Source: Planctomycetota bacterium
GTDB taxonomy: Bacteria; Planctomycetota; PLA2; JAEUHO01
DNA length: 64,000 nt
Assembly: GCA_046350655.1 (NCBI GenBank)
Contig: JAXMAB010000013.1
Location: 54,785-118,784, forward strand
Direction of reading: 5' to 3'
The translations under genes were made by a program, and so were the position numbers. The notes under the pieces were generated by a model, which was not told where the DNA came from, searched no databases, and was given only the letters and a program-made list of their open reading frames with translations. Of this stretch, positions 1 through 64,000 are shown in pieces (position 1 is the stretch's first letter; every line of letters starts with the position of its first letter).

Positions 1-2
1 CG

Positions 3-569
3 CCGCCGCCCGCCCCGCTCGATCCCGCGCCGGTCGCGCCGCCGACCGCTCCGCCCGTGGCCCCGCCCGTCGCTCCGCCGGTGGCTCCGCCGGTCCCCGA
101 CGAGCCGCCTCCGAGCAACCGCGGCACGGGCTTCGAGTTCGGTGCGCCGCGCGAGGCCCTCGTCGCGAAGCACGTCGCCGCGCTCCGCGCCAACCCCGAC
201 GACGCCGCGCTGGCGTGTTTCCCGAAGGACCTGGCCCGCACCGTGCCGGCCTCCACCGCCCTCGCGAAGGGGGAGCGCCCCGTCCTCGTCCTCTTCTACG
301 ACGACACCGCGCGGTCGAGTCGCCTCGCCGCCGCCGACCTCTGGCCGGTGCTGCTCGAGGTCGAGCCCCACGTGGACGTCGTCCTCGTGGACCTCACGCC
401 GGGGCCGCGCCGCGCGCTCGGCGACGACGAACGACGGCTCGTCCGCCGCTACTACCTCGGCTACGTCCCGACCACGGTGGTGCTCACGTCCGAACGGACG
501 CCGCGCCTCCTGAAGTCGGAGCGCGTGGAGCCGGCGCTCGTGCGCGCCGCGTGCCTCGAGGCGAAGTGA
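3..569 (+). CDS. 5'-truncated protein: Pro-rich linker plus C-terminal thioredoxin-like fold lacking CxxC
   Basis: Frame is open to the window edge (PPPAPLDPAPVAPP...). VLVLFYDDTARSS...VDVVLVD...YYLGYVPTTVVL follows the Trx beta-alpha pattern with the cis-Pro (VPT). Confidence 0.6.
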   Translation, partial: PPPAPLDPAPVAPPTAPPVAPPVAPPVAPPVPDEPPPSNRGTGFEFGAPREALVAKHVAALRANPDDAALACFPKDLARTVPASTALAKGERPVLVLFYDDTARSSRLAAADLWPVLLEVEPHVDVVLVDLTPGPRRALGDDERRLVRRYYLGYVPTTVVLTSERTPRLLKSERVEPALVRAACLEAK

Positions 570-777
570 CGGCGGCCCGATCGGGCCGCGGCGGCGGGGC
601 GTCGGTCCGGGCGGCGATGGCGTCCGGACGGCGTTGGGTCGCGGGCCGACGGGCCCTCGGTCCCGAACCGGGGACGCGGGGCGGAGCGCCTCCCGGGACC
701 GCAAGGCCCGGTGGCCGTCGTCCCGTCGCGACGTGGTCCGCGCCGGGCGTGCGGCGGGGCAGTAGGATCGTCGGGTC

Positions 778-2103
778 ATGATCCCGTCCCTCCGTCGCGT
801 CGTGCTCCGCTCCCTCGTCCTCGCGATCGCGACCGTCGGCGCCCCGGCGGCCGCTCGCGCCGCGGACGCGCCGGGCAAGCCGCCCGCGCCGGGCGCGCCC
901 GCGGCCCCGGGCGCCGACGCCGAGGACGGCGTCCACGTCGTCACGCCCGAGATGCAGAAGCAGATCGACGAGGCGATCGCGAAGGGCGCCGCGTGGCTGC
1001 GCAAGCAGCAGGGGAGCGACGGCGGGTTCGGCTCGCTCGACTTCGGCGGGAACCCGCACTACCAGCAGGGCCTCGCGTCGCTCACCGGGCTCGCGCTGGT
1101 CGCGGCGGGCGACACGAAGGACGACCCCTGGATGAAGGCGCTCGTCGAGTTCGCGAAGAAGCGCGACGCGACGGAGGCGTCGGGGTCGGTGCGCACGACG
1201 TACGGCACGGGCGTGCTCATCATGTTCCTGACGGAGCTCTACCGGAACAAGCCCGGCAAGACCGACCCGCGCTACGGCACGAAGAAGAAGGAGGGCTGCG
1301 GGCTCCCGAAGGAGATCGCGGCGTGGATCCAGGAGCTGGCCTCGTGGCTCGTGAGCGTCCAGCTCGACGACGGCTGGTGGCGGTACCCGCACACGCCGCC
1401 GTCGGACCTCTCGAACACGCAGTACGCGCTGCTCGGCCTGCGGGCCGCCCGCGACTGCGGCGCCGACGTGCCGCTGTCGCGGTTCGTCGTGGCCCTCGAG
1501 CGGTGCCTCGCGACGCAGCAGCAGGACGGCAAGAAGATGCTACGGGTCATCCCGCCGGACAAACCCGGCGAGAAGACGTACTCCGTCGACAGCGGCGACC
1601 GCGCGCGCGGCTGGTCGTACCAGGGCGACCCGACGAGCCAGCTCGTGACGGGCAGCATGACGACCGCGGCCATCGCGGTGCTCGCGATCTGCCGCGACGC
1701 GCTGCTCAAGCCCACGCGCTACGGCGGGTACAGCGAGGACCTCGACCGCAAGGTGGGGCGCGCGGTGCAGGACGGGTTCACCTGGCTCGACGCCAACTGG
1801 GCGGTCGACCACAACCCGCCGCGGGGCGCGCCCGCGTGGCACTACTACTACCTGTACGGCCTCGAGCGGGCCGCCGCGTTCGCCGGGCGCATGCACGTCG
1901 GCGCGCACGACTGGTACCTCGAGGGCGCCAAGCTCCTGCTCGCGCAGCAGAAGCCCGAGGGGCGCTGGAGCACGGGCGCGATCGGCGCGCGCGAGATCTC
2001 GCCGAGCGACCTCTGCGACACCGCGTGGGCCATCCTCTTCCTCAAGAAGGCCACGCGCCCGACCCAGCCCATCCCCGCGCCGGTCGTCACGACGGGCAAA
2101 TGA
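778..2103 (+). CDS. Exported prenyltransferase/squalene-cyclase-repeat (alpha/alpha toroid) protein
   Basis: Signal peptide (...PAAARA-AD); QW-like repeats WLRKQQGSDGGF, LLAQQKPEGRW; motifs DLSNTQYALLGLRAA, HYYYLYGLERA, DTAWAILFL. Confidence 0.75.
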   Translation: MIPSLRRVVLRSLVLAIATVGAPAAARAADAPGKPPAPGAPAAPGADAEDGVHVVTPEMQKQIDEAIAKGAAWLRKQQGSDGGFGSLDFGGNPHYQQGLASLTGLALVAAGDTKDDPWMKALVEFAKKRDATEASGSVRTTYGTGVLIMFLTELYRNKPGKTDPRYGTKKKEGCGLPKEIAAWIQELASWLVSVQLDDGWWRYPHTPPSDLSNTQYALLGLRAARDCGADVPLSRFVVALERCLATQQQDGKKMLRVIPPDKPGEKTYSVDSGDRARGWSYQGDPTSQLVTGSMTTAAIAVLAICRDALLKPTRYGGYSEDLDRKVGRAVQDGFTWLDANWAVDHNPPRGAPAWHYYYLYGLERAAAFAGRMHVGAHDWYLEGAKLLLAQQKPEGRWSTGAIGAREISPSDLCDTAWAILFLKKATRPTQPIPAPVVTTGK

Positions 2104-2741
2104 CCGTCGGGCCGGACCGCCTGCCGCCGGAGAGCGAGGCGTCGCTCGTCGCCGCGTGCGCGGCCGGCGACGCCGACGCGTGGGCGCGGTTCGTGCCGCG
2201 GTTCGGGCCGCTGGTCGCGGCGCTCGCGCGGCGCATGCTCGCGCGCCGGCGCGGCGTCGCCGCCGACGCCGACGTCGACGAGGTGACGAGCGCGGTGTTC
2301 CTCGCGCTCGTCGCGCACGACCGCAAGCTGCTGCACCGCTACCGGCCCGAGTTCCGTCTGAGCACCTACCTCGGCGTGATCTGCCGCACGGAGGTCGGGC
2401 GCCTGCTCCGCCGCGGGGGCCGGACCGTGTCCCTCGAGGGCGACGCCGAGGAGCACGGCGGCGGAGGGCACGCCGACCCGCGCGCCGTGAGCCCGCTGGC
2501 CGCGTTGTCGGCCGGGGAGCGCGCCGCCGGGCTCGCCGCGCTGCGCGAGGCGCTCGCCGCCCTGCCGCCGCGCGACCGCCTCCTGCTCACGATGAAGTTC
2601 ATCGAAGGCCTCGACTACGCGCGGATCGCCGAAGTCCTGCACCTGCAGCGCGACAGCGTCGGACAGCTGCTCCACCGGGCCAAGGCGCGCCTCGCGAAGG
2701 CCGTCCCGCACCTCGAGCGGTGGGTGGACCCGACGCCATGA
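2100..2741 (+). CDS. ECF (sigma-70 group 4) RNA polymerase sigma factor
   Basis: ATGA overlap with the upstream stop. Region 2: GDADAWARFV...DVDEVTSAVFL...FRLSTYLGVI. Region 4: LPPRDRLLLTMKFIEGLDYARIAEVL...VGQLLHRAKARL. Confidence 0.92.
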   Translation: MTVGPDRLPPESEASLVAACAAGDADAWARFVPRFGPLVAALARRMLARRRGVAADADVDEVTSAVFLALVAHDRKLLHRYRPEFRLSTYLGVICRTEVGRLLRRGGRTVSLEGDAEEHGGGGHADPRAVSPLAALSAGERAAGLAALREALAALPPRDRLLLTMKFIEGLDYARIAEVLHLQRDSVGQLLHRAKARLAKAVPHLERWVDPTP

Positions 2742-2937
2742 CCCATCGCGTGTATTCTGCAAGTGGAGGGACGTCGGGGCGAAGGCCCCCGGCGCCCGGG
2801 GTGTCCGGTCGGACCCCCGACGCACCTAGACAGAACACGAGCGTCGGCGTCGGCCCGAGCCGCGTCGCCGCTCGTCCCGGACATGGGATGGCGCCTCGCC
2901 CGCACGGGTCGGCGCCGTCCGGGGGTGGAGAGCGCCG

Positions 2938-4449
2938 ATGACCGACGAGACACCCGAAGCCGCCCGCGACGCCGATGCGCGTCTCGCCGCGTGGTTCGAG
3001 GCGCTGGCGCGGTCCGGCGCCGCGTCGGGCGCGTCGGCGCCGGCCGCGTCCGACCCCGCGCGGATCGCCGCCCACCTCGACGGCGCCGCCGACGAGGCGC
3101 TCCTCGACGCGGCGGCGGACGATCCCGACACCGCCGCGCTGCTCGCCGACGTCGTCGCGACGCGCGACGAGGCGGCGGCCGCGCCGCGGCCCGTCGCGCC
3201 CCTGCCGGCTTCGGTCCGCGACGCGGCGCTCGCCCTGATCCGCGCGCGCGTCCGCGGCCGCGCCGCGGGCCGGTCGCTCGCCGCCGGGCCGGGCCGGTGG
3301 GGGTGGCGCGCGGCGCTCGCGGCGGCCGGCGTCGTCGTGGCCGGGGCCGCGGCGCTCTGGTTCGCGGCGGGCCTCGCGTCGCGCGACGCGGGTCGCCCGT
3401 CCATCACCGTGGCCGGCGTCGAGCGGCTCCACCGCGACGGCCGCCTCGAGGCGGGCGGCGAGCAGCGGCTCGGGTTCGGCGCGGTCGTGGCTCCCGACGC
3501 GGGCGAACGCGTCGCGGTGGCCCTGCCCGGCGGCGGGCGGGTCGTCCTCGGCGACGACGACGTGGTGGAGGTCGCGTGTGATCCGGCGGGCGGCGACGGC
3601 TGCGAGCGCGCGGCCCTCGCGCTGACGCGCGGCGAGGCCCTGGTGGCCGCCGGCGGCGCGACGACGGGCGGCGCGGTGCTGCTGCTCCCGGGCACGGGCC
3701 GCGCGGCCGGGATGGGCCGCCTCGAGGTGACCGCCGGCGCGGTCCACGTGGCGCTCGGTGCCGCGACCGTGGCGGAGGTCGCCCTGCGGGCCGACGGGCG
3801 CGTGCGCTTCACCGCGCCGGGGCTCGAGCCCCGCGAGTGGAGCGGGCCCGGCCGGCTCGCGCTCCGCGGCGGCGCCGGCGACTGGGACGCCGCGGGCGCC
3901 GCGGCCGCGAGCCTGTTCCGCGACCTCGAGTTCTTCGGCGGCGCGCCGGTGTCGGCGCGGCCGGACCGGCGCGTGTCGGCGCGGTCGTTCACCGTCCTCG
4001 AGGCCGACGGCGGCGCGCGGCCGAGCGACGGCGGCGCGCCGGCCCTGCGGTTCGACCTCGGGGTCGATCGGCAGGCCCGGCTGGCGTGGACCCTCGACGA
4101 GGTGGCCGCCGACGCCCGCTCGGTCCGCCTCCTCGTCCGGGTCCAGCCCCGGTTCGCGGGCCCCGGCGGGGCGCCGCTGCCCGACACCCCGTTCCCCCGC
4201 GTGGTCTTCGAGGTCGAGGGCGTGCCCGGCGCGACCGCCACGTGGGAGGTCCCGCAGGTGCACTCGGGTCCCCCCCGGGCCGCGCGGACGCTCGTCCTGC
4301 CGTGGCCCGCCGAAGCGGTGCGACCCCGGGCCGGGCAGCCGGTCGTGGTCCGGGTCCGCGCCGAGCGGGCGCCGGTGAGGGTCTGGTTCGACGGTGCCGC
4401 CTTCTCGTTCGTTCCGGCGAGCGCGACGGGCGGCCTTCAGGGAGAATGA
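2938..4449 (+). CDS. Putative transmembrane anti-sigma factor with FecR-like periplasmic domain
   Basis: Follows the ECF gene. N-terminal helical domain, one TM (WRAALAAAGVVVAGAAALWF), then FecR-like strands (ERVAVALPGGGRVVLG...LALTRGEALV). GGAGAG upstream of ATG. Confidence 0.65.
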   Translation: MTDETPEAARDADARLAAWFEALARSGAASGASAPAASDPARIAAHLDGAADEALLDAAADDPDTAALLADVVATRDEAAAAPRPVAPLPASVRDAALALIRARVRGRAAGRSLAAGPGRWGWRAALAAAGVVVAGAAALWFAAGLASRDAGRPSITVAGVERLHRDGRLEAGGEQRLGFGAVVAPDAGERVAVALPGGGRVVLGDDDVVEVACDPAGGDGCERAALALTRGEALVAAGGATTGGAVLLLPGTGRAAGMGRLEVTAGAVHVALGAATVAEVALRADGRVRFTAPGLEPREWSGPGRLALRGGAGDWDAAGAAAASLFRDLEFFGGAPVSARPDRRVSARSFTVLEADGGARPSDGGAPALRFDLGVDRQARLAWTLDEVAADARSVRLLVRVQPRFAGPGGAPLPDTPFPRVVFEVEGVPGATATWEVPQVHSGPPRAARTLVLPWPAEAVRPRAGQPVVVRVRAERAPVRVWFDGAAFSFVPASATGGLQGE

Positions 4450-4552
4450 CCCCGTGACCTCCTCCGCGTACCGTCCGTCGTCCTCCGCCCCCGTTCGTGG
4501 CCCCCGTTGGCCGACCCCGGCGCGTCGCGCGCCCCGGGTCCCGGAGTCGTCC

Positions 4553-7500
4553 ATGGTCCGTCCCGACGCCCGCGCGCCGCGCGGCATCGCGATCCTCTCG
4601 GTGATCACGGTGCTCGTGGCCCTCCTGATGATCGCGATCCCGTTCGTGGTCTCGATGAAGCTGGGCCGCGACCGCACGCAGTCGACCGCGGCGCGCAACC
4701 GCGCGGCGTTCGAGGCCGAGCTCGTCGTGCGCGCGGTCGCGTCGTACCTCCACCAGACGCACCCGGGCGTGGAGCAGGCCGCGAAGCAGCAGGGCGCCGG
4801 CGGCCTCTTCGGCGACGACACCGTGGACACGCTCCGCGAGATCCTGCCGCCGCCGTCGTACCGCAAGACCTTGAGCGACCTCGTCGCGTCCGCCGGCGGC
4901 AACGTCTCGAACCCGCGGGGCTCGATCTGGTCGTGGGACGTCCGCGACGCGAACGCGCTCGTGAACCCGAACGGCTCGAAGGCCGACCTGATCGCCAACC
5001 TGCTGGGCGCCGCGACGCTCTCCGAAGAGGTCGACCCGGGCGCCAACGTGATCGCGGTGCAGGACGTGATGCCGATCCCGGCCATGGGCCTGCCGGCCTT
5101 CCGCGAGGACGGCGGCTACATCCGCATCGGCGCCGAGGTCATCCAGTACACGACGTTCCGCGACGGCTCGTTCCAGGGCTGCTCGCGCGGCGCGCTGCGC
5201 GACACCCCGCTCAAGGACAACGGCCCCGCGGTGACGCACCCGAAGGCCTCGCGCGTCGTGGACTACACGGCGTACAAGCTCGCGACGCACCTCGTCTCGG
5301 CGAACCCGGGCACGCTCACCTCGTTCGAGACCGTGGACGACCTGAAGAGCATCCAGCGGTGGGGCGGCGGCGGCGTCATCGAGGCCGACCGCTTCGAGGC
5401 GCTGTCGAAGTTCCTCACCGTGTGGTCGCGCCGCGAGACGACGGAGACGTTCCTCGAGGGCCAGACCTCGCTCGCGGAGCTCCCGGCGTCGGCCGGCGAG
5501 GCGACGGGCGAGCAGATCAAGGTGCGCGACGCGACCGCGCTGGGCGGCCACACCTACTACCTCAACCCGAACACGCTCGTCCGGATCACCGACGGCACGC
5601 AGACCGACTACACGACGATCCTGTCCCGCGGCGACGAGAAGGGCGGCCAGCTCGACGTGCTCGTCACGACGACCTCGAAGCTGCCCGAGGGGCGCCGCTA
5701 CGAGGGCGGCGCGACCGTCGTGCAGGCGATGGCGCCGTACCCGATCAACCTCAACACCGCGTCGCGCGAGGTCCTCGCGGCCGTCTTCGCGGGCCTGCGC
5801 CTGCGCGGCGTCGAGTCCGACAAGGACGTCGTCACCGCCTCGGTCGCGTGGGACCTCGCGGACAAGATCGTGAAGGGACGCGAGGGCGACCTCCAGGTCG
5901 CGGGCGAGGACCTGCGCCGCAAGTCCGGCCCGTTCCGCCACACGAAGGACTTCCTCCAGTTCCTCGACGAGCTGCTCGCGACGAACGCGCTCACGCAGGC
6001 GCAGGTCTACGCGCTCGCGCGGAACGCGGTCAACCCGAACGACGGCGAGCTCGCCTTCGGCACGACCAACTTCTGCTTCCGCACGCAGGACGTCTACCAC
6101 ATCGAGGGCCGCGCCGTCGTCAACGACGCCGCCGGGACGAAGGAGGCCGAGGCCGCGCTGCGGCAGGTCGTCGAGATCGGCGCGAACGCCGTGACGTCGT
6201 GGGTGCTCGACAGCCAGAGCGACTTCGAGCTCGGCCTGGCCCTCGGGGCCGGCGGCAAGTACGTCGAGACGTACCCGTTCAACGTCGGCTACGTGACCGA
6301 CAAGCTCCCGCGCATCCAGCCGCGCCCGCGCGCGCCGCAGATGGTGGAGCGCAAGATCTACCCGAGCGACGAGCGCGGCGTGGACATCGGCGACGTGCGC
6401 CTGCAGGGCTCGCGCCTGAAGCTGCCGGGCTCGCCGGTGCTCGAGGAGCACTTCGACACGTCGTACTACGCCGACGGCTGGTGGACGCCCGCGTCGGGGG
6501 CGTACCAGAAGGGCGTGAAGAAGCTGCTCAACAAGGGCGACGCCCAGGACCCCTACATCCACCCCTTCACGATGTCGTTCTGGATGCGGCCGTGGAGCGA
6601 CGGCAACTGGTTCGCGTTCGACACGGGCAAGGAGAGCGACATGAACCGCATCTCCCTGTACGTGCGCGACGGCGACGAGGGCAAGGAGCTCGTGCTGCGC
6701 GTCTGCGACGGCACGCTCGAGCAGCGCGCCGCCGAGATCGTGTGCCCGCTCGCCCGCCTCGGGTACCAGCCGCAGACCTGGTACCACCTGCAGGTCGAGG
6801 TGCGCGGCTGCGACGCGACGCAGATGGAGCTCTTCGTCGACGGCATCGCCGTCGGCCGCCGCATCGGCGTCACGTACCTGACCGCCGCGCTGTCGTCGGA
6901 CCAGGACCAGGTCCCGGTCGAGGACACCGACGGCTTCGAGGCCGAGGGCGCCCTCGTCATCGGCACCGAGATCGTCGAGTACGACCAGCGCCAGGCCGAC
7001 GGGTTCACCGAGGTCGTCCGCGGGGCGCGCGGCACGCGCGCGGGCGAGTGGCCGACGGGCACCGCGGTGCGCCGGCTCGGGTACTCGCACCCGATCACCC
7101 TCGAGCTCCGCCGCGGCGGCGCGGGCGTCGAGCAGCTCAACTGGGAGGTCTGGAACTACGTCGGGGTCTCCGCGACGAACCCCGAGGACCAGGTCTCGGT
7201 GACGATCAACAACGTGAGCCTGCAGTTCTTCGGCGTGAAGGAGGACACGAACGAGTTCACCTTCACGGCGGTGAACCCCGACCCGAGCAGCTCCACGAGC
7301 GTGCAGCAGCTCGCGGACGCGTTCAACTCCAAGGGCTTCGCGGTCCTCGCGGTGCGCGACTTCGACCCGACGCCGCCCGGCCAGGCCGGCGGGGGCGCGG
7401 GCGGCGGCGGCACCGGCACGAACAGCGGCCCGAAGATCGGCGGCTGGGAGGTCGTCTACTACACCCGCTCGAGCAGCACGTTCACCATCACGCGCTACCA

Positions 7501-9991
7501 GAGCACGGCGAACCACCAGAACGGCGGCCAGCCGTACTTCGTCGCGACGCGCGTGATGACGCCGAACGGCGAGCAGGTCTGGCCCGCCTACCTGATCCCG
7601 ATCTCGGTCCTCGGCATCAACGCGGGCCGCGGCGGCATCGACTACCTCGACCCGATGAACCCGGTGGACCAGCAGAAGCTCGCGAAGTACGCCTACGACG
7701 GCGGCGGCGGCGGCAACGACACGTACACGCGGCCGCGCTGCGCGGTCGGCACCGCCGACCCCGAGGGCAAGACCGAGGTCTTCACCTACGACTCGTTCGA
7801 CCGGCAGAAGGCCGCGCCGTCGGTGCTCTTCGTGCGCGACAACGAGCCCGACCTCCTCGCGCTCTCGAAGAAGCTCCGGTACGACGACACGCCCACCACG
7901 GCCGCCGACCTCGGCGTCCCGGCGGCGACGTCCACGACCCCGGTCCCGCCGCCGACGCCCGTCGCGGCCCCGGTGCCCGCGGTCGGGGCGCCGCCCGCCG
8001 GCGGCCCCGTCGCCGTCCGCGCGGAGGGCGCCGGCGGCCCGTTCGTGCCGCTCCCGGTCGGGGGCGAGCCCGTCCCGGTCCCGGTCACGCCCGCGCCGTC
8101 GCCCGCGCCGTCGGACGGCGGCGGCTCGACGCCCGCCCAGGGCGGCACGCCCACGATGGGCGGCCAGGGCCCCGGCTCCGGCCGCGAGCCCCCGCCGGAC
8201 AGCTCCGGCGGCGGCGGCACCGAGCCCACGCCCGGCACCGGCCCCGGCAACAACCAGCCCGAGCCGGGCAGGCGCCCGCCGACCGACCCGCCGCCCGCGG
8301 ACCCGGGCGCCGGCGGCGGGGGCGGCGGCACGGCCCCGACGGTCCCGACGATCGCGAGCTGCAAGGGCGTGTTCTCGTTCCGCGGCGTCAACGGCACCGT
8401 GGACATCCGCCACCCGGCGAACTCGTCCGCGACCGAGGAGTCGCTGATCCTGCCCTGCTTCCGCATCCTGCGGCTGCACGAGGCGACGGGCCTGCCCGTC
8501 GGCGGCCCGCACGCCGGCTTCAACGACGTCGTGACGCTCTCGACCGGCAAGGACGCGCCGAAGCGCGAGCAGCTGCGCGTCCGCTGGTCCCACGGTCTCC
8601 CGGGCGGCGCGTCGTCGTCGTGGGTGGCGCTGCGCACGTTCATCGAGGCCGACCGCTACGAGGTCGACGTCGACGCGGACGGGACGCTCTACAAGCCCGA
8701 CTACCGCGGCGTCACGCGCATGATGAAGTTCCCGTCGGCCGAGATGCCCGACGAGCACGGCGACAACGTCGTGTGGGGCAAGAACGAGGTCGGCGGCGGC
8801 ACCGTCGTGACCGCGTTCTTCGACGAGATCCACGTCTGGCGCCACCAGAACGCGATCCCGACGGGCATCGTCGTCAACAACGAGAACCTCACCGAGACCG
8901 ACAAGGAGATCATCGTCCGCGCCCTGCCGCCGGCCACGACGCTCGAGGGCGTCGAGGGCCACGACAAGGACTGCGGCGTGCTCGACGTCGACGGCGAGCT
9001 GATCGTCTACCGCGGCACGCGGGCCGACGGCCCCGACACGATCACCCTCGAGCGCTGCCGTCGCGGCGCGCTGGGCACGAAGGCGCGCGCCCACGCGACC
9101 GGCTCGCCGGCGCGGTTCGTCCCCGACGTCTGGGTGTCGTTCGTCGAGGGCACGCTCAACCGCGACGCGTCGACGATCCCCATGGGCCGCACGCGCGGCT
9201 GGCCGAAGGAGGGCGCGGCGCGCATCGTCGGCGACGAGAACGTCGAGATCATCCACTACACGGGCATGTCGGAGAACGGGCTCGTCATGCCCGAGGCGCT
9301 CGGCGCCGACCCGACGGTCCGCGGGCGCGGGCTCTTCCGCGGCCGGTACGGCACCGAGGCGATCCAGCACGACAACGACGAGCTGATCGTCTTCCAGCCG
9401 TTCCGTCCCTGGGACCGCGCGATGCTGCGGCGCACGGCCCAGACCGGCGCGTTCGCGGGCGTCCACGACCACCCCGAGGCGTCCTACGTCGAGTTCGCGA
9501 AGACCGTGCGCGACGCGTGGTGGGTCGGCGTCGGGTGGACCGAGCAGCTCGAGGGCCGCGTCGCCGTCGACGGCGCCGACCGCGACCGTCGCGGGGCCCG
9601 GAGCCGCGACACGTCGAAGGCCGACCTGATCTGCCTCGTCCGGTTCGACGAGGGGGTCCCGTGGGACTCCGAGCGGATCGTCGACCTCCGCGAGGGACGC
9701 GCGCTGCCCGCCGAGGCCGCGGCCGACCCGCGCCGCTGGCTCTACGTCGTGGACAAGCCGGGCTCCGAGCTGCCGGACCAGGTCAACGCGCTGGGCGTCG
9801 AGGCCTCGACGGCGGAGTTCCGCATGTACTTCCTGTACCTGCGGGGCGCCTACCGCAACCAGGAGGCGGCCGGCGTCGACCCGTCGGAGCTGGTCTTCGA
9901 GAACGAGTGGAAGAACACGCCCTGGCTGCGGTCCTTCACCGTCAAGTACGCGAACCGGACGCGGATCCGGTCGTCCGCCGACATCCGCTGA
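4553..9991 (+). CDS. ~1810-aa GspK/PilK-like minor (pseudo)pilin fused to LamG and repeated phage-tail-like modules
   Basis: Prepilin-like leader RG-IAILSVITVLVALLMIAIPF; GspK-like WDVRDANALVNPN and PINLNTASREVL; LamG FTMSFWMRP/WYHLQV/LFVDG. Start at ATG 4553 (GGAG RBS) or GTG 4454. Confidence 0.7.
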   Translation: MVRPDARAPRGIAILSVITVLVALLMIAIPFVVSMKLGRDRTQSTAARNRAAFEAELVVRAVASYLHQTHPGVEQAAKQQGAGGLFGDDTVDTLREILPPPSYRKTLSDLVASAGGNVSNPRGSIWSWDVRDANALVNPNGSKADLIANLLGAATLSEEVDPGANVIAVQDVMPIPAMGLPAFREDGGYIRIGAEVIQYTTFRDGSFQGCSRGALRDTPLKDNGPAVTHPKASRVVDYTAYKLATHLVSANPGTLTSFETVDDLKSIQRWGGGGVIEADRFEALSKFLTVWSRRETTETFLEGQTSLAELPASAGEATGEQIKVRDATALGGHTYYLNPNTLVRITDGTQTDYTTILSRGDEKGGQLDVLVTTTSKLPEGRRYEGGATVVQAMAPYPINLNTASREVLAAVFAGLRLRGVESDKDVVTASVAWDLADKIVKGREGDLQVAGEDLRRKSGPFRHTKDFLQFLDELLATNALTQAQVYALARNAVNPNDGELAFGTTNFCFRTQDVYHIEGRAVVNDAAGTKEAEAALRQVVEIGANAVTSWVLDSQSDFELGLALGAGGKYVETYPFNVGYVTDKLPRIQPRPRAPQMVERKIYPSDERGVDIGDVRLQGSRLKLPGSPVLEEHFDTSYYADGWWTPASGAYQKGVKKLLNKGDAQDPYIHPFTMSFWMRPWSDGNWFAFDTGKESDMNRISLYVRDGDEGKELVLRVCDGTLEQRAAEIVCPLARLGYQPQTWYHLQVEVRGCDATQMELFVDGIAVGRRIGVTYLTAALSSDQDQVPVEDTDGFEAEGALVIGTEIVEYDQRQADGFTEVVRGARGTRAGEWPTGTAVRRLGYSHPITLELRRGGAGVEQLNWEVWNYVGVSATNPEDQVSVTINNVSLQFFGVKEDTNEFTFTAVNPDPSSSTSVQQLADAFNSKGFAVLAVRDFDPTPPGQAGGGAGGGGTGTNSGPKIGGWEVVYYTRSSSTFTITRYQSTANHQNGGQPYFVATRVMTPNGEQVWPAYLIPISVLGINAGRGGIDYLDPMNPVDQQKLAKYAYDGGGGGNDTYTRPRCAVGTADPEGKTEVFTYDSFDRQKAAPSVLFVRDNEPDLLALSKKLRYDDTPTTAADLGVPAATSTTPVPPPTPVAAPVPAVGAPPAGGPVAVRAEGAGGPFVPLPVGGEPVPVPVTPAPSPAPSDGGGSTPAQGGTPTMGGQGPGSGREPPPDSSGGGGTEPTPGTGPGNNQPEPGRRPPTDPPPADPGAGGGGGGTAPTVPTIASCKGVFSFRGVNGTVDIRHPANSSATEESLILPCFRILRLHEATGLPVGGPHAGFNDVVTLSTGKDAPKREQLRVRWSHGLPGGASSSWVALRTFIEADRYEVDVDADGTLYKPDYRGVTRMMKFPSAEMPDEHGDNVVWGKNEVGGGTVVTAFFDEIHVWRHQNAIPTGIVVNNENLTETDKEIIVRALPPATTLEGVEGHDKDCGVLDVDGELIVYRGTRADGPDTITLERCRRGALGTKARAHATGSPARFVPDVWVSFVEGTLNRDASTIPMGRTRGWPKEGAARIVGDENVEIIHYTGMSENGLVMPEALGADPTVRGRGLFRGRYGTEAIQHDNDELIVFQPFRPWDRAMLRRTAQTGAFAGVHDHPEASYVEFAKTVRDAWWVGVGWTEQLEGRVAVDGADRDRRGARSRDTSKADLICLVRFDEGVPWDSERIVDLREGRALPAEAAADPRRWLYVVDKPGSELPDQVNALGVEASTAEFRMYFLYLRGAYRNQEAAGVDPSELVFENEWKNTPWLRSFTVKYANRTRIRSSADIR

Positions 9992-10167
9992 CCACGCGGC
10001 GGGCCGCGCGCGCCGGCGTCCGCCGGCCGCGGGCCCGCCCCGCCCCGTCCCGCCCTCCGCGGCCGCCCCGCGGGGGGCGGCGTCGTTCCCGGGGGTGCCC
10101 CCGTGCCTCGGCTGGCCTCCCGGCGGCGCCGCGGTACCTTCGCCGCCTTCGACCAGGAACTCCGCCG

Positions 10168-10728
10168 ATGAACTGCAACGACCTCCGCAAGGGCATGATC
10201 GTCATGTACCGCGACCAGCTCTGGGTCGCGGAAGAGGTGACCCACCGCACGCCGGGCAACCTCCGCGCGTTCGTGCAGGCCAAGCTGCGCAACCTCAAGA
10301 CGCGCACGGCCATCACCGAGCGGTTCGGCTCGACCGACACGATCGACCAGGCCTGGCTCGACAAGCGGACCTGCGAGTACCTCTACGACGAGCCGACGGG
10401 CCCCGTCTTCATGGACGTGGACAACTTCGAGCAGTTCTCGCTGCCGAAGGAGCTGCTCGGCGACGCGATGAACTTCGTCCCGACGAACACGCGCATCGAC
10501 GTGTCGTTCCACGAGGGCACGCCGGTCACGATCCAGCTCCCGTCGAGCGTCGAGCTGAAGATCACCCAGACCGAGCCCGGCATGCGCGGCAACACGGTCA
10601 ACAACACGTTCAAGCCGGCGACGGTCGAGACGGGCCTCGTCCTGAAGGTCCCGATGCACATCAACATCGGCGACATCGTCCGCGTGAGCACCGAGTCGGG
10701 CGAGTTCCTCGACCGCGTGAACAAGTAG
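10168..10728 (+). CDS. efp: Translation elongation factor P
   Basis: NDLRKGM, HRTPGNLRAFVQAKLRNL, TEPGMRGNT, KPATVETG, VPMHINIGDIVRVSTESGEF; 186 aa. Confidence 0.97.
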   Translation: MNCNDLRKGMIVMYRDQLWVAEEVTHRTPGNLRAFVQAKLRNLKTRTAITERFGSTDTIDQAWLDKRTCEYLYDEPTGPVFMDVDNFEQFSLPKELLGDAMNFVPTNTRIDVSFHEGTPVTIQLPSSVELKITQTEPGMRGNTVNNTFKPATVETGLVLKVPMHINIGDIVRVSTESGEFLDRVNK

Positions 10729-10777
10729 GCCGCGTGGCGGCCGCCCGGCCCCTCGTCCGGGAGGTCGCCGGCCGACC

Positions 10778-13491
10778 GTGACGCCGGGCCCGTCCCGCTC
10801 CCGGACCCTGCTGCGCGCCCTGCTCCTGGGCGCGCTGCTCGCGGTCAGCGGCGGGGCCGCGCTCGCGCACGAGGCCGCGTGGCCGCGGCTCTTCACGCCG
10901 GTCGTCGGCGCGGGCCCCGCGACCACCGCCGCCGTGGTCGCCGGCGCCCTCGCCGGCCTCGCCCTCGGGGCCGCCTGGGGGGCCCGCGGGCCGACCGCGT
11001 CGCGCGCCCCGGCCGGCTCTTCGCCGCGGCGGAGGCGTGCGGCGCGGTCGTCGCCTTCGCGCTGCCGCGCGTCGTCGACGCGGCCGGCGGCGCGCTCGGC
11101 GCCGCGCCCGAGGGGGTCCGCCTGCTCGCGGTCGTCCTGCTGTGCGCGGCGGCGATGACGCCGCTCGGCGTGTCGTTGCCGGCGGCGGTCCGTTGCGTCG
11201 ACCCCGTGGGCGAGCGCGCGGCGCGCATCCTCGGCCGCCTCTACGTGGTCAACACGGTGGGCGCGGTCGTCGGCGTCGCGTGGCCGACGGCGTTCGGCTT
11301 CGAGGCCCTCGGCACGCGCGCGGTGATCGCGGTCGCCGCCGCCGCGCAGGCGGGCGTCGCGCTCCTGGCCGCGGTCGGGCTCGGGGGACGGCGAGGCCCG
11401 GTGGCCGTCGCGCCGCCCGCCCCGACCCCGCCGCCGTCCGCCGCGACGGTGCCCCTCGCGCTCAAGGTCGCCGCGGCGCTCGCGGGCGGCGCGGGCCTCG
11501 CGGTCGAGGTCGCGTGGGTGCGCCGGCTGACGCCCGCGCTGGGCACCACGTCGTACGCGTTCGGCACCGTGCTCTGCGCGTACCTCGTCGCCATCGCGCT
11601 CGGCACGGCGCTGTTCGGCCCGCGCGCGCCGCGGGCCGCGGGGGCGCGCCCCGCGGTCGTCCTCGCGCTCTCGGCGGTCCCCGTCGTGGCGCTGGTGCCC
11701 CTGCTGCTGCCGGTGGCGCGGTGGGCGGGCGACGTGCTCGGCGACGCGCTGGCCGCCGGGCCCGTCGACCCGCGCACCCTGCTCGGCATCCGGGCCGTCG
11801 CCACGATCGCGCTGCTCGGGCCGGCGGCCGCGCTCTCCGCCGCGGCGCTCCCGTGGCTCGTCCACGCGGCGGCGCCCGCGCGCGACCGCGCGGGGGCCGC
11901 GTCCGGCGTCGTCTACGCGTGGAACGCGGCGGGGAGCGCGGTCGCCGCGTTGCTCGCGGGCCTCGTCGCGATCCCGGCGCTCGGCACCGCGGGCACGCTG
12001 CGCGCCGCCGCCGGCCTCCTCGTCGTCGCGGCGGCGTGCGCGACGGCCGGTCGCGCGCGCGCGGGCCTCGCGTGCCTCGCCGTGGGGTTGCTCGCGAGCG
12101 CCGCGGTGCCGCTCCCCGACGCCGCGGGCCGCGACGCGGTGGGGGCCACCTTCGACCCCCTCTGGACCGACCCCGCGGACGCGCCGGCGCTGCGGTTCGA
12201 GGAGGGGCGCGCGTCGACCGTGGTCGTGCGCGCGCGCGACGGGCGGACGGAGCTCTGGGTGGACGGGAAGATCGTCGCCTCGGCGTCGCCGACGGACCGG
12301 ATGCACCTCGGGCTGCTCGGGCACCTCCCGATGTTGTTCCACCCCGCGCCGCGGCGCGCGGCCGTCGTGGGGCTCGGGACCGGCATCACGGCGACGTCGG
12401 TGGCCGCGCACGCGCCGGAGCGGCTCGACGTGTTCGAGCTCGAGGCCGCCGTCGTGCGCGGGGCCGAGTTCTTCCGCGACGTGGGGGGCGGGCTGCCGCC
12501 GGGCGCGACGCTCCACGTCGTGGACGGGCGGCACGGCCTCAACGCGGCGGACGCGCCGTACGACGTGATCACGAGCGACCCGATCCACCCCGCGGCGGCG
12601 GGCAGCGCGGAGCTCTACACCGACGAGCACTACGCGGCGCTCGAGCGGCGGCTCGCGCCGGGCGGGATCGTCTGCCAGTGGCTCCCGCTGTACGAGCTCG
12701 AGATCGACGACGTCGCGATGGTGCTGCGCACGCTCGCGCGGCGGTTCGACGTCGCCGTGTTCGTGGCGGGCCCGGACCTCGTGATCCTCGCCGCGCGGCC
12801 CGGCGGGTTGCGCGTCGACGAGGCGACGCTCGCGCGCCGGATGACGGGCCGCGTCGGCGACGACCTGCGCCGGCTCGGCCTCGCGTCGCCCGGACGGCTG
12901 CTCGGGCTGCTCGCGGCGGGGCCGCGGCGCGTGCGGGTGCTCGCGGGCGACGGGCCGGTGAACACCGACGACCGTCCGCGGCTCGAGTTCGCGTCCGCGC
13001 GCTCGCAGTACACGGGGTCGGCGTCGCGCAACCTGCTGTGGGTCGCGGGGGTCGGCGACGACCCGGCGGCGCTGCTGACGTCGCCGCCCGCCGACGCGGC
13101 GGCGTTCGCGGCCGGCGTCGAGCGCACGCGCAAGCAGCGGCGCGCGTTCGCGCGGTGGATCCCGGCCGGGATCGACGCGTGGGCCGGGGCCCTGCCCCTG
13201 TTCGAGGACCTCGCCGAGGACGACCCGACGGACCGGCTGTCGGCGTGGATGCGCGACGAGTGCGCGTCGCTCTGGGCGCTCGACGGCGCGCGCGGCGACG
13301 ACCCCGAGGGCGCCGCGGCGCGGGCCCGCGCGGTGCTCGCGCGACCGGACGCCGAGGCGCGGTCGCGGATCACGGCGGCGCAGGCGCTCGCCGACGCCGG
13401 GTTCGCCGACGAGGCGCGCGCGGCGGCGCGGGCGGTCCTCGAGGTGGCGCCGAGGTCGGCGCGGGCGCGGCGACTCGCGCAAGGGCCGTGA
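10778..13491 (+). CDS. Fused multi-TM/spermidine-synthase-like (aminopropyl- or methyltransferase) protein; -1 frameshift at G6 10977-10982
   Basis: The N-terminus SGGAALAHEAAWPRLF joins RADRVARPGRLFAAAE if one G is added (about 904 aa). SAM-binding VVGLGTGIT and YDVITSDPIHP...ELYT motifs. Confidence 0.85.
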
Positions 13492-13511
13492 CGGCCGGGT
13501 AGGGTGCGCGC

Positions 13512-14210
13512 GTGCGACCGGCCAAGCGATTCCTCGGCAGCCGCGCCCTCGCCACGCTGGTGGCGACGGCGATCCGGCCCTTCCGCGCGACCCTGATCGC
13601 GGGCTCGTTGCTCGACCGCGACCCGCGCCTCGTGGCCTTCCTCGCGTCGGGCAAGCCCGCGGTGTTCCTCTGCTGGCACCAGGACTTCGTCGCGTCGCTC
13701 GGCTACCTCTCGCGCTGGTCGCGGGTGCGCCGGATCGTCGCGCTCGCGAGCCCGTCGCGCGACGGCGGGCTGGCGGCCGCCGCGGCGCTCGGCCTCGGCT
13801 TCCGCGAGGTCGCGCGCGGCTCGTCGCGCGACGGCGGGGCGGCCGGGCTGCTCCGCCTCTCGCGGCTCTCGCGGGGCGAGGCGCCGCCCTCGGTGGTCGT
13901 GGTCGCGGACGGCCCGCGGCCGCCCGCGCGCGTGCTGAAGCCCGGCGGGCTCCTCGTCGCGCGCGACGCGGGCCTGCCGATCTGGCTGCTGCGCACCTCG
14001 TGGTCGCCGCCGGGCGAGCTGCGGCGTTCGTGGGCGAAGTTCCACGTCCCGCGCCCGTGGGCGAACGCGGTGGTGCGGGCCGACGGTCCGATCCACGTGG
14101 ACCCGTCGCTCGACCGTGCGGGGCTCGAGGCGGTCCGGCTCGAGGTGGAGGCCCGCATGAACGCGTTGGCGACGCGGGCCGACGCCGACGCCTTGGCCCG
14201 TTGGCGCTGA
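13512..14210 (+). CDS. DUF374 / lysophospholipid acyltransferase family protein
   Basis: CWHQ, ASPSRDG, ARGSS, ADGPRPP...KPGG, SWAKFHVPRPW motifs. Confidence 0.85.
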   Translation: MRPAKRFLGSRALATLVATAIRPFRATLIAGSLLDRDPRLVAFLASGKPAVFLCWHQDFVASLGYLSRWSRVRRIVALASPSRDGGLAAAAALGLGFREVARGSSRDGGAAGLLRLSRLSRGEAPPSVVVVADGPRPPARVLKPGGLLVARDAGLPIWLLRTSWSPPGELRRSWAKFHVPRPWANAVVRADGPIHVDPSLDRAGLEAVRLEVEARMNALATRADADALARWR

Positions 14211-14430
14211 GGCCTCGCCTGGCCGCGGTCTGCCGCGGCCTGCCGTGGCCTTCCGGTGCCCACCGGTGCTCTCCGGGTCCTTCCGGGTGCTCCCGGGTCT
14301 TTCCGGATCCGGTGCGCTCCGATGCCTGGCGGACCTTCCGGTGCTTCCGGGTTCTGCCCTTTCTCTCCGGTGCCGGTCGGGGGGGTGCGGGGACGCGAGG
14401 CCCGGGCGGGGGGCGCGTACCATCGTTCCG

Positions 14431-15087
14431 ATGACGCGTCCGCCGTCCGGTCCCCACGGTCCTTCGGGCTCCGGCCCTTCGAGTCGTCCTCCGCGCGACG
14501 TGCCTCCGCGTCGTCCGTATCCGCCGTCGCCTCCGGCCGCTTCGCCGGCCGCGGGCGGCGTCCGTCCGCCTTCCTCCGGCGCGGGCCGTCCTCCCTCGGG
14601 GCCTGCTCGCGATCCGCGGCCTTCCGCGCCGGCGCGGCCGGCGTCCTCGTCGGTCGCGCCCGCGCGCGACGACGCGGCGCAGCGTCGGGTCTGTGGTTCG
14701 TGTGATCTCTGTTGTCGGTTGCCGTCGATCGAGTGGCCCGAGTATCCGGAGCTGCACAAGCCGCCGGACGCGCCGTGTCTCCATCTCGAGCTCGGCGTCG
14801 GCTGTCGCGTGCACGCGAGCCGGCCGATGCACTGTGCGTCGTTCCAGTGTCTCTGGCTCATGGGGTTCGGTCCCGACGAGCATCGTCCCGACCGCATCGG
14901 TGGTTTCTTCGACGCGGTGGACGCCGGCCAGCTCTTCCTCGTCACCGACCGTGCGCGTCCCGATCCGCGCACGATGCCTGGCGTGCAGGCCTTCATCGAC
15001 GCCTGGTGTCGCACGCGCTCCTGCGACCTCGTCGTCTACCGCGCCGGCGTCGAGCTCCGCGACCCTCCGTCCCGTCCTCGTCGCTGA
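14431..15087 (+). CDS. YkgJ-like cysteine-cluster (Zn/Fe-chelating) protein with Pro/Ser-rich N-terminus
   Basis: CGSCDLCC...PCLHL...GCRVHASRPMHCASFQCLWL. TACCAT lies 7 nt before ATG 14431. Many T-ending codons. Confidence 0.7.
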   Translation: MTRPPSGPHGPSGSGPSSRPPRDVPPRRPYPPSPPAASPAAGGVRPPSSGAGRPPSGPARDPRPSAPARPASSSVAPARDDAAQRRVCGSCDLCCRLPSIEWPEYPELHKPPDAPCLHLELGVGCRVHASRPMHCASFQCLWLMGFGPDEHRPDRIGGFFDAVDAGQLFLVTDRARPDPRTMPGVQAFIDAWCRTRSCDLVVYRAGVELRDPPSRPRR

Positions 15088-15100
15088 CGTCCCTCTCTCG

Positions 15101-15740
15101 CCCGCCGCACTCAGTTCTGCGGCGTCACTTCCGGCGGCGCCCGCCGGTGCGCCGTTCGTCGTTCCGATCCACAGGCCGCTCGCGGCAGATACGCCGCGGA
15201 CCGCGATGAACGTCGCGTTCCCGCTCTGGAGTGAAGAGGGACCGACCTTTCCGGGTCGTGGAGCAGGGGCTCGAACTGCGACCCGTATCGCTTCCGGCGG
15301 CGCCCGCAGGTGCGGCGTGCGTCGTTACGATCTACAGGCCGCTCGCGGCAGATACGCCGCCCGTTCCGATCCTCGACGCCCAACCGGGCACCTGCGGAAC
15401 AGCGCCGCAAGGGAGCATCCGCTTCAACTCTGCTCCGCAGCCCCCAAACGAACGCGCGGCAGGTACACCCGTCTTAGGGGGGTACCCGCCGCACGCAGGT
15501 CGGAGGCGTCGCTTCCGGCGGCGCCCGCAGGTGCGCCGTGCGTCGTTTCGATCTACGGGCCGTACTCGGCAGATTCGCCGCCCGTTCCGATGATCGACGC
15601 CTAACCGGGCACCTGCGGAACAGCGCCGCAACAGAGAATCCGCTTCAACTCTGCTCCGCAGCCCCCAAACGAACGCGCGGCAGGTACACCCGTCTTAGGG
15701 GGGTACCCGCCGCACTCAGGGGGGAGCAGAGTTGAAGCGG
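15101..15740. repeat. Imperfect tandem repeat of a ~221-nt structured unit (2 full plus 1 partial copy) ending in an 18-bp inverted repeat
   Basis: Units 15290-15499 and 15511-15720 align nearly throughout; partial copy at 15128-15197. ccgcttcaactctgctcc (15640-15657) is the reverse complement of 15723-15740. Confidence 0.92.
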
Positions 15741-15918
15741 GTCCGCGGACCAGGGGCGGGCCGACGGGTGAGGACGGCGACCGACGAGACAGCCTCGCGG
15801 ACCCGGAATGTCGTGGACACGTCGCGCAGGCGACGTGGCGCGTCCCGCAGGGGACGCATGCAGACGAAACGAGCAGGAACCGAAAGAGCGCGAACCATTG
15901 CCCCAGCGGCCGCAGCCG

Positions 15919-16011
15919 CTAGAGCACCAGCGCCAACACCAACCCGAGGACCACGAAGGCCATCGTGCCGATCTCGCGCCGGACCATCCCTTCGAGCAGC
16001 GTCTTCGTCAT
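15919..16011 (-). CDS. Small 30-aa membrane protein MTKTLLEGMVRREIGTMAFVVLGLVLALVL
   Basis: ATG with GGAGG 8 nt upstream, mostly G/C-ending codons, C-terminal hydrophobic helix. Below the ORF-track length cutoff. Confidence 0.55.
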   Translation of the reverse strand: MTKTLLEGMVRREIGTMAFVVLGLVLALVL

Positions 16012-16152
16012 GGAAGGAGCCTCCCGGGGAACGAACCCAGGGTAGGGGTGGGGGGGGACAGGGAGGTTCCCCGGGGGGACCGACCCGGCGGCGGCCGGGC
16101 CTCGCGGTCCCGTGGGTCGCCGTAAGCCTTTGTAAAGGCGAAGGTTACGACC

Positions 16153-16851
16153 CTAGCGAGTGACGACCTCGCCCACCTCGACGACGTCGCCGGTCCGGAG
16201 GAGGACCGCGCGGAAGGTACGGCGGTCCTCGTCGGGGGTGCCCTCGAAGCGGACGGTCGTCAGCTCGACGCGGGTCGGGCGATCGATGCGGTAGGCGTGC
16301 GCCTGGACGCGCAGCGTGCCCTTCGGCGTGCGCGCCTGGGTGTACGTCTCGGGGCCGAAGCCGGTGGTGACGTCGGTGTCGAGCGTGCCGCCCGCCTTGC
16401 CCGCGCGGTTGCCGTAGAAGACCTTCTCGCCGTCGGGGCCCGTGAGCCAGAGGTCGACGTCGGTGCCCGGCGTGTCCCAGGTGAGCGTGACGCGGAGGTC
16501 CTTCGCGGGGACCTGCGCGAAGACGGCGACCTCGTCCGAGGCGTCCACGCCGTCGCGGGTGACGACGGCGCGCAGCGTGTTGAGGCCCGGCGCGAGGACC
16601 TGCGGTTGCTCGAAGCGGCCGGCCGCGATCGCGACGGAGAGGGGGATGCCGTTGACGACGAGGGTGGCGCGGCCCTCGTTGAGGCCCTCGACGAGGCCCT
16701 TCACGGCGACGATGCGCTCGGAGGTCATGCCGCCGCGCGGCGACTCGATGCGGACCTTGAGCGCGCGCGGGGCGGGCTCCGCGCGGACGGACGACACGAG
16801 CGCGGCGGCGAGGGCGGCCGCGGCGAGCGGGAGGAGGGCGAGGCGGCGCAT
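16153..16851 (-). CDS. DUF2135 / YfaP-family exported protein
   Basis: Signal peptide; LRVTLTWDTPGTDVDLWLTGPDGE...LDTDVTTGFGPETY; ATG 1 nt after the macroglobulin stop. Confidence 0.88.
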   Translation of the reverse strand: MRRLALLPLAAAALAAALVSSVRAEPAPRALKVRIESPRGGMTSERIVAVKGLVEGLNEGRATLVVNGIPLSVAIAAGRFEQPQVLAPGLNTLRAVVTRDGVDASDEVAVFAQVPAKDLRVTLTWDTPGTDVDLWLTGPDGEKVFYGNRAGKAGGTLDTDVTTGFGPETYTQARTPKGTLRVQAHAYRIDRPTRVELTTVRFEGTPDEDRRTFRAVLLRTGDVVEVGEVVTR

Positions 16852-16852
16852 G

Positions 16853-19800
16853 TCAGCGTCCCTTCTCGGCGCCGGCGGCGCCGTCGCGGCGGATCTCGAA
16901 GGCCTCGCCGGCGCTGTGGCCGGCGACCGTCGGGAAGTACATGAGCTCGGCGGAGGCCGGGAGCGCGGTGAACGCGCCGACGTGCACCGCGCGGACGCGG
17001 TGGCGGAAGACGTGCGTGCCCGGGGCGAGCCGCGTGACGAAGAAGACGGCGCGGTCGTCGCGGGTCTCGGCGTGCGCGGTCGGCGTGGCCTCCTTCACGG
17101 GCGTGGCGTAGACGGTGCCGAGGTCGCGTTCGGGCTCGAAGCCCGCGACGAACGGGCTCGTGACCATGACCAGCTCGCGGGCGGTGGAGGTCGTGACGGT
17201 CACGTCGACCTCGAGCAGCGCGCCGGAGGGCACGGTCTCGGTGACGGGGCGGCGGGTGGTGACGACCTTGCCGCCGGCGTCCTTCGTCTCGAGGAGCCAC
17301 CAGGTGCGCGAGACGGTGAAGCCCGCGTCGGCGGCGGCGATGGCGGGGCCGGTGTCGGTGAAGCGCAGCGCGGCGGTGACGGTGACCGGGCCCTGGCTCG
17401 TCGCGGTGAGGCGGATGGGGCCCTGGGGGAGCTCGGCGTCGCCGAGCTCGAGGACGCCGGCGCCGCCGAACGCGTCGGCGGCGGTGACGATCACGGCCTT
17501 GAGCGGCAGGCCGTTGAGCTCGAGGTCGACGCGGCGGTCCACGCCGAGGTCGTCGTTCGCCGCGGCGTAGCGCGTGAGGAAGGCGACGCAGGCGGCGGTG
17601 TCGCGGGTGCTCTGCCAGTGGTCGCCGCCGGCGCGCGCGGCGAGGAGCCAGCGGACGGCGCCCGCGAGGTCGGGGTGCTTCGGGTCGAGCGCGAGGAGCG
17701 CGCCGGCGACCCAGGCGGTGGTCTCGACGGGGTCGGACGACCAGCGGCCGGGCGCGCCGCGGCCCGCCCAGCGCACGCCGGCGGCGTCGCGCGTGACGTT
17801 CTCGTCGAGGACCGCGAGCCACGACGCGGCGCGCTTGGGCGCCCCGGCCGCGGCCCACGCCCGGATCGCGAACGCGGCGGTCATGGGCTCGACGGCGCCG
17901 GCGATGCGGTCGGCCGGGCCGTCCGTGAGGACGCCGTCGGGGAGGACGTCGGCGTCGGTCACGGCGTCGGCGTCGGCGAGCGCCATGCGGACCCACTGCT
18001 CGACGGGGTCGAGGGGGTTCGCGCCGGCCTTCACGTGGGCGACGAGCCACGGCGTCGCGCGGTCGAGGATCGCGTGCGCGGGCGCGGGGTCGGCCATCAC
18101 CGCGACGGCGCGCGTGAGGCCGTGGACGACGTACGCGGTCATGTAGGCGTCCGACGCGTCCTGCTCCCACCAGCCGAAGCCGCCGTCGGCGTGCTGCAGC
18201 GCGCGGAGCCGGGCGAGGCCCGCGTCGAGTTGCTTCACGAGGTCGGCGCCGGGCGCGGCGGGGGCGGCGCCGAACGTGTCGTGGGCCGCCTTCGCGACGA
18301 CGACCGGCACGAGGCGGCTCATGGTCTGCTCGGTGCAGCCGTACGGGTAGTCCGCGAGGTACGGCAGCGCGGCGCCGACGGCCTGCGCGACGCTCGGCAC
18401 GACCGACACCACGAGCCGCGCGGTGCCCGCCTCGGCCGTGGGCGGCAGGGCGAGCGGCGGCAGCTCGAGGCGGCCGCGTTCGACGCTGGCCGTCGCGACG
18501 CGCGACGAGGGCACGCCCTGGGGCAGGACCTCGAGCGTCGCGACGGACGCGTCGCCGCCGGCCTGGGTGCGCAGCTCCGCGCGGACCGACGCCTTGCCGA
18601 GGCGCGGCGCCGAGAGCGTCACGTCGTGGGTCACGACGGCGCCGGCGCGGAGCGTCTCGGTGGTCGTGCGCGCGCCCCCGAGCTCGACGCCGGTCGCGGA
18701 GACGACGCCCTCGGCCGCGGCGTCGGTCGAGAGGAGGCTGTGGAGGACCCACGGCGCGACCACGCGGTCGGTGCGCCGCAGGAACCGCGGCAGCGTCACG
18801 CGCGTCACGACCTGCTTCACGGTCCGCAGCGTCGTCGTGGACGTGCCGACGCGGGTGCCGGCGTCGACGGCGTGCGCGGTGACGCGCCAGCGCGTCAACG
18901 AGCCGCCCATGGTGACGGGGCCGACGTCGACGCGGCCGTCCGGGCCGGTGCGGAGCGTCGGCGCCCAGAAGATCGACGTGCGGAAGTCCGCGCGGGTCGC
19001 GAGCGGGCCTTCCGAGTCCTCGCGGGCCGCGGCCTTCTTGGGCGCTTCCCCGTCGTCGAGGCTCCGCTCGCGCTCGCCGGCGGCGGGCCCTCCCTCGCGG
19101 GGCGACCCGGTGCCGCCGTCGGCGTCCCGTGCCGGCGGGCTGCCGGGCGCGGCGGCCGGCGGCATCGCGCCCGCCGACAGGGCGGGCCGCGGCGCGGCGT
19201 TCGGCTCCGGCGCGTCCGCGCCGGCGGCGCGGCCGTCGCCGTCCTGCAGCTCGTCGCGCTTCTTCTCGACCTCGGCCCGCACGGCCCAGCCGACGGACGC
19301 GAGGTCGACGGCGCCGCCGGTGCGCACGTCGTTGCGCCGGACCGGGTGGAAGAACGGGGCGAGCGGCGCGAACGGGTCGGCGTAGAGCGCGTAGAGCGCG
19401 TCGTCGACGATGGCGATCGCGACCTCGGCGCCCGCGACGGGCGCGCCGGCGGCGTCGGTCACCGTCGCGGTGACGGGGACGACCTCGCCGGGCTCGAGCT
19501 CGGTCTTCGCCGCGGTCACCGTCGGCACGAGCACGCGGTCGACCGGCGGCACGCGCAGCAGCTTCTCCGCGGCGAGGACGTGGCCGTGGTCGACGAGCAC
19601 CACGCCGACGTACGCGTTCGGCACGTGGGCCGGCGTCACCTTCACCTCGACGACGTGCGCGGCGCCGCGCGCGTCGGTGCCGCCGAGGGCCACCGTGTCC
19701 CACGCGAGGAGCCGCGCGCCCTCGACGGTCGAGAGGAAGGGGCGCGCGCCGACGGGCGACAACACGAGCAGGCGCGCGACGTCGCCCACGGCATACGTGT

Positions 19801-21670
19801 CGCGGTCGGCGATCACCTCGAGGTGGTCGCCGGAGAACCCGACGTCGGCGCGGTCGCCGACGACCCAGACGTGCACGACCGCGTGGGCCGGCGGGCCCGC
19901 GGGCTCGGTGGCGAGGCGGGGCACGGCGACCGCCACGGCGTAGCGGCCCTGCTCGGCGAACGGCACCTCGAGGGTCACGCGGCCGTCCGGGCCCGTGGTG
20001 ACGGGGTACGAGCCGAGGAAGCGCTCCTCGGGGCCGCCGGCGGGGCCCGCCTCGTCGCGCACGAGCGACGTGGTGACGACGCCGGCCCGGCCCGCGGCGG
20101 GGCTGCCGTCGGCGAGGACCGCGGTGACCTCGACCTTCGCGGTGGCCTCGACGCCGTACAGGTGTTTGTCGGTGCGGACGCCGACGGCGAGCGGCGCCGC
20201 CGAGAAGCCCGCCGTGCCGCTGCCCGCCGCGGTCGTGCGGTCCGGGCCCGTCGCGACGATCGCGAGCGTCAGGAAGCCGTCCTCGCCCTTCGTGGGCGCC
20301 TTCGCCGTCACGCGCGCGCGCCCGGCCGCGTCGAGGGTGCCCGCGCCCTGCGCGACCGGCTCGGGGGCGAACGCCTCGCGCTCGCTCGCGAAGAAGAGCT
20401 TCGCCAGCGCGTCCGTCGGGAAGAGGTCGCGGGTGGCGCGGTGGTACGTGAGCGTCCACGTGAACGGGGCGTTCGCGAGCGGGCCGCCCTCGAAGAAGGC
20501 GCCGCTCACGTCGAACGAGAGGTCGCCGCCCGGCAGCACGCGCGCGGGCGTCGGCGTCGCGAGCACCTCGAACGTCGGCTTGCGGTACGCCTCGACGCGG
20601 TAGGGGGCCTCGTAGGCCTTCGCGCCGACGTCGACGACGACCTTCGCGTCGCCGGTCCGCGCCGTCTCCGGGAGGTCGAAGCCCGCCGCGAACGTGCCGA
20701 GGTCGGTCGAGACCGTGGCCTTCGCGGCGCCCATCTCCATGCCGTCCGCGCCCAGGAACCGCACCAGGACCTCGACGACGTCGGCGTCGAGCGCGTACGC
20801 GCCGTCGCGCCACGCGCGCACGATGCCCTTCACCTCGACGCGCTCGCCGGGCCGGTAGGCCGGCTGGCTCGTCGCGACGTGGACGCGGCGGTCCGCCACG
20901 TCGGCGGGGTAATAGGTGTCGGTGCCGAACGCGAGGTGGTCGGCGGACGACGCGGTCACGTCCGCCGTCGCGGGCAGCGTCGCGTCGAGCCGCAGCAGGC
21001 CCTCGGCGTCCGTCGTGCCCGACGCGAGCACGGCGACGCCGCGCCGCACCTCGACCTTCGCGCCCTCGACGGCCTCCCCCGTGGTGCGGTCCACGCAGAA
21101 CGCGAGCAGGCCCTTCGGGTCGCGCTTCGTGACGAGCGCGAGGCGCGACACGAGCGCGACGACGCCGGTCACCGACCGGCCGTCGCTCACCTCGAGCAGG
21201 TAGAGGCCGGCCGCGGGCAGCGGCACCTCGATCGTGGCCGACGGCAACGCGGGCGCGGCGCCCTCGGCCGGCGGCGCGGTCGGCGCCTTCAGCGCGCCCG
21301 TCGCGGCCGCGACGAACGTGAGCTCGACGCCGGCGGGCGTGGTCCCGTTCCCGTCGAGCGGCCCGACGCCGGCCGGCGCGGGCTTCCCCGCCTTCGCGCG
21401 CGCGGCCGCGACGGCGGGCCGCAGCGACGCGTAGGCGAGCGCGCCGTCGCGCAGGTCCACGTGACCGAGGAGCGCGCCGGCGCCGTCCACGCGGTAGGCC
21501 GCGATCGCGACCGGGCCCGCGCGGTCCGCGCGCACGTGCACGAGGGCGCGCTCCCCGGGGGCGGCCGTGTGGTCCACGGTGGCATACAGCTCGTCGGCGG
21601 CGGCGGGCCCGGCGAAGGCCGCGGCGGCGACGGCGAGGGCGAGGGCGAACGCGAGGCGGGGCGTGGACAT
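16853..21670 (-). CDS. Bacterial alpha-2-macroglobulin with intact thioester motif (1605 aa)
   Basis: Signal peptide MSTPRLAFALAL; MG domains (YRPGERVEVKG, VEAYRKPTFEV); YPYGCTEQTMS (CTEQ 18326-18337); QHADGGFGWW; C-terminal ELMYFP. Confidence 0.93.
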   Translation of the reverse strand: MSTPRLAFALALAVAAAAFAGPAAADELYATVDHTAAPGERALVHVRADRAGPVAIAAYRVDGAGALLGHVDLRDGALAYASLRPAVAAARAKAGKPAPAGVGPLDGNGTTPAGVELTFVAAATGALKAPTAPPAEGAAPALPSATIEVPLPAAGLYLLEVSDGRSVTGVVALVSRLALVTKRDPKGLLAFCVDRTTGEAVEGAKVEVRRGVAVLASGTTDAEGLLRLDATLPATADVTASSADHLAFGTDTYYPADVADRRVHVATSQPAYRPGERVEVKGIVRAWRDGAYALDADVVEVLVRFLGADGMEMGAAKATVSTDLGTFAAGFDLPETARTGDAKVVVDVGAKAYEAPYRVEAYRKPTFEVLATPTPARVLPGGDLSFDVSGAFFEGGPLANAPFTWTLTYHRATRDLFPTDALAKLFFASEREAFAPEPVAQGAGTLDAAGRARVTAKAPTKGEDGFLTLAIVATGPDRTTAAGSGTAGFSAAPLAVGVRTDKHLYGVEATAKVEVTAVLADGSPAAGRAGVVTTSLVRDEAGPAGGPEERFLGSYPVTTGPDGRVTLEVPFAEQGRYAVAVAVPRLATEPAGPPAHAVVHVWVVGDRADVGFSGDHLEVIADRDTYAVGDVARLLVLSPVGARPFLSTVEGARLLAWDTVALGGTDARGAAHVVEVKVTPAHVPNAYVGVVLVDHGHVLAAEKLLRVPPVDRVLVPTVTAAKTELEPGEVVPVTATVTDAAGAPVAGAEVAIAIVDDALYALYADPFAPLAPFFHPVRRNDVRTGGAVDLASVGWAVRAEVEKKRDELQDGDGRAAGADAPEPNAAPRPALSAGAMPPAAAPGSPPARDADGGTGSPREGGPAAGERERSLDDGEAPKKAAAREDSEGPLATRADFRTSIFWAPTLRTGPDGRVDVGPVTMGGSLTRWRVTAHAVDAGTRVGTSTTTLRTVKQVVTRVTLPRFLRRTDRVVAPWVLHSLLSTDAAAEGVVSATGVELGGARTTTETLRAGAVVTHDVTLSAPRLGKASVRAELRTQAGGDASVATLEVLPQGVPSSRVATASVERGRLELPPLALPPTAEAGTARLVVSVVPSVAQAVGAALPYLADYPYGCTEQTMSRLVPVVVAKAAHDTFGAAPAAPGADLVKQLDAGLARLRALQHADGGFGWWEQDASDAYMTAYVVHGLTRAVAVMADPAPAHAILDRATPWLVAHVKAGANPLDPVEQWVRMALADADAVTDADVLPDGVLTDGPADRIAGAVEPMTAAFAIRAWAAAGAPKRAASWLAVLDENVTRDAAGVRWAGRGAPGRWSSDPVETTAWVAGALLALDPKHPDLAGAVRWLLAARAGGDHWQSTRDTAACVAFLTRYAAANDDLGVDRRVDLELNGLPLKAVIVTAADAFGGAGVLELGDAELPQGPIRLTATSQGPVTVTAALRFTDTGPAIAAADAGFTVSRTWWLLETKDAGGKVVTTRRPVTETVPSGALLEVDVTVTTSTARELVMVTSPFVAGFEPERDLGTVYATPVKEATPTAHAETRDDRAVFFVTRLAPGTHVFRHRVRAVHVGAFTALPASAELMYFPTVAGHSAGEAFEIRRDGAAGAEKGR

Positions 21671-21702
21671 GGCGGTTCCCGGGGGCGTGGGCGACGGGGC
21701 GA

Positions 21703-22533
21703 CTACTTCGACACAGGTCCGCGGGGCGGAGTTCCGGCGCTGGGGAACGACGGGGGCCGTCCGGCCACCGCCGACGCGAGGCCCGCGGCGGCGTCGGGGT
21801 CGGCGAGCGCGACGCGCTGCGACGTCGTCTCGTCCTCGAGCGCGTCGCCGAGGCTGCGCGTCGCGTCCTCGGCGAGGAGCCGCTTCACCAGCCGCAGCGC
21901 GGTGGCCGGCCCGGCGGCGACGCGGTGCGCGAGCGCGAGCGCCCGCGCGAGCACGGCCGCGCGCGGCGCGGTCTCGACGGCGAGGCCGAGACGCACCGCC
22001 TCGTCCGCCGTCACGGCGCGGTCCGGCAGCAGCAGCAGCGCCCGCGCGCGCGCGGCGCCGAGGAGGCGGACGAGGTGGTGCGGCGCGCCGCCGACCGGCA
22101 CGAGGCCGAGCGTCGCGTACCCCGTCGAGAACGCCACGTCGTCGGCGACGACGCGCAGGTCGCACGCGAGCGCGAGGTCGAACCCCGCGCCCGACGCGAC
22201 GCCCGCGACGGCGGCGATCGTCGGCTTCGGGCCCTCGGCGAGCCGGAGCACGGCCTGCTGCAGGACCGGCGACAGCCGCTCGAAGAACTCCTCGAGCCGG
22301 CCCGCGGCCGACGCGGCGGCGAGCGCGGCGACGTCGAACCCGCGGCAGAAGTCGGCCCCGTCGCCCGCGAGCACGATCGCGCGCACCTCGGCGGCGTGGA
22401 CGGCGTCCGAGACGGCGGCGCCGAGCGCGCGCACGAGCTCGGCGTCGAGCGCGTTGCCGGCGGCCGGGCGCGAGAGGGTCAGGACGCGCACGGGACCGTC
22501 GTCCCGCACGGTCAGGGGGGAGGCGGGGGGCAT
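21703..22533 (-). CDS. Enoyl-CoA hydratase/isomerase (crotonase) family, PaaG-like
   Basis: VLTLSRPAAGNAL, FCRGFD, KPTIAAVAGVASGAGFDLALACDLR; GGAGA RBS. Confidence 0.9.
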   Translation of the reverse strand: MPPASPLTVRDDGPVRVLTLSRPAAGNALDAELVRALGAAVSDAVHAAEVRAIVLAGDGADFCRGFDVAALAAASAAGRLEEFFERLSPVLQQAVLRLAEGPKPTIAAVAGVASGAGFDLALACDLRVVADDVAFSTGYATLGLVPVGGAPHHLVRLLGAARARALLLLPDRAVTADEAVRLGLAVETAPRAAVLARALALAHRVAAGPATALRLVKRLLAEDATRSLGDALEDETTSQRVALADPDAAAGLASAVAGRPPSFPSAGTPPRGPVSK

Positions 22534-22629
22534 GGCAGGGTCTCCGGGGCCCGAGTATGCGGGCACCGCCGACCCGGACGCGGTTCGGAGCGGGAGCGTC
22601 GGGCACCTCCCGGGTACCTTGTCGCCGCC

Positions 22630-24660
22630 ATGCCGACGCGCCCGCGGTCCGTCCTCCCGTCCATCCTGCTCGTGGCGTCCCTGCTCGCCGGCGTCGGGGG
22701 CACGATCCCGGCCGTCGTCGCGGAGGACGCGCCGCCGCCCAAGGCCCCGGAACCGCCGCCCAAGGCCCCCGAGCCGCCGCCGAAGGCGCCCGAGCCGCCC
22801 GCCATGGAGACGCCGCCGCCCGCGATGGGCGAGACGCCGCCGGCGATGGACGAACCGCCCGCGATGGACGCGCCGCCGGCGATGGCCGAGCCGCCGGCAA
22901 TGGAGACGCCCCCGGCGATGGCCGAACCCCCGGCGATGGCGCCGGATGCCGCGGCCATGGACGCGCCGCCCCCCGCGATGGCGGAGGCGCCGGCGATGGC
23001 CGAGCCGCCGCCGCCCCCGCCCGCCGACGCGGGCCCGGTCTCGCCCACCGGGCGGCCCGGGCTGCCGCTGCGGTACCGCACGCCCGACGAGGTGAAGGCG
23101 GCGCTCGACGCGATCGCGGCGCGGCCCGCGTGGGGGGCACGCAAGGCCCGGGTCGAGCGGTACGGCACGAGCGCCGGCGGGCGCCCGTTGTGGGTCCTCC
23201 GCATCGGCCCCGACGCCGCGCCGCAGGTGCTCGTGCACGGCGGGCTCGGCGCACGCGATGCGGCGGGCACCGTCGCGGCGATCGCGTTCGCCGACGCGAC
23301 CCTCCCCGACGTGACGCCGGCCGAGGGCGGCGCCGCGCCGCCGCCGCCGGACGACCGGGTCGGGTGGCTCGTGATCCCCGCGCCGAACCCGGACGCGCTC
23401 GCCGCGTTTCTCGAGGGCAAGCCGCGGCTGGGCGGACCCGACGTCGACCGCGACCAGGACGGCCGCGCCGGCGAGGACGGCCCCGACGACCTCGACGGCG
23501 ACGGCGAGGTCGTGTCGATGCGGCGCCGCGCGCCCGACGGCCCGTTCGTCGCGGACGACGCCCCGCCGAAGGACGGCAAGGCCCTGGGCGACCCGCGCGC
23601 GATGAAGGAGGCGGGCACGGACGCGCGCCGCGCCGCCAGCTTCACGCGTCCGGTCGAGGAGGGCAAGGACGACGACGGCGACGGCGACGTCAACGAGGAC
23701 CCGCCCGGCACCGACCTCGCGCGCAACCTGATGGGGGTGTGGGAGGAGATGGGCGCGTGGCCGGGCGACGGGCCGTTCCCGGGCAGCGCCCCCGAGGCGA
23801 AGGCGCTCCTCGACCTGTCGTGGGACACGCCGGCGCTGGTCGGCTGGTACGCGTTCACGTCGGAGGGCGCGCGGCTCGAGCGCGCGAGCGAGCGCGGGAA
23901 CGACGCCGACGCCGACGACGCGCTCTACGGCCGGCTCGCGGGCCCGTGGCGCGAGGCCGCCGGCGGCGTCGAGCTGCGCAAGGCGTCGGAGCGGCCCGGC
24001 GCGTCGGAGAACCGCGGCAGCGACCTCGACTGGGCGGCGCGCCACCTCGGCGTCCCGGCCCTGCGCGTCCCGGTGTGGCGCATCGCGAAGGAGGCGGGCA
24101 GCGCGCGCGACCGCCACGACCCCGACGAGGTCGACTGGCTGCTCTGGAACGACCGCGTGCTCGGCGGGAAGGGCTTCGTGCCGTGGCACGAGGTCGCGCA
24201 CCCGCAGCTCGGCACCGTCGAGGTGGGCGGCTGGAAGCGCTTCACGCGGTGGGAGCCGCCGGCCGACCTCCTGCCCGAAGCGGTGCGCCGCGTGATGCGC
24301 GTGCCGTCGGTCCACGCGGCGTTCGCGCCGCGGCTCGCGGTGCGCGTCGAGGTGACCGCGCGCGGCGCGGGCCTCGCGTCGCTGAAGGTGCGCGTCGACA
24401 ACGTGGGCGGCGCGGCGACGGACACGGTGCGCGCCGAGCGCGCGGCGCGCGCGACGCCGGTGCGGCTCGACTTCGCGCCGGCCGAGGGCGTCGAGGTGCT
24501 CGCGGGCCCGAGGTCGGTGGGGCTCGGCACGCTCCCCGCGGGGGGCGTCTCGGCGCCGACCGAGTGGCTCGTCCGGCGCGCGGGGCCCGGCCCGCTCGGC
24601 GTCGCCACCGCCACGCACCGCGTCGCGGGCGTCGCGACCGCCGAAGGGAGGCTGCCGTGA
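22630..24660 (+). CDS. Exported M14 carboxypeptidase homolog, predicted catalytically inactive
   Basis: Signal peptide; paralogous to the next gene (ERYGTSAGGRPLWVL, NPDAL, DxDxDG inserts, HPQLGTVEVGGW). HxxE is replaced by GARD, the third His by T, and the catalytic Glu by P. Confidence 0.8.
   Translation: MPTRPRSVLPSILLVASLLAGVGGTIPAVVAEDAPPPKAPEPPPKAPEPPPKAPEPPAMETPPPAMGETPPAMDEPPAMDAPPAMAEPPAMETPPAMAEPPAMAPDAAAMDAPPPAMAEAPAMAEPPPPPPADAGPVSPTGRPGLPLRYRTPDEVKAALDAIAARPAWGARKARVERYGTSAGGRPLWVLRIGPDAAPQVLVHGGLGARDAAGTVAAIAFADATLPDVTPAEGGAAPPPPDDRVGWLVIPAPNPDALAAFLEGKPRLGGPDVDRDQDGRAGEDGPDDLDGDGEVVSMRRRAPDGPFVADDAPPKDGKALGDPRAMKEAGTDARRAASFTRPVEEGKDDDGDGDVNEDPPGTDLARNLMGVWEEMGAWPGDGPFPGSAPEAKALLDLSWDTPALVGWYAFTSEGARLERASERGNDADADDALYGRLAGPWREAAGGVELRKASERPGASENRGSDLDWAARHLGVPALRVPVWRIAKEAGSARDRHDPDEVDWLLWNDRVLGGKGFVPWHEVAHPQLGTVEVGGWKRFTRWEPPADLLPEAVRRVMRVPSVHAAFAPRLAVRVEVTARGAGLASLKVRVDNVGGAATDTVRAERAARATPVRLDFAPAEGVEVLAGPRSVGLGTLPAGGVSAPTEWLVRRAGPGPLGVATATHRVAGVATAEGRLP
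22731..23025 (+). repeat. Intragenic low-complexity repeats: PPKAPE x3, then about 11 PAM-containing 6-7 aa units
   Basis: Direct translation PPKAPEPPPKAPEPPPKAPEPPAMETPPPAMGETPPAMDEPPAMDAPPAMAE... Confidence 0.9.
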
Positions 24661-26378
24661 GCCGCGTCCGTCGTCGTGCCGCCCTCGTCGTCGCGGCCCT
24701 CGCCGCGGCCCTGTCCCCGGCGCGGCCCGCGGCCGCCGAGGACCCGTCGCGCCCGCTCGTCGGGATCACGTTCGACCGCTACTACGACGGCGCGGCCCTC
24801 GAGAGCGCGCTGAAGACGATCCACGCGTCGTTCCCGCTGTTCACGCGCCTCGAGAGCATGGGCGCGAGCCGCGAGGGCCGCCCCCTGTGGGTGATCTCGG
24901 TGTTCGACCCCTCGGGGCCCCGCGCGATCGACGACCGGCCGGCGATGTACATCGACGGGAACACGCACGGCAACGAGGTGCAGTGCACCGAGGTCGCGTT
25001 GTTCACGGTGAAGTACCTGCTCGAGCGCAAGGACGCCGACCCGTGGATCGGCGCGCTGCTCAAGCGCGTGACGTTCCACGTCGCGCCGTGCGTCAACCCG
25101 GACGCCCGCGAGCGGTTCCTCCACCAGCCGAACGACGAGCACTCGCCGCGGCGCGTGCTCCGGCCCGTCGACGACGACCGCGACGGCCGCGTCGACGAGG
25201 ACGGCCCCGACGACGTGGACGGCGACGGCGACATCCTCACGATGCGCATCGCCGACCCGAACGGCGACCTCGTCGACGACGAGCGCGACGCGCGGCTCAT
25301 GCGCCCGGCGAAGCCCGGCGAGAAGGGCCGCTGGCGGATCCTCGGCGCGGAGGGGACCGACGAGGATGGCGACGGGCGCGTGAACGAGGACGGGCCCGGC
25401 GGCGTCGACCCGAACCGCAACTTCCCGTGCGAGTGGCGCCCCGATGCGGTCCAGGGCGGCGGCGGGCCGTACCCGCTGTCGGAGCCGGAGACGCGCGCGA
25501 CGGCGCTCTGGGTGCTCGCGCACCCGCGCATCGCGGCGGTGCAGAGCTACCACAACGCGGGGCGGATGATCCTGCGGCCGCCGGCCGCGCGGACCGACCG
25601 CGAGGCCGACTTCCCCGCGGAGGACAAGCGGCTCTACGACGAGCTGGCGAGCCGCGGGCAGCTGCTGCTGCCGGGCTACCGCTACATGCAGATCCGCGAG
25701 GAGCTCTACCAGGTGTGGGGCGGGTTCGTCGAGTGGACCGCGCACGCGCTCGGCGTGCCGTCGTTCACGAACGAGCTCTGGGGCCTCTTCGGGTGGGGGA
25801 CCTCCGTGGTCGGCGGCGACCTCGAGGCGCTGCGCTGGAACGACGTGGCGCTGCACGGCGCGGGCTTCGTGCGCTGGAAGAAGGTGAAGCACCCGACCTA
25901 CGGCGAGGTCGAGCTGGGCGGCTGGCGGCGCTACACGATCCGCTCGACGCCCGTCGACTTCCTGCCCGACCTCTGCGTGCGCAACTGCCTGTTCACCCTC
26001 GAGCACGCGAGCGCGGTGCCCGACCTCGACGTGCGCGTCGTCGAGCAGGCGCCGGCGGGCGGCGCGCGGCGCGTGCGCGTGGTCGTCGAGAACCGGAGCA
26101 TGATGCCGACCGCGACCGCGTGGGCCCGCCGCCACGGCCTCGTGCCGCCGGACCTCGTGGGCCTCGACGGCGCCGCCGTGCTGGCGGCGGTCGAGGTGCC
26201 CGGGCCCGGCCAGCCCGGCGTCCCGCTCCCCGTGAAGGAGGGGCGCGCGCGCCTCGTGGACGGCGTCGGCGGCGCGTCGTCGCGCACGCTCGACCTCTGG
26301 GTCGACGCGGCGAGCAAGCCCACCGCGGTCGTGGTCTCGAGCCGCCTCGGCGGGCTCCTGCGGGTGGCGGTGCCCTAG
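24657..26378 (+). CDS. Exported M14 zinc carboxypeptidase with Ca-binding DxDxDG inserts
   Basis: GTGA overlap; IDGNTHGNE (HxxE at 24966-24977), VDPNRNF, YPLSEPETRA, QSYHN, FTNEL. Confidence 0.9.
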   Translation: MSRVRRRAALVVAALAAALSPARPAAAEDPSRPLVGITFDRYYDGAALESALKTIHASFPLFTRLESMGASREGRPLWVISVFDPSGPRAIDDRPAMYIDGNTHGNEVQCTEVALFTVKYLLERKDADPWIGALLKRVTFHVAPCVNPDARERFLHQPNDEHSPRRVLRPVDDDRDGRVDEDGPDDVDGDGDILTMRIADPNGDLVDDERDARLMRPAKPGEKGRWRILGAEGTDEDGDGRVNEDGPGGVDPNRNFPCEWRPDAVQGGGGPYPLSEPETRATALWVLAHPRIAAVQSYHNAGRMILRPPAARTDREADFPAEDKRLYDELASRGQLLLPGYRYMQIREELYQVWGGFVEWTAHALGVPSFTNELWGLFGWGTSVVGGDLEALRWNDVALHGAGFVRWKKVKHPTYGEVELGGWRRYTIRSTPVDFLPDLCVRNCLFTLEHASAVPDLDVRVVEQAPAGGARRVRVVVENRSMMPTATAWARRHGLVPPDLVGLDGAAVLAAVEVPGPGQPGVPLPVKEGRARLVDGVGGASSRTLDLWVDAASKPTAVVVSSRLGGLLRVAVP

Positions 26379-28633
26379 TGGGCAAGAAGGCGCCGCGCCT
26401 GCAGACCACGCCCGCGCGGGTCGCCGCGCTGATGGGGGCGCTCATCGGCCTCGGCGTCGCGGCGGCGCTGTACGCGCTCCGGCCGACGAACGCGTTCACG
26501 GGCCTCGAGTGGCGCATCGTGGACGCGCGGACGCAGGCGTTCATGGGGCAGCGGAAGCCGGACCCCGACCTCGTGCTGGCCGAAGTCCGCGGCGACGACC
26601 TCGCCGCGATCAACCCGCTGGGCTACAAGTGGCCGTGGCCGCTCTTCGTGACCGCGAACGCGTTCGAGTGGTTCCGCGCCGCGGGCGCGCGCGCGGTCAT
26701 CGTGGACGTCTACCAGTTCGACCGGGGCGCGGAGCCCGAGGAGTACGGGTTCACGAACAAGGAGTCGAAGGAGTACCAGGACGCCAAGGCGATGGTGGAC
26801 GCCGCGGACGAGCTCGCGACGGCCTACCGACCTCCGACGCGGGTCGTGCTCGCCGTCGCGTTGTCGTCGAACCCTCCCGAGATCGGCCCGGCGGGCACCG
26901 CCATGCGCCGTCCGGAGTTCGAGAAGCGCCTGACGAGGATCCCGCCGATGGACGTACGTCCCGGCATGCAGCGGGAGCACGTCAACCTGCCGGTCCTCAA
27001 GCTGCTCGAGGCGTGCCACGGCGTCGGGTTCGCGTCGACGCTCGTGGACGACGACGGCGTCCTCCGGCGGGGCGTGCCGGTGGGGACCGCGGGCGCGCGC
27101 CGCGTGCCCTCGCTGCCCCTCGCCGCCGTGTTCGCGATGCGCGACGACGTCGAGGTCTCGGACGGCCGGATCCGCGTCGGGCACGCGGAACAACGGCTCA
27201 GCGACGACGGGACGTTCCTCGTCGCCTTTCGCGGGCCGTCGGACACGTACCCGCGCATCTCGCCGGCCCAGGCGGTGCTGGCGGGCGGCGAGCTCGCGAG
27301 CCTCAGGGCCGCGGGCGATCAGACGACGGTCCCGGGCTCGGGCGGCCTGAAGCCCGAGGACGTCCGCGGGAAGATCGTTCTCTGGGGCGTCAACCCGGAC
27401 GGGATCAAGGACGTGGTGTCGGCGCCCGTGGGCTCGGCGTTCTCGGGCCCCGAGTTCCAGCTGACCCTCATCGACAACCTGCTGCACGGCGACGGCCGGT
27501 GGGAGGTCTCGCGCACGACGAACGGCGTGGTGCTGCTCACCTTCTGCGCGTTGCTGGGGCTCCTCGGCGGCGTCGCGAAACGCCGCGGCGTGTTCCTGTC
27601 GGCGACCCTGCTCGCCGCGGCCGTCGTCTGGGGGGGCGGCTACTGGGCCTTCGGGAAGGGCGTCTCCTTCGACCTCTTCACGCCGTCCCTCGGCATCCTG
27701 ATGACCTACGCCGGCGTGCTCGCGTTCAAGACGCTGACGGAGGGCCGCCGCAACAAGTGGCTCGAGGGCACGTTCAGCCAGTACCTCGCGCCCGCCGTCA
27801 TCAAGGCCATCAAGGCCGACCCGTCCATGCTCGCCCTCGGCGGGCGGCAGCGCGAGGTGTCGGTCCTCTTCAGCGACGTGAAGGGCTTCACGACGATCAG
27901 CGAGACGCTGGGCCCCGAGAACACGGTGCGCCTGCTCAACGACTACCTCTCGCGCCAGTCCGAGCCGGTGCTCCAGAACGACGGCGTGATCGACAAGTTC
28001 ATCGGCGACGCCGTCATGGCGTTCTTCGGCGAGCCGGTGGCGCACGCCGACCACGCGCTGCGCGCCTGCCGCGCCGCCGTCGAGAGCCTGGCCGTCCTCG
28101 CGGGCACGCAGCCGCTCGCCAGGGAGCTCGGCCTCGGCACGCTCGTCAACCGCATCGGCGTCGCGTCGGGCCCCGCGACCATCGGCAACATCGGCAGCGA
28201 CCGCCGCTTCAACTACACGGCCATCGGCGACACCGTGAACTTCGCGAGCCGCCTCGAGGGCGCCAACAAGGCGTTCGGCAGCCGCATCCTCCTCGCCGAC
28301 GCGACGTACCAGGCGGCCAAGGACGCCGTGGTGGCGAAGCCGCTCGCGAAGCTGATCGTCGTCGGCAAGACCGAGCCGGTGCCCGTGCACGAGCTGATCG
28401 CGCTCGCGGAGTCGGCCTCGCCGGCGCAGAAGGCCCACGCGGAGGCCTTCGGGCGCGCGCACGCGCTCGTCCTCGCCGACGACCTCGACGGCGCGGAGAC
28501 GGCGCTCGCCGAGGCCGAGAAGCTCGTGCCGGACGACGGCCCGTGCCGCTGGCTCGGCGGCATCATCGACGGCCTGCGGCTCGGGATGATCGCGCGGCCG
28601 TGGAACGGCGTGTACGTGCTCGAGAGCAAGTAG
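26378..28633 (+). CDS. CHASE2-domain membrane class III adenylate cyclase
   Basis: TAGTG overlap; TM, CHASE2 (WPWPLF, DDDGVLRR, GPEFQLTLIDNL), 3 TM; catalytic FSDVKGFT, IDKFIGDAVMAFF, NYTAIGDTVNFASRLEG. Confidence 0.93.
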   Translation: MGKKAPRLQTTPARVAALMGALIGLGVAAALYALRPTNAFTGLEWRIVDARTQAFMGQRKPDPDLVLAEVRGDDLAAINPLGYKWPWPLFVTANAFEWFRAAGARAVIVDVYQFDRGAEPEEYGFTNKESKEYQDAKAMVDAADELATAYRPPTRVVLAVALSSNPPEIGPAGTAMRRPEFEKRLTRIPPMDVRPGMQREHVNLPVLKLLEACHGVGFASTLVDDDGVLRRGVPVGTAGARRVPSLPLAAVFAMRDDVEVSDGRIRVGHAEQRLSDDGTFLVAFRGPSDTYPRISPAQAVLAGGELASLRAAGDQTTVPGSGGLKPEDVRGKIVLWGVNPDGIKDVVSAPVGSAFSGPEFQLTLIDNLLHGDGRWEVSRTTNGVVLLTFCALLGLLGGVAKRRGVFLSATLLAAAVVWGGGYWAFGKGVSFDLFTPSLGILMTYAGVLAFKTLTEGRRNKWLEGTFSQYLAPAVIKAIKADPSMLALGGRQREVSVLFSDVKGFTTISETLGPENTVRLLNDYLSRQSEPVLQNDGVIDKFIGDAVMAFFGEPVAHADHALRACRAAVESLAVLAGTQPLARELGLGTLVNRIGVASGPATIGNIGSDRRFNYTAIGDTVNFASRLEGANKAFGSRILLADATYQAAKDAVVAKPLAKLIVVGKTEPVPVHELIALAESASPAQKAHAEAFGRAHALVLADDLDGAETALAEAEKLVPDDGPCRWLGGIIDGLRLGMIARPWNGVYVLESK

Positions 28634-28834
28634 GGGACGACGCCGGCCGCCGGGCCTCGCGGTCCCCCCGCCACCACCGGGGCCCCGCCCTCCGCGCGGG
28701 CGGGCCTCCGGCCGGGTCCGTGGCCGCCGCCGACGGGAGGACGGTGCGGCAACGGCGACCTTGCCCGCGCCCCGGGCGAGGGTAGGCTCGGAGGGTCCGG
28801 GCGCCCCGGTGGGGAGCGCCATGAGGGTCGTCCC

Positions 28835-29344
28835 ATGAAGTTGCGCGTCCTGGCCCTGTCCTGCGTCCTGGGGTTCGCGGCCTTCGCGGCCGCCGACCTC
28901 CTGCCGGGCGAGACCCGCGCCGTGCAGGTGCGCGGCGGCGTCCCGGCCTGGAACGAGCCGCGGGTGCTCTCCGGCAAGGCCGGCCTGATCCCGTTCGCGA
29001 CCCGCGTGACGGTGAACGAGGTGAAGGCGCCCTGGGTGCGCGTCACCGCGGACAACGGCGTGACCGGCTGGGTGCGCACGTCCGACATCGTGGAGCCCGG
29101 GTCGCTGACGGGCACGGCCGCGCGCGCCGCCGCGGGCCGCTCCGGCGGCGCGGGCACGGCCGACGTGTCGCTCGCCGGCCGCCAGTTCGACGAGACGCTC
29201 GAGGGCGAGCTCAAGACCTCCGACGCCGACCTCCAGCGGGCCTACCCGCTCGTCGACGCGCTCGAGGCCAAGTCCTTCAAGCCCGGCGACCCCGAGGTCG
29301 AGAAGTTCCTGCGCGACGGGCGCCTCGGCGGGGAGGTCAAGTGA
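28835..29344 (+). CDS. Exported SH3b-domain protein
   Basis: Signal peptide; IPFATRVTVNEVKAPWVRVTADNGVTGWV; C-terminal VEKFLRDGRL. Confidence 0.75.
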   Translation: MKLRVLALSCVLGFAAFAAADLLPGETRAVQVRGGVPAWNEPRVLSGKAGLIPFATRVTVNEVKAPWVRVTADNGVTGWVRTSDIVEPGSLTGTAARAAAGRSGGAGTADVSLAGRQFDETLEGELKTSDADLQRAYPLVDALEAKSFKPGDPEVEKFLRDGRLGGEVK

Positions 29345-30300
29345 CCATGCGCCGCACCCATCTCGTCCCGTCCGTGCTCCTCGCGGCGCTCACCGTCGTG
29401 GGCTGCCGCGCGGGCGACCTCGCCCGCAACGGCGCGCGCAACGCGTTCGGCCGCGGCGGCGAGCGCGCCGCCGACCTCGTCGGCGCCTTCGTCCAGAACG
29501 AGGCCGACCTCCGCGACCAGATGGGCATCCAGTTCTCGCCCGAGCAGGAGTACTTCCTCGGGCGCGGCGTCGCGGCCCAGGCCATCGCCCGCTACGGCCT
29601 CGACCCCGACGAGACGCGCCAGCGCTACGTGCGCCTGATCGGCGCCGGGCTCGTCGAGGCGGCGCCCCGCGTGCGCGCGACCTTCGGCGGCTACCACTTC
29701 GCGGTGCTGAACAGCCCCGAGGCGAACGGCGTGTCCGGCCCCGGCGGCTTCGTCCTCGTGACGCGCGGCGCCGTCGAGCGCGCCCGCAACGAGGACGAGC
29801 TCGCGGGCGTCCTCGCCCACGAGATCGCGCACGTGTCGCTCAAGCACGGCGAGGCGGTCATCCGCGCCAGCGCGCAGTGGCAGACCGGCTACACGAACGC
29901 GTTCCGCATCGGCGCCGCGGCCGCCGGCTTCTCGGCGCGCGAGCAGAACAAGCTCACGGGGCTCTTCCGCGACAGCGTGAAGGGGCTCGCCGACGCGCTC
30001 GCGAACCAGGGCTACGGCTCCGCCGCCGAGGAGAAGGCCGACCGCGAGGGGTCGGCGATCCTCTACGAGGCCGGCTACGACGCCGGCGCGATCTCGGCCT
30101 ACCTGAAGGCGATGCCGGACCGTCCCCAGACCAACTGGAGCGCCCACCCCGACAGCGCGAGCCGCGGCCGCGCTCGCGCCGTTCGTCGCGACGTACGGTG
30201 GCCCGTTCGACGGCGTCGGCGCGGCGACCCGCGCCGCGCGCTTCCGAAGGCGATGCTCGCCCCGAAGGCCGTCGCGGAGCGGCGGCCCGCGGGACGCTGA
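29341..30300 (+). CDS. M48-family metallopeptidase lipoprotein (3' end has two compensating indels)
   Basis: Lipobox LTVVG-C; YHFAVLNSPEANG...PGGFVLVTRG, ELAGVLAHEIAH, EEKADREG, AGYDAGA, SAHP. Confidence 0.88.
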   Translation: MTMRRTHLVPSVLLAALTVVGCRAGDLARNGARNAFGRGGERAADLVGAFVQNEADLRDQMGIQFSPEQEYFLGRGVAAQAIARYGLDPDETRQRYVRLIGAGLVEAAPRVRATFGGYHFAVLNSPEANGVSGPGGFVLVTRGAVERARNEDELAGVLAHEIAHVSLKHGEAVIRASAQWQTGYTNAFRIGAAAAGFSAREQNKLTGLFRDSVKGLADALANQGYGSAAEEKADREGSAILYEAGYDAGAISAYLKAMPDRPQTNWSAHPDSASRGRARAVRRDVRWPVRRRRRGDPRRALPKAMLAPKAVAERRPAGR

Positions 30301-30346
30301 CCCGCGGGACGCTGACCCGCTGGGCACGGGGTCCGGTCGAGGGCGC

Positions 30347-30386
30347 GGGACCGCGAGGCCCGCCGGCCGCCGGGCCTTGCGGTCCC
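30347..30386. repeat. 40-bp REP-like palindrome (GGGACCGCGAGGCCCG family)
   Basis: gggaccgcgaggcccg-ccggccgc-cgggccttgcggtccc between convergent genes; near-identical copy at 59038-59076. Confidence 0.75.
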
Positions 30387-30503
30387 GGGGGTCGGGCCGC
30401 CGTCCCGTGAGCCGCGGCGCCGTGGGCGCACCGTCCGACGGTGCCACGGCCGACGGTTCACGGTCCGGTGCGCTTCGCGAGGTCGGACGCGCCTTCCCCG
30501 AGG

Positions 30504-31265
30504 TCAGACGTCGAGGACCTCGGCCTGGCGCAGGACGCGCAGGCGCGGGTCGTGGAGCGCGGTCAGCTCGGCCACGACCTCGTGGTGGTCCTCGGGCTTG
30601 ATGTGCGTGACGAGGACCGGCACGTCCTTCTTGAGCTTCTTGAGCTCGAGGGCGAGCAGGCGCGGCGTCAGGTGGAGGCTCGCCTTCGCGAGCCCGTCGT
30701 AGCGCGAGGGGAACGAGCACTCGACGAGGACGGCGGCGAGGTCGTCGGCCGCGTTGGCGGCGTTCCACATCGGATCCGTCGCGTACGTGTCGCCGCAGAT
30801 CATGAGGGAGCGGCGGCCGCGGCGGACGAGGTAGGCCTGCGACGGCACGGCGTGGACGAGGGGGATCGAGGTGATCTCGAAGTCGAGGATCGGGCGGGTG
30901 TCGCCCGGGTCGAGGGGGAGGAACTGGACGAGCGGGACGCTCTCGCGGACGGCCTCGGTGAAATCGGGCCAGATCCGGTCGTTGAAGAGGTGGCTGCGGA
31001 CGGTCTCGAGGGTGTACGACGAGCCGTGGATGCGGCAGGGGACCGGGGGGCCGCCGAAGCGGTTCGCGAGGAACAGGGGCAGGGTCCACACGTGGTCGAG
31101 GTGACCGTGCGTGAGGAGGACGTCCTGCACCCGGCGCTGGGCGGTGAAGTCGAGCGCGGTGGTGAGAGCCCCCGCGTCGACGGCGAGGACCTCGTCCACG
31201 AGGTAACAGGAGAGGAGGGCCCCCGGGGCGCTGCCGCCCGCGCAGCCCAGCACGCGAAGTCGCAT
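30504..31265 (-). CDS. Class II (metallo-beta-lactamase fold) 3',5'-cyclic nucleotide phosphodiesterase
   Basis: LRVLGCAGG, LAVDAG, LLTHGHLDHV (HxHLDH signature), HLFNDRIWPDF, ICGDT, VECSFP, HLTP, THIKP. Confidence 0.85.
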   Translation of the reverse strand: MRLRVLGCAGGSAPGALLSCYLVDEVLAVDAGALTTALDFTAQRRVQDVLLTHGHLDHVWTLPLFLANRFGGPPVPCRIHGSSYTLETVRSHLFNDRIWPDFTEAVRESVPLVQFLPLDPGDTRPILDFEITSIPLVHAVPSQAYLVRRGRRSLMICGDTYATDPMWNAANAADDLAAVLVECSFPSRYDGLAKASLHLTPRLLALELKKLKKDVPVLVTHIKPEDHHEVVAELTALHDPRLRVLRQAEVLDV

Positions 31266-31349
31266 GGGGAGGCAGCGTACGGGGGGGGCGACCGGAACGG
31301 AAGGACCGGGAGGAGGTGGCGGGGGACGCCGGGGGCGGATACCCTCCCG

Positions 31350-33002
31350 GTGGAGGTCGTGCCGAACGTGTCGCTCGCGATCTCGGGCCTGCTCGGATGG
31401 ACCGCCGGGGCGGCGGTGGCGGTGGTCGCCCTGCTCGTGGCGATCTCGTTCGTCAAGCTCCTCGCGCGGATGAAGGTGGCGTGGTGGCCGTCGCTCGTCG
31501 CCCCCGCGGCGGCGGTGGGGCCCGCCCTCGGCCTGCTGGCCGGCGCCTGGCTGACCCAGGGCGAGCTGGCGGCGGTGGCGTTCTGGGCGCCCGAGGGGCA
31601 CCCGGCGGCCCGGGTGGGGTGGAGCCTGCTCCTCTTCTTCTCGGCGACCGGGGCCTACGGGCTCGTGACCCGGTTCCTGACGTCGCGGCTGGTGGTGGAG
31701 GAGCTCGGGCTGCGGATCCCGGAGGTCTTCATCGACCTCGGGCGGTTCGTGCTCTGGGTGATCATGGTGTTCGTGATCGTGGGGGGGATCTGGCAGCGGT
31801 CCGACCTCTTCACGGCGCTGTTCACGGCCGGCGCGGCGACGACGCTGGTGCTCGGCCTGGCGCTGCAGGACACGATCAAGAACTTCATCGCCGCGTGGGC
31901 CATCGTCGGCGAGGGCGTCTACACGATCGGCGACTGGGTGTGGCTGGGCGAGGACGAGGGCGAGGTGGTGTCGGTCACGCGGCGGACGACGAAGATCCGC
32001 ACGCGGTCGGGCGACATCGTGACCGTCCCGAACAACCTCGTCACCGCGTCGAAGGTGCGCAACCAGTCGAAGCCGACGCGGGCGCACGCCGAGAACGTCC
32101 GCGTCCAGGTGGCCTACGACGCGCCGCCGAACCGCGTGCGCGACTGCCTGCACCGGGCGGTGCGCGAGGTGCCCAAGCTGCTGCAGTCGCCCGCGCCGGC
32201 GTTCCGGCTGCGCCTGTTCGCGGACTCGGGCGTCGAGTACGAGGCGAAGGTGTGGATGGACGACGTCGGCGCGCGCGACGACATCCTCTCCGAGCTGCGC
32301 GTACAGATCTGGTACCACTTCCAGCGCGAGGGGATCGAGTTCCCGTACCCGGTGCGCGAGATCCGGCAGCGGGTCGCGGCCGCCGAGCCGCCCGAGGTGA
32401 AGGCCCGGGCGATCTTCACGCGGCTGAAGAGCGTGCCGTTCTTCGGCGCGCTGCCCGAGGACGTGCTCGCGGTGCTGGCGCGCGACGCGAGCATCGTCCG
32501 GTTCGGCGCGGGCGAGCGGGTGGTCCTGCAGGGCGAGCCGGGCGACGCGTGTTACGTCGTGGACGACGGGAGGCTGTCGGTCCTGATCGCCGAGGGGCGG
32601 ACGGAGCAGCAGGTCGCGGTGCTCTCGACGGGGGACCTGTTCGGCGAGATCAGCCTCCTGACGGGGGAGCCGCGGGCCGCGACGGTCCGGGCGATCGGCG
32701 ACGCGCGGCTGGTCGTGGTCGGTTCGTCGTCGCTGCGCACCGCCCTCGAGCGCTCGCCGGAGCTGGCGACGCAGCTGGCCGAGGTGGCGACGCTCCGCCG
32801 CGAGGGCCTCCTCGAGGCGCGGGCGGCGCTGGACGCGGCGGCGCGCGCCCGCGTGGACGCGCAGAGCCACCGGTTGCGCGAGCTGATCCGGCGCTTCTTC
32901 AAGCTCCCCGACGCGCCGACGGCGCCGGCCGCCGCGCGGCCGCCCGCCGGCGCCTCCGACCGGCCCGGGAACGGGGTTGCAGGCGGCCCACCCGCCCCGT
33001 AG
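31350..33002 (+). CDS. MscS-family channel with C-terminal cyclic-nucleotide-binding domain (bCNG-like)
   Basis: TM helices; LGLALQDTIKNF, IGDWV, GEVVSVTRRTTKI, VTVPNN; cNMP domain VVLQGEPGDACYVV...GDLFGEISLLTGEPRAATVRA. Start uncertain (31350-31368). Confidence 0.9.
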   Translation: MEVVPNVSLAISGLLGWTAGAAVAVVALLVAISFVKLLARMKVAWWPSLVAPAAAVGPALGLLAGAWLTQGELAAVAFWAPEGHPAARVGWSLLLFFSATGAYGLVTRFLTSRLVVEELGLRIPEVFIDLGRFVLWVIMVFVIVGGIWQRSDLFTALFTAGAATTLVLGLALQDTIKNFIAAWAIVGEGVYTIGDWVWLGEDEGEVVSVTRRTTKIRTRSGDIVTVPNNLVTASKVRNQSKPTRAHAENVRVQVAYDAPPNRVRDCLHRAVREVPKLLQSPAPAFRLRLFADSGVEYEAKVWMDDVGARDDILSELRVQIWYHFQREGIEFPYPVREIRQRVAAAEPPEVKARAIFTRLKSVPFFGALPEDVLAVLARDASIVRFGAGERVVLQGEPGDACYVVDDGRLSVLIAEGRTEQQVAVLSTGDLFGEISLLTGEPRAATVRAIGDARLVVVGSSSLRTALERSPELATQLAEVATLRREGLLEARAALDAAARARVDAQSHRLRELIRRFFKLPDAPTAPAAARPPAGASDRPGNGVAGGPPAP

Positions 33003-33042
33003 GTTCAACCTCGACGTCCTGTCCGATGCGGCGGAGCCCTCG

Positions 33043-35034
33043 ATGAACAACAACCCGTTCCTGGCGGTGGTCAAGATCCTGTTCACGGCGGTCCTGGCCG
33101 TGGCGGTCTTCCTGGCCTTCTGGCAGAAGACGCACGTCGAGGACCAGCTCGCCCGCCTCCAGGCGACCAGCGACGACAACGCCAGCGCGCTGAAGGACCT
33201 CCGCCGCGACCTCAACAAGCTCGCCGTGGCCCCGCCCGGCCCCGCCACAGGGCCGGCGCCGAAGCGCGAGTGGGGCTGGGAGCTCAACGCCTCGCTGGAC
33301 GCCGCCGCGGACCCGTCGAAGCCGGTGGGCACGGCCGGCCGCTACAAGAACTTCCTCTCGCTGGACCCGGACCCGGAGTACCCCGCGGACGCGAAGCCGG
33401 GCGGCGTGGTCTCGGTCCCGTACGGCGAGGACCCGAAGGGGTTCAACTTCATCGTCGAGAACGCGGCGGAGCTCACCGAGCAGCTCGAGCAGTACGTCAC
33501 CGACTCGCCGGCGTCGTCGCACTGGGCGAACCCGTACAAGTTCGCGCCCGCGCTCTGCTGGCGCATCGAGGTGAGCCCGGACTTCCGCGAGTACACGCTG
33601 TTCTTCCGGCGGGACGTCCTCTGGCACGAGCCCCCGGTGGACCTGAAGGCCTACCCGCACCTGAAGGGCGAGCACCGCGTGACCGCGCGGGACTACAAGT
33701 TCACGCTCGACATCATCAACAACCCGCAGACCGACTGCGCGCCTCTCCGTGGCTACTACACGGAGATGGAGGACTCGCGCCTGATCGACGACTGGACCGT
33801 GGTCGTCCGCTGGAAGGAGACGGTCTGGCACTCGATCGACTTCACCATCGGTCGCGCGCCCATGCCGGAGTTCATCTTCGGCTACTCGGAGAGCGGCAAG
33901 CGGCTCCCGCCGGAGACCATCGGCCAGCAGTTCAACGAGCACTGGTTCAACCAGAAGGGCGTCTGCGGCTGCGGCCCGTACCGGATGGTGTCGTACGACG
34001 TCGGCAAGTGGATCACGCTCGAGCGCTTCGAGGACTACTACCGCGCGGCGGAGGGCGTGCGCTACCCGATCGACGGCCGGCGCATGCTCATCTACAAGGA
34101 CCCGGAGACGGCGTTCCTGAAGCTGCAGGCCGGTGAGCTGTCGCTGACGGGCCTCACGTCGGCCCAGTACAAGAAGGCCTTCGTCTCGCAGACGCCGCCC
34201 GCGGCCTTCGCCGAGAAGCGGCTGCTGGGCTACAAGTACCCGCGGTCGTCGTACTACTACTTCGGGTGGAAGAACACGCACCCCCTCTTCCGCGACCCGA
34301 ACGTCCGCCGCGCCCTGGCGCTGGCGTGCAACCGGTTCGACATCGCGAGCAAGATCTTCATCGGCCGCATCGTGCCGATGGCGGGGCCCGTGTTCCCCGG
34401 CAGCCCCCAGGCCGACCCGGAGATGAAGCCCCTGCCGTTCGACATGAAGCAGGCGGAGACCCTCCTCGACGAGGCCGGCTGGAAGAAGAACGCGTCGACC
34501 GGCATCCGCGAGAAGACCGTGGACGGCGAACTGCGGAAGTTCGAGTTCAAGATCCTCTGGTCGGCGCCGAGCCCGGACGTCGAGGCCGCGATCAACCAGT
34601 ACAAGAACGACCTCCTGTCGATCGGGATCGTGATGGAGTCGGACCCCGTCGAGTGGACGCTGTGGCAGAAGCGCGCGGCCAACCGGCAGTTCGAGGCCGT
34701 GTTCGGCGGCTGGTCCACCAGCGGCTGGGACCACGACTTCGACCAGATCTGGCACAGCCGGCAGATCGCGCAGCCGAACGGGTCGAACTACATCGAGTTC
34801 TCGGACCCCGAGGTCGATCGCCTCTCCGACGACCTGCGCCGCGAGATGGACCCCGAGAAGCGCATCGAGAAGGTGCGCAAGATCGGCCGCATCCTGTTCG
34901 AGGCGCAGCCGACCTGCTTCATCGGGTGGGCGACCGTGTTCGGCGCCCACGACAAGGACCTGCAGAACGTGACCGGGCACCTGTTCAAGACCCGCCCGAA
35001 CCTCCGCACGTTCCCCATGTGGTTCGCCCGGTAG
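33043..35034 (+). CDS. Peptide/nickel ABC transporter substrate-binding protein (family 5), N-terminal membrane anchor
   Basis: VTARDYKFT, GCGPYRMVSYD, FRDPNVRRALALA, GSNYIEFSDPEVDRL. Confidence 0.9.
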   Translation: MNNNPFLAVVKILFTAVLAVAVFLAFWQKTHVEDQLARLQATSDDNASALKDLRRDLNKLAVAPPGPATGPAPKREWGWELNASLDAAADPSKPVGTAGRYKNFLSLDPDPEYPADAKPGGVVSVPYGEDPKGFNFIVENAAELTEQLEQYVTDSPASSHWANPYKFAPALCWRIEVSPDFREYTLFFRRDVLWHEPPVDLKAYPHLKGEHRVTARDYKFTLDIINNPQTDCAPLRGYYTEMEDSRLIDDWTVVVRWKETVWHSIDFTIGRAPMPEFIFGYSESGKRLPPETIGQQFNEHWFNQKGVCGCGPYRMVSYDVGKWITLERFEDYYRAAEGVRYPIDGRRMLIYKDPETAFLKLQAGELSLTGLTSAQYKKAFVSQTPPAAFAEKRLLGYKYPRSSYYYFGWKNTHPLFRDPNVRRALALACNRFDIASKIFIGRIVPMAGPVFPGSPQADPEMKPLPFDMKQAETLLDEAGWKKNASTGIREKTVDGELRKFEFKILWSAPSPDVEAAINQYKNDLLSIGIVMESDPVEWTLWQKRAANRQFEAVFGGWSTSGWDHDFDQIWHSRQIAQPNGSNYIEFSDPEVDRLSDDLRREMDPEKRIEKVRKIGRILFEAQPTCFIGWATVFGAHDKDLQNVTGHLFKTRPNLRTFPMWFAR

Positions 35035-35046
35035 GCCCGGGGGCCC

Positions 35047-36489
35047 GTGTTCACCTACGTCGTCAAGCGCGTGCTCCTGATGATCCCGACCCTGTTCGGG
35101 ATCTCGCTCGTCATCTGGCTGGTCATGACCGCGGCGCCGGGGCGCCCCGGCCGTGACTCGAAGGGCATGGGCGACGACGTCAAGGCCGAGCAGGACCCCG
35201 CCAAGCGGAAGGAGCAGAACGAGTCGCAGCGTCTGTTCCGCCGCCAGTACGGCCTCGACCGCCCGCTGCTCTTCAACACCTGGCCGTGGCTCTCGAAGGA
35301 CGACCTGCGCCCGATGGTGCGGACCGCCCAGGCGCCGATCGAGGAGGTCGGCATCGAGGCGAAGCGCACGGCGATGGAGCAGCTCGAGGACTACGGGCAC
35401 TACGCCGTCCCGCCGCTCGTCGAGCTGCTCGGCGCGACCGAGGGCGCGGAGCAGGACGCGATCCTGGCGTGGCTCCGGTTCTCGGCCACGCAGAACACGA
35501 CGATCGGCGACGACGCCGCGACGACGGCGGCGAACCAGCGGATCATCCGCGAGAACGAAGAGGTCAAGGCCCTGATGTGGCCGGAGGGCGCGCCGGCCTC
35601 CGCGCGCGCACCGGTCGTCGCGGGCTGGCAGGCCTGGTTCCGCGAGCGCGCCGAGCGGTGGGACTGGTCGTTCGCCGAGAAGGTGCGGCTGCTGCTCACG
35701 GACACCCAGTTCGGCACCTACTGGGCGCGGCTCCTGCGCCTCGACCTCGGGAAGAGCCACCGGTACAAGCGGCCGGTCCTCGACCTGGTGCTCGAGCGGC
35801 TCCCGCTGACCGCGAGCCTCGCCTTCGTCTCGATCCTGCTCGTGTACCTGCTCGCGATCCCGCTCGGCATCTGGTCGGCCGTGAAGCCGTACACGTTCGC
35901 CGACCGGACGATCTCGATCAGCCTGTTCCTGCTCTACTCGCTCCCGTCGTTCTTCATCGGGACGGTGCTGCTCCGCGCGTTCACGATCGGCGACCCGATG
36001 CGGTGGTTCCCGACCGGCGACATCGCCTCCACGCAGGCGCCGCAGTGGAACTCGTGGGAGCGCCTGAAGGACGTGCTCTGGCACGTCACGCTGCCGCTCG
36101 TGACGATGACCTACGCCGGCCTGGCCGGTCTCTCTCGGTTCGCGCGGACGGGCATGCTCGACGTCATCCGGTCCGACTTCGTCCGGACCGCCCGGGCCAA
36201 GGGCCTCGGCGAGACCGAGGTGATCCTGCGCCACGCCGCCCGGAACGGCATGATGCCGATGGTGACGCTGCTCGCGGGCCTGCTGCCGAGCCTCGTCGGC
36301 GGGTCGGTCGTCGTCGAGTTCATGTTCAACCTCAACGGCATGGGCCTCCTGACCCTCGAGGCGATCAACAACCGCGACTACAACATCGTCGTCGGCGAGT
36401 CGCTGATCGTCGCCGTCCTCACGCAGGTCGGCATCCTCGCCTCGGACATCCTGTACGCCGTGATGGACCCGCGGGTGTCCTACAAGTGA
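35047..36489 (+). CDS. Peptide ABC permease (OppB/DppB-like) with large extracytoplasmic insert
   Basis: MFTYVVKRVLLMIPTL; DLGKSHRYKRPV; EAA loop DFVRTARAKGL. Confidence 0.92.
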   Translation: MFTYVVKRVLLMIPTLFGISLVIWLVMTAAPGRPGRDSKGMGDDVKAEQDPAKRKEQNESQRLFRRQYGLDRPLLFNTWPWLSKDDLRPMVRTAQAPIEEVGIEAKRTAMEQLEDYGHYAVPPLVELLGATEGAEQDAILAWLRFSATQNTTIGDDAATTAANQRIIRENEEVKALMWPEGAPASARAPVVAGWQAWFRERAERWDWSFAEKVRLLLTDTQFGTYWARLLRLDLGKSHRYKRPVLDLVLERLPLTASLAFVSILLVYLLAIPLGIWSAVKPYTFADRTISISLFLLYSLPSFFIGTVLLRAFTIGDPMRWFPTGDIASTQAPQWNSWERLKDVLWHVTLPLVTMTYAGLAGLSRFARTGMLDVIRSDFVRTARAKGLGETEVILRHAARNGMMPMVTLLAGLLPSLVGGSVVVEFMFNLNGMGLLTLEAINNRDYNIVVGESLIVAVLTQVGILASDILYAVMDPRVSYK

Positions 36490-37838
36490 GCGACTCCAAC
36501 GCCTCCGTGACGTCGGGCTCGACGGCCGTCTCGTACTGGACCGTCGTCTGGCAGCAGCTGCGCCGCAACCGCGTGTCCATGGTCGCCCTGCGGGCGGTGC
36601 TGGGGCTCTTCGCGGTCGCGGTGGTCGCGCCGCTCCTGGCCTTCAACGTCCCGCTGCTGTGGGTGGACGGCCTGCCGCGCTTCCCGGTGATCGAGCGCCT
36701 GTTCGACCGCTCGGTGTTCCCGTCGGGCGTCGACGTCTTCTTCAACCTGCTGATGGTCGTCCTGCCCCCGATGCTGCTGGTCCTGCCCGCGACGCGCCCC
36801 GGCGGCGGGGCCCGCGTGACGTGGGCGCGCGTCGCCCTCGCGGTCTGGGCTCTCGTGTTCGCGCTCGCGGTCGTCCACTCGCGCCGGTCGTTGTGGATCG
36901 CCCTCGCCGTCGCGCTCGTCGTCGCGGGGCTCCGCCTCGCGTCGCGCCGCGGCCGGCTGCCGAGGACCGCGGCGCGGTGGGGCGGCTTCGCGGCGTTCGT
37001 CGCCGGGGTCGTGCTGCTGGCCGGGCCCGCCGCGGACCGCTGGCCCTGGACCGACTGGGCCGCGATCGCGCGCACGGACCACGTCGCCGCGGTGTTCCCG
37101 CCGATCCCGTTCCACCCGGACAACATCGGCTCGTCGGGCGTCCTGAGCGACGAGTCCATCGCCCGCGAGGAGCACCACTGGATGGGCGTGGACGCCAACC
37201 AGCGCGACGTCCTCGCCCGGCTCCTGTTCGGGTCGCGGATCTCGCTGACGATCGGCATCGTCGCCGTCTCGATCAACGTCCTGATCGGCATCCTGCTCGG
37301 CGCGCTGGCCGGGTACTACGGCCGGAAGGTCGACCTGATCATCTCCCGGTTCATCGAGGTGATGATCTGCTTCCCGACGTTCTTCCTGATCCTGACGATC
37401 ATCGCGGTCTTCGACAGCCGCAGCATCTTCCTGATCATGGGCGCGCTGGGCATCGTCGGGTGGCCGGGCGTCGCGCGGCTCGTCCGCGGCGAGTTCATCC
37501 GGCAGCGCAACCTCGACTACGTCACCGCCGCCAAGGCCCTCGGGCTGCGCGAGCGCCGGATCATCTTCCGGCACGTCCTCCCGAACTGCCTCGGGCCGGT
37601 CCTCGTGTCGGCCACGTTCGGCGTCGCGGGCTCGATCCTCACCGAGAGCGGCATCGCGTTCCTCGGGCTCGGCGACGTGAAGGCGCCGTCCTGGGGGCAG
37701 ATGCTGTCGAACGGCCGGGCGTCGCAGGAGTGGCACCTGATCCTGGCGCCGGGCTTCGCGATCTTCTTCGTCGTGACGGTCTTCAACCTGCTGGGCGAGG
37801 GGCTCCGGGACGCCCTCGACCCCAAGCTGCGGAGGTGA
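36486..37838 (+). CDS. Peptide ABC permease (OppC/DppC-like) with extra TM segments
   Basis: [24 protein letters not shown]; [10 protein letters not shown]; IIFRHVLPN; [11 protein letters not shown]. Confidence 0.92.
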
Positions 37839-37842
37839 CGGC

Positions 37843-38870
<1,028 letters not shown>

Positions 38871-38874
<4 letters not shown>

Positions 38875-39899
38875 GCCGCACCTTCGACCGCCTCCTCGAC
38901 GTCCGGGCGCTGCGCAAGTGGTTCCCCGTCACGAAGGGCCTCTTCTCGCGCGTCGTCGGCCACGTCAAGGCCGTGGACGACATCGACCTCGTCATCGGCC
39001 GCGGCGAGACCCTCGGCCTCGTCGGCGAGTCCGGCTGCGGCAAGACCACCGCCGGCCGCGCGCTCCTGCGCCTCATCGAGCCGACGTCGGGCACCGTCTC
39101 GTTCGACGGCACCGACGTCCTCGCCGCCGACGGCGAGGAGCTGCGCGCGCTCCGGCGCCGCATGCAGATCATCTTCCAGGACCCGTACTCGTCGCTCAAC
39201 CCGCGCATGACGGTGCTCGACATCGTCGGCGAGGCGCTGCGCGTGCACGGGCTCGCGAAGGGCCCCGCGGTCGAGGAGCGCGTGAAGGACCTCATGCAGC
39301 AGGTGGGCCTGCTGCCGCGCTACATCAACCGCTACCCGCACGAGTTCTCCGGCGGCCAGCGCCAGCGCATCGGCATCGCCCGCGCCCTCGCGCTCGAGCC
39401 CGACTTCATCGTCTGCGACGAGGCCATCAGCGCGCTCGACGTCTCCATCCAGGCCCAGGTGATCAACCTCCTGCGCGACCTGCAGGAGAAGCGCAACCTC
39501 GCCTACCTCTTCATCTCGCACGACCTCTCCGTCGTGGAGTTCCTCTCCGACCGCGTCGCCGTCATGTACCTCGGCCGCATCGTCGAGACGGGCCCGTCGG
39601 ACGTCCTCTTCAAGAACCCGATCCACCCGTACACGAAGGCGCTGCTCTCGGCCATCACGGTCCCCGACCCGACGCGCACCAAGAAGCGCATCCTGCTCCC
39701 GGGCGACCCGCCGAGCCCGCTGAACCCGCCCAAGGGCTGCCGGTTCCACCCGCGGTGCCCGCTGGCCGAGCTGCCGCTCTGCTCCGCGTCGGAGCCCGTC
39801 GCGGTCATGGCCGAGGACGGCCACATCGTGAACTGCCACGTCGAGCAGCGCCGCATGGGCCTCAAGCCCGTGGCCGACGCCGCGCCCGCCGCGACCTAG
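38871..39899 (+). CDS. Peptide ABC ATPase (OppF/DppF-like)
   Basis: [43 protein letters not shown]. Confidence 0.95.
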
Positions 39900-40201
39900 G
39901 CGGCGGCCTCGGGCGCGGTCGGGCTCGACGGTACGCGAGGCCCGGTCGCCGGCACGCGGGGCACCGTCGTCGGCAGGCAGGACCCGGTCGCGGGAACTCG
40001 AGGCGACCCGCCCGCGGGCACGCAGAACTCGGTCGCCGGTGCGGGGGCTTCGGGGGCCCACGGCGGCCACCGGGCCTCGTGTCCCCTCGAGGGCGACCGG
40101 GTCTCGCGGTCCCGCGCGGGGGATCGCCGCCGGCGCTCGACCCGGGCCCCGCCGCAGCCGATCCTCCGGAGCGGGGGCCGCGCCGCGGCCCGGGAGCCGC
40201 C

Positions 40202-41826
40202 GTGCCCGCACCGCAACCGACCGCGCCGACCGTCCCGGGCCCGGCGCGCGAGGCGGTCGCGCGCCCGGCCGCGCTCGTGGCGGTCGCGACCGCTTCGAGC
40301 CGCGTGGGGGGCTCGTCCGCGAGGCGCTGTTCGCCGCGTTGTTCGGCGCCACGAACCGCGCCGACGCGTTCCAGATCGCGTTCCGCATCCCCAACCTCCT
40401 GCGCGACCTCTTCGCGGAGGGCGCGCTCTCGAGCGCGTTCGTGCCGACGTTCACGAAGGTCGCCGCCGAGCGCGGCGAGGCCGCCGCGTGGCGGACGGCG
40501 CGCGTGGTGCTCGGGACGCTGCTCGCGGTGACGGGGCTCCTGGCGGTGCTCGGGATCGTGTTCGCGGCACCGGTCGTGGCGGTCGTGGCGGCCGACGCCG
40601 GCGCGGCGAAGCAGGCCGACGCGGTGCCGCTGACGCGGATCATGTTCCCGTTCCTGCCGTGCGTCGCCGCGGCCGCCGTGCTGATGGGGGTGCTCAACGC
40701 GCGCAAGCGGTACCTCGTGCCGGCGTACGCGCCGGTCGCGTTCAACCTCGTCGCGGTGGTCGGCGGGCTCGGGTTGCTCGCGTGGGGGCTGCCGGTCGAG
40801 CAGGCGCTCGTCGGGTGGGCGGCGCTCGTGCTCGTGGGCGGCCTCGCGCAGGCGCTCGTGCAGTGGCCCGCGGCGCGCCGAGAGGGGCTCCGCGGGCCGC
40901 TCGTCGTCGACCTCGCCTTCCGCGACCCGGACCTGCGGACGGTCGTCCGGAGGATGGGCCCGGTGGCCGTCGCGCTCGCCGGCACGCAGGTGATGATCGT
41001 CGTCTCGACGGCGCTCGCCTCGGGCGGCGAGGGCTGGGTCTCGGCGCTCACGTACGCGTTCCGCCTGATCCACCTGCCCATCGGGCTCGTCGGGGTCGCG
41101 CTGGGCACCGTGTCGCTCGCGGCGGCCTCGCGCCGCGCGGCCGCCGGCGACACGGCGGGCCTCGACGACGTCATCCGCCGGGCCCTGCGCCTCAACCTCG
41201 CCCTGGCGCTCCCGGCCGTCGCGGGCCTCGTCGCGCTCGCCGAGCCGATCGTCCGCGTGGTGTACGAGCGGGGCGCGTTCGGGCCCGCGAGCACGGCGCT
41301 CGTCACGGCCGCCGTCCGCGCGTACGCCCTCGGGATCGTCGCCTACGCCGGGCTCAAGTCGGCCGCGGCGTCGTTCCACGCGCGCGGGAACATGCGCGTG
41401 CCGATGGTCGCGTCCCTCGCCGGCATCGCGGCCAACCTGGTGCTCACGCTGGCGGGCCGCGACGCGCTCGGCTTCCACGTCTTCCCGCTCGCGACCGCGC
41501 TCGGGGCCACCGTGAACTACGCGTGGCTGCGCGTCGCCGACCGCCGCCGCAGCCGCGCCGCCGCGCCGGGCCTCGCGTTCCTCGCCCGGGTCGGCCTCGC
41601 GTCGGCGGCGCTCGGCGGGGCCGCGTGGGCGGCCGGCGCCACGCTGCTCGGGCGGGGCGGGCCCCTCGATCGGGGCCTGTTCGTCATGGCGGTGTCACTG
41701 GGCGTGGTGGTCGTGGCGGGCGCGGTCCTGTACGCGGTGCTGGCGATCGCCCTCCGGATCGAGGAAGCCTCGGGTATCGTCCATGCTGTGCGTCGTCGGC
41801 GTCCCCCCGGGGCGGCGTCGGCCTAG
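40202..41826 (+). CDS. murJ: Lipid II flippase MurJ (MviN); -1 frameshift at G6 40306-40311
   Basis: GTG with GGAG. ALVAVATASSRV joins GGLVREALF...ADAFQIAFRIPNLLRDLFAEGALSSAFVP when one G is restored (about 541 aa). Confidence 0.9.
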
Positions 41827-41869
41827 GACCTGACCCGCCGCGGACCGACGGAGGCGCAGCGACCCGACG

Positions 41870-44695
41870 ATGGAGCGATCCCCTCGCCTCGTCGTCCCCG
41901 GCCCGCGGTCCGGGCCTCCGCCCCGTCGACGGCGGACCGGCCTCGGCCTCGCCGTCGCGCTGGGCCTCGCGTGGCTGCCCGCCGTGCTCCCGTGCGTGCG
42001 CCTCCCGTCGGCGCTCGCCGAGGACGCCCCGGCCGGCACCGGCGCGCGCCCCGCCGCGCCGCCGGCCGCCGCGCCCGCTCCCCGCGGCGGGCCCGACGAC
42101 GACGAGCCGCCGTCGCGTCCGCAGCCGCCGGCCGTGGACCCCGCGTTGACCGACCCGTCGCTGCGCGACGACGCCGACCCGACGGCGCCCGCCGTCCCCG
42201 ACCCGCGCCGCCCGATCGAGGGCCTCCACCCGTTCGGCCCCGAGCAGCGCATGCACCTCGACACCGACGACGTCGTGGGCCGCATGAAGGTCTACGAGGG
42301 CGAGGACGGGAAGTCGCAGGTCTACGTCTTCGCGGGCAACCCGCACCTCTACGGCGGCGACTACTCCGTGAAGGCGCGGACGCTGGTCCTCTGGTTCGAC
42401 AAGGAGGCGGCGTCGGACTTCGCCGGCTTCTTCGGCGGCATCGACGCGGGCAGCCTCGGCGGCCCGTCGAAGGCCCCGTCGGGCGGCGGTCGGGGGACCG
42501 GGGACGCGAGGCCCGGCGGCCCGCCGGGGAAGGACCCCGCGGCCGGCGCCGCCCCGAAGGACGTCGCCGGCCCGCCGGGCGGGAGCACGGGCGCGAAGAA
42601 GGACGGCAAGGGCGGCACGGCGTCCGGCGACGGGGCCGGCCGGCGTCGCGACGTGATCCCGCCGTCGATCCTCGCGATCTACGCGGAGGGCGCCGTGGAG
42701 TTCCAGGCCGGGCTGCACGCGTTCCGCGCCATGCAGCTCGTGTTCGAGCCGAAGACCGGCCACATGCTCGTCGTCGAGGCGCGGTACGACGGCGCGATCG
42801 AGGCCGGCACGGGCACCGAGGCGCGGCTCGTCCCGATCTTCGTGCGCGCGGAGCGCGCGCGCGGGCTGGCGCAGGGCTTCGTCACGTTCGACCGCGCGGA
42901 GGTCAGCACGAGCCGCGCGAACGACCGCATCGCGCTGCGGGTGGACACGCTGACCATCGAGGAGTACGGGCAGGCGGTCGCGGACGAGCCGGTGGTGCTC
43001 GGCTTCGCGCGGCCCGGCACGCAGCGGTTCGACGCGCGAGGGATCCAGGTGCGCGCGGAGCGCGTGCCGCTGCTCTACGTCCCGCGCGCGACGTTCGGGG
43101 GCAGCGAGGGCTTCCAGGAGCTCCCCGCACGGATCCGCCGCGCGTCGCTCGGCAGCCGCTCGTCGCTCGGCCGGTACGGCTTCGTGGGGTTCGGCGGCGA
43201 GGAGGGGCCCGACCGCTGGCTCGACTGGACCGTGGACGTCGGCGGGTACACCAAGCGCGGCCCCGCGGTCGGGACGGACCTGATCTGGAACCGCGACCGC
43301 GTGAAGGGCCGCCTGCAGACGTTCTCGATGTACGACGCGACGGGCGAGGACCGCAACGGGTACGACGCGGGCGCGGGGTTCCGCGGGATGGCGTGGTTCG
43401 AGAACCGCTTCGACCCCACGCCGTCGTGGCGGTTCGACACGGAGGCGAACGTCTTCACCGACCGCGGCGTCCACCGCGAGTACTTCGAGTCCGACTCGCG
43501 GACCCACAAGGACCGCGAGACGTACGGCCGCGTGCGCTGGAAGGAGGGCGGCGCGTCCGCCACCGCGACGGCGGGCGTCCACGCGCGCAACTGGATGACG
43601 GAGTCGTACGGGCAGCCCGAGGTCGCGTTGTGGAACGAGTCGGTGCCGCTCCCGTCGCCGCCCGGCGGGCCGTCGTTCGACCTCTCGAGCGAGGTCCGCA
43701 CCGGGGCGATGATCCGCCGCTTCGACCAGGCCGTCGACGAGGACGGCTACGAGGCCTGGCGTACCGACGTCACCGAGCGCGTGTACGCGCCGTTCGACCT
43801 GGGCGACGTGCGCGTCTCGCCGTTCGTCGGCGGGCACTGGACCCTGTACGAGGACCGCGACGACGGCGGCGACGACCTCGACCGCGGGGCCCTCGAGGCC
43901 GGCGTGCGGGCCAACGTCCAGTTCTGGAAGGACTTCGGCGGGTGGGGCGGGCCGTGGAGCCTCGACGGCCTGCGGCACGTCGTCGACGTCGACGTCGGCG
44001 CGTTCGGCCGCTACCTCGACGACACCGACCCGGACGACGCGCCGTTCTTCGACCGCATCGACGGCGAGCAGGACCGGACCGAGGTCTTCGCGGAGGTCCG
44101 CAGCCGCGTGCTGACGCGGCGGCCCGTCGTCCGGCCGACGGGCCGCGTCCGCGAGGACGTCACGCTCTTCGACGCGCGCCTGCGGGTCTCGTACTGGCCC
44201 GACGGGGTCGGCCCGTACGGCCGGACCGGGCCCGGCGAGGCGGAGGGGTGGTTCTCGGCCGAGATCGCGCCGAGGACGGCGTGGATCGAGGGGTCGTTCC
44301 TGACCGACTTCGACGGGCCGGACCTGCGGCGCGCCTCGATCGGCGTCCAGTGGAACCCGAACGACCGGTTCGGGCTCGCGGCGGGGCTGCGCAACGTGAA
44401 GGATGCGCTGTTCGGCCCGTGGGTGGACGTCTACTGGCAGTGGAACGAGAAGTGGGGGGCGCGCCTGTCCGCCGTCGAGGACTTCGAGCGGCGGGGCGAC
44501 GGGGGCGTCCGCATCACCCTGATGCGGTTCAGCCCGGACCACCTGATCGAGGCGGGGCCCATCCTGCGCGACCACGGGCGGGACGTCGGCTTCTACTTCA
44601 ACGTCTCGCCCTCCATCGGCGGGCGGCCCGTCCGCGAGCCGTTCCAGCCGCGCGAGATCTTCGCGCTCGAGGCGCCGTCCACGGATTCGCGGTAG
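41870..44695 (+). CDS. LptD-like outer-membrane beta-barrel (LPS assembly)
   Basis: Signal region; N-terminal beta-taco-like part (RAERVPLLYVP); barrel strands (SSLGRYG, YTKRGPAVG, FTDRGVHREYFE); Asp/aromatic-rich C-terminus. Confidence 0.7.
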   Translation: MERSPRLVVPGPRSGPPPRRRRTGLGLAVALGLAWLPAVLPCVRLPSALAEDAPAGTGARPAAPPAAAPAPRGGPDDDEPPSRPQPPAVDPALTDPSLRDDADPTAPAVPDPRRPIEGLHPFGPEQRMHLDTDDVVGRMKVYEGEDGKSQVYVFAGNPHLYGGDYSVKARTLVLWFDKEAASDFAGFFGGIDAGSLGGPSKAPSGGGRGTGDARPGGPPGKDPAAGAAPKDVAGPPGGSTGAKKDGKGGTASGDGAGRRRDVIPPSILAIYAEGAVEFQAGLHAFRAMQLVFEPKTGHMLVVEARYDGAIEAGTGTEARLVPIFVRAERARGLAQGFVTFDRAEVSTSRANDRIALRVDTLTIEEYGQAVADEPVVLGFARPGTQRFDARGIQVRAERVPLLYVPRATFGGSEGFQELPARIRRASLGSRSSLGRYGFVGFGGEEGPDRWLDWTVDVGGYTKRGPAVGTDLIWNRDRVKGRLQTFSMYDATGEDRNGYDAGAGFRGMAWFENRFDPTPSWRFDTEANVFTDRGVHREYFESDSRTHKDRETYGRVRWKEGGASATATAGVHARNWMTESYGQPEVALWNESVPLPSPPGGPSFDLSSEVRTGAMIRRFDQAVDEDGYEAWRTDVTERVYAPFDLGDVRVSPFVGGHWTLYEDRDDGGDDLDRGALEAGVRANVQFWKDFGGWGGPWSLDGLRHVVDVDVGAFGRYLDDTDPDDAPFFDRIDGEQDRTEVFAEVRSRVLTRRPVVRPTGRVREDVTLFDARLRVSYWPDGVGPYGRTGPGEAEGWFSAEIAPRTAWIEGSFLTDFDGPDLRRASIGVQWNPNDRFGLAAGLRNVKDALFGPWVDVYWQWNEKWGARLSAVEDFERRGDGGVRITLMRFSPDHLIEAGPILRDHGRDVGFYFNVSPSIGGRPVREPFQPREIFALEAPSTDSR

Positions 44696-44707
44696 ATTCG
44701 GGGGCCC

Positions 44708-45199
44708 ATGACGGACCGCGTCGCGCTCTTCCCCGGCACGTTCGACCCCGTCACGCGGGGGCACGTCGACGTCGTCCGCCGGGGCGCCGCCCTGTTCGAC
44801 CGGCTCGTCGTCGCGGTGGCCGCCGGCGGCAAGTCCACGTGGTTCCCGGTGGAGGAGCGCGTGGCCCTCGTCCGGACGGCCGTCGGCGACGTGCGCAACG
44901 TCGAGGTCGTGCCGTTCGACGGGCTGCTCGTCGAGTTCGCCCGCCGGCACGGCGCCCGGGCGCTGCTCCGCGGCGTCCGGACCTACCAGGACTGGGAGTA
45001 CGAGCTGCGGATGCTGCAGATGAACCGGCACCTCGCGCCGGAGCTCGAGACGGTCTTCCTCGCGCCGGCCGTGGAGTGGGCGTTCGTGTCGTCCACCCTC
45101 GTGCGCGAGGTGTCCGCGCTGGGCGGCGACCTGACCGACCTCGTCCCGCCGGCGGTCGCGGCGGCGCTCGCCCGGCGACGGCCGGCCGGGGCGCGGTAG
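44708..45199 (+). CDS. coaD: Pantetheine-phosphate adenylyltransferase
   Basis: FPGTFDPVTRGH, FPVEERV, FDGLLV, RGVR, ETVFL, FVSSTLVREV. Confidence 0.96.
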   Translation: MTDRVALFPGTFDPVTRGHVDVVRRGAALFDRLVVAVAAGGKSTWFPVEERVALVRTAVGDVRNVEVVPFDGLLVEFARRHGARALLRGVRTYQDWEYELRMLQMNRHLAPELETVFLAPAVEWAFVSSTLVREVSALGGDLTDLVPPAVAAALARRRPAGAR

Positions 45200-45258
45200 G
45201 ATCCGTGGAGGTCTTGGCAACGCCGGGGGCCGCGGCGCCCGGCGGGGAGACGACGACG

Positions 45259-47340
45259 ATGATCCGCACCTCCGGACGGCGCGCGCTGCGAGCCCTCCTC
45301 TGCGTCCTGGTGGCGGGCCTCGCGTCGCCCCGGGTCGCGCCGGCCGCCGACGCGCCGGCCGCCGGCCCGAAGAAGTTCGTGTTCGCGAGCGCCTGCCGGA
45401 CGATCGACCCCGCCCTCGTCAGCGGGCCCGACGAGGAGCGCGTCGTCCTCGCGTGCTTCGAGGGCCTCACCGTCCTCGACCCGGTCACGGGCGAGGTCAA
45501 GCCCGGCGCCGCGGCGTCGTGGACGACGTCGCCGGACGGCAAGACGTGGACGTTCAAGCTCCGCGAGGCGAAGTGGCAGAAGAAGTTCGGCGACGGCTTC
45601 GAGGACAAGGGCACGGTGAAGGCGTCGGACTTCGTGTTCGCGTGGCGCCGCCTGCTCGACCCGGCCCTCAAGTCGCCGCACGTCCACCTGCTCGACGTCC
45701 TCGACGGCGTGAAGCCGCTCTCGACCGACAAGCCCCGCGGCGACGCGCTCGACCGGATCATCACCGACCTGCTCGCGGCCATCGGCGGCGAGGACAAGCG
45801 CAAGACGCTGTCCGCCGACGAGGTCCAGACGTTCCTCCTCGACCGCGACCGCAACGTCCGCGGCTGGCTCGGCGAGATCGACGCGAAGGAGGCCCGCGAG
45901 TTCGTCAAGTGGCCCTCGAACCAGCCCTATCAGGGCCCGCGGGCGATGGCGCTGATCAAGGTGCTGCGGGCGGCGCGCGACGTCGCGCTCGCGACGGCGG
46001 GCGACGCCGAGTCGCACGTGGGCAGCGACCGCGGGTTCTACGCCGACGACGACCAGACGTTCGTGGTGAAGCTGACCGGCCCGTCGCCGTGGCTCCCGAC
46101 CCTCCTCGCCCGCGCGCCGCTCGTCCCGGTGAACGAGCGCGTCGTGACCAGCAAGCGCGACTGGGCGTTCCTCAAGGCCGAGAACCAGATCTGCAACGGC
46201 CGCTTCGTCGCCGCGAGCGACTTCCGCCCGCAGGGCACCGAGTCCGACAGCACGGGCGACACGTGGGCCGTGAAGGCCACGCTCTGGAAGAGCGCCAAGC
46301 ACCACGACGCGGCGCGGACCGCCGCGGACCGCGTCACCGTCCTCGTGGACAACGGCGCCGACGAGGTCCTCCGGCAGTACTGCCTCGGCGACGTGCACTG
46401 GATCGTGACCTCGGGCATCACCCTCGACGTGGAGCGCCAGATCCGCGCGTCCACGGCCGCCGGGTGGAAGCCCGACCCGAAGGCCGCGGCCCAGCGGTAC
46501 TTCCAGACGGCCGCCGCCGACACCTACGACATGGTCTCCGGCCGCGTGAAGGTGCTGCGGTTCCGCGGGGGCGCCCCGCTCGACAAGAAGGAGGCGCGCA
46601 TCGCGGTCGCCTCCCTCGTGGCGCGGGCCGACCTCGCCAAGCGCGCGGCGGCCGTGGCCGCGCCCACGCTCGTCACGCGGTTCGTGCACCCGCGCACGAC
46701 GGGCGCGATCGACCTGCCGCGCACGCCCACCTTCGACGCCGGCAAGGCGAAGACGCTGTACGGCAAGCGGCGGTTCCCCGAGGGCGACTGGGCGCGCATC
46801 CTCTGCGACCCCGCGGACGACCAGGTCGCCGACACCTTCGGCAAGGCGTGGAAGACGCTGGGCGACGACGCCGCGACGACGGTCCTCAACCCCTCGGACC
46901 TGCGCGTCACGATCGACGCCGGCCTGTGGGACGTCTACATCCAGGACTGGATCGCGGACTACGACGACCCGCTCGCGTACCTCGACCCGTTCACGACGAA
47001 GAACCCCGCCGGCGACTGCGCGTGGAGCCACCCGCTCTACGACGCGCTGATCGCCGGCGCCCGCGACGTCGCCGGCTTCAAGGCGAAGCCGGACGCGGCC
47101 GCGGCGGCGGTGCCGGCGGTCAAGGACGCGCTCGGCAAGGGCGACCTCGAGGGCCTGCGCCGCGCGCTCCTCGCGGAGGCCGAGGCGATCCTGCTCGAGG
47201 AGGCGATCGTGGTCCCGCTGTGGATCCCGGTGGACTCGGGCCTCCTCGCGAAGGGCGTCCGCGGGTTGCCCGTGGGCCCGACGGCGGGCAAGCGTTCGGT
47301 GCTCGACGTCGTGCAGTTCCCGTTCGCCGTCAAGGAGTGA
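45259..47340 (+). CDS. Divergent OppA-like substrate-binding protein
   Basis: Signal peptide; TIDP, FEGL, PGAAASW...DGKTWTFKLR, VKASDFVFAWRRLLDP, NGRF, WIADYDDP...LDPF. Confidence 0.85.
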   Translation: MIRTSGRRALRALLCVLVAGLASPRVAPAADAPAAGPKKFVFASACRTIDPALVSGPDEERVVLACFEGLTVLDPVTGEVKPGAAASWTTSPDGKTWTFKLREAKWQKKFGDGFEDKGTVKASDFVFAWRRLLDPALKSPHVHLLDVLDGVKPLSTDKPRGDALDRIITDLLAAIGGEDKRKTLSADEVQTFLLDRDRNVRGWLGEIDAKEAREFVKWPSNQPYQGPRAMALIKVLRAARDVALATAGDAESHVGSDRGFYADDDQTFVVKLTGPSPWLPTLLARAPLVPVNERVVTSKRDWAFLKAENQICNGRFVAASDFRPQGTESDSTGDTWAVKATLWKSAKHHDAARTAADRVTVLVDNGADEVLRQYCLGDVHWIVTSGITLDVERQIRASTAAGWKPDPKAAAQRYFQTAAADTYDMVSGRVKVLRFRGGAPLDKKEARIAVASLVARADLAKRAAAVAAPTLVTRFVHPRTTGAIDLPRTPTFDAGKAKTLYGKRRFPEGDWARILCDPADDQVADTFGKAWKTLGDDAATTVLNPSDLRVTIDAGLWDVYIQDWIADYDDPLAYLDPFTTKNPAGDCAWSHPLYDALIAGARDVAGFKAKPDAAAAAVPAVKDALGKGDLEGLRRALLAEAEAILLEEAIVVPLWIPVDSGLLAKGVRGLPVGPTAGKRSVLDVVQFPFAVKE

Positions 47341-47682
47341 CGCCGACGCCGGCGGCGCGCGCGACGCCGCCGCGTGCGCGGCCGCGCCGACCCCGGCGGG
47401 GACGGCGCGGCCCGCGCGGTCGCGGACGCCCTCGCCTCGGGCGACGGGCGCGCCGGCGCGGCCGGACCCGGGAGGCGATCGTCGCGCCGCGGCGGGTTCC
47501 GGCGGACACCGGCTCCGGCCCCGCCCGCCGGCCACGGGGTCGAGCGGAGCGGGTCGTCGCCCGACGTCGTGCCGTCGCCCGAGGGGACGGGACCGCCGCG
47601 GGAGCGGCCGGGTCAGGCGGGATGCGTCGTTGAGCCCGCGTCCCCGGCGGGGTAGGCTGCCCGCTTCCCCCCCGACGGACCC

Positions 47683-49722
47683 ATGTACCGCACCCTCGCC
47701 GGTCTCGTCGTCGCCTTCGTCGTCGCGCTGGGCCTCGTGGGGCTCACGTTCTCGTCGTCGGCCGAGGGTCGCGCCGACTACGTCTTCGTGAACGGCACCG
47801 AGCCGAAGACGCTCGACCCCCAGAAGATGACCGGCCAGCCCGAGGGCCGCATCGCCGACGCGATCTTCGAGGGGCTCACCTTCCGCGACAACGAGACGCT
47901 CCGGCCGGTCCCGGGCTGCGCGGCCTCCTGGGATACGTCGCCCGACGGCCTGCGCTGGGAGTTCAAGCTGCGCCCCGAGGCCGTGTGGTCGAACGGCGAG
48001 CGCGTGACCGCGAACGACTTCGTCTACGCGTGGAAGCGGCTCCTCGCGCCCGAGACCGCGTCGGAGTACGCCTACCTCCTGCACTTCGTGCGGCACGCGG
48101 AGGCGTACAACACGTTCGGCGCGCAGGCCGCGGCGCTCGGGGGGCCCGACGGCGTCGTCGCGAAGGCGCGGGCGCTCGTCGCCGGGGCCGCCGGCGGCCT
48201 GCCGGCCGAGCGTTGGCAGGCGTTCGTGAAGGAGGCCGGCCTGACGGACCTCCTCACCGGCGTCTCCGACCCCGTGCTGCTGCCCGCCCTCGCGCGCGCG
48301 ACGGGCACGTTCTCGCCGACCGAGGCCTCGGCGCTCGTCGACGCGCTCGAGGGCGAGCGCGCCCGCCGCGCCGCCGAGCACGCCGCGGCCGTGGCGCACC
48401 TCGGCGTGGACGAGGGCGTCTTCGCGCCGGACCCGTCCACGTTCGTCGTCGAGCTGCGGACGTACACGCCGTACTTCCTCGAGCTCACCGCGTTCTACCC
48501 GACCTTCCCGGTGCACCGCGCCACGGTCGAGGCCCGGCCCGACGACTGGTTCCAGCCCGGGCGGATCGTCACCAACGGCCCGTTCCTGCTCCATCGCTGG
48601 ACGGTCAACGAGCGGATCCGGCTGCACAAGAACCCGCGCTACTGGGGGGCGGCGGCGGTGTCCCTCGAGACGGTGGACGCGCTGCCGATCGAGAACACGA
48701 CCGTCGCGATGAACCTCTACCTCACCGGGAGCGTCGACTGGTCGCCGGCGGGGTACCCGCAGGACCTCATCGACGTCGTCAAGCGCCGGCCCGACTTCTA
48801 CGGCGAGCCGGGCATGATGGTCTACTTCTACCGCATCAACTGCACGCGGAAGCCGTTCGACGACCCCCGCGTCCGGACCGCGCTGGGCCTCGCCATCGAC
48901 CGCAAGGTGCTGGTCGAGGAGGTGATGCGCGGCGGGCAGGTGCCGGCGGTCACGATGGTCGCGCCGGGCATCCCGGCCTACCGCAGCCCGAAGGGCACCC
49001 TCGGCTTCGACGTGCCGCGCGCCCGCGCGCTGCTGAAGGAGGCGGGGTTCCCCGACGGCAAGGGCTTCCCGAAGGTGTCGCTCCTCTACAACACGAGCGA
49101 GTCGCACAAGAAGGTCGCGGAGTGGATCGCCGACCAGCTGCGCCGCAACCTCGGCGTGGACGCGCGGGCCGTCAACCAGGAGTGGCAGTCGTACCAGGAG
49201 AGCGTGCGCCGCTTCGACTACGACCTCGCGCGCGCCGGCTGGATCGGCGACTACCGCGACCCGAACACGTTCCTCGACATGTGGATCACCGGCGGCGGCA
49301 ACAACCAGACGGGCTGGGGCGACGCCGGCTACGACCGCCTGCTCCGCCTCGCGACGAAGCCGCTCGCGGTCGTCGAGATGCCCCCCGCCGAGCGCGACGC
49401 GTTCCTCGCGACGCTCAAGGAGCGTCCCGAGGCGGAGCGGCTCCTCGCCGCGGTCGGGGCCGCCGCCGACCCGAAGGCCCGGCTGGCCGCGGTGGACGCG
49501 CTGCGCCTGCACTTCTTCCGCGAGGCCGAGGCGATCCTGATCCAGGACGGCCTGCCGGTGATCCCGCTGTACTTCTACGTCGTCACCGGGCTCGTCCATC
49601 CGCGCGTCGAGGGGTTCCACGCGCGCGTGAAGGACGTGGACGGCTCGTCGATCCCGAACCTCCAGGACCTGCACCCGTTCCGCGACGTGCGGATGCGCGG
49701 GCCCGCGGGAGCGCCCAAGTGA
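47683..49722 (+). CDS. OppA-like substrate-binding protein
   Basis: GTEPKTLDP, IFEGL, VTANDFVYAWKRLL, VTNGPF, PFDDPRVRTAL, AGWIGDYRDPNTFL. Confidence 0.92.
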   Translation: MYRTLAGLVVAFVVALGLVGLTFSSSAEGRADYVFVNGTEPKTLDPQKMTGQPEGRIADAIFEGLTFRDNETLRPVPGCAASWDTSPDGLRWEFKLRPEAVWSNGERVTANDFVYAWKRLLAPETASEYAYLLHFVRHAEAYNTFGAQAAALGGPDGVVAKARALVAGAAGGLPAERWQAFVKEAGLTDLLTGVSDPVLLPALARATGTFSPTEASALVDALEGERARRAAEHAAAVAHLGVDEGVFAPDPSTFVVELRTYTPYFLELTAFYPTFPVHRATVEARPDDWFQPGRIVTNGPFLLHRWTVNERIRLHKNPRYWGAAAVSLETVDALPIENTTVAMNLYLTGSVDWSPAGYPQDLIDVVKRRPDFYGEPGMMVYFYRINCTRKPFDDPRVRTALGLAIDRKVLVEEVMRGGQVPAVTMVAPGIPAYRSPKGTLGFDVPRARALLKEAGFPDGKGFPKVSLLYNTSESHKKVAEWIADQLRRNLGVDARAVNQEWQSYQESVRRFDYDLARAGWIGDYRDPNTFLDMWITGGGNNQTGWGDAGYDRLLRLATKPLAVVEMPPAERDAFLATLKERPEAERLLAAVGAAADPKARLAAVDALRLHFFREAEAILIQDGLPVIPLYFYVVTGLVHPRVEGFHARVKDVDGSSIPNLQDLHPFRDVRMRGPAGAPK

Positions 49723-50801
49723 GCCCGCGTCGAACCGCCGTGCCCGTCCAGGTCGTGGGCGGCGTCTTCGTGGCGTTCCTCGTGTGGCTGGCCGCGCGCC
49801 CGTTCGTCGGCGCGACGGGCGGGGCGGTCGTGGGCCTCCTCGGGGGCGTCGCCGGCGCGTGGCGCCTCCCGCACCGCGTGCTCGTGCGCGTGATCTGGAC
49901 GGTGCCGCTCTTCTTCCTCCTCATCTTCACCGCCGTGCAGCTCATGTTCCACGTGCCCGGCGACCCGTTCGCGAGCGAGAAGAACACGTCGCCGGAGGTC
50001 CGCGCGGAGCAGCAGAAGCACTACGGGATCCCCGAGAAGGGCTTCGCGGGCGGCTGCCGGTTCTACGCGGCGTACATCGAGAAGGCGGTCGTCGACGGCT
50101 ACCTCGGGCCGTCCATCAAGGTGCAGGGCCGGTCCGTGGTCGACCTCCTGCTGCCCGCGCTCCCGGTGAGCCTCGCCCTCGGCCTCCTCGCGCTGACGAT
50201 CGCCTGCTTCCTCGGGCTGCTCCTCGGCGTCGTCGCGGGCCTCCGCCCGAGCACGTGGGTCGACTACGTCGCCATGGCGTTCGCGGTGATCGGCATCTCG
50301 CTGCCGTCGTTCGTCATCGGCTCGCTCCTCATCCTCGGGCTCTCGCTGACGCTCGGGTGGCTGCCCGTGGCCGGGTGGGGGACCTTCGCGCACCTGATCC
50401 TCCCCGCCGTCGCGCTCGCGCTCCCGTACGCCGCGTACGTCGCGCGCCTGGCCCGCGGCGGGACCATCGAGGTCATGTCCGAGGACTACATCCGGACCGC
50501 GCGGGCCAAGGGCCTCTCCGAGAAGGGCGTGGTGCTCAAGCACGCGCTGCGCGGCGCGATCGTGCCGGTCGTGTCGTTCCTGGGCCCCGCGGCCGCCGGC
50601 ATCCTCACCGGGTCGTTCGTCGTCGAGACGCTGTTCGGCATCCCGGGCATGGGCCGCTGGTTCGTCAACGGCGCCATCAACCGCGACTACTACGTCGTCC
50701 TCGGCACCGTGCTCATCGAGTGCGGCCTCGTCGTGGCCTTCAACCTCCTCGTGGACTTCGGCCTGGCGTGGATCGACCCGCGCCTGCGGGGGAAGACGTG
50801 A
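49719..50801 (+). CDS. Oligopeptide ABC permease OppB-like
   Basis: PGDPF, YLGPS, LPVSLALG, EDYIRTARAKGL, NRDYYVVLG. Confidence 0.92.
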   Translation: MSPRRTAVPVQVVGGVFVAFLVWLAARPFVGATGGAVVGLLGGVAGAWRLPHRVLVRVIWTVPLFFLLIFTAVQLMFHVPGDPFASEKNTSPEVRAEQQKHYGIPEKGFAGGCRFYAAYIEKAVVDGYLGPSIKVQGRSVVDLLLPALPVSLALGLLALTIACFLGLLLGVVAGLRPSTWVDYVAMAFAVIGISLPSFVIGSLLILGLSLTLGWLPVAGWGTFAHLILPAVALALPYAAYVARLARGGTIEVMSEDYIRTARAKGLSEKGVVLKHALRGAIVPVVSFLGPAAAGILTGSFVVETLFGIPGMGRWFVNGAINRDYYVVLGTVLIECGLVVAFNLLVDFGLAWIDPRLRGKT

Positions 50802-51699
50802 GCCCGGCCGCCCCCGACCCGACCCCGCCGCGCCCCGAGGGGCCGCCGGGCCGCAGCCTCCTGTCGGACGCCCTGCGGCGGCTCCGCCGCAACCGGCTCG
50901 CGGTCACGGGCGGCGTGGTCCTGGTCCTGCTGGTGCTCGCGTGCTTCGTGCTGCCCGCGCTCCTCGGCCTCGACCACGAGACCACCGACCCGAAGCTGCA
51001 CAACCAGGGGCCCTCGGCGTCGGCGCCGTTCGGCACCGACAACCTCGGCCGCGACTACTTCGCCCGCGTGCTCGTCGGCGGGCAGACGTCGCTCCTCGTC
51101 GGCCTGGTGGGGGCGCTCGTCGTCGTCGTGATCGGCGCGGTCTACGGCGCGGTCTCCGGCTACTTCGGCGGCTGGGTCGACGAGATCATGATGCGCGTCG
51201 TGGACTTCCTGTACGGCATCCCGTACATGTTCCTCGTCGTCCTCATCATGCTGCAGTTCGGCGACGAGGAGCGCGGCAGCAACCTGCCGATCTTCGTGGC
51301 GCTGGCGGCGGTGCAGTGGCTCACGATGGCCCGCATCGTGCGCGGCCAGGTGCTGACGCTGCGCGAGCGCGAGTACGTGCTCGCCGCGCGCGTCACGGGC
51401 GCGAGCCACGCGCGGATCCTGTTCCGGCACGTCCTGCCCAACTGCATGGGCCCGATCGTCGTGTACGGCACGCTGACGGTGCCCGCGGTGATCCTCCTCG
51501 AGTCGTTCCTCTCCTATCTCGGCCTCGGCAAGTCGCTCTCCTGGGGCGTGCTCGTCGCCGAGGGCGTCCAGGGCATCAACCCCGTGAAGATGGACTGGTG
51601 GCTGCTCGCCTTCCCGAGCGGCGCGCTCGCCCTCACGCTGCTCTCGCTCAACTTCCTCGGCGACGGCCTGCGCGACGCCCTCGACCCGCGGACGCGCCG

Positions 51700-51703
<4 letters not shown>
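50798..51703 (+). CDS. Oligopeptide ABC permease OppC-like
   Basis: [43 protein letters not shown]. Confidence 0.93.
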
Positions 51704-52703
<1,000 letters not shown>

Positions 52704-52707
<4 letters not shown>

Positions 52708-53705
52708 GCTCCGCCGCGCAGGACCCGCTGCTCGTCGTCGAGGGCCTGAAGGTCCACTTCCCGGGCGCCACGGGGCCCGTGAAGGCCGTCGACGGCGTCT
52801 CGTTCACGCTGCACCGGGGCGAGACGCTGGGCCTCGTCGGCGAGTCCGGCTCGGGCAAGAGCACCACCGCGCGCGCCGTCGTCGGGCTCGTGCCCGTGAC
52901 GGCCGGGTCCGTGCGGCTCGACGGGCGGGACCTCGCCGACCGCCGCGTGCTCGCGGCGCTGCGCCCGCGGCTGCAGATGGTCTTCCAGGACCCGTACGCG
53001 AGCCTGAACCCGCGCATGACCGCCGGCACGATCGTGGGCGAGCCGCTCGTCGTGCACGGGCGCGTGCGCGGCGGCGCCGACCTCGACGCGGCCGTCTGCC
53101 GCCTCTTCGAGACCGTCGGCCTCGATCCCGCCATGCGGCGGCGTTACCCGCACGAGTTCTCCGGCGGGCAGCGCCAGCGCATCGGGCTCGCGCGCGCGCT
53201 CGCGCTCGAGCCCGACGTCGTGCTCCTCGACGAGCCCGTCTCGGCCCTCGACGTCTCGGTGCAGGCCCAGGTCCTCAACCTGCTCGAGGACCTCCGCCGC
53301 CAGCTGGGCCTCACCTACCTGTTCATCGCGCACAACCTCGGCGTCGTCCGCCACGTCTCGGACCGCATCGCCGTGATGTACCTCGGCCGCATCGTCGAGA
53401 TCGCGCCGAGCGAGGCGCTGTTCGCGCGCCCGCTGCACCCGTACACCGAGGCGCTGCTGTCGGCCGTGCCGGTCCCGGACCCCGAGGTCGAGGCGAAGCG
53501 CGAGCGCATCCCCCTCGACGGCGAGATCCCCAGCCCGGCCGCGACGATCGTCGGCTGCCCGTTCCGGTCGCGCTGCCGCAAGGCCGTTGCGCACTGCGCG
53601 GTCGAGGCGCCCGCGCTCGTCGAGCACCGTCCCGGCCAGTGGGCCGCCTGCCACCTCGCGGACCCCGCGTTCGCGGCCGGCGTGCCCCGCCCCGCCACGG
53701 CGTGA
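52704..53705 (+). CDS. Oligopeptide ABC ATPase OppF-like
   Basis: [36 protein letters not shown]. Confidence 0.95.
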
Positions 53706-53789
53706 CCGGCGGCCGCCGCCCGCGCGCGGGGTGGCGGAGGGTTCGCATCGCCCCGGACCCGGCGTAGGCTCGGGGCCCGGAGGCTCCCC

Positions 53790-54179
53790 GTGTCCCACGA
53801 CCGCCGCATCGTCGCCACCGCGTCCGCCCCGAAGGCCATCGGCCCGTACAGCCAGGCCGTCGTCGCCGGCGGGTTCGTCTTCACCGCCGGCCAGATCGCC
53901 CTCGACCCGGCCACCGGCGCGATGGTCGGCGCGGGCAACGTCTCGCTCGAGACCGAGCGCGTGCTCAAGAACCTCGAGGCGGTGCTCGTGGCCGCCGGCA
54001 GCGGCCTCGACCGCGTCATGCGGTGCGACGTCTTCCTCTCGGACCTCGCCGACTTCGGGGCCGTCAACGAGGCGTACGGCCGCTTCTTCGCCGCCAACCC
54101 GCCCGCGCGGGTCACGGTGCAGGCCGCGCGGCTCCCCAAGGACGCCAAGGTCGAGATCGCGGCGATCGCCGTCGTCTGA
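53790..54179 (+). CDS. ridA: Rid family (YjgF/YER057c/UK114) enamine/imine deaminase
   Basis: APKAIGPYSQAV, FTAGQIALDP, PPARVTVQAARLPKDAKVEI. Confidence 0.9.
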   Translation: MSHDRRIVATASAPKAIGPYSQAVVAGGFVFTAGQIALDPATGAMVGAGNVSLETERVLKNLEAVLVAAGSGLDRVMRCDVFLSDLADFGAVNEAYGRFFAANPPARVTVQAARLPKDAKVEIAAIAVV

Positions 54180-54335
54180 CGCGCGCGCCGGGCCCTCCGG
54201 CGCACCGGGCCTCGCGTGCCCGGAGGCCCGAGCGTCCTCCCGCGGGGCCGGCGCCCGCGCGGCGGCCCCGGCGGAGGGGCGCCGACCCGAGGCCGGTCCG
54301 GCGCGGAAAGCCCGCTCCTGGGCCCGTCCTCGCGG

Positions 54336-55070
54336 TCAGACGGGCAGGCCGTAGACCGTCCGCAGGATCGGCTTGAGGTCGGTCAGGAGCTCGACCTCGT
54401 GGTCGGCGGGGGGCGTCGCCGGGGTGTCCGAGTACCGCCCGTGGGCGCCGCGGTAGTGGACGGTCTTGAGGCCGGCCGCGCGCGCCGGGCCGACGTCCGT
54501 CGCCGGGCGGTCGCCCACGTAGAGCACGCGTCCGGGCGGCACCTTCAGCGCCTCGCAGGTCTTCGTGAAGATCTTCGGGTTGGGCTTGCTGACGCCGAGC
54601 TGGTCCGAGAAGAAGATCGCGCCCGGGTCGATCCACGGCAGGACGCCGAGCCGCACCAGCTTCTCCGCCTGCTTCACCCGAAGGCCCGCGCTCAGGATGC
54701 CGACGCGGACGTGCGCCTGGTGCAGCGAACGCAGCAGCACGACGGCGTCGGGGAGGGGGCGCAGCTGCCGCTCCTTGGTCTGGTGGTACGCGACCACGCC
54801 CGCGGCGATCAGCACCGAGGGGTTCCGCCCGCCCCAGCGGCTCGGACCGAGCCGGTCCAGGAGGCGATCGAGGTGCTCGTCGTAGTTCGACGTGAATTCG
54901 GCCACGACCTCGGTCAGCTCGCGGATCGCCTCCTCCTCGGGGACGTCGAGGCCCTGCGCGATCATCGCCTGCACCGCGTTGCGGCGGGCGTCGATGGCGA
55001 ACGCCGTCGTGCTGTACAGCGTGTCGTCGATATCGAAGACGATGACGTCGAGAAGAGGCGCCGAGGGCAT
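54336..55070 (-). CDS. HAD-superfamily hydrolase (subfamily IA)
   Basis: VFDIDDTLY, ILSAG, GVSKPNPKIF, YVGDRPATDVGPARAAGL. Confidence 0.9.
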   Translation of the reverse strand: MPSAPLLDVIVFDIDDTLYSTTAFAIDARRNAVQAMIAQGLDVPEEEAIRELTEVVAEFTSNYDEHLDRLLDRLGPSRWGGRNPSVLIAAGVVAYHQTKERQLRPLPDAVVLLRSLHQAHVRVGILSAGLRVKQAEKLVRLGVLPWIDPGAIFFSDQLGVSKPNPKIFTKTCEALKVPPGRVLYVGDRPATDVGPARAAGLKTVHYRGAHGRYSDTPATPPADHEVELLTDLKPILRTVYGLPV

Positions 55071-55739
55071 CCGACCATCCTACGGCGGCCGGCCCCGGCC
55101 GGCTTAGTGTCCGATAACCTTCTGCATTCTCGGACGTTCGGGGCTCCATCGCCCTCGAGCGTGGTGCTGCCGGGCGAGTGACACGCGCCGGAGGCGGCGG
55201 GACAGGGAGGGAACACGGACGTTATGTCCGCCGCAGGGCCGGCGCGCACGGAGTCCGGACCTCCGCGTCCTGACGACCGTCGCGACGGCGAGGCTCGAGG
55301 TCCACGCGGGGCGACCCGCCATCGGGCGCGGACCCCGCCGTCCTCGCCGGGCGCCGCCGCCGAACGCGGCCCGCTCCGGAGCCCCGGACGGCCGGCGGGC
55401 CTCGCGTCCCGGCGCCGTCGGGCCGCGCGCCGTCGGCCTGGACCTCGGGCGCGGCGGCGGGTCGGGCGGGCACGGCGCGGTCGAACCTGGCGACGGTCGC
55501 GCGGGACGGAGGGCGGCCCGGTGCGGGGGGACGCGAGGCCCGGTCGCCGACCGCGCAGGCGGGCGGGGACGGTCGCGCCCGAGGGGGAGGGCGCGGTGCC
55601 GCGGGGGCCCGGCCGCGGCCCGCGCGACCGTGAGGGCGCGGGCCCGGGGCCGCGGCGCTCGGCGACCGGAGCCCGAAAAGACCGCGAGCCCGGCTGCCGA
55701 AGCGGCCGGGCTCGCGGGAGGGAAAGGGTGCCGTGGGGC

Positions 55740-58513
55740 CTAGCGGCCGCGCAGCATCGCCTCCTGCTCCTTCAGATCCGTCACGCGGGCGCGGACGATG
55801 ATCATCAGGTTGCTGAGCTCGTCGCTCCGGCCCTTGCGGCTGAAGAGGAAGCTGAGCACGGGGATCTTGCCGAGCACCGGGATCTCGCTCTGCCGGTCGA
55901 CCGTGTTGATGTTCTTGAGGCCGCCGATCACGATGCTCCCGCCGTCCGGGATGCGCACCGTGGTGCGGGCCTTCTGCATCTTGAGCTCGGGCAGCTGGAT
56001 GATGACCGGCGAGAACGACGACGCGAGGGTCGTCGAGAACGTCGGGATCGGCTCGACCAGCTTGGCGACGGTCGGCTGCAGCTCGAGGGTGATGTACTTG
56101 CGGTCGTTGCTCACCGTGGGCCGCACGTCGAGCGTGAGGCCGTCCTGGATGACGCCGATGATCGGGTCGGCGATGAACGACGTCTGGGCGACCTCGACGT
56201 CGAAGTCCTGGATGTACGAGAGCTGGTTGACGACCGTCAGGTTCGCGCGCTGCGTGTTGTAGACGGTGATCGTCGGCGCCGTCAGCGTGCGGCCGGCCTG
56301 GGTCTTCTCGACCGCCTTCAGGATGGCGTTCAGCTGCAGGTCGTCGAGGTACGCGAGGCCGAGCGACGCGCCACCGAGGCTCGAGAGCACCGACCCGAGC
56401 GGGCGCTCGAAGATCTGCTCCGTGCGGCCGCGGAAGTCGCCGTCGGCGCCGTCGTTGAAGTACGCACCGGCCGACGGGTTGAGCGCGGCGCCCGCGGGGA
56501 GGCCCGGGCCGCCGTTGTCACGGCCGGCCGACGCCTTGTTCTCGAGGCCGTTCGTCACGTCGTCGAGGTTGACCAGCGAGCCCGGCGTCTGGCCGCCGAG
56601 GCCGCGGAAGTCCACGCCGATGTCGCGCAGGAAGTTGTCCGAGACCGTCAGGAAGCGGGTGTCCACCGTCACGACGATGCCGGAGAACGCGCGCAGGTCG
56701 TCGAGGAACTTCGCGACCTGCTCCTGGATCTCCTCGGTGTGCTTGACGATGATCGCGGCATCGCCCTGGTTGCTGATCGCGTTGCCCTCGATGTCCCAGG
56801 TGCCCGGGGCGCCGACGGCCGCCTTGATCAGGTCGATGAGCTCGGCCGCGCCGCCGAACGGCTTCACGGTCTCCTCGCCCTCGCCGCCGAAGAGGGGGTT
56901 CTCCTCGTCGTTGACCTGGTCGCTCATGACGAGGTCGATCTTGGGCGGACGGAACTCCGTCAGGCCCTGGGTGAGGTCCGCGACGCTGTGCGTGCGGAGG
57001 ACGAGGTCGTACTTGACCAGGTCCTTCTTGGTGAAGATCACCATGTTCCCGCGGACGGTCCAGACGACGCCCTCGCCCGTCGCCTTCAGCATGTCGAGGA
57101 CCTGCTGGAGGGGGATCTGCTCGACGTTGATCGGCGTCACGTTCGAGTCGGCGACGTCGGCGATGCGCGAGTCGATGACGAGGTTGATGCCCGTCTGGAT
57201 CTGGAGGGTCTGGACGACCTCCTTGAACGGACGGCCGTCGACCGCGAGGCTGACGTTCGTCGTCTTGAGCTTCGCGGAGAGGCGCGCGGCGTCCGGGTCC
57301 GCCTTGGCGGCGTTGAAGGCCGAGCGCTGGCCGGCGCGGGCGCGCGTGATCTTGTCCCAGAACGACTGGCTGGGCCACATGAGGATCTTGTGCTGGAGGT
57401 TGCGCGTGCCCTCCATGTCGTCGCGCCACTCGATGAACGCGCGCTTCTCCTTCTTGGAGTGCTCGCGGCTCACCTTCTCGTGACGGGCCGCCGTCGCGGC
57501 GTCGACGAGCTCACGGGCCTTGCAGTTGTCGGGCTGCGCGAGCAGCACGGCCTCGGCCTGGTTGATCGCCTCGTCGAACTCGTCGCGCTCGAAGTGGTCG
57601 ATCGCCGAGAACATCAGCGACTCGAGCTTCTGCTGCTCGTCGAGGAGACGCTTCTCCTCCTCGGCGGCCATGGCGCCCATGGCCTCCTCGGTCGCGGCCT
57701 GGCGGTCGGCCTTCGCGGTCTCCTCGCGGCCCTTGCGGGCGCGCGCGAGGTCGCGCTCGGCGGTCGGGCGGAGGTCGCGCCAGTCGATCGGGTACGGCGA
57801 CGCGTTGATGATGTTCAGCGCGTTCTCGAGGTTCTCGATCGCCGCGTCGTACTCGCCCTTGGCCAGCGCGTTGTGGCCGAGCTGCGCGTACTTCTGCGCG
57901 GTGGTCTTCTGCTCGTCGATCAGGACCTGCTGCTTGCGGACGACGTCCTCGAGGGTGCCCGTGGCGCCGGCGTCGCGGCGGCCGAGGAGCTCCCGGACGC
58001 GCGCGAGCTCGCGCGCGGCCTCGGGGTTCGTCGGGGCGAGCTCGACCGCCTTCGCGAAGTCGCGCTCGGCGTCCTCGAGGCGGCCGGCCTGGACGTTCGC
58101 GCGGCCCGTGTCGAGGAGGCTGCGGACCAGGAACTCGGACTTCTGGGACTCGATCGCGGCGCGGCGCGCGAGCTCGTCGGCGTAGGCCTTCGCGGCGTCC
58201 TGGGGGGACACGGCCGGGGCCGGCGCGGGGGCCGGGGCGCGTCGGCGGCCGGAGCCGCGGGCGCGGGCGGCGCATCGGCGGCCGGAGCCGCGGGAGCCGC
58301 GGGCTCGGGCGGCGGCGGGGGCGCCGGCTCGTCGGCGCGCGCGATCGGCATCGGCAGCGGCACGAACGCCGCCACGACGTCGCCACGCGGCGCGTTGGAG
58401 CGCGCGAGGCGCTCGCCACGGCAACCGCCGGCCACCGCGAGCGTCGCGGCGAGCGCGACGACGGAGGCCACGTTCACCCAACCCACATTCCGCTGCGTCG
58501 AGGACCTCTGCAT
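55740..58513 (-). CDS. Secretin (GspD/PilQ superfamily) with N-terminal TPRs; -1 frameshift near 58234-58237
   Basis: ATG 58513 with GGAGA. The ADAPPAPA repeat continues if one C is restored (about 924 aa). TPRs; secretin motifs VDTRFLTV..DIGVDF, LDVRPTVSNDRKYITLEL, TTVRIPDGGSIVIGG, IPVLGKIPVLSFLF. Confidence 0.88.
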
Positions 58514-58640
58514 GGGAGATCTGTCTCCGATGCGCCCTGGCCCGACGTCTCGGGACAGCGGCGCGGAACGGCCAACCCTACGTGCTGCGGGGGTGCGAAC
58601 CGCCGTGGTCGCCCGAGCCGCAACACGTCCCAACCACGTA

Positions 58641-58714
58641 CTCCTGCGCGAACTCCTGCAAGAACCGAGGTTCCTGCCGTTTCGCCGCGTTCCCGCAGGA
58701 ACTCGCGTTCCTGC
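58641..58714. promoter_or_regulatory. Putative operator array upstream of the secretin gene
   Basis: Palindromes GCAAGAAC-N4-GTTCCTGC (58658-58677) and GCAGGAAC-N4-GTTCCTGC (58695-58714); five YTCCTGC-like boxes. Confidence 0.5.
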
Positions 58715-59037
58715 CGCAACACGGGCCGAACTCACGAACGTCTCGGCTCCGCGCGGCGCCGACGGCGCGAGGCCCGGGGGCTCCCGGAAGCCGGGGGAAC
58801 CCGGCTGTCGCACGCGAGCGCCCTGCCCGAGCCCTCGTCGCGCAACCCAACGCGCTGCCGAAACCGAACGACTCCGAACCGCGGGTCAGAGGGAACACGG
58901 CGCGGGTAACGGCCATGTCATAACCCGTGGCAGGAGCGGGGATTCTGTACCGGACACTACCCCCCCGGCGCAAGGGAAAAGAGGCGACGGGAGCCCCAGG
59001 ACCCCGCGGGGGGCACGAACGGGGCCCGACGGGGTCC

Positions 59038-59076
59038 GGGACCGCGAGGCCCGCCGGCCGCCGGGCCTCGCGGTCC
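59038..59076. repeat. REP-like palindrome, copy of 30347-30386
   Basis: gggaccgcgaggcccg-ccggccgc-cgggcctcgcggtcc, 13 nt after the sulfatase-like gene stop. Confidence 0.75.
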
Positions 59077-59089
59077 GGGAAGGGGATCG

Positions 59090-60868
59090 TCATCGGCAGC
59101 CCCCCGGCGTGGCGCGCGGAGGCGGGGCCTGGCGCAGGGTCGCGGCGGTGGCGGTCGCGGCGTCGGCGCGGGCGGTGTCGCCGGTCTGCCGGGCGGCGTC
59201 GGCCTCGAGGTCGGCGAGGCGTGCGTCGCGCGGGAGGCGGTCCTTCCAGGCCGCGAGGAGCGTGAGGGTGCCGGGGGCGTCGCCGGCGGCCAGGGTCGAG
59301 CGGGCGGCGAGGAGGAGGGTGTCGGCGTCGGTGCGGCCGCGGTCGAGCGCGGCGAGGAAGTCCGCGCGGGCGGCCGTGTGGTCGGCGGGGGACTTCGCGA
59401 GGGTCCGGCGGGCGCGGCCGCGCCAGAAGGCGATGGCGGGGTTGGTGGGGTCGCGGGCGTCGAGGGTGTCGAGCTCCCGGAGCGCGGCGCGGACGCGGTC
59501 GGGGTGGACCGGCGTGGAGACGACGGCGCTCGCGGCGCGGTCGAGGCGGCCGGCGTCGCCGATGGCGGCGTAGGGGTCGGGACGGCGGCCGTTCGCGACC
59601 GGGTCGTCGAAGCCGCCGACGGCGCCGCCCGCGCCGTACCCGCCGGCGCCGGCCCCCCCCCGGTCGGTGGGCGGAGCTTCGAGCTGGCGGTAGAGGCGGA
59701 GGGCGGCGGCGGGGGCCTGCGCGTCGGTGGCGGACTCGGCGGGGACGCCGGCGTCCTGGCCGGGGGCGCCGTCGGTGAGGTGGAAGAGGAGGCGGCGGCC
59801 GGGGGCGTCGCCCCGGTCCTCGAGCTTGGCGCGGCCGACCACGGCGGAGGTGAGCTGGGCCCATCGGTACTGGTGGAACGCGTGGAGGGCCTCGGCGACG
59901 CGGGGACGGTCGGGGGCGGCGGGACCGGCGAGGAGGTCGCGGCCGCCGAGCGGGAGGTCGGCGGGGGTCGGGAAGGGGACGTGCGCGAGGTGGGCGAGCG
60001 TGGGGGCGACGTCGGCGAGGTCGACGGGGTCGGTGCGGACGCCGGGGGCGAGGCCGGGCGCGACGAGGAGGAAGGGCACGCGGAGCACGGCTTCGGCGAG
60101 GAGGAGGCCGTGGGAGGGCTCGCCGAGCTCGCCGAGGGCTTCGCCGTGGTCGGCGGTGAGGAGGATCGCGGTGGCGGGGCCGCGCGCGGCGGTGAGGCCG
60201 GTCGTAAGGGTGCCGACGACGGCGTCGGCCGCCGCGACGTCGGTGCGGTAGTCGGGGCGGTAGGGCTGGTGGGGCTCGAAGAGGTGCACCCAGAGGAAGA
60301 CGGGGCGGTCGCGCGGGACCGACGCGAGCCACGTCAAGGCGAGCTGGACGGTCTGGGGGCCGGGGCGTTCGGCGTACGCGCCGCCGGCGAAGTCGTCGAG
60401 GGCGCCGTCGTCGTAGGCGTGGAAGCCGGCGTCGAGGCCGTAGCGGGCGACGAGGGGGCCGGCGGACGTGAACGCGCCGCAGCACCAGCCGGCGTCCGCG
60501 AGGACCTCGGCGAGGAGGGGCCAGGGGCGCTGCGCGCGGGGCGGGAGCCGCGAGGCGGAGTTGCTGCGGACGCCGTGCAGCGCGGGCGGCCGCGCGGACA
60601 TCATGGTCGTGTGGGCGGGCAGCGTGAGCGGGACGGGGGTGCGGGCGTCGTCGAAGCGGAGGCCCTCGCGCGCGAGCGCGTCGATGGCCGGCGTGGCGAC
60701 CTGGACGGTGCCGCCGGCGGGCACGTACGCCGAGACGTGGTCGCGGCGGAGCGTGTCCACGGTCACGAGGACGATCGTCCGGACGGTGGGGGGCGCTTCG
60801 CCGTTCCCGCACCCGCTGCCCAGGACGATCCCGAGGGCGGCGACGGCGAGGGTCCGGGCGACGTTCAC
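59090..60868 (-). CDS. Sulfatase-like (alkaline phosphatase superfamily) lipoprotein with C-terminal TPR
   Basis: Lipobox LGSG-C; LVTVDTLRRDH, VPLTLPAHTTMMS, FLWVHLFEPH, TADHGEALGELGE..HG, VPF; TPR-like AIAFWRGR...DFLAAL. Confidence 0.85.
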   Translation of the reverse strand: MNVARTLAVAALGIVLGSGCGNGEAPPTVRTIVLVTVDTLRRDHVSAYVPAGGTVQVATPAIDALAREGLRFDDARTPVPLTLPAHTTMMSARPPALHGVRSNSASRLPPRAQRPWPLLAEVLADAGWCCGAFTSAGPLVARYGLDAGFHAYDDGALDDFAGGAYAERPGPQTVQLALTWLASVPRDRPVFLWVHLFEPHQPYRPDYRTDVAAADAVVGTLTTGLTAARGPATAILLTADHGEALGELGEPSHGLLLAEAVLRVPFLLVAPGLAPGVRTDPVDLADVAPTLAHLAHVPFPTPADLPLGGRDLLAGPAAPDRPRVAEALHAFHQYRWAQLTSAVVGRAKLEDRGDAPGRRLLFHLTDGAPGQDAGVPAESATDAQAPAAALRLYRQLEAPPTDRGGAGAGGYGAGGAVGGFDDPVANGRRPDPYAAIGDAGRLDRAASAVVSTPVHPDRVRAALRELDTLDARDPTNPAIAFWRGRARRTLAKSPADHTAARADFLAALDRGRTDADTLLLAARSTLAAGDAPGTLTLLAAWKDRLPRDARLADLEADAARQTGDTARADAATATAATLRQAPPPRATPGGCR

Positions 60869-61179
60869 GCGCTCCCTTCTACGCGGCCTCGTTCACCGCC
60901 CCGTCACACCGTCCGCCGCACCCGTCCGTCCTCATCCGCTCCGACTCCGTCGCCCCTGTCGGCTCCCGCCGCGCACGGACGAGCGGCGCGCCGTTCCCGT
61001 GATCTGGGGCGTCGTGGCTCCCGGCCTCCGGCCTTCCGATCCTCCGGGATCGCTGCTGCGAGCTCGTCCGAACTGCGCGGCGAGGAGACAACGTCGCCGA
61101 TGCCCCGTTCGCAGCAACGAAAACGGGCCCGGCGGTCGATCCCGCCGGGCCCGTCCGTGATCCGATCACGTTCTTCGAT

Positions 61180-61737
61180 CTAGCGGGGCGCCTGCTGCGA
61201 ACGCGGCATCGGCGACGGCGCTCCCACGAAGTTCACCTCATTGATCCCCGCCTCCAGGAAGGAGTCGAGGATCCGGATGACGTCCGCGTGCGGCACCGCG
61301 GCCCCGAAGGGCTGCGGCGTGTCGATCTCGCCCTTGAACTCGGGCTTGCCCTCGCGAAGACGCTTGATCACGTTCGCGATCTCGGCGTACTTGGCGTCCC
61401 GCATCTTCTCGACCGCCATGTCGTCGGCGCGCTTGCCCGTCCACTTGTAGACCGGGAGAACGACCTCGTGGACCGTGCCGATCTTGATCTTGGTGCGGGC
61501 GGCGTCCGGATTGTCGGCGTCGAGGCGGAAGAGCGACACCTTGATCGAAGGGATGGGCTCGACCATCTGCGGCGTCGCCTCGACGCCGCGGTCCTTCGGG
61601 AGGGCGCTCTCGATGCGGTAGTCCATCGACTTGAACCGCAGGTTGAACAGGAAGAAGAGGATGAGCTGGAACACGATGTCGATCATCGGCGTCATGTTCA
61701 GCTCGGATTCGGACATCTTCTCGATCTTGAGCGGCAT
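61180..61737 (-). CDS. ExbD/TolR-family protein
   Basis: LNMTPMIDIVFQLILFFL; C-terminal VPHADVIRILDSFLEAGINEV. Confidence 0.88.
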   Translation of the reverse strand: MPLKIEKMSESELNMTPMIDIVFQLILFFLFNLRFKSMDYRIESALPKDRGVEATPQMVEPIPSIKVSLFRLDADNPDAARTKIKIGTVHEVVLPVYKWTGKRADDMAVEKMRDAKYAEIANVIKRLREGKPEFKGEIDTPQPFGAAVPHADVIRILDSFLEAGINEVNFVGAPSPMPRSQQAPR

Positions 61738-61764
61738 GCGGGTCTCCTGGCGCGCCGGGGCGCG

Positions 61765-62298
61765 TCACTCCTTCGGGGGACCTTCGACGCCGAAGTGGAT
61801 CTTGTAGATCTTCTGCTCGGCGCAGATCTGCATGACCCACTGGACGTACTTCCACTTCGTCGTGCGGTCCCCGCGGACCAGCACCATCACCTTGCTCGAG
61901 CCGTCCTTCTCCCGGAGGGCCGGGTTTCGGGTGAGCTCCTTCAGCTTGTCCCGCAGGAGGTTGAGCGACTTCTGCTGCTCGGCGGGGCTGGCCGCCGACA
62001 GCGGGTACTCGTCGCCCTTCAGCATGATGTTGCCGTTGGCGAGGAGGTTGATGACGAAGCGGGTGTTGTCGCTGCGCGCCTCCTCCTTCGACTTCCCCTT
62101 CGCGATCTCGAGGGTGGCGTTGGCGCCCGGGTCCTTGTCCTCGACGCCCTTGTTGGCGCGAGGCAGGTCGAGCGCGGCCAGCTCCTTGCGGGAGAGGTCG
62201 AGGGTCAGCATGAAGAACGTGACGAGGTTGAACACGATGTCGATCATCGGCGTCATGTTCAGCTTGCCCTCGTCGGTCGCGGGCATCTTGATGGGCAT
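61765..62298 (-). CDS. ExbD/TolR-family protein
   Basis: LNMTPMIDIVFNLVTFFML; LDLPRA; VLVRGDRTTKWKYVQWVM. Confidence 0.9.
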   Translation of the reverse strand: MPIKMPATDEGKLNMTPMIDIVFNLVTFFMLTLDLSRKELAALDLPRANKGVEDKDPGANATLEIAKGKSKEEARSDNTRFVINLLANGNIMLKGDEYPLSAASPAEQQKSLNLLRDKLKELTRNPALREKDGSSKVMVLVRGDRTTKWKYVQWVMQICAEQKIYKIHFGVEGPPKE

Positions 62299-62372
62299 GG
62301 GGTCCCTTTCACAGTCTCCGGGAGGCCCGACGGGCGGACGGGGCGGGCCTCCCGGGAGATCGTTCCGGCCGA

Positions 62373-63098
62373 TTACTTCCGGAAGCGCTGGATCATGTCC
62401 TCGGCGACGCCGCCGAGGTCGATCGCGATCTTCGTGACCTTGTCACGGAAGTACTGGTAGGCGGTCACGGCCGGCATCGAGACGACAAGACCGTCGAACG
62501 TCGTCACAAGCGCGGCCGAGATGCCGGTCGCGAGGTCCGTCGGGGTGACCGCGGCGCCGAGGGCCTTGATGGTCTTGAACGCCACGATCATGCCGACCAC
62601 CGTGCCGAACAGACCGAGGAGGGGGCCGATGTTCGACAGCCAGAGGATCCAGCCGACCTTCTGCTGGAGCTTCGTGACCTCGACCGCGCCGCGGTTCTCG
62701 ATCGACGACTTGATGTCGTCGTAGCCGAAGTTCGCGCGCGAGAGGCCGGCCGCCATCATGTTCGTGAAGAAGTTCGGCTCGGACTCGCAGAGCTCCATCG
62801 CTTCCTGGACCTCGTCCTCCTCGAGGAGGGCCTCGATCTCGTCGATGAGCTCGGGGCGGCAGATCTTGTCGCGGCGGATGTTCACGCCGCACTCGATGAT
62901 GAGGGCGACCGTCGCGACGGACAGGACGATGATCAGCCAGCCGACGGTGCCGCCGTCACGGAGGATGTCCTCCATGGTGAGCGATCCGCTGAAGTCGTGG
63001 CCCGCCGCCGGCGCATCGGCCGCGAGCGCGGATCCGGCGACCGAGACGAAGGCAACGACGAACAGAAGTGCCAGCCAGCCGAACGTACGCGTACGCAT
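62373..63098 (-). CDS. MotA/TolQ/ExbB proton-channel family protein with signal peptide
   Basis: GPLLGLFGTVVGMIVAF, LATGISAALVTTFDGLVVSMPA; GGAG RBS. Confidence 0.92.
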   Translation of the reverse strand: MRTRTFGWLALLFVVAFVSVAGSALAADAPAAGHDFSGSLTMEDILRDGGTVGWLIIVLSVATVALIIECGVNIRRDKICRPELIDEIEALLEEDEVQEAMELCESEPNFFTNMMAAGLSRANFGYDDIKSSIENRGAVEVTKLQQKVGWILWLSNIGPLLGLFGTVVGMIVAFKTIKALGAAVTPTDLATGISAALVTTFDGLVVSMPAVTAYQYFRDKVTKIAIDLGGVAEDMIQRFRK

Positions 63099-63269
63099 GG
63101 ACTCTCCTTGCGGGACTCAGACCTCGGAACCGAGGCGAATGGGGGAGCGACGAAGGGGGGGAAGGTACCGAACCGCGGACCTGTTTTCCAGATCCGGGGG
63201 AAGGCAGCGACTGGGTACCCGGAGGGGGCGGGGCCTTTCGCCCGCCCGGCCGGGGTGGGGGGGGACTGA

Positions 63270-63998
63270 CTAGGGTGCCTTGGTCGCCCACGACGAACCG
63301 CGCCAGTCCTTCTGGAGCTCGTCGCGGGCGCCCTTGGCCTGCGCCTGGTAGAGGGCCTTGCCCTCGGGCTTCGTGGCGGCCGAGGCCGCCCCGTCGGCGG
63401 CCTTGGCGAGGTAGTACAGGGCGCGGGGCACCTCGGCGGTGACCGAGAAGTACTTCACGCGCACCTGCGCAAAGGCGAACACCGCCTCGCTGTACTTCTT
63501 CTCGGCGAGGAACGCGAGGCCGATGCCGTTCTGGGCGACGGCCTGGACGGTCGGCGCCAGCGCGCCGGCCAGGACCGCCTCGATGACCTCCGCGGGCTTG
63601 CCCGCGAGCTTCGTCTTGAGCGCCTCGGGTGTGCCCTGCTGCAGGAAGGCGCGGAGGCGGCCGAAGGCGGCGGGCGAGCCCTCCTTCTCCGCGGCCTCGC
63701 GCATGACGCGGGCCTTCTCCATGCGCGCCTCGTTGTAGAAGCGGCCGAAGTCGCGGCGGCTGCACGCGTCGGTCGTCTGCTCGAGGAGCGACTGCACGGC
63801 GGCGGTCGCGGCCTCGTACGCGGTCTCCGCGCCCGTGAGGTCCTTCTTCGCCTCGGCGACGCGGCCCGGGCCGAGCTTGGCCTCGTACGCGAAGCGGGCG
63901 CCGATGGGGGTGGTGATCGACTTCTGGTAGAGGGCGTCGAACGCCGCCGCGGCCTGGTCCGCGCGGTCGAGCGCGAGCAGCGTCTGGGCCTTGAGGAG
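63270..63998 (-). CDS. TPR-repeat protein (BamD/CpoB-like helical repeats), 5' part outside window
   Basis: Frame is open to the window end; GIGLAFLAEKKYSEAVFAFAQV...VPRALYYLAKA...ELQKDWRGSSWA. Confidence 0.7.
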   Translation of the reverse strand, partial: LLKAQTLLALDRADQAAAAFDALYQKSITTPIGARFAYEAKLGPGRVAEAKKDLTGAETAYEAATAAVQSLLEQTTDACSRRDFGRFYNEARMEKARVMREAAEKEGSPAAFGRLRAFLQQGTPEALKTKLAGKPAEVIEAVLAGALAPTVQAVAQNGIGLAFLAEKKYSEAVFAFAQVRVKYFSVTAEVPRALYYLAKAADGAASAATKPEGKALYQAQAKGARDELQKDWRGSSWATKAP

Positions 63999-64000
63999 CA

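Follow-up and report, generated by a model that had tools for sequence, protein, structure and literature searches.

What kind of element is the repeated, strongly folding DNA that lies between two convergent genes of an uncultured planctomycete, and is it confined to that place? The locus is part of a window of 64,000 nucleotides (contig JAXMAB010000013.1 of assembly GCA_046350655.1), and a preliminary description had read positions 15101-15720 as a tandemly amplified, undescribed, multi-stem element with a period of 221 nt. The array occupies an 830-nt gap separating the two genes. On its upstream side, a convergent plus-strand gene (14431-15087) encodes, as judged from its translation, a Cys-rich protein whose C-terminal domain is CxxCxxCC-like, and the stop codon lies 13 nt ahead of the array region. 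The protein had no Pfam match, orthologues of its gene were found in 13 of the 29 family genomes, and a synteny check showed the array behind this gene to be absent in other genera and in another genome of the same genus (G002). On the opposite side, a minus-strand open reading frame with a GGAGG site (15919-16011) would encode a 30-aa single-helix (membrane) peptide. Behind the peptide gene are a DUF2135/YfaP-like gene and then an alpha-2-macroglobulin gene, and the peptide gene is kept downstream of these two genes in many genera of the family. A CGCGAGGCCCG word was observed at 16097-16109 of the window.

Composition of the repeat units

Tandem Repeats Finder reported positions 15288-15720 as a tandem repeat of period 221 (2.0 copies, 93% matches, 0 indels, score 768), so the period and the tandem amplification are real. 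The preliminary description had implied 2.8 equal units, but the array is composed of one short, degenerate unit of 163 nt (alpha, 15125-15287) and two long units of 221 nt (15288-15508 and 15509-15729), which are 93% alike and differ at 15 positions. The third, shorter unit on the upstream side emerged from a repeat search, in which 15101-15223 and 15485-15607 had 80% identity and a 25-nt head common to the units recurred at spacings of 163 and 221 nt. The last unit is closed by a perfect 18-bp inverted repeat (15640-15657 with 15723-15740) that surrounds a second hairpin. All of the stems named in the preliminary description were present, and a 237-nt unit folded better than its shuffles on both strands, with -135 kcal/mol on the plus strand (z = -7.4) and -146.6 kcal/mol on the minus strand (z = -8.4). 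No frame with coding-like GC3 covers the array, in agreement with the earlier noncoding reading, and a coding reading was rejected.

The stems are real, but they do not belong to one element. Each 221-nt unit is a composite of a terminator copy (apex, one arm, and U-rich tract) and a 120-nt long hairpin, hereafter LH. What had been described as a second hairpin of the element is a duplicate of the intrinsic terminator that belongs to the neighboring minus-strand peptide gene. The transcript of that gene is predicted to run into a conserved element (CE, 15739-15804, minus strand), which lies downstream of the gene and outside the repeat, and then into the terminator. CE is of interest here only as context. 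It is 100% identical between the source genome (G000) and its sister species (G001), compared with 92-95% identity in coding DNA, and its core CCTCACCCGTCGGCCC was found in five genera and three metagenome contigs. At the loci outside the genus that we read (G008, G011, L083, L085, and L086), an intrinsic terminator comes after CE on the strand of the peptide gene, an example from L086 being GGCCUCUGC-UCAC-GCAGAGGCC and then GUUCUUUUUUUU.

In the window, the functional copy of the peptide/CE transcript terminator (15630-15740, minus strand) is one continuous hairpin of ~100 nt followed by AUUCUCUGUU (15630-15639). It consists of arm R (15723-15740), a T apex (15677-15713), and arm L (15640-15657), with the inner apex followed by GUUCGUUUGG on the minus strand. 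The fold reached -75.8 kcal/mol on the minus strand versus -65.3 on the plus strand in the window, and -74.6 versus -62.7 in G001, making the hairpin 10-12 kcal/mol stabler on the minus strand in both species. Four A.C mismatches on the plus strand of the G001 terminator are G.U pairs on the minus strand. Given the greater minus-strand stability in both species, the A.C mismatches that become G.U pairs, and the canonical terminators that follow CE elsewhere, we conclude that the second hairpin is, as predicted from its sequence, the RNA-level terminator of the peptide/CE transcript. It has the form that defines an intrinsic terminator on the minus strand, a GC-rich hairpin directly followed by a U-tract, whereas LH is followed by GGGAG and has no U-tract. 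A strict-consensus terminator scan of the array region returned no site.

All three units carry an LH copy on the minus strand. In the first long unit, copy beta1 (15291-15410) is built from stem S1 (15297-15303 with 15402-15408), stem S2 (15304-15313 with 15388-15397), and a bulge (15398-15401) that reads AACA on the plus strand and UGUU on the minus strand. The duplicated terminator module of this unit (15411-15508, minus strand) contains a pyrimidine-rich tract, arm L (15419-15436), the GUUCGUUUGG tract, and a copy of the T hairpin (15456-15492), and it is identical to the beta2 copy at 77 of 78 positions. Copy beta2 (15512-15631) has S1 at 15518-15524 with 15623-15629, the bulge at 15619-15622, and S2 at 15525-15534 with 15609-15618. 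The LH copy of the alpha unit (15128-15247) shares a 55-nt head and keeps its 3' arm and tail intact, with a decayed 5' arm. Next to it is a locus-specific spacer (15248-15290, minus strand) that has homologues in the spacers of G001's three short units. The source genome contains no second copy of this spacer, of CE, or of the terminator. Among the copies inside the array, the outer stems of LH are invariant. The apical hairpins had been presented as structure-preserving variation, yet GCCG-CTCG-CGGC and GCCG-TACT-CGGC differ in loop letters only; since the stem letters are invariant, the difference is not compensatory.

The long hairpin family

A BLAST search with the unit matched only the array locus in the 4.96-Mb source genome and, among 60 relatives, only the same-genus MAG G001 (JAEUHO010000470.1, labelled Planctomycetia bacterium). 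The 18-mer arm had 21 matches in genome contigs versus ~17 expected by chance, with extended similarity only in G001, and the array head pattern had 0 matches in metagenome contigs. The G001 locus is syntenic and contains three short units (170-175 nt) and one long unit, compared with one short and two long units in the window. Unit number therefore varies between the sister species. LH itself is 92.5% identical between the species at this locus, which is as conserved as coding DNA.

In metagenome contig L085, a single LH that is 73-75% identical to the window's stands directly after the CE terminator. In its second stem an A-U pair is replaced by G-C, a compensatory change. We built a covariance model, R1, from the three long LH copies and L085. 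R1 scored beta2 at 147.8 bits, beta1 at 139.6 bits, and the alpha copy at 37.7 bits, and elsewhere in G000, G001, and G002 it returned matches of 25-45 bits. It gave a single marginal match in the order's 37 other genomes (G033, E = 0.008, a rough value, as are all E-values of these home-made models). A second model, R2, was built only from other loci and L085, with the array locus left out, and it ranked the window's two long copies highest (90.8 bits for beta2 and 89.9 bits for beta1). R2 found 21, 19, and 8 copies in the genus's three genomes, all of which are MAGs of 88-90% completeness. Neither the class's 37 other genomes nor another 200 from the phylum yielded a copy. LH is restricted to one uncultured planctomycete genus.

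The covariance models placed LH at about 12 loci in the source genome, where BLAST had found one. The BLAST search proposed in the preliminary description reached only the array and its G001 counterpart; the dispersal of the repeat, which that description had also anticipated, was visible only to the covariance models, at loci that differ between species. BLAST alone suggests a single locus, misleadingly, and a structure-aware model reveals the family. A second-locus member lies within the window itself at 60962-61083 on the minus strand, following an ExbD/TolR-like gene and that gene's terminator. It belongs to another subfamily (22.8 bits with R1 and 47.8 bits with R2), with S1 GCCGCGC/GCGCGGC, bulge AGUU, and S2 CGGACGAGC/GCUCGUCCG. 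Scanning the whole window against Rfam 15 at the gathering threshold gave 0 matches, and a relaxed cut-off of E ≤ 10 over 14000-17000 brought up nothing relevant, which upholds the view of the element as undescribed.

Read in the sense of the upstream gene, LH consists of a T-rich tract, S1 (6-7 bp), a 4-nt bulge, S2 (9-10 bp), an interior, S2', S1', and a tail. The bulge is on the 5' arm only and is usually UGUU, the interior is variable with a GGAAC-like motif, and the tail is GGGAG or GGAAG. Full-length copies are 110-125 nt, and mini forms of 55-57 nt keep the hairpin base only. The family falls into subfamilies with stems that are unrelated yet complementary, such as GCGGCGC/CCGCAGGUGC, GCCGCGC/CGGACGAGC, GCGGGC/CUGCAGGCGC, and GCGCGGC/CUGCGGGCGC. 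Across 34 copies, CTGTTC occurred 20 times versus 0.8 expected and GGAA was strand-biased (33 versus 11 for TTCC), and GATC was enriched 2-fold only. The minimum free energy of the whole element was lower on the gene-sense strand in 20 of the 34 copies.

We examined covariation in two alignments. In a MAFFT alignment of 30 copies that was not fitted to structure (A4), 82% of cells were paired compared with 36-50% in slid-partner controls, double changes occurred at 10 of 17 pairs, and 0 of 500 shuffles reached the observed values. In a model-fitted alignment of 48 distinct copies (A6), which leans toward structure because it was fitted to structure, S1 was 99.7% paired, S2 was 91.4% paired, and double changes occurred at 13 of 17 pairs. 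The pairs in S1 and S2 comprised 737 Watson-Crick, 2 G.U, and 1 A.C cells, and the changes in these basal stems include double transversions, for example C-G to A-U. In the interior helices, G.U pairs are present in gene-sense orientation. The earlier claim of a structured element is thus borne out by compensatory changes at 10-13 of 17 basal pairs family-wide, although conservation of structure by covariation holds across the family and not among the copies inside the array. A single locus without covariation, which the preliminary description had named as grounds for giving up its reading, is not what we observed: the loci are many and their basal stems covary.

These results also bear on whether the array arose as an assembly duplication, or as a neutral local event that duplicated the terminator region once and has no family behind it. 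Such an origin would agree with the restriction of BLAST matches for the 221-nt unit to the array locus and with the source being a MAG. An assembly artefact is nevertheless unlikely because the two long units differ at 15 positions and an independent MAG of the sister species has a syntenic array with other unit counts. An unrelated metagenome contig whose LH homologue shows a compensatory change, and the 48 distinct, covarying copies found by the covariance models, argue further against either form of this explanation, which we consider extremely improbable.

Placement, polarity and possible modes of spread

The LH copies in G000 are all intergenic and begin 0-45 nt past a GC-rich hairpin and T-run; in two cases the preceding gene encodes a tRNA. 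At all 13 loci where this could be determined, LH lies on the same strand as the nearest upstream gene called with confidence, a result with a probability of about 1e-4 under random orientation. One locus, C5:320001, was ambiguous on gene calls, and its adjoining terminator runs in the element's direction. The 8 nt upstream of LH are 52% T versus 12% genome-wide, and purines make up 76% of the 6 nt downstream. LH orientation does not track the weak GC skew. The genes served by LH-bearing loci are unrelated, including those for aconitase, an S21-like protein, an OMP, and tRNAs.

Arrays of LH are always head-to-tail on one strand, with spacers of 20-100 nt that contain no ORF. In other arrays, a local terminator-like hairpin is co-duplicated with LH, as at the locus studied here. 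We also observed GGGGTCGTAG hairpins beside LH arrays. Both copy number and the loci occupied vary between species. Upstream of tatC, G002 has at least five LH copies, which break its assembly, and G000 has the terminator only; at the aconitase locus there are three copies in G000, two in G001, and none in a 190-nt stretch of G002. Arrays of LH break MAG assemblies and can be mistaken for CRISPR-like or sRNA loci.

The ncRNA branch of the preliminary description would imply separately transcribed units, arranged in tandem and each encoding a trans-acting small RNA. This possibility draws on their very stable, conserved folds, and with no Rfam match the RNA would be novel. Several observations make this very unlikely. 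A scan, by which planctomycete promoters are poorly covered, found no sigma-70-like promoter site in the region, and each unit starts directly at the terminator T-run. Members of the family stand behind unrelated genes, often singly, unit counts differ in the sister species (1+2 versus 3+1), and the short units are decayed.

What might have moved LH between loci? The preliminary description had suggested HUH/RAYT transposases near other copies, but none was found in the source genome or its closest relative, G001. The Y1/RAYT transposase family (PF01797) had no match in G000 or G001 (88-90% complete) and three matches in G002, with no LH at those loci. Neither G000 nor G001 has a reverse transcriptase, and an integron integrase (TIGR02249 above cut-off) occurs only in G002, with no LH within 20 kb. 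No target-site duplication or direct repeat was visible flanking LH copies, and no terminal tag was visible in 34 aligned copies. The arms of LH can be read as terminal inverted repeats; the neighbors are housekeeping genes, and the arms are unrelated between subfamilies around the same bulge. We rejected a RAYT link for G000 and G001 (no Y1 gene, and Y1 genes in G002 without LH nearby), an integron/attC reading (integrase in G002 only, with no LH within 20 kb), a retron-like reading (no reverse transcriptase in G000 or G001), and a DGR-like reading (unit differences that are not adenine-specific and no reverse transcriptase). A Xer-like recombinase between two arrays on contig C7 was judged coincidental because it has the ordinary XerC/D domain make-up and lies among housekeeping genes.

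LH might instead be the cis-site of a single-stranded DNA recombination or transposition system, like attC or the ends of IS200/IS605, in which a hairpin with an extrahelical bulge is recognized on one strand by a putative recombinase. Watson-Crick-only covarying stems, a conserved asymmetric 4-nt bulge, and a variable interior would all suit such a site, as would the head-to-tail arrays, the presence/absence differences between species, and the 55-57-nt mini forms reduced to the hairpin base. However, the attC cores RYYYAAC/GTTRRRY are absent, with GTT falling in the unpaired bulge, and there are no ORF-bearing cassettes. The distribution of enzymes described above also argues against it, for both the integron integrase and the Y1 transposases, and LH orientation is independent of GC skew. 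We regard a site of this kind as improbable.

The evidence on LH is of a DNA type and an RNA type that point in opposite directions. Stems that are Watson-Crick-only, beside a terminator that tolerates G.U pairs, suggest a constraint at the DNA level, which could be single-stranded hairpin recognition or templated quasi-palindrome repair. Polarity linked to transcription, together with strand-specific unpaired motifs, suggests an RNA role in terminator read-through.

Taken further, the RNA evidence would make LH a selected cis-acting RNA element of gene 3' ends rather than a selfish repeat. LH would then be transcribed by read-through of weak high-GC terminators and serve as a fallback stop, as an insulator, or as a barrier to exonucleases. 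Its basal helix might be extended by base pairs between the GGGAG tail and the U-rich tract of the terminator, a protein might bind to the UGUU bulge and GGAAC motif, and the array would be a reinforced insulator between convergent genes. Co-orientation with the upstream gene at all 13 loci without correlation to GC skew favors this explanation, as do the strand-specific unpaired CTGTTC and GGAA motifs, the pyrimidine-rich 5' flank opposite a purine-rich 3' tail, the gene-sense G.U pairs in interior helices, and between-species conservation equal to that of coding DNA. Conversely, several copies should rarely be transcribed because they stand behind strong terminators with 7-9 U. Basal stems essentially without G.U in 780 cells, and with double transversions, are atypical for purely RNA-level selection, and loci that differ between species and accompany unrelated genes look like spread rather than a regulon. 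Pairing between flank and tail was rejected as a separate feature, being explicable by composition alone. We view a selected RNA element as possible but rather unlikely.

We consider it probable that LH is a REP/BIME/ERIC-like structured repeat family, locally amplified at this locus, with an incidental or modest RNA effect. The array would represent a local head-to-tail amplification of a two-part module, the terminator plus one LH copy. In the past, LH would have spread to sites immediately behind intrinsic terminators in the sense of the terminated gene, and its arrays would grow and shrink by unequal recombination or slippage, co-duplicating the adjacent terminator. Propagation may have occurred as DNA through undescribed or lost machinery, for which the recognized feature would be an asymmetrically bulged hairpin with perfect Watson-Crick pairing. 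Any effect of LH would presumably be exerted in terminator read-through RNA, where the 17-bp basal helix (S1 and S2) would block 3' exonucleases or further read-through between convergent genes.

Some observations speak against the repeat-family reading. Y1/RAYT, reverse transcriptase, and integron integrase are absent from G000 and G001, and in G002 LH does not adjoin genes of this sort. Neither a target-site duplication nor a terminal tag is visible, and a copy number of 8-21 is low. Polarity with transcription, conserved unpaired motifs, and 92.5% identity would also fit a selected RNA function. A less conventional explanation, which we deem unlikely, would have LH serve as the cis-site for an undescribed system that is orientation-specific and recognizes intrinsic terminators. 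Such a system could mobilize DNA without RAYT, reverse transcriptase, or integrase, inserting the bulged hairpin immediately 3' of the terminator T-run, perhaps guided by pairing between the GGGAG tail and the pyrimidine tract. Alternatively, it could be a protein-RNA "terminator clamp" in which a dedicated protein would read the UGUU bulge and GGAAC motif. If placement and polarity reflect a mechanism, and not just selection against harmful insertions, they would point either to terminator-targeting DNA spread without a known transposase or to an RNA device working with weak high-GC terminators.

Comparison with known repeats and insertion systems

Bacterial group IIC introns insert directly behind the stem-loops of intrinsic terminators and in the same direction as transcription. 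LH is similar in its choice of target behind terminators and its co-directional placement, a comparison that concerns only how the two work. LH differs in having no intron domains and no GUGYG 5' end, and both G000 and G001 lack a reverse transcriptase.

A structural parallel to weigh is that with integron attC sites and CALIN arrays (attC clusters lacking an integrase), in which structure is conserved and sequence is not. Like LH, they combine two stems, one of them basal, with an unpaired spacer or extrahelical bases between them and a terminal part that varies, and they share a similar size range and head-to-tail arrays. In contrast, the attC R'' (RYYYAAC) and R' (GTTRRRY) sites are absent from LH, whose only GTT is in the unpaired bulge. 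S1 is GC-only (GCGGCGC, GCCGCGC, or GCGGGC), unlike attC core sites. LH also lacks ORF cassettes, two of the three genomes have no integrase, and no LH is found at the integron of G002.

Repeated hairpins at gene 3' ends are known from other lineages. TRIT of Mycobacterium tuberculosis is a sequence-conserved, terminator-like repeat, and paired uptake sequences form terminators in Neisseria and Haemophilus. These resemble LH as lineage-specific repeated hairpins at the 3' ends of genes in GC-rich or competent bacteria. LH, however, is separate from the terminator: it comes after the hairpin and U-tract, and is itself followed by GGGAG and not by U.

ERIC/IRU elements are imperfect palindromes of about 127 bp in enterobacteria, and BOX, Correia, and RIME-type elements are mosaic repeats. 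With these, LH shares its length, a long imperfect palindrome, an intergenic and often transcribed location, modular or mosaic arrays, and possible effects on mRNA stability. There is no sequence relation (no Rfam match at E ≤ 10), and LH is set apart by its single polarity relative to the upstream gene, its asymmetric bulge, and its subfamilies with different complementary stems.

The REP/BIME/REPIN-RAYT repeats are extragenic and tagged with GTAG or CGTC (Di Nocera et al. 2013, PMC3733652). Like LH, REPs and BIMEs are extragenic, hairpin-forming, and lineage-specific, and they lie mostly downstream of genes, between co-directional or convergent ORFs; LH is extragenic and downstream of a same-strand gene at 13 of 13 loci in G000. 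Both form arrays with copy numbers that vary between relatives, and both are plausibly transcribed as 3' trailers. There are also differences. REP palindromes measure 20-40 bp compared with 110-125 nt for LH (55-57 nt for mini forms), and in place of the GTAG/CGTC end tag LH has a 5' T-rich tract and 3' GGAGG/GGAAT. REPs occur as inverted dimers or in alternating orientation, whereas LH is always head-to-tail on one strand. In REPIN genomes the RAYT gene is flanked by repeats, whereas the LH genomes G000 and G001 have no RAYT. Unlike classical REPs, LH is present in only 8-21 copies per genome, and its placement immediately behind the T-run of a terminator is strict.

LH is a new, genus-restricted family of a known general kind, and not a new kind of system. 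It resembles REP, BIME, and ERIC elements in its position at gene ends, stable hairpins, expanding and contracting arrays, and turnover of loci, and it differs from REPs in the features that define them. Its own architecture combines a long hairpin, an asymmetric bulge, Watson-Crick-only covariation, absolute polarity, and obligatory placement after a terminator. LH thereby adds a well-defined repeat family to the few that have been studied outside the Proteobacteria.

A conserved element downstream of the peptide gene

A conserved element (CE, 15739–15804, in minus-strand sense) lies 3' of the gene for a 30-aa peptide (15919–16011, minus strand) and before that transcript's terminator, the apex of which is enclosed by the two 18-nt arms of an inverted repeat (15640–15657 and 15723–15740). 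Between the source genome (G000) and G001, one of the two other genomes of the same genus, all 66 nt of CE and likewise both arms were 100% identical, as compared with 92–95% identity for coding DNA. Five genera and three metagenome contigs have kept the core of CE, CCTCACCCGTCGGCCC; in the loci that we read, a terminator lies 3' of it. We regard CE as a candidate motif of a 3' UTR or a small RNA. Its 5' part, CCGCGAGGCTG, is similar to the REP-like word (A/C)CGCGAGGCCCG.

Motifs upstream of the peptide gene

The motif CTGTCCCCCCCCACCCCTA (16043–16061, minus strand), which is kept in at least 10 genomes belonging to several genera, precedes the ribosome-binding site of the peptide gene by about 30 nt and probably serves as a promoter or leader element. 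Between the stop codon of the YfaP-like gene and the C-rich motif are GTAAC/GTTAC palindromic words (16117–16153) that look like an operator, and similar GTAACC...GGTTAC pairs occur at the matching position in other genera. Also in this region, CGGGCCTCGCGGT (16097–16109) is the reverse complement of the REP-like word.

Further long-hairpin copies and neighboring repeats

The long-hairpin (LH) repeat family has another member in the window, belonging to a different subfamily and carrying an AGUU bulge, which is found on the minus strand (60962–61083) and follows the terminator of an ExbD/TolR-like gene. Elsewhere in G000, a mosaic array downstream of an S21-like gene (C8:269440–270200) consists of full-length LH copies, 57-nt mini LH copies and a recurring spacer in alternation, the period being ~235 nt. 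In G002, the remaining genome of the genus, an LH array of at least five copies interrupts the assembly at the contig ends C51:1–400 and C67:1–280; we consider these contigs to be neighbors because of their synteny with G000 C14:91215–92948.

Directly after LH arrays in G000 are CGAAACGAA-GGGGTCGTAGAC-GTTCGTTTCG hairpins (C4:1136400–1136560 and C5:624050–624200), which are a repeat family separate from LH. Other lineages have unrelated tandem repeats in the intergenic gap corresponding to that of the peptide gene: one metagenome contig (Ga0105048_10034585) has seven copies of a 16-nt unit between the peptide stop and CE, and another (Ga0315271_10029489) has three terminator-like units of ~72 nt each after CE.

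Comparison with the integron of G002

Two 62-nt attC-like repeats with AACGTT, at positions 5325–5386 and 10641–10702 of a G002 locus (L128), are unrelated to LH. The same genome encodes a true integron integrase (C35:70963–71907), whose score of 430 bits exceeds the cut-off of 265.

Follow-up and report, generated by a model that had tools for sequence, protein, structure and literature searches.

A Candidate Receptor-to-Channel cAMP Circuit Around a Conserved SH3b-M48-CHASE2 Cyclase Triad in a Planctomycetota Bacterium

Introduction

The CHASE2 domain is a widespread sensor domain for which, to our knowledge, no ligand is known. In Sinorhizobium meliloti, the CHASE2 cyclases CyaD1, CyaD2, and CyaK raise cAMP levels when they receive an extracellular signal that is proteinaceous. 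An envelope partner, the outer-membrane beta-barrel NsrA, relays the signal, and the Crp-like regulator Clr provides the output (PMC13001267). The locus described here, from a Planctomycetota bacterium, likewise encodes a class III cyclase with a CHASE2 sensor, but its partners are an SH3b and an M48 protein, and its linked output is a channel. With the bCNG channels (Caldwell, 2010; Malcolm, 2012), as these are outlined in a 2026 review (PMC13591265), this channel shares an MscS core and a C-terminal cNMP domain with an intact cassette. The bCNG channels form a mostly cyanobacterial family without a known physiological role or structure; over-expressed, they gave E. coli no protection from hypo-osmotic shock, and the part played by cyclic nucleotides in their gating was unknown as of that review (PMC13591265). 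In contrast to that family at large, the channel gene described here adjoins those of a presumed source and eraser of cAMP, and it occurs in a high-GC uncultured lineage.

The presumed eraser has the MBL fold and metal motif in common with the class-II phosphodiesterases, which include yeast PDE1 and the atypical Rv1339, C. glutamicum CpdA, and B. subtilis YfhI (PMC9293780); it is only distantly related to any characterized enzyme. The M48 protein resembles E. coli BepA and LoiP in its HExxH M48 domain, its lipoprotein or periplasmic location, and its similar fold. Unlike BepA, it has no TPR domain; its dedicated partner is an SH3b protein, to which it is fused in paralogues, and its gene is linked to that of a cyclase. 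In Myxococcus xanthus, the receptor cyclases CyaA and CyaB and the class-II phosphodiesterases PdeA and PdeB act in osmotic adaptation. These cyclases have different sensor domains, and we know of no report of a linked channel, SH3, or M48 partner for them; an osmotic link would fit an output of the MscS type. A search of the literature found no paper describing a set of SH3b, M48, CHASE2 cyclase, phosphodiesterase, and channel genes. The term "undescribed," applied to this region in an earlier note, holds, within the literature searched, for the arrangement; it does not hold for the parts, each of which belongs to a known family.

Gene Organization of the Locus

The window, the whole stretch of DNA that was analyzed, comprises 64,000 nucleotides (GCA_046350655.1, JAXMAB010000013.1:54785-118784). 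Between its positions 22630 and 33002, it holds the following features:

22630-24660, plus strand: predicted M14-like pseudo-peptidase (weak Pfam M14 match, 26.5 bits)
24657-26378, plus strand: predicted M14 carboxypeptidase (Pfam M14, 129.5 bits)
26378-28633, plus strand: predicted adenylate cyclase, CHASE2 + Guanylate_cyc (Pfam, 104 and 69 bits)
28642-28666, no strand: copy of a REP-like, GC-rich palindrome, directly after the cyclase stop
28835-29344, plus strand: exported candidate SH3_3 (SH3b) protein (Pfam, 22.0 bits; cut-off 27)
29341-30300, plus strand: M48 zinc-metalloprotease lipoprotein (Pfam M48, 68.6 bits; lipobox VVGC)
30347-30386, no strand: full REP-like palindrome (stem of 17 bp) in the gap between the M48 gene and the convergent phosphodiesterase gene
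30504-31265, minus strand: predicted class-II phosphodiesterase, PDEase_II (Pfam, 65.6 bits; THGHLDH)
31359-33002, plus strand: MscS + cNMP_binding channel (Pfam MS_channel_2nd, MS_channel_3rd, and cNMP_binding)

Genes were called with a codon-position GC plot and a Pfam profile search, and both methods bore out the genes of the earlier note and their coordinates, the SH3 protein being below the Pfam threshold. The motifs quoted in that note, DKFIGD and YTAIGD in the cyclase and GE...RAA (here FGE...RAA) in the channel, were likewise found to be present and conserved. The phosphodiesterase gene lies on the opposite strand, convergent with the M48 gene and divergent from that of the channel, and the local order of cyclase, SH3, and M48 contrasts with the commoner SH3-M48-cyclase. 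The catalytic and ligand-binding residues of the cyclase, the M48 protease, the phosphodiesterase, and the channel are intact and conserved family-wide. The REP-like element has nine matches in the window against none expected. The copy behind the cyclase gene, whose fold was no better than that of shuffled sequences, may serve as a partial terminator between it and the SH3-M48 pair, while the full palindrome is probably a bidirectional terminator or a stabilizer.

The CHASE2 Adenylate Cyclase

The cyclase begins with an N-terminal transmembrane (TM) helix, a periplasmic CHASE2 domain, and a TM segment; its class IIIb catalytic domain comes next and is followed by ~100 residues of C-terminal tail. 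The CHASE2 match (PF05226) covers residues 30-395, and hydrophobic segments at residues 12-35 and from about 380 onward place a TM-bounded CHASE2 domain upstream of a cytoplasmic output. In an alignment of 77 homologues, D500, K540, D544, T614, N621, and R625 are each kept in 76 or 77, with K540 of DKFIGD in all 77 and T614 of YTAIGD in 76. Following class III nomenclature, we take D500 and D544 to bind metal, K540 together with T614 (replacing Asp) to contact substrate, and N621 and R625 to act on the transition state. The argument of the earlier note that Lys and Thr mark an ATP-specific enzyme is sustained by this conservation, and the protein has the residues of an ATP-specific class IIIb cyclase, with cAMP as its predicted product. 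Among solved structures, the adenylate cyclases 6fht, 3r5g, and 1wc1 are its nearest relatives; none with a CHASE2 domain was found among those related by sequence.

The SH3b Protein and the M48 Protease

The SH3b protein comprises a signal peptide, a predicted SH3b barrel, a disordered linker with the motif A-G-R/K-x-F-D/N...E conserved in an alignment of homologues, and a helical tail ending in F..GrLG. Homologues score 35 and 40 bits with the SH3_3 profile. An AF2 model (pLDDT 78) contains an SH3b barrel that superposes on SH3b domains at ~2 Å, and its closest folds in a Foldseek search were the SH3b domains of NlpC/P60 peptidases and of an endolysin, with E-values of only ~3e-3. The homologues and the model support assignment of the protein as SH3 despite its sub-threshold Pfam score.

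The M48 gene starts within the stop of the SH3 gene (GTGA). Its product carries the motif HEIAH, and H160, E161, H164, E230, and D234 do not vary across 20 homologues, giving the HExxH and downstream acidic ligand of the family. A compensated double frameshift at ~30167-30250 scrambles about 28 codons at the 3' end, and this might impair the protein encoded in the window. Genes for SH3 and M48 are fused as one ORF in eight paralogous loci; in the model of such a fusion (pLDDT 84, pTM 0.81), the M48 part resembles 3c37 and the protease domain of BepA. A second module in this genome has its SH3 and M48 genes fused.

The Phosphodiesterase and the Channel

The product of the minus-strand gene bears the class-II signature, namely the HxHLDH metal motif (as THGHLDH) on an MBL fold, and scores well above the PF02112 (PDEase_II) cut-off of 23.7 bits. 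The HxHxDH motif, H138, D159, and H221 are conserved in 16/16 sequences, and the nearest solved relative is yeast PDE1 (4ojv), at low identity, followed by 6kns. These features lead us to predict that it is a class-II 3',5'-cyclic-nucleotide phosphodiesterase. It could instead be another MBL hydrolase, either RNase Z/PhnP-like or a 2',3'-cNMP phosphodiesterase, as weak hits to the PhnP and RNase Z models of NCBIfam, a score with the cyclic-nucleotide phosphodiesterase (equivalog) model far below cut-off (42.6 vs 400 bits), and the distance from PDE1 would allow. We regard this as quite improbable, given the PF02112 score, a THGHLDH that fits both the class-II HxHLDH motif and the atypical class-II signature [T/S]HxHxDH of Rv1339, CpdA, and YfhI (PMC9293780), and the repeated occurrence of the MBL gene beside cyclase and cNMP genes.

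The channel has a multi-TM N-terminus, an MscS core of pore and beta-domain, and a C-terminal cNMP-binding domain, with PF00924, PF21082, and PF00027 following one another in that order as in the bCNG architecture. Among solved structures, E. coli MscS is the nearest to its core and PKA RI the nearest to its cNMP domain. The phosphate-binding cassette reads FGEISLLTGEPRAATVRA; G80, E81, and R90 are kept in 19/19 sequences and A92 in 18/19, so the cassette is intact, as had been claimed, and the C-terminal domain is predicted to be an intact binding domain of the cAMP type. The sequence GGAGG precedes the GTG start by 5 nt.

The M14 Pair

The first M14 copy is an exported protein that has a linker rich in Pro, Ala, and Met and carries two Asp-rich inserts of the DxDxDG type. 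Its HxxE zinc ligands, third His, and catalytic Glu are all replaced in 6/6 orthologues, the pattern of a conserved pseudo-enzyme of the M14 fold. The second copy, also exported, begins within the stop of the first (GTGA) and keeps HGNE, SYH, and FTNE in 6/6 orthologues, as predicted for an active-type carboxypeptidase. Its stop shares one base with the GTG start of the cyclase gene (TAGTG), confirming the overlap that had been reported.

The earlier note counted the pair among its candidates for signal processing and proposed that CHASE2 reads envelope or peptide cues generated by the proteases. In the full version of this reading, both M14 proteins and the M48 protease would digest envelope or external peptides, the products being the CHASE2 ligand. 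This overlap, the presence of the pair upstream of the orthologous triad in 9/11 loci of its own family (f1), the Opp/Dpp-type peptide-binding protein encoded downstream, and the protein-nature signal answered by the S. meliloti CHASE2 cyclases (PMC13001267) are consistent with such a supply. However, an oppositely oriented CNNM/CorC gene separates the M14 and cyclase genes in most f1 relatives, the pair is missing at loci L024 and L025, M14 is not among the 25 commonest Pfam families of the 102 nearest neighbors of the triad in other lineages, and one of the two copies is catalytically dead. That all three peptidases feed the cyclase thus appears very unlikely, and the M14 pair did not hold up as a general component, adjoining the triad only within f1. 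We regard it as a lineage-specific neighbor whose role in the circuit is speculative, with the membership of the pseudo-peptidase doubtful, and propose that its translational coupling to the cyclase arose through loss of the intervening CorC gene.

Conservation of the Gene Set

In f1, 19/20 loci have the triad of SH3b, M48, and CHASE2 cyclase genes together, in one or other of two gene orders, as do 17/20 loci from the remaining families of the phylum, with GC contents of 47-74%. An M48-anchored scan across all bacteria covered 80 loci, of which 35 had SH3, M48, CHASE2, and cyclase and seven more were partial; these loci come from Planctomycetota, Thermodesulfobacteriota, Kiritimatiellota, Verrucomicrobiota, Latescibacterota, Spirochaetota, Nitrospirota, Acidobacteriota, Bdellovibrionota, and Pseudomonadota. 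These neighborhoods show the triad as a conserved core and, evidently, an ancient three-gene unit.

The scan also bears on whether SH3 and M48, rather than generating a signal, could serve in the maturation or quality control of the CHASE2 receptor or of another envelope protein, much as BepA does for outer-membrane proteins, the cue being, for example, osmolarity or membrane state. The resemblance of the M48 part to the BepA protease domain and to a minimal M48 peptidase is compatible with this, as are locus L061, where SH3 and M48 lie directly beside a bCNG gene with no cyclase, and the more distant SH3/M48 pairs of Betaproteobacteria, which have no cyclase neighbor. Yet the close M48 subfamily nearly always adjoins a CHASE2 cyclase, and the near-invariant linear motif in the disordered SH3 linker is more like a site of regulated cleavage or docking than a chaperone surface; we consider a quality-control role unlikely.

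An MscS-cNMP gene lies next to the module at L061, L067, L071, L088, L106, L114, and L123, and a class-II phosphodiesterase gene at L088, L102, L104, and L113; Pfam confirmed six of the channel loci (not L088) and the phosphodiesterase at L104. The channel gene thus occurs within 7 kb in 7 of 80 M48-anchored loci of other lineages against at most 0.27 expected, a co-location with the module far beyond chance. The 102 nearest neighbors of the triad include 3 cNMP, 3 MS_channel, and 5 MBL matches. Outside f1, 13 genomes of the phylum sample carry both the cyclase and the channel vs 3.5 expected, about 3.7 times expectation with kinship ignored, and the two are never adjacent there. A divergent phosphodiesterase-channel pair is present in four f1 genera and, separately, in family f24. 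The neighborhood conservation that the earlier note proposed as a check was thus found, with the triad shared across phyla and the phosphodiesterase and channel, on this comparison, shown to be recurrent companions that have joined it repeatedly in unrelated lineages. The five genes are a rearranged copy of a recurrent multi-phylum gene set.

Could the triad be functional alone, with the phosphodiesterase and channel as cAMP housekeeping kept nearby by inherited synteny, and with cAMP acting globally through other receptors? The channel orthologue is located elsewhere in four f1 genera, so adjacency of cyclase and channel is optional; outside f1, as noted, the phylum sample holds no such adjacency; and synteny within f1 also takes in an unrelated Opp/Dpp-type ABC operon, meaning that some of the linkage has simply been inherited. 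The numbers of cAMP proteins in the genome, discussed below, point the same way. Set against this, a channel or phosphodiesterase gene adjoins the module, in varied gene orders, in at least five other phyla, MscS-cNMP genes are in excess near it, and cyclase and channel co-occur more often than expected; we judge a triad acting alone to be improbable.

cAMP Components of the Genome

The genome, which is 90% complete, encodes nine class III cyclases, including that of the second CHASE2 module, and two cNMP-binding (PF00027) proteins, one of which is the channel; no other PF00027 protein with a recognizable DNA-binding or other output domain was found in it. The phosphodiesterase is its sole PF02112 match, and the gene is separated from that of the channel by 93 nt. 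Nine cyclases against one class-II phosphodiesterase and two cNMP-binding proteins argue against a private circuit, making doubtful the "self-contained" system with "local cAMP" of the earlier note. Phosphodiesterase and channel are probably common to all nine cyclases, which suggests a hub rather than an insulated loop, and the channel may be a main cAMP effector in this genome.

Proposed Function and Significance

On balance, judged from gene neighborhoods and residues, the region rather likely encodes a receptor-to-channel cAMP circuit, with the triad as input and the phosphodiesterase and channel as its companions, and such a circuit is probably real, functional, and built of known parts. 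The SH3b and M48 proteins would be a periplasmic co-sensor that works with the CHASE2 domain: the barrel of SH3b would bind a cell-wall or protein ligand, and the protease would cut that ligand, the conserved SH3 linker motif, or the receptor. This periplasmic cleavage or sensing would set the activity of the cyclase; cAMP would then bind the C-terminal domain of the channel and open or sensitize the MscS pore, altering the flux of ions or solutes, and the phosphodiesterase would reset the signal. A more specific version, which we offer tentatively, is that SH3b, M48, and CHASE2 constitute a proteolysis-gated periplasmic switch that monitors the condition of the envelope or cell wall, in which the near-invariant A-G-K/R-G-F linker motif would be the cleavage or docking site, SH3b would bind peptidoglycan or protein, and cAMP would open a valve of the MscS type.

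The CHASE2 sensor and the bCNG channels are both poorly understood, and the gene set suggests partners for each that are open to standard assays. It links two dedicated periplasmic proteins, a phosphodiesterase, and a bCNG channel with a CHASE2 cyclase and suggests a concrete chain from input to output. This genome, with its rearranged cassette, a second module in which SH3 and M48 are fused, and one class-II phosphodiesterase, is a natural experiment. If true, the proteolysis-gated switch would for the first time give CHASE2 a ligand logic and bCNG channels a physiological role, in a signaling route that does not involve transcription.

Organization of the Cyclase Cassette

The G+C content of the window is 70-80%, and as a consequence long ORFs run in every frame; genes were called from a codon-position GC plot coupled with translation. 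With their Pfam assignments, the genes of the region, lettered B to H, are as follows.

21703-22533, minus strand: enoyl-CoA hydratase (codon-position GC plot and translation)
22630-24660, plus strand: B, M14 (weak match)
24657-26378, plus strand: C, M14 (strong match)
26378-28633, plus strand: D, CHASE2 and class III cyclase domain
28835-29344, plus strand: E, SH3_3 (sub-threshold match)
29341-30300, plus strand: F, M48
30504-31265, minus strand: G, class-II phosphodiesterase (PDEase) and MBL
31359-33002, plus strand: H, MscS beta and C-terminal domains with cNMP_binding

The B/C and E/F junctions are GTGA overlaps and the C/D junction is TAGTG; G faces F tail to tail, and 93 nt separate it from the divergent H. 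NCBIfam returned only distant matches for F (BepA and LoiP) and H (MscS), and its cyclic-nucleotide phosphodiesterase model matched G far under the cut-off. Gene calling, Pfam and junctions agreed with the gene inventory of the earlier note, which had read the region as a self-contained circuit in which M14 and M48 proteolysis feeds the CHASE2 cyclase and local cAMP gates the channel.

Scanning for promoters yielded no sigma-70-like candidates, and sites resembling terminators were no more frequent than chance; inspection by eye of the 93-nt phosphodiesterase-channel intergenic region found no CRP-like palindrome. A REP-like GC-rich palindrome, GGGACCGCGAGGCCCG...CGGGCCTYGCGGTCCC (stem of up to 17 bp), is present in nine copies in the window against zero expected (695, 11385, 16087, 28642, 30347-30386, 42500 and 59038-59077). 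Both copies examined are intergenic, the first just past the stop codon of the cyclase gene and the second, a full copy, in the gap where the M48 and phosphodiesterase genes converge.

Conservation of the SH3-M48-Cyclase Triad

Full-length cyclase homologs were identified in nearly all genomes of the window's own family (f1). When 20-kb regions around 20 of these homologs were compared by mapping the proteins of the window onto them, cyclase, SH3 and M48 genes were found together in 19 of the 20 loci. Orthologs of the module in the window have the order cyclase-SH3-M48, and the order SH3-M48-cyclase is that of a paralogous clade, to which a second module of the same genome belongs (contig C4:425119-429100; 8913-12912 of locus L037). 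At each of the eight paralogous loci a single ORF of 459-554 aa carries both SH3 and M48, which at the level of sequence is classic gene-fusion evidence for both acting together; the ORF of the second module encodes 541 aa and has lost its lipobox, and neither a phosphodiesterase nor a channel gene was found nearby on contig C4.

The association extends beyond the family. Of 20 loci representing other families in the phylum (47-74% GC), 17 have an M48 gene next to the CHASE2 cyclase gene, and the small gene between or beside them likewise encodes an SH3_3 protein. In the cyclase tree, one locus of the phylum is almost identical to a MAG labeled Planctomycetia and another is sister to a Vicinamibacterales MAG; the DUF1559 expansion that characterizes Planctomycetia is missing from the genome of the window and from three other genomes of its phylum. 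A scan of all bacteria at one genome per species, queried with aligned M48 partner sequences, yielded 80 loci from many phyla, the content of which was scored with home-made HMMs. SH3, M48, CHASE2 and cyclase were all present in 35 of these, partial sets in seven, SH3 and M48 only in 18, and M48 alone in 20; the latter two classes comprise mostly the weakest M48 matches, with unrelated genes as neighbors. The triad is present in a cultivable bacterium, Desulfobotulus alkaliphilus (locus L077). More distant SH3/M48 pairs of the Betaproteobacteria, also set among unrelated genes, were left out of the module. Neighborhood conservation, named by the earlier note as a check on the circuit, is thus borne out for cyclase, SH3 and M48, and the occurrence of full triads across phyla indicates an ancient and widely distributed unit.

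The SH3 Protein and Its M48 Partner

Members of the SH3 family consist of a signal peptide, a beta-domain, a variable linker, a near-invariant motif (A-G-K/R-G-F-x-x-x-x-E), and a helical tail ending in F..G-G/r-L. The AF2 model of the SH3 protein (pLDDT 78) places a disordered linker between a confidently modeled SH3 barrel and a helical bundle; the barrel superposes at approximately 2 Å, with weak E-values, on the SH3b domains of NlpC/P60 cell-wall peptidases and a phage endolysin, and no structural match was found for the tail. A profile search returned 1,165 clusters at E<=1e-30, a count that only bounds the size of the family because proteins with multiple SH3b repeats dominate the list; about one-fifth of the top 150 are full-length proteins of approximately 160 aa. 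In the model of the fused paralog from the same genome (pLDDT 84, pTM 0.81), the protease portion resembles a minimal Geobacter M48 peptidase and the protease domain of BepA, and the pLDDT of the helical tail rises to 91-97, which suggests that the tail packs on the protease.

Judged against a 94-99% identical sister genome and a genome of the same genus, the M48 gene of the window differs by three indels confined to about 85 nt (30160-30255): deletions of 2 nt and, in frame, of 3 nt, and an insertion of 2 nt. This compensated double frameshift scrambles approximately 28 codons, including the family-conserved tail '...FVATYGGPFDGGVG..RAARF', before the native frame and stop are regained; it may be genuine or an artifact of assembly.

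Catalytic and Ligand-Binding Residues

The residues expected of each activity are retained. Of 77 aligned CHASE2 cyclases, 76-77 retain each of six residues: the metal-binding Asp pair, the substrate-binding Lys and Thr, and the transition-state Asn/Arg. The HxHxDH motif, H138, D159 and H221 of the phosphodiesterase are invariant among 16 homologs, as are H160, E161, H164, E230 and D234 of the M48 protease among 20, and the G-E...R-(A/S)-A cassette is kept in 19 channel homologs. The cyclase Lys/Thr motifs and the channel cassette singled out by the earlier note are therefore conserved features.

The M14 Pair as a Family-Specific Neighbor

The M14 pair combines an active-type enzyme (C) with a pseudo-enzyme (B) in which, throughout the orthologs, neither the catalytic Glu nor any of the three zinc ligands survives. 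Each protein carries two Asp-rich inserts of the DxDxDG type (calcium-binding-like), and B of the window has a Pro/Ala/Met-rich repeat linker of approximately 110 aa that is absent from its orthologs. The pair lies upstream in nine of 11 orthologous loci of f1, most of which have an oppositely oriented CNNM/CorC gene between the pair and the cyclase gene. This gene, which encodes a CNNM/CorC-type (CBS-pair) transporter and is divergent from the cyclase gene in most f1 members (loci L023-L031), is absent from the genus of the window, and its loss accounts for the M14-cyclase overlap; two genera (g3 and g10) have a shorter unrecognized gene of approximately 320 aa in its place. M14 was not among the 25 most-matched Pfam families of the triad's 102 nearest neighbors outside f1. 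Linked to the cyclase only within f1, and mostly with the CorC gene intervening, the M14 pair is a family-specific neighbor whose place in the circuit is doubtful. The window presents a rearranged cassette: cyclase first, phosphodiesterase inverted, M14 pair coupled on, and M48 with a compensated double frameshift.

Phosphodiesterase and Channel as Recurrent Companions

The phosphodiesterase gene adjoins the triad in nine of the 20 f1 loci compared. An Opp/Dpp-type ABC transporter (32977-36489 in the window; a 685-aa SBP_bac_5 protein followed by a permease) adjoins the phosphodiesterase gene across f1. In one subclade alone, comprising four genera, the channel gene was inserted between the two; four other f1 genera have the channel ortholog elsewhere. 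The divergent arrangement of phosphodiesterase and channel recurs in a second family of the phylum (f24), where the pair is not near the triad and where, in two genera, 360-390 nt separate the two genes.

Among the 102 nearest triad neighbors outside f1, Pfam recorded cNMP_binding three times, MS_channel three times and MBL five times. Other recurrent neighbors (loci L041-L140, n = 102), namely FadL/TodX-type outer-membrane proteins (5), GAF-sigma54 activators (3), PP2C/SpoIIE phosphatases (3), MlaE (3) and DUF1425 lipoproteins (3), may be alternative partners or outputs. Whole-locus HMM scans, confirmed in part by Pfam, detected an MscS-cNMP gene no more than 7 kb from the module in seven of the 80 loci, against at most 0.27 expected: a Planctomycetota MAG (SH3-M48-channel, without the cyclase), Latescibacterota, Verrucomicrobiota, a 'delta proteobacterium' (in which the set is complete and the phosphodiesterase gene divergent), a Myxococcales MAG and two Acidobacteriota MAGs. 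In addition, a full-length class-II phosphodiesterase homolog directly follows the cyclase in three Thiobacillus-group loci. Given that these cyclases lie far from the clade of the window in the tree and that gene orders differ, the associations with phosphodiesterase or channel arose more than once. When 401 genomes were sampled evenly across the phylum, 13 of those outside f1 encoded both cyclase and channel, against 3.5 expected (Fisher P = 4e-6, uncorrected for phylogeny), and no adjacent pair was found outside f1 in this sample.

The genome (90% complete) encodes nine class III cyclases, one class-II phosphodiesterase and, as the class of cAMP receptor covered by the survey, two PF00027 proteins. 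One PF00027 protein is the channel and the other a small protein without further Pfam domains (contig C10:313680-314402; 9480-10202 of locus L149); a Crp-like PF00027 protein with a recognizable DNA-binding domain was not found in the genome at this level of completeness. With nine cyclases to these few partners, the phosphodiesterase and channel are probably common to all nine, which argues against an insulated circuit. A private circuit is consequently unlikely, and the 'self-contained' and 'local' cAMP of the earlier note is doubtful; the channel is a candidate for the main cAMP effector of the organism.

Relation to Known Systems

The channel fits the bCNG family (MscS with a predicted cNMP-binding domain), described in a 2026 review as mostly cyanobacterial, of unknown role and without a structure (PMC13591265); no solved chain covering both halves of the channel was found. 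The best-studied CHASE2 cyclases, those of S. meliloti, answer a protein-type plant signal via the outer-membrane protein NsrA and act through Clr (PMC13001267). The phosphodiesterase fits the class-II signature and has relatives among the atypical class-II enzymes Rv1339, CpdA and YfhI as well (PMC9293780). In the full-text literature searched, no paper was found on CHASE2 combined with M48, SH3, peptidase, mechanosensitive or cyclic-nucleotide-gated parts; the parts are known, and their combination is undescribed in that literature.

The proposed circuit is borne out in part. A role for the M14 pair is doubtful and a private signal unlikely; on the sequence evidence, the receptor cyclase, its two dedicated periplasmic partners, the phosphodiesterase and the predicted cAMP-binding MscS channel very probably constitute one signaling route. 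The cassette makes the questions surrounding both CHASE2 and the bCNG channels testable.
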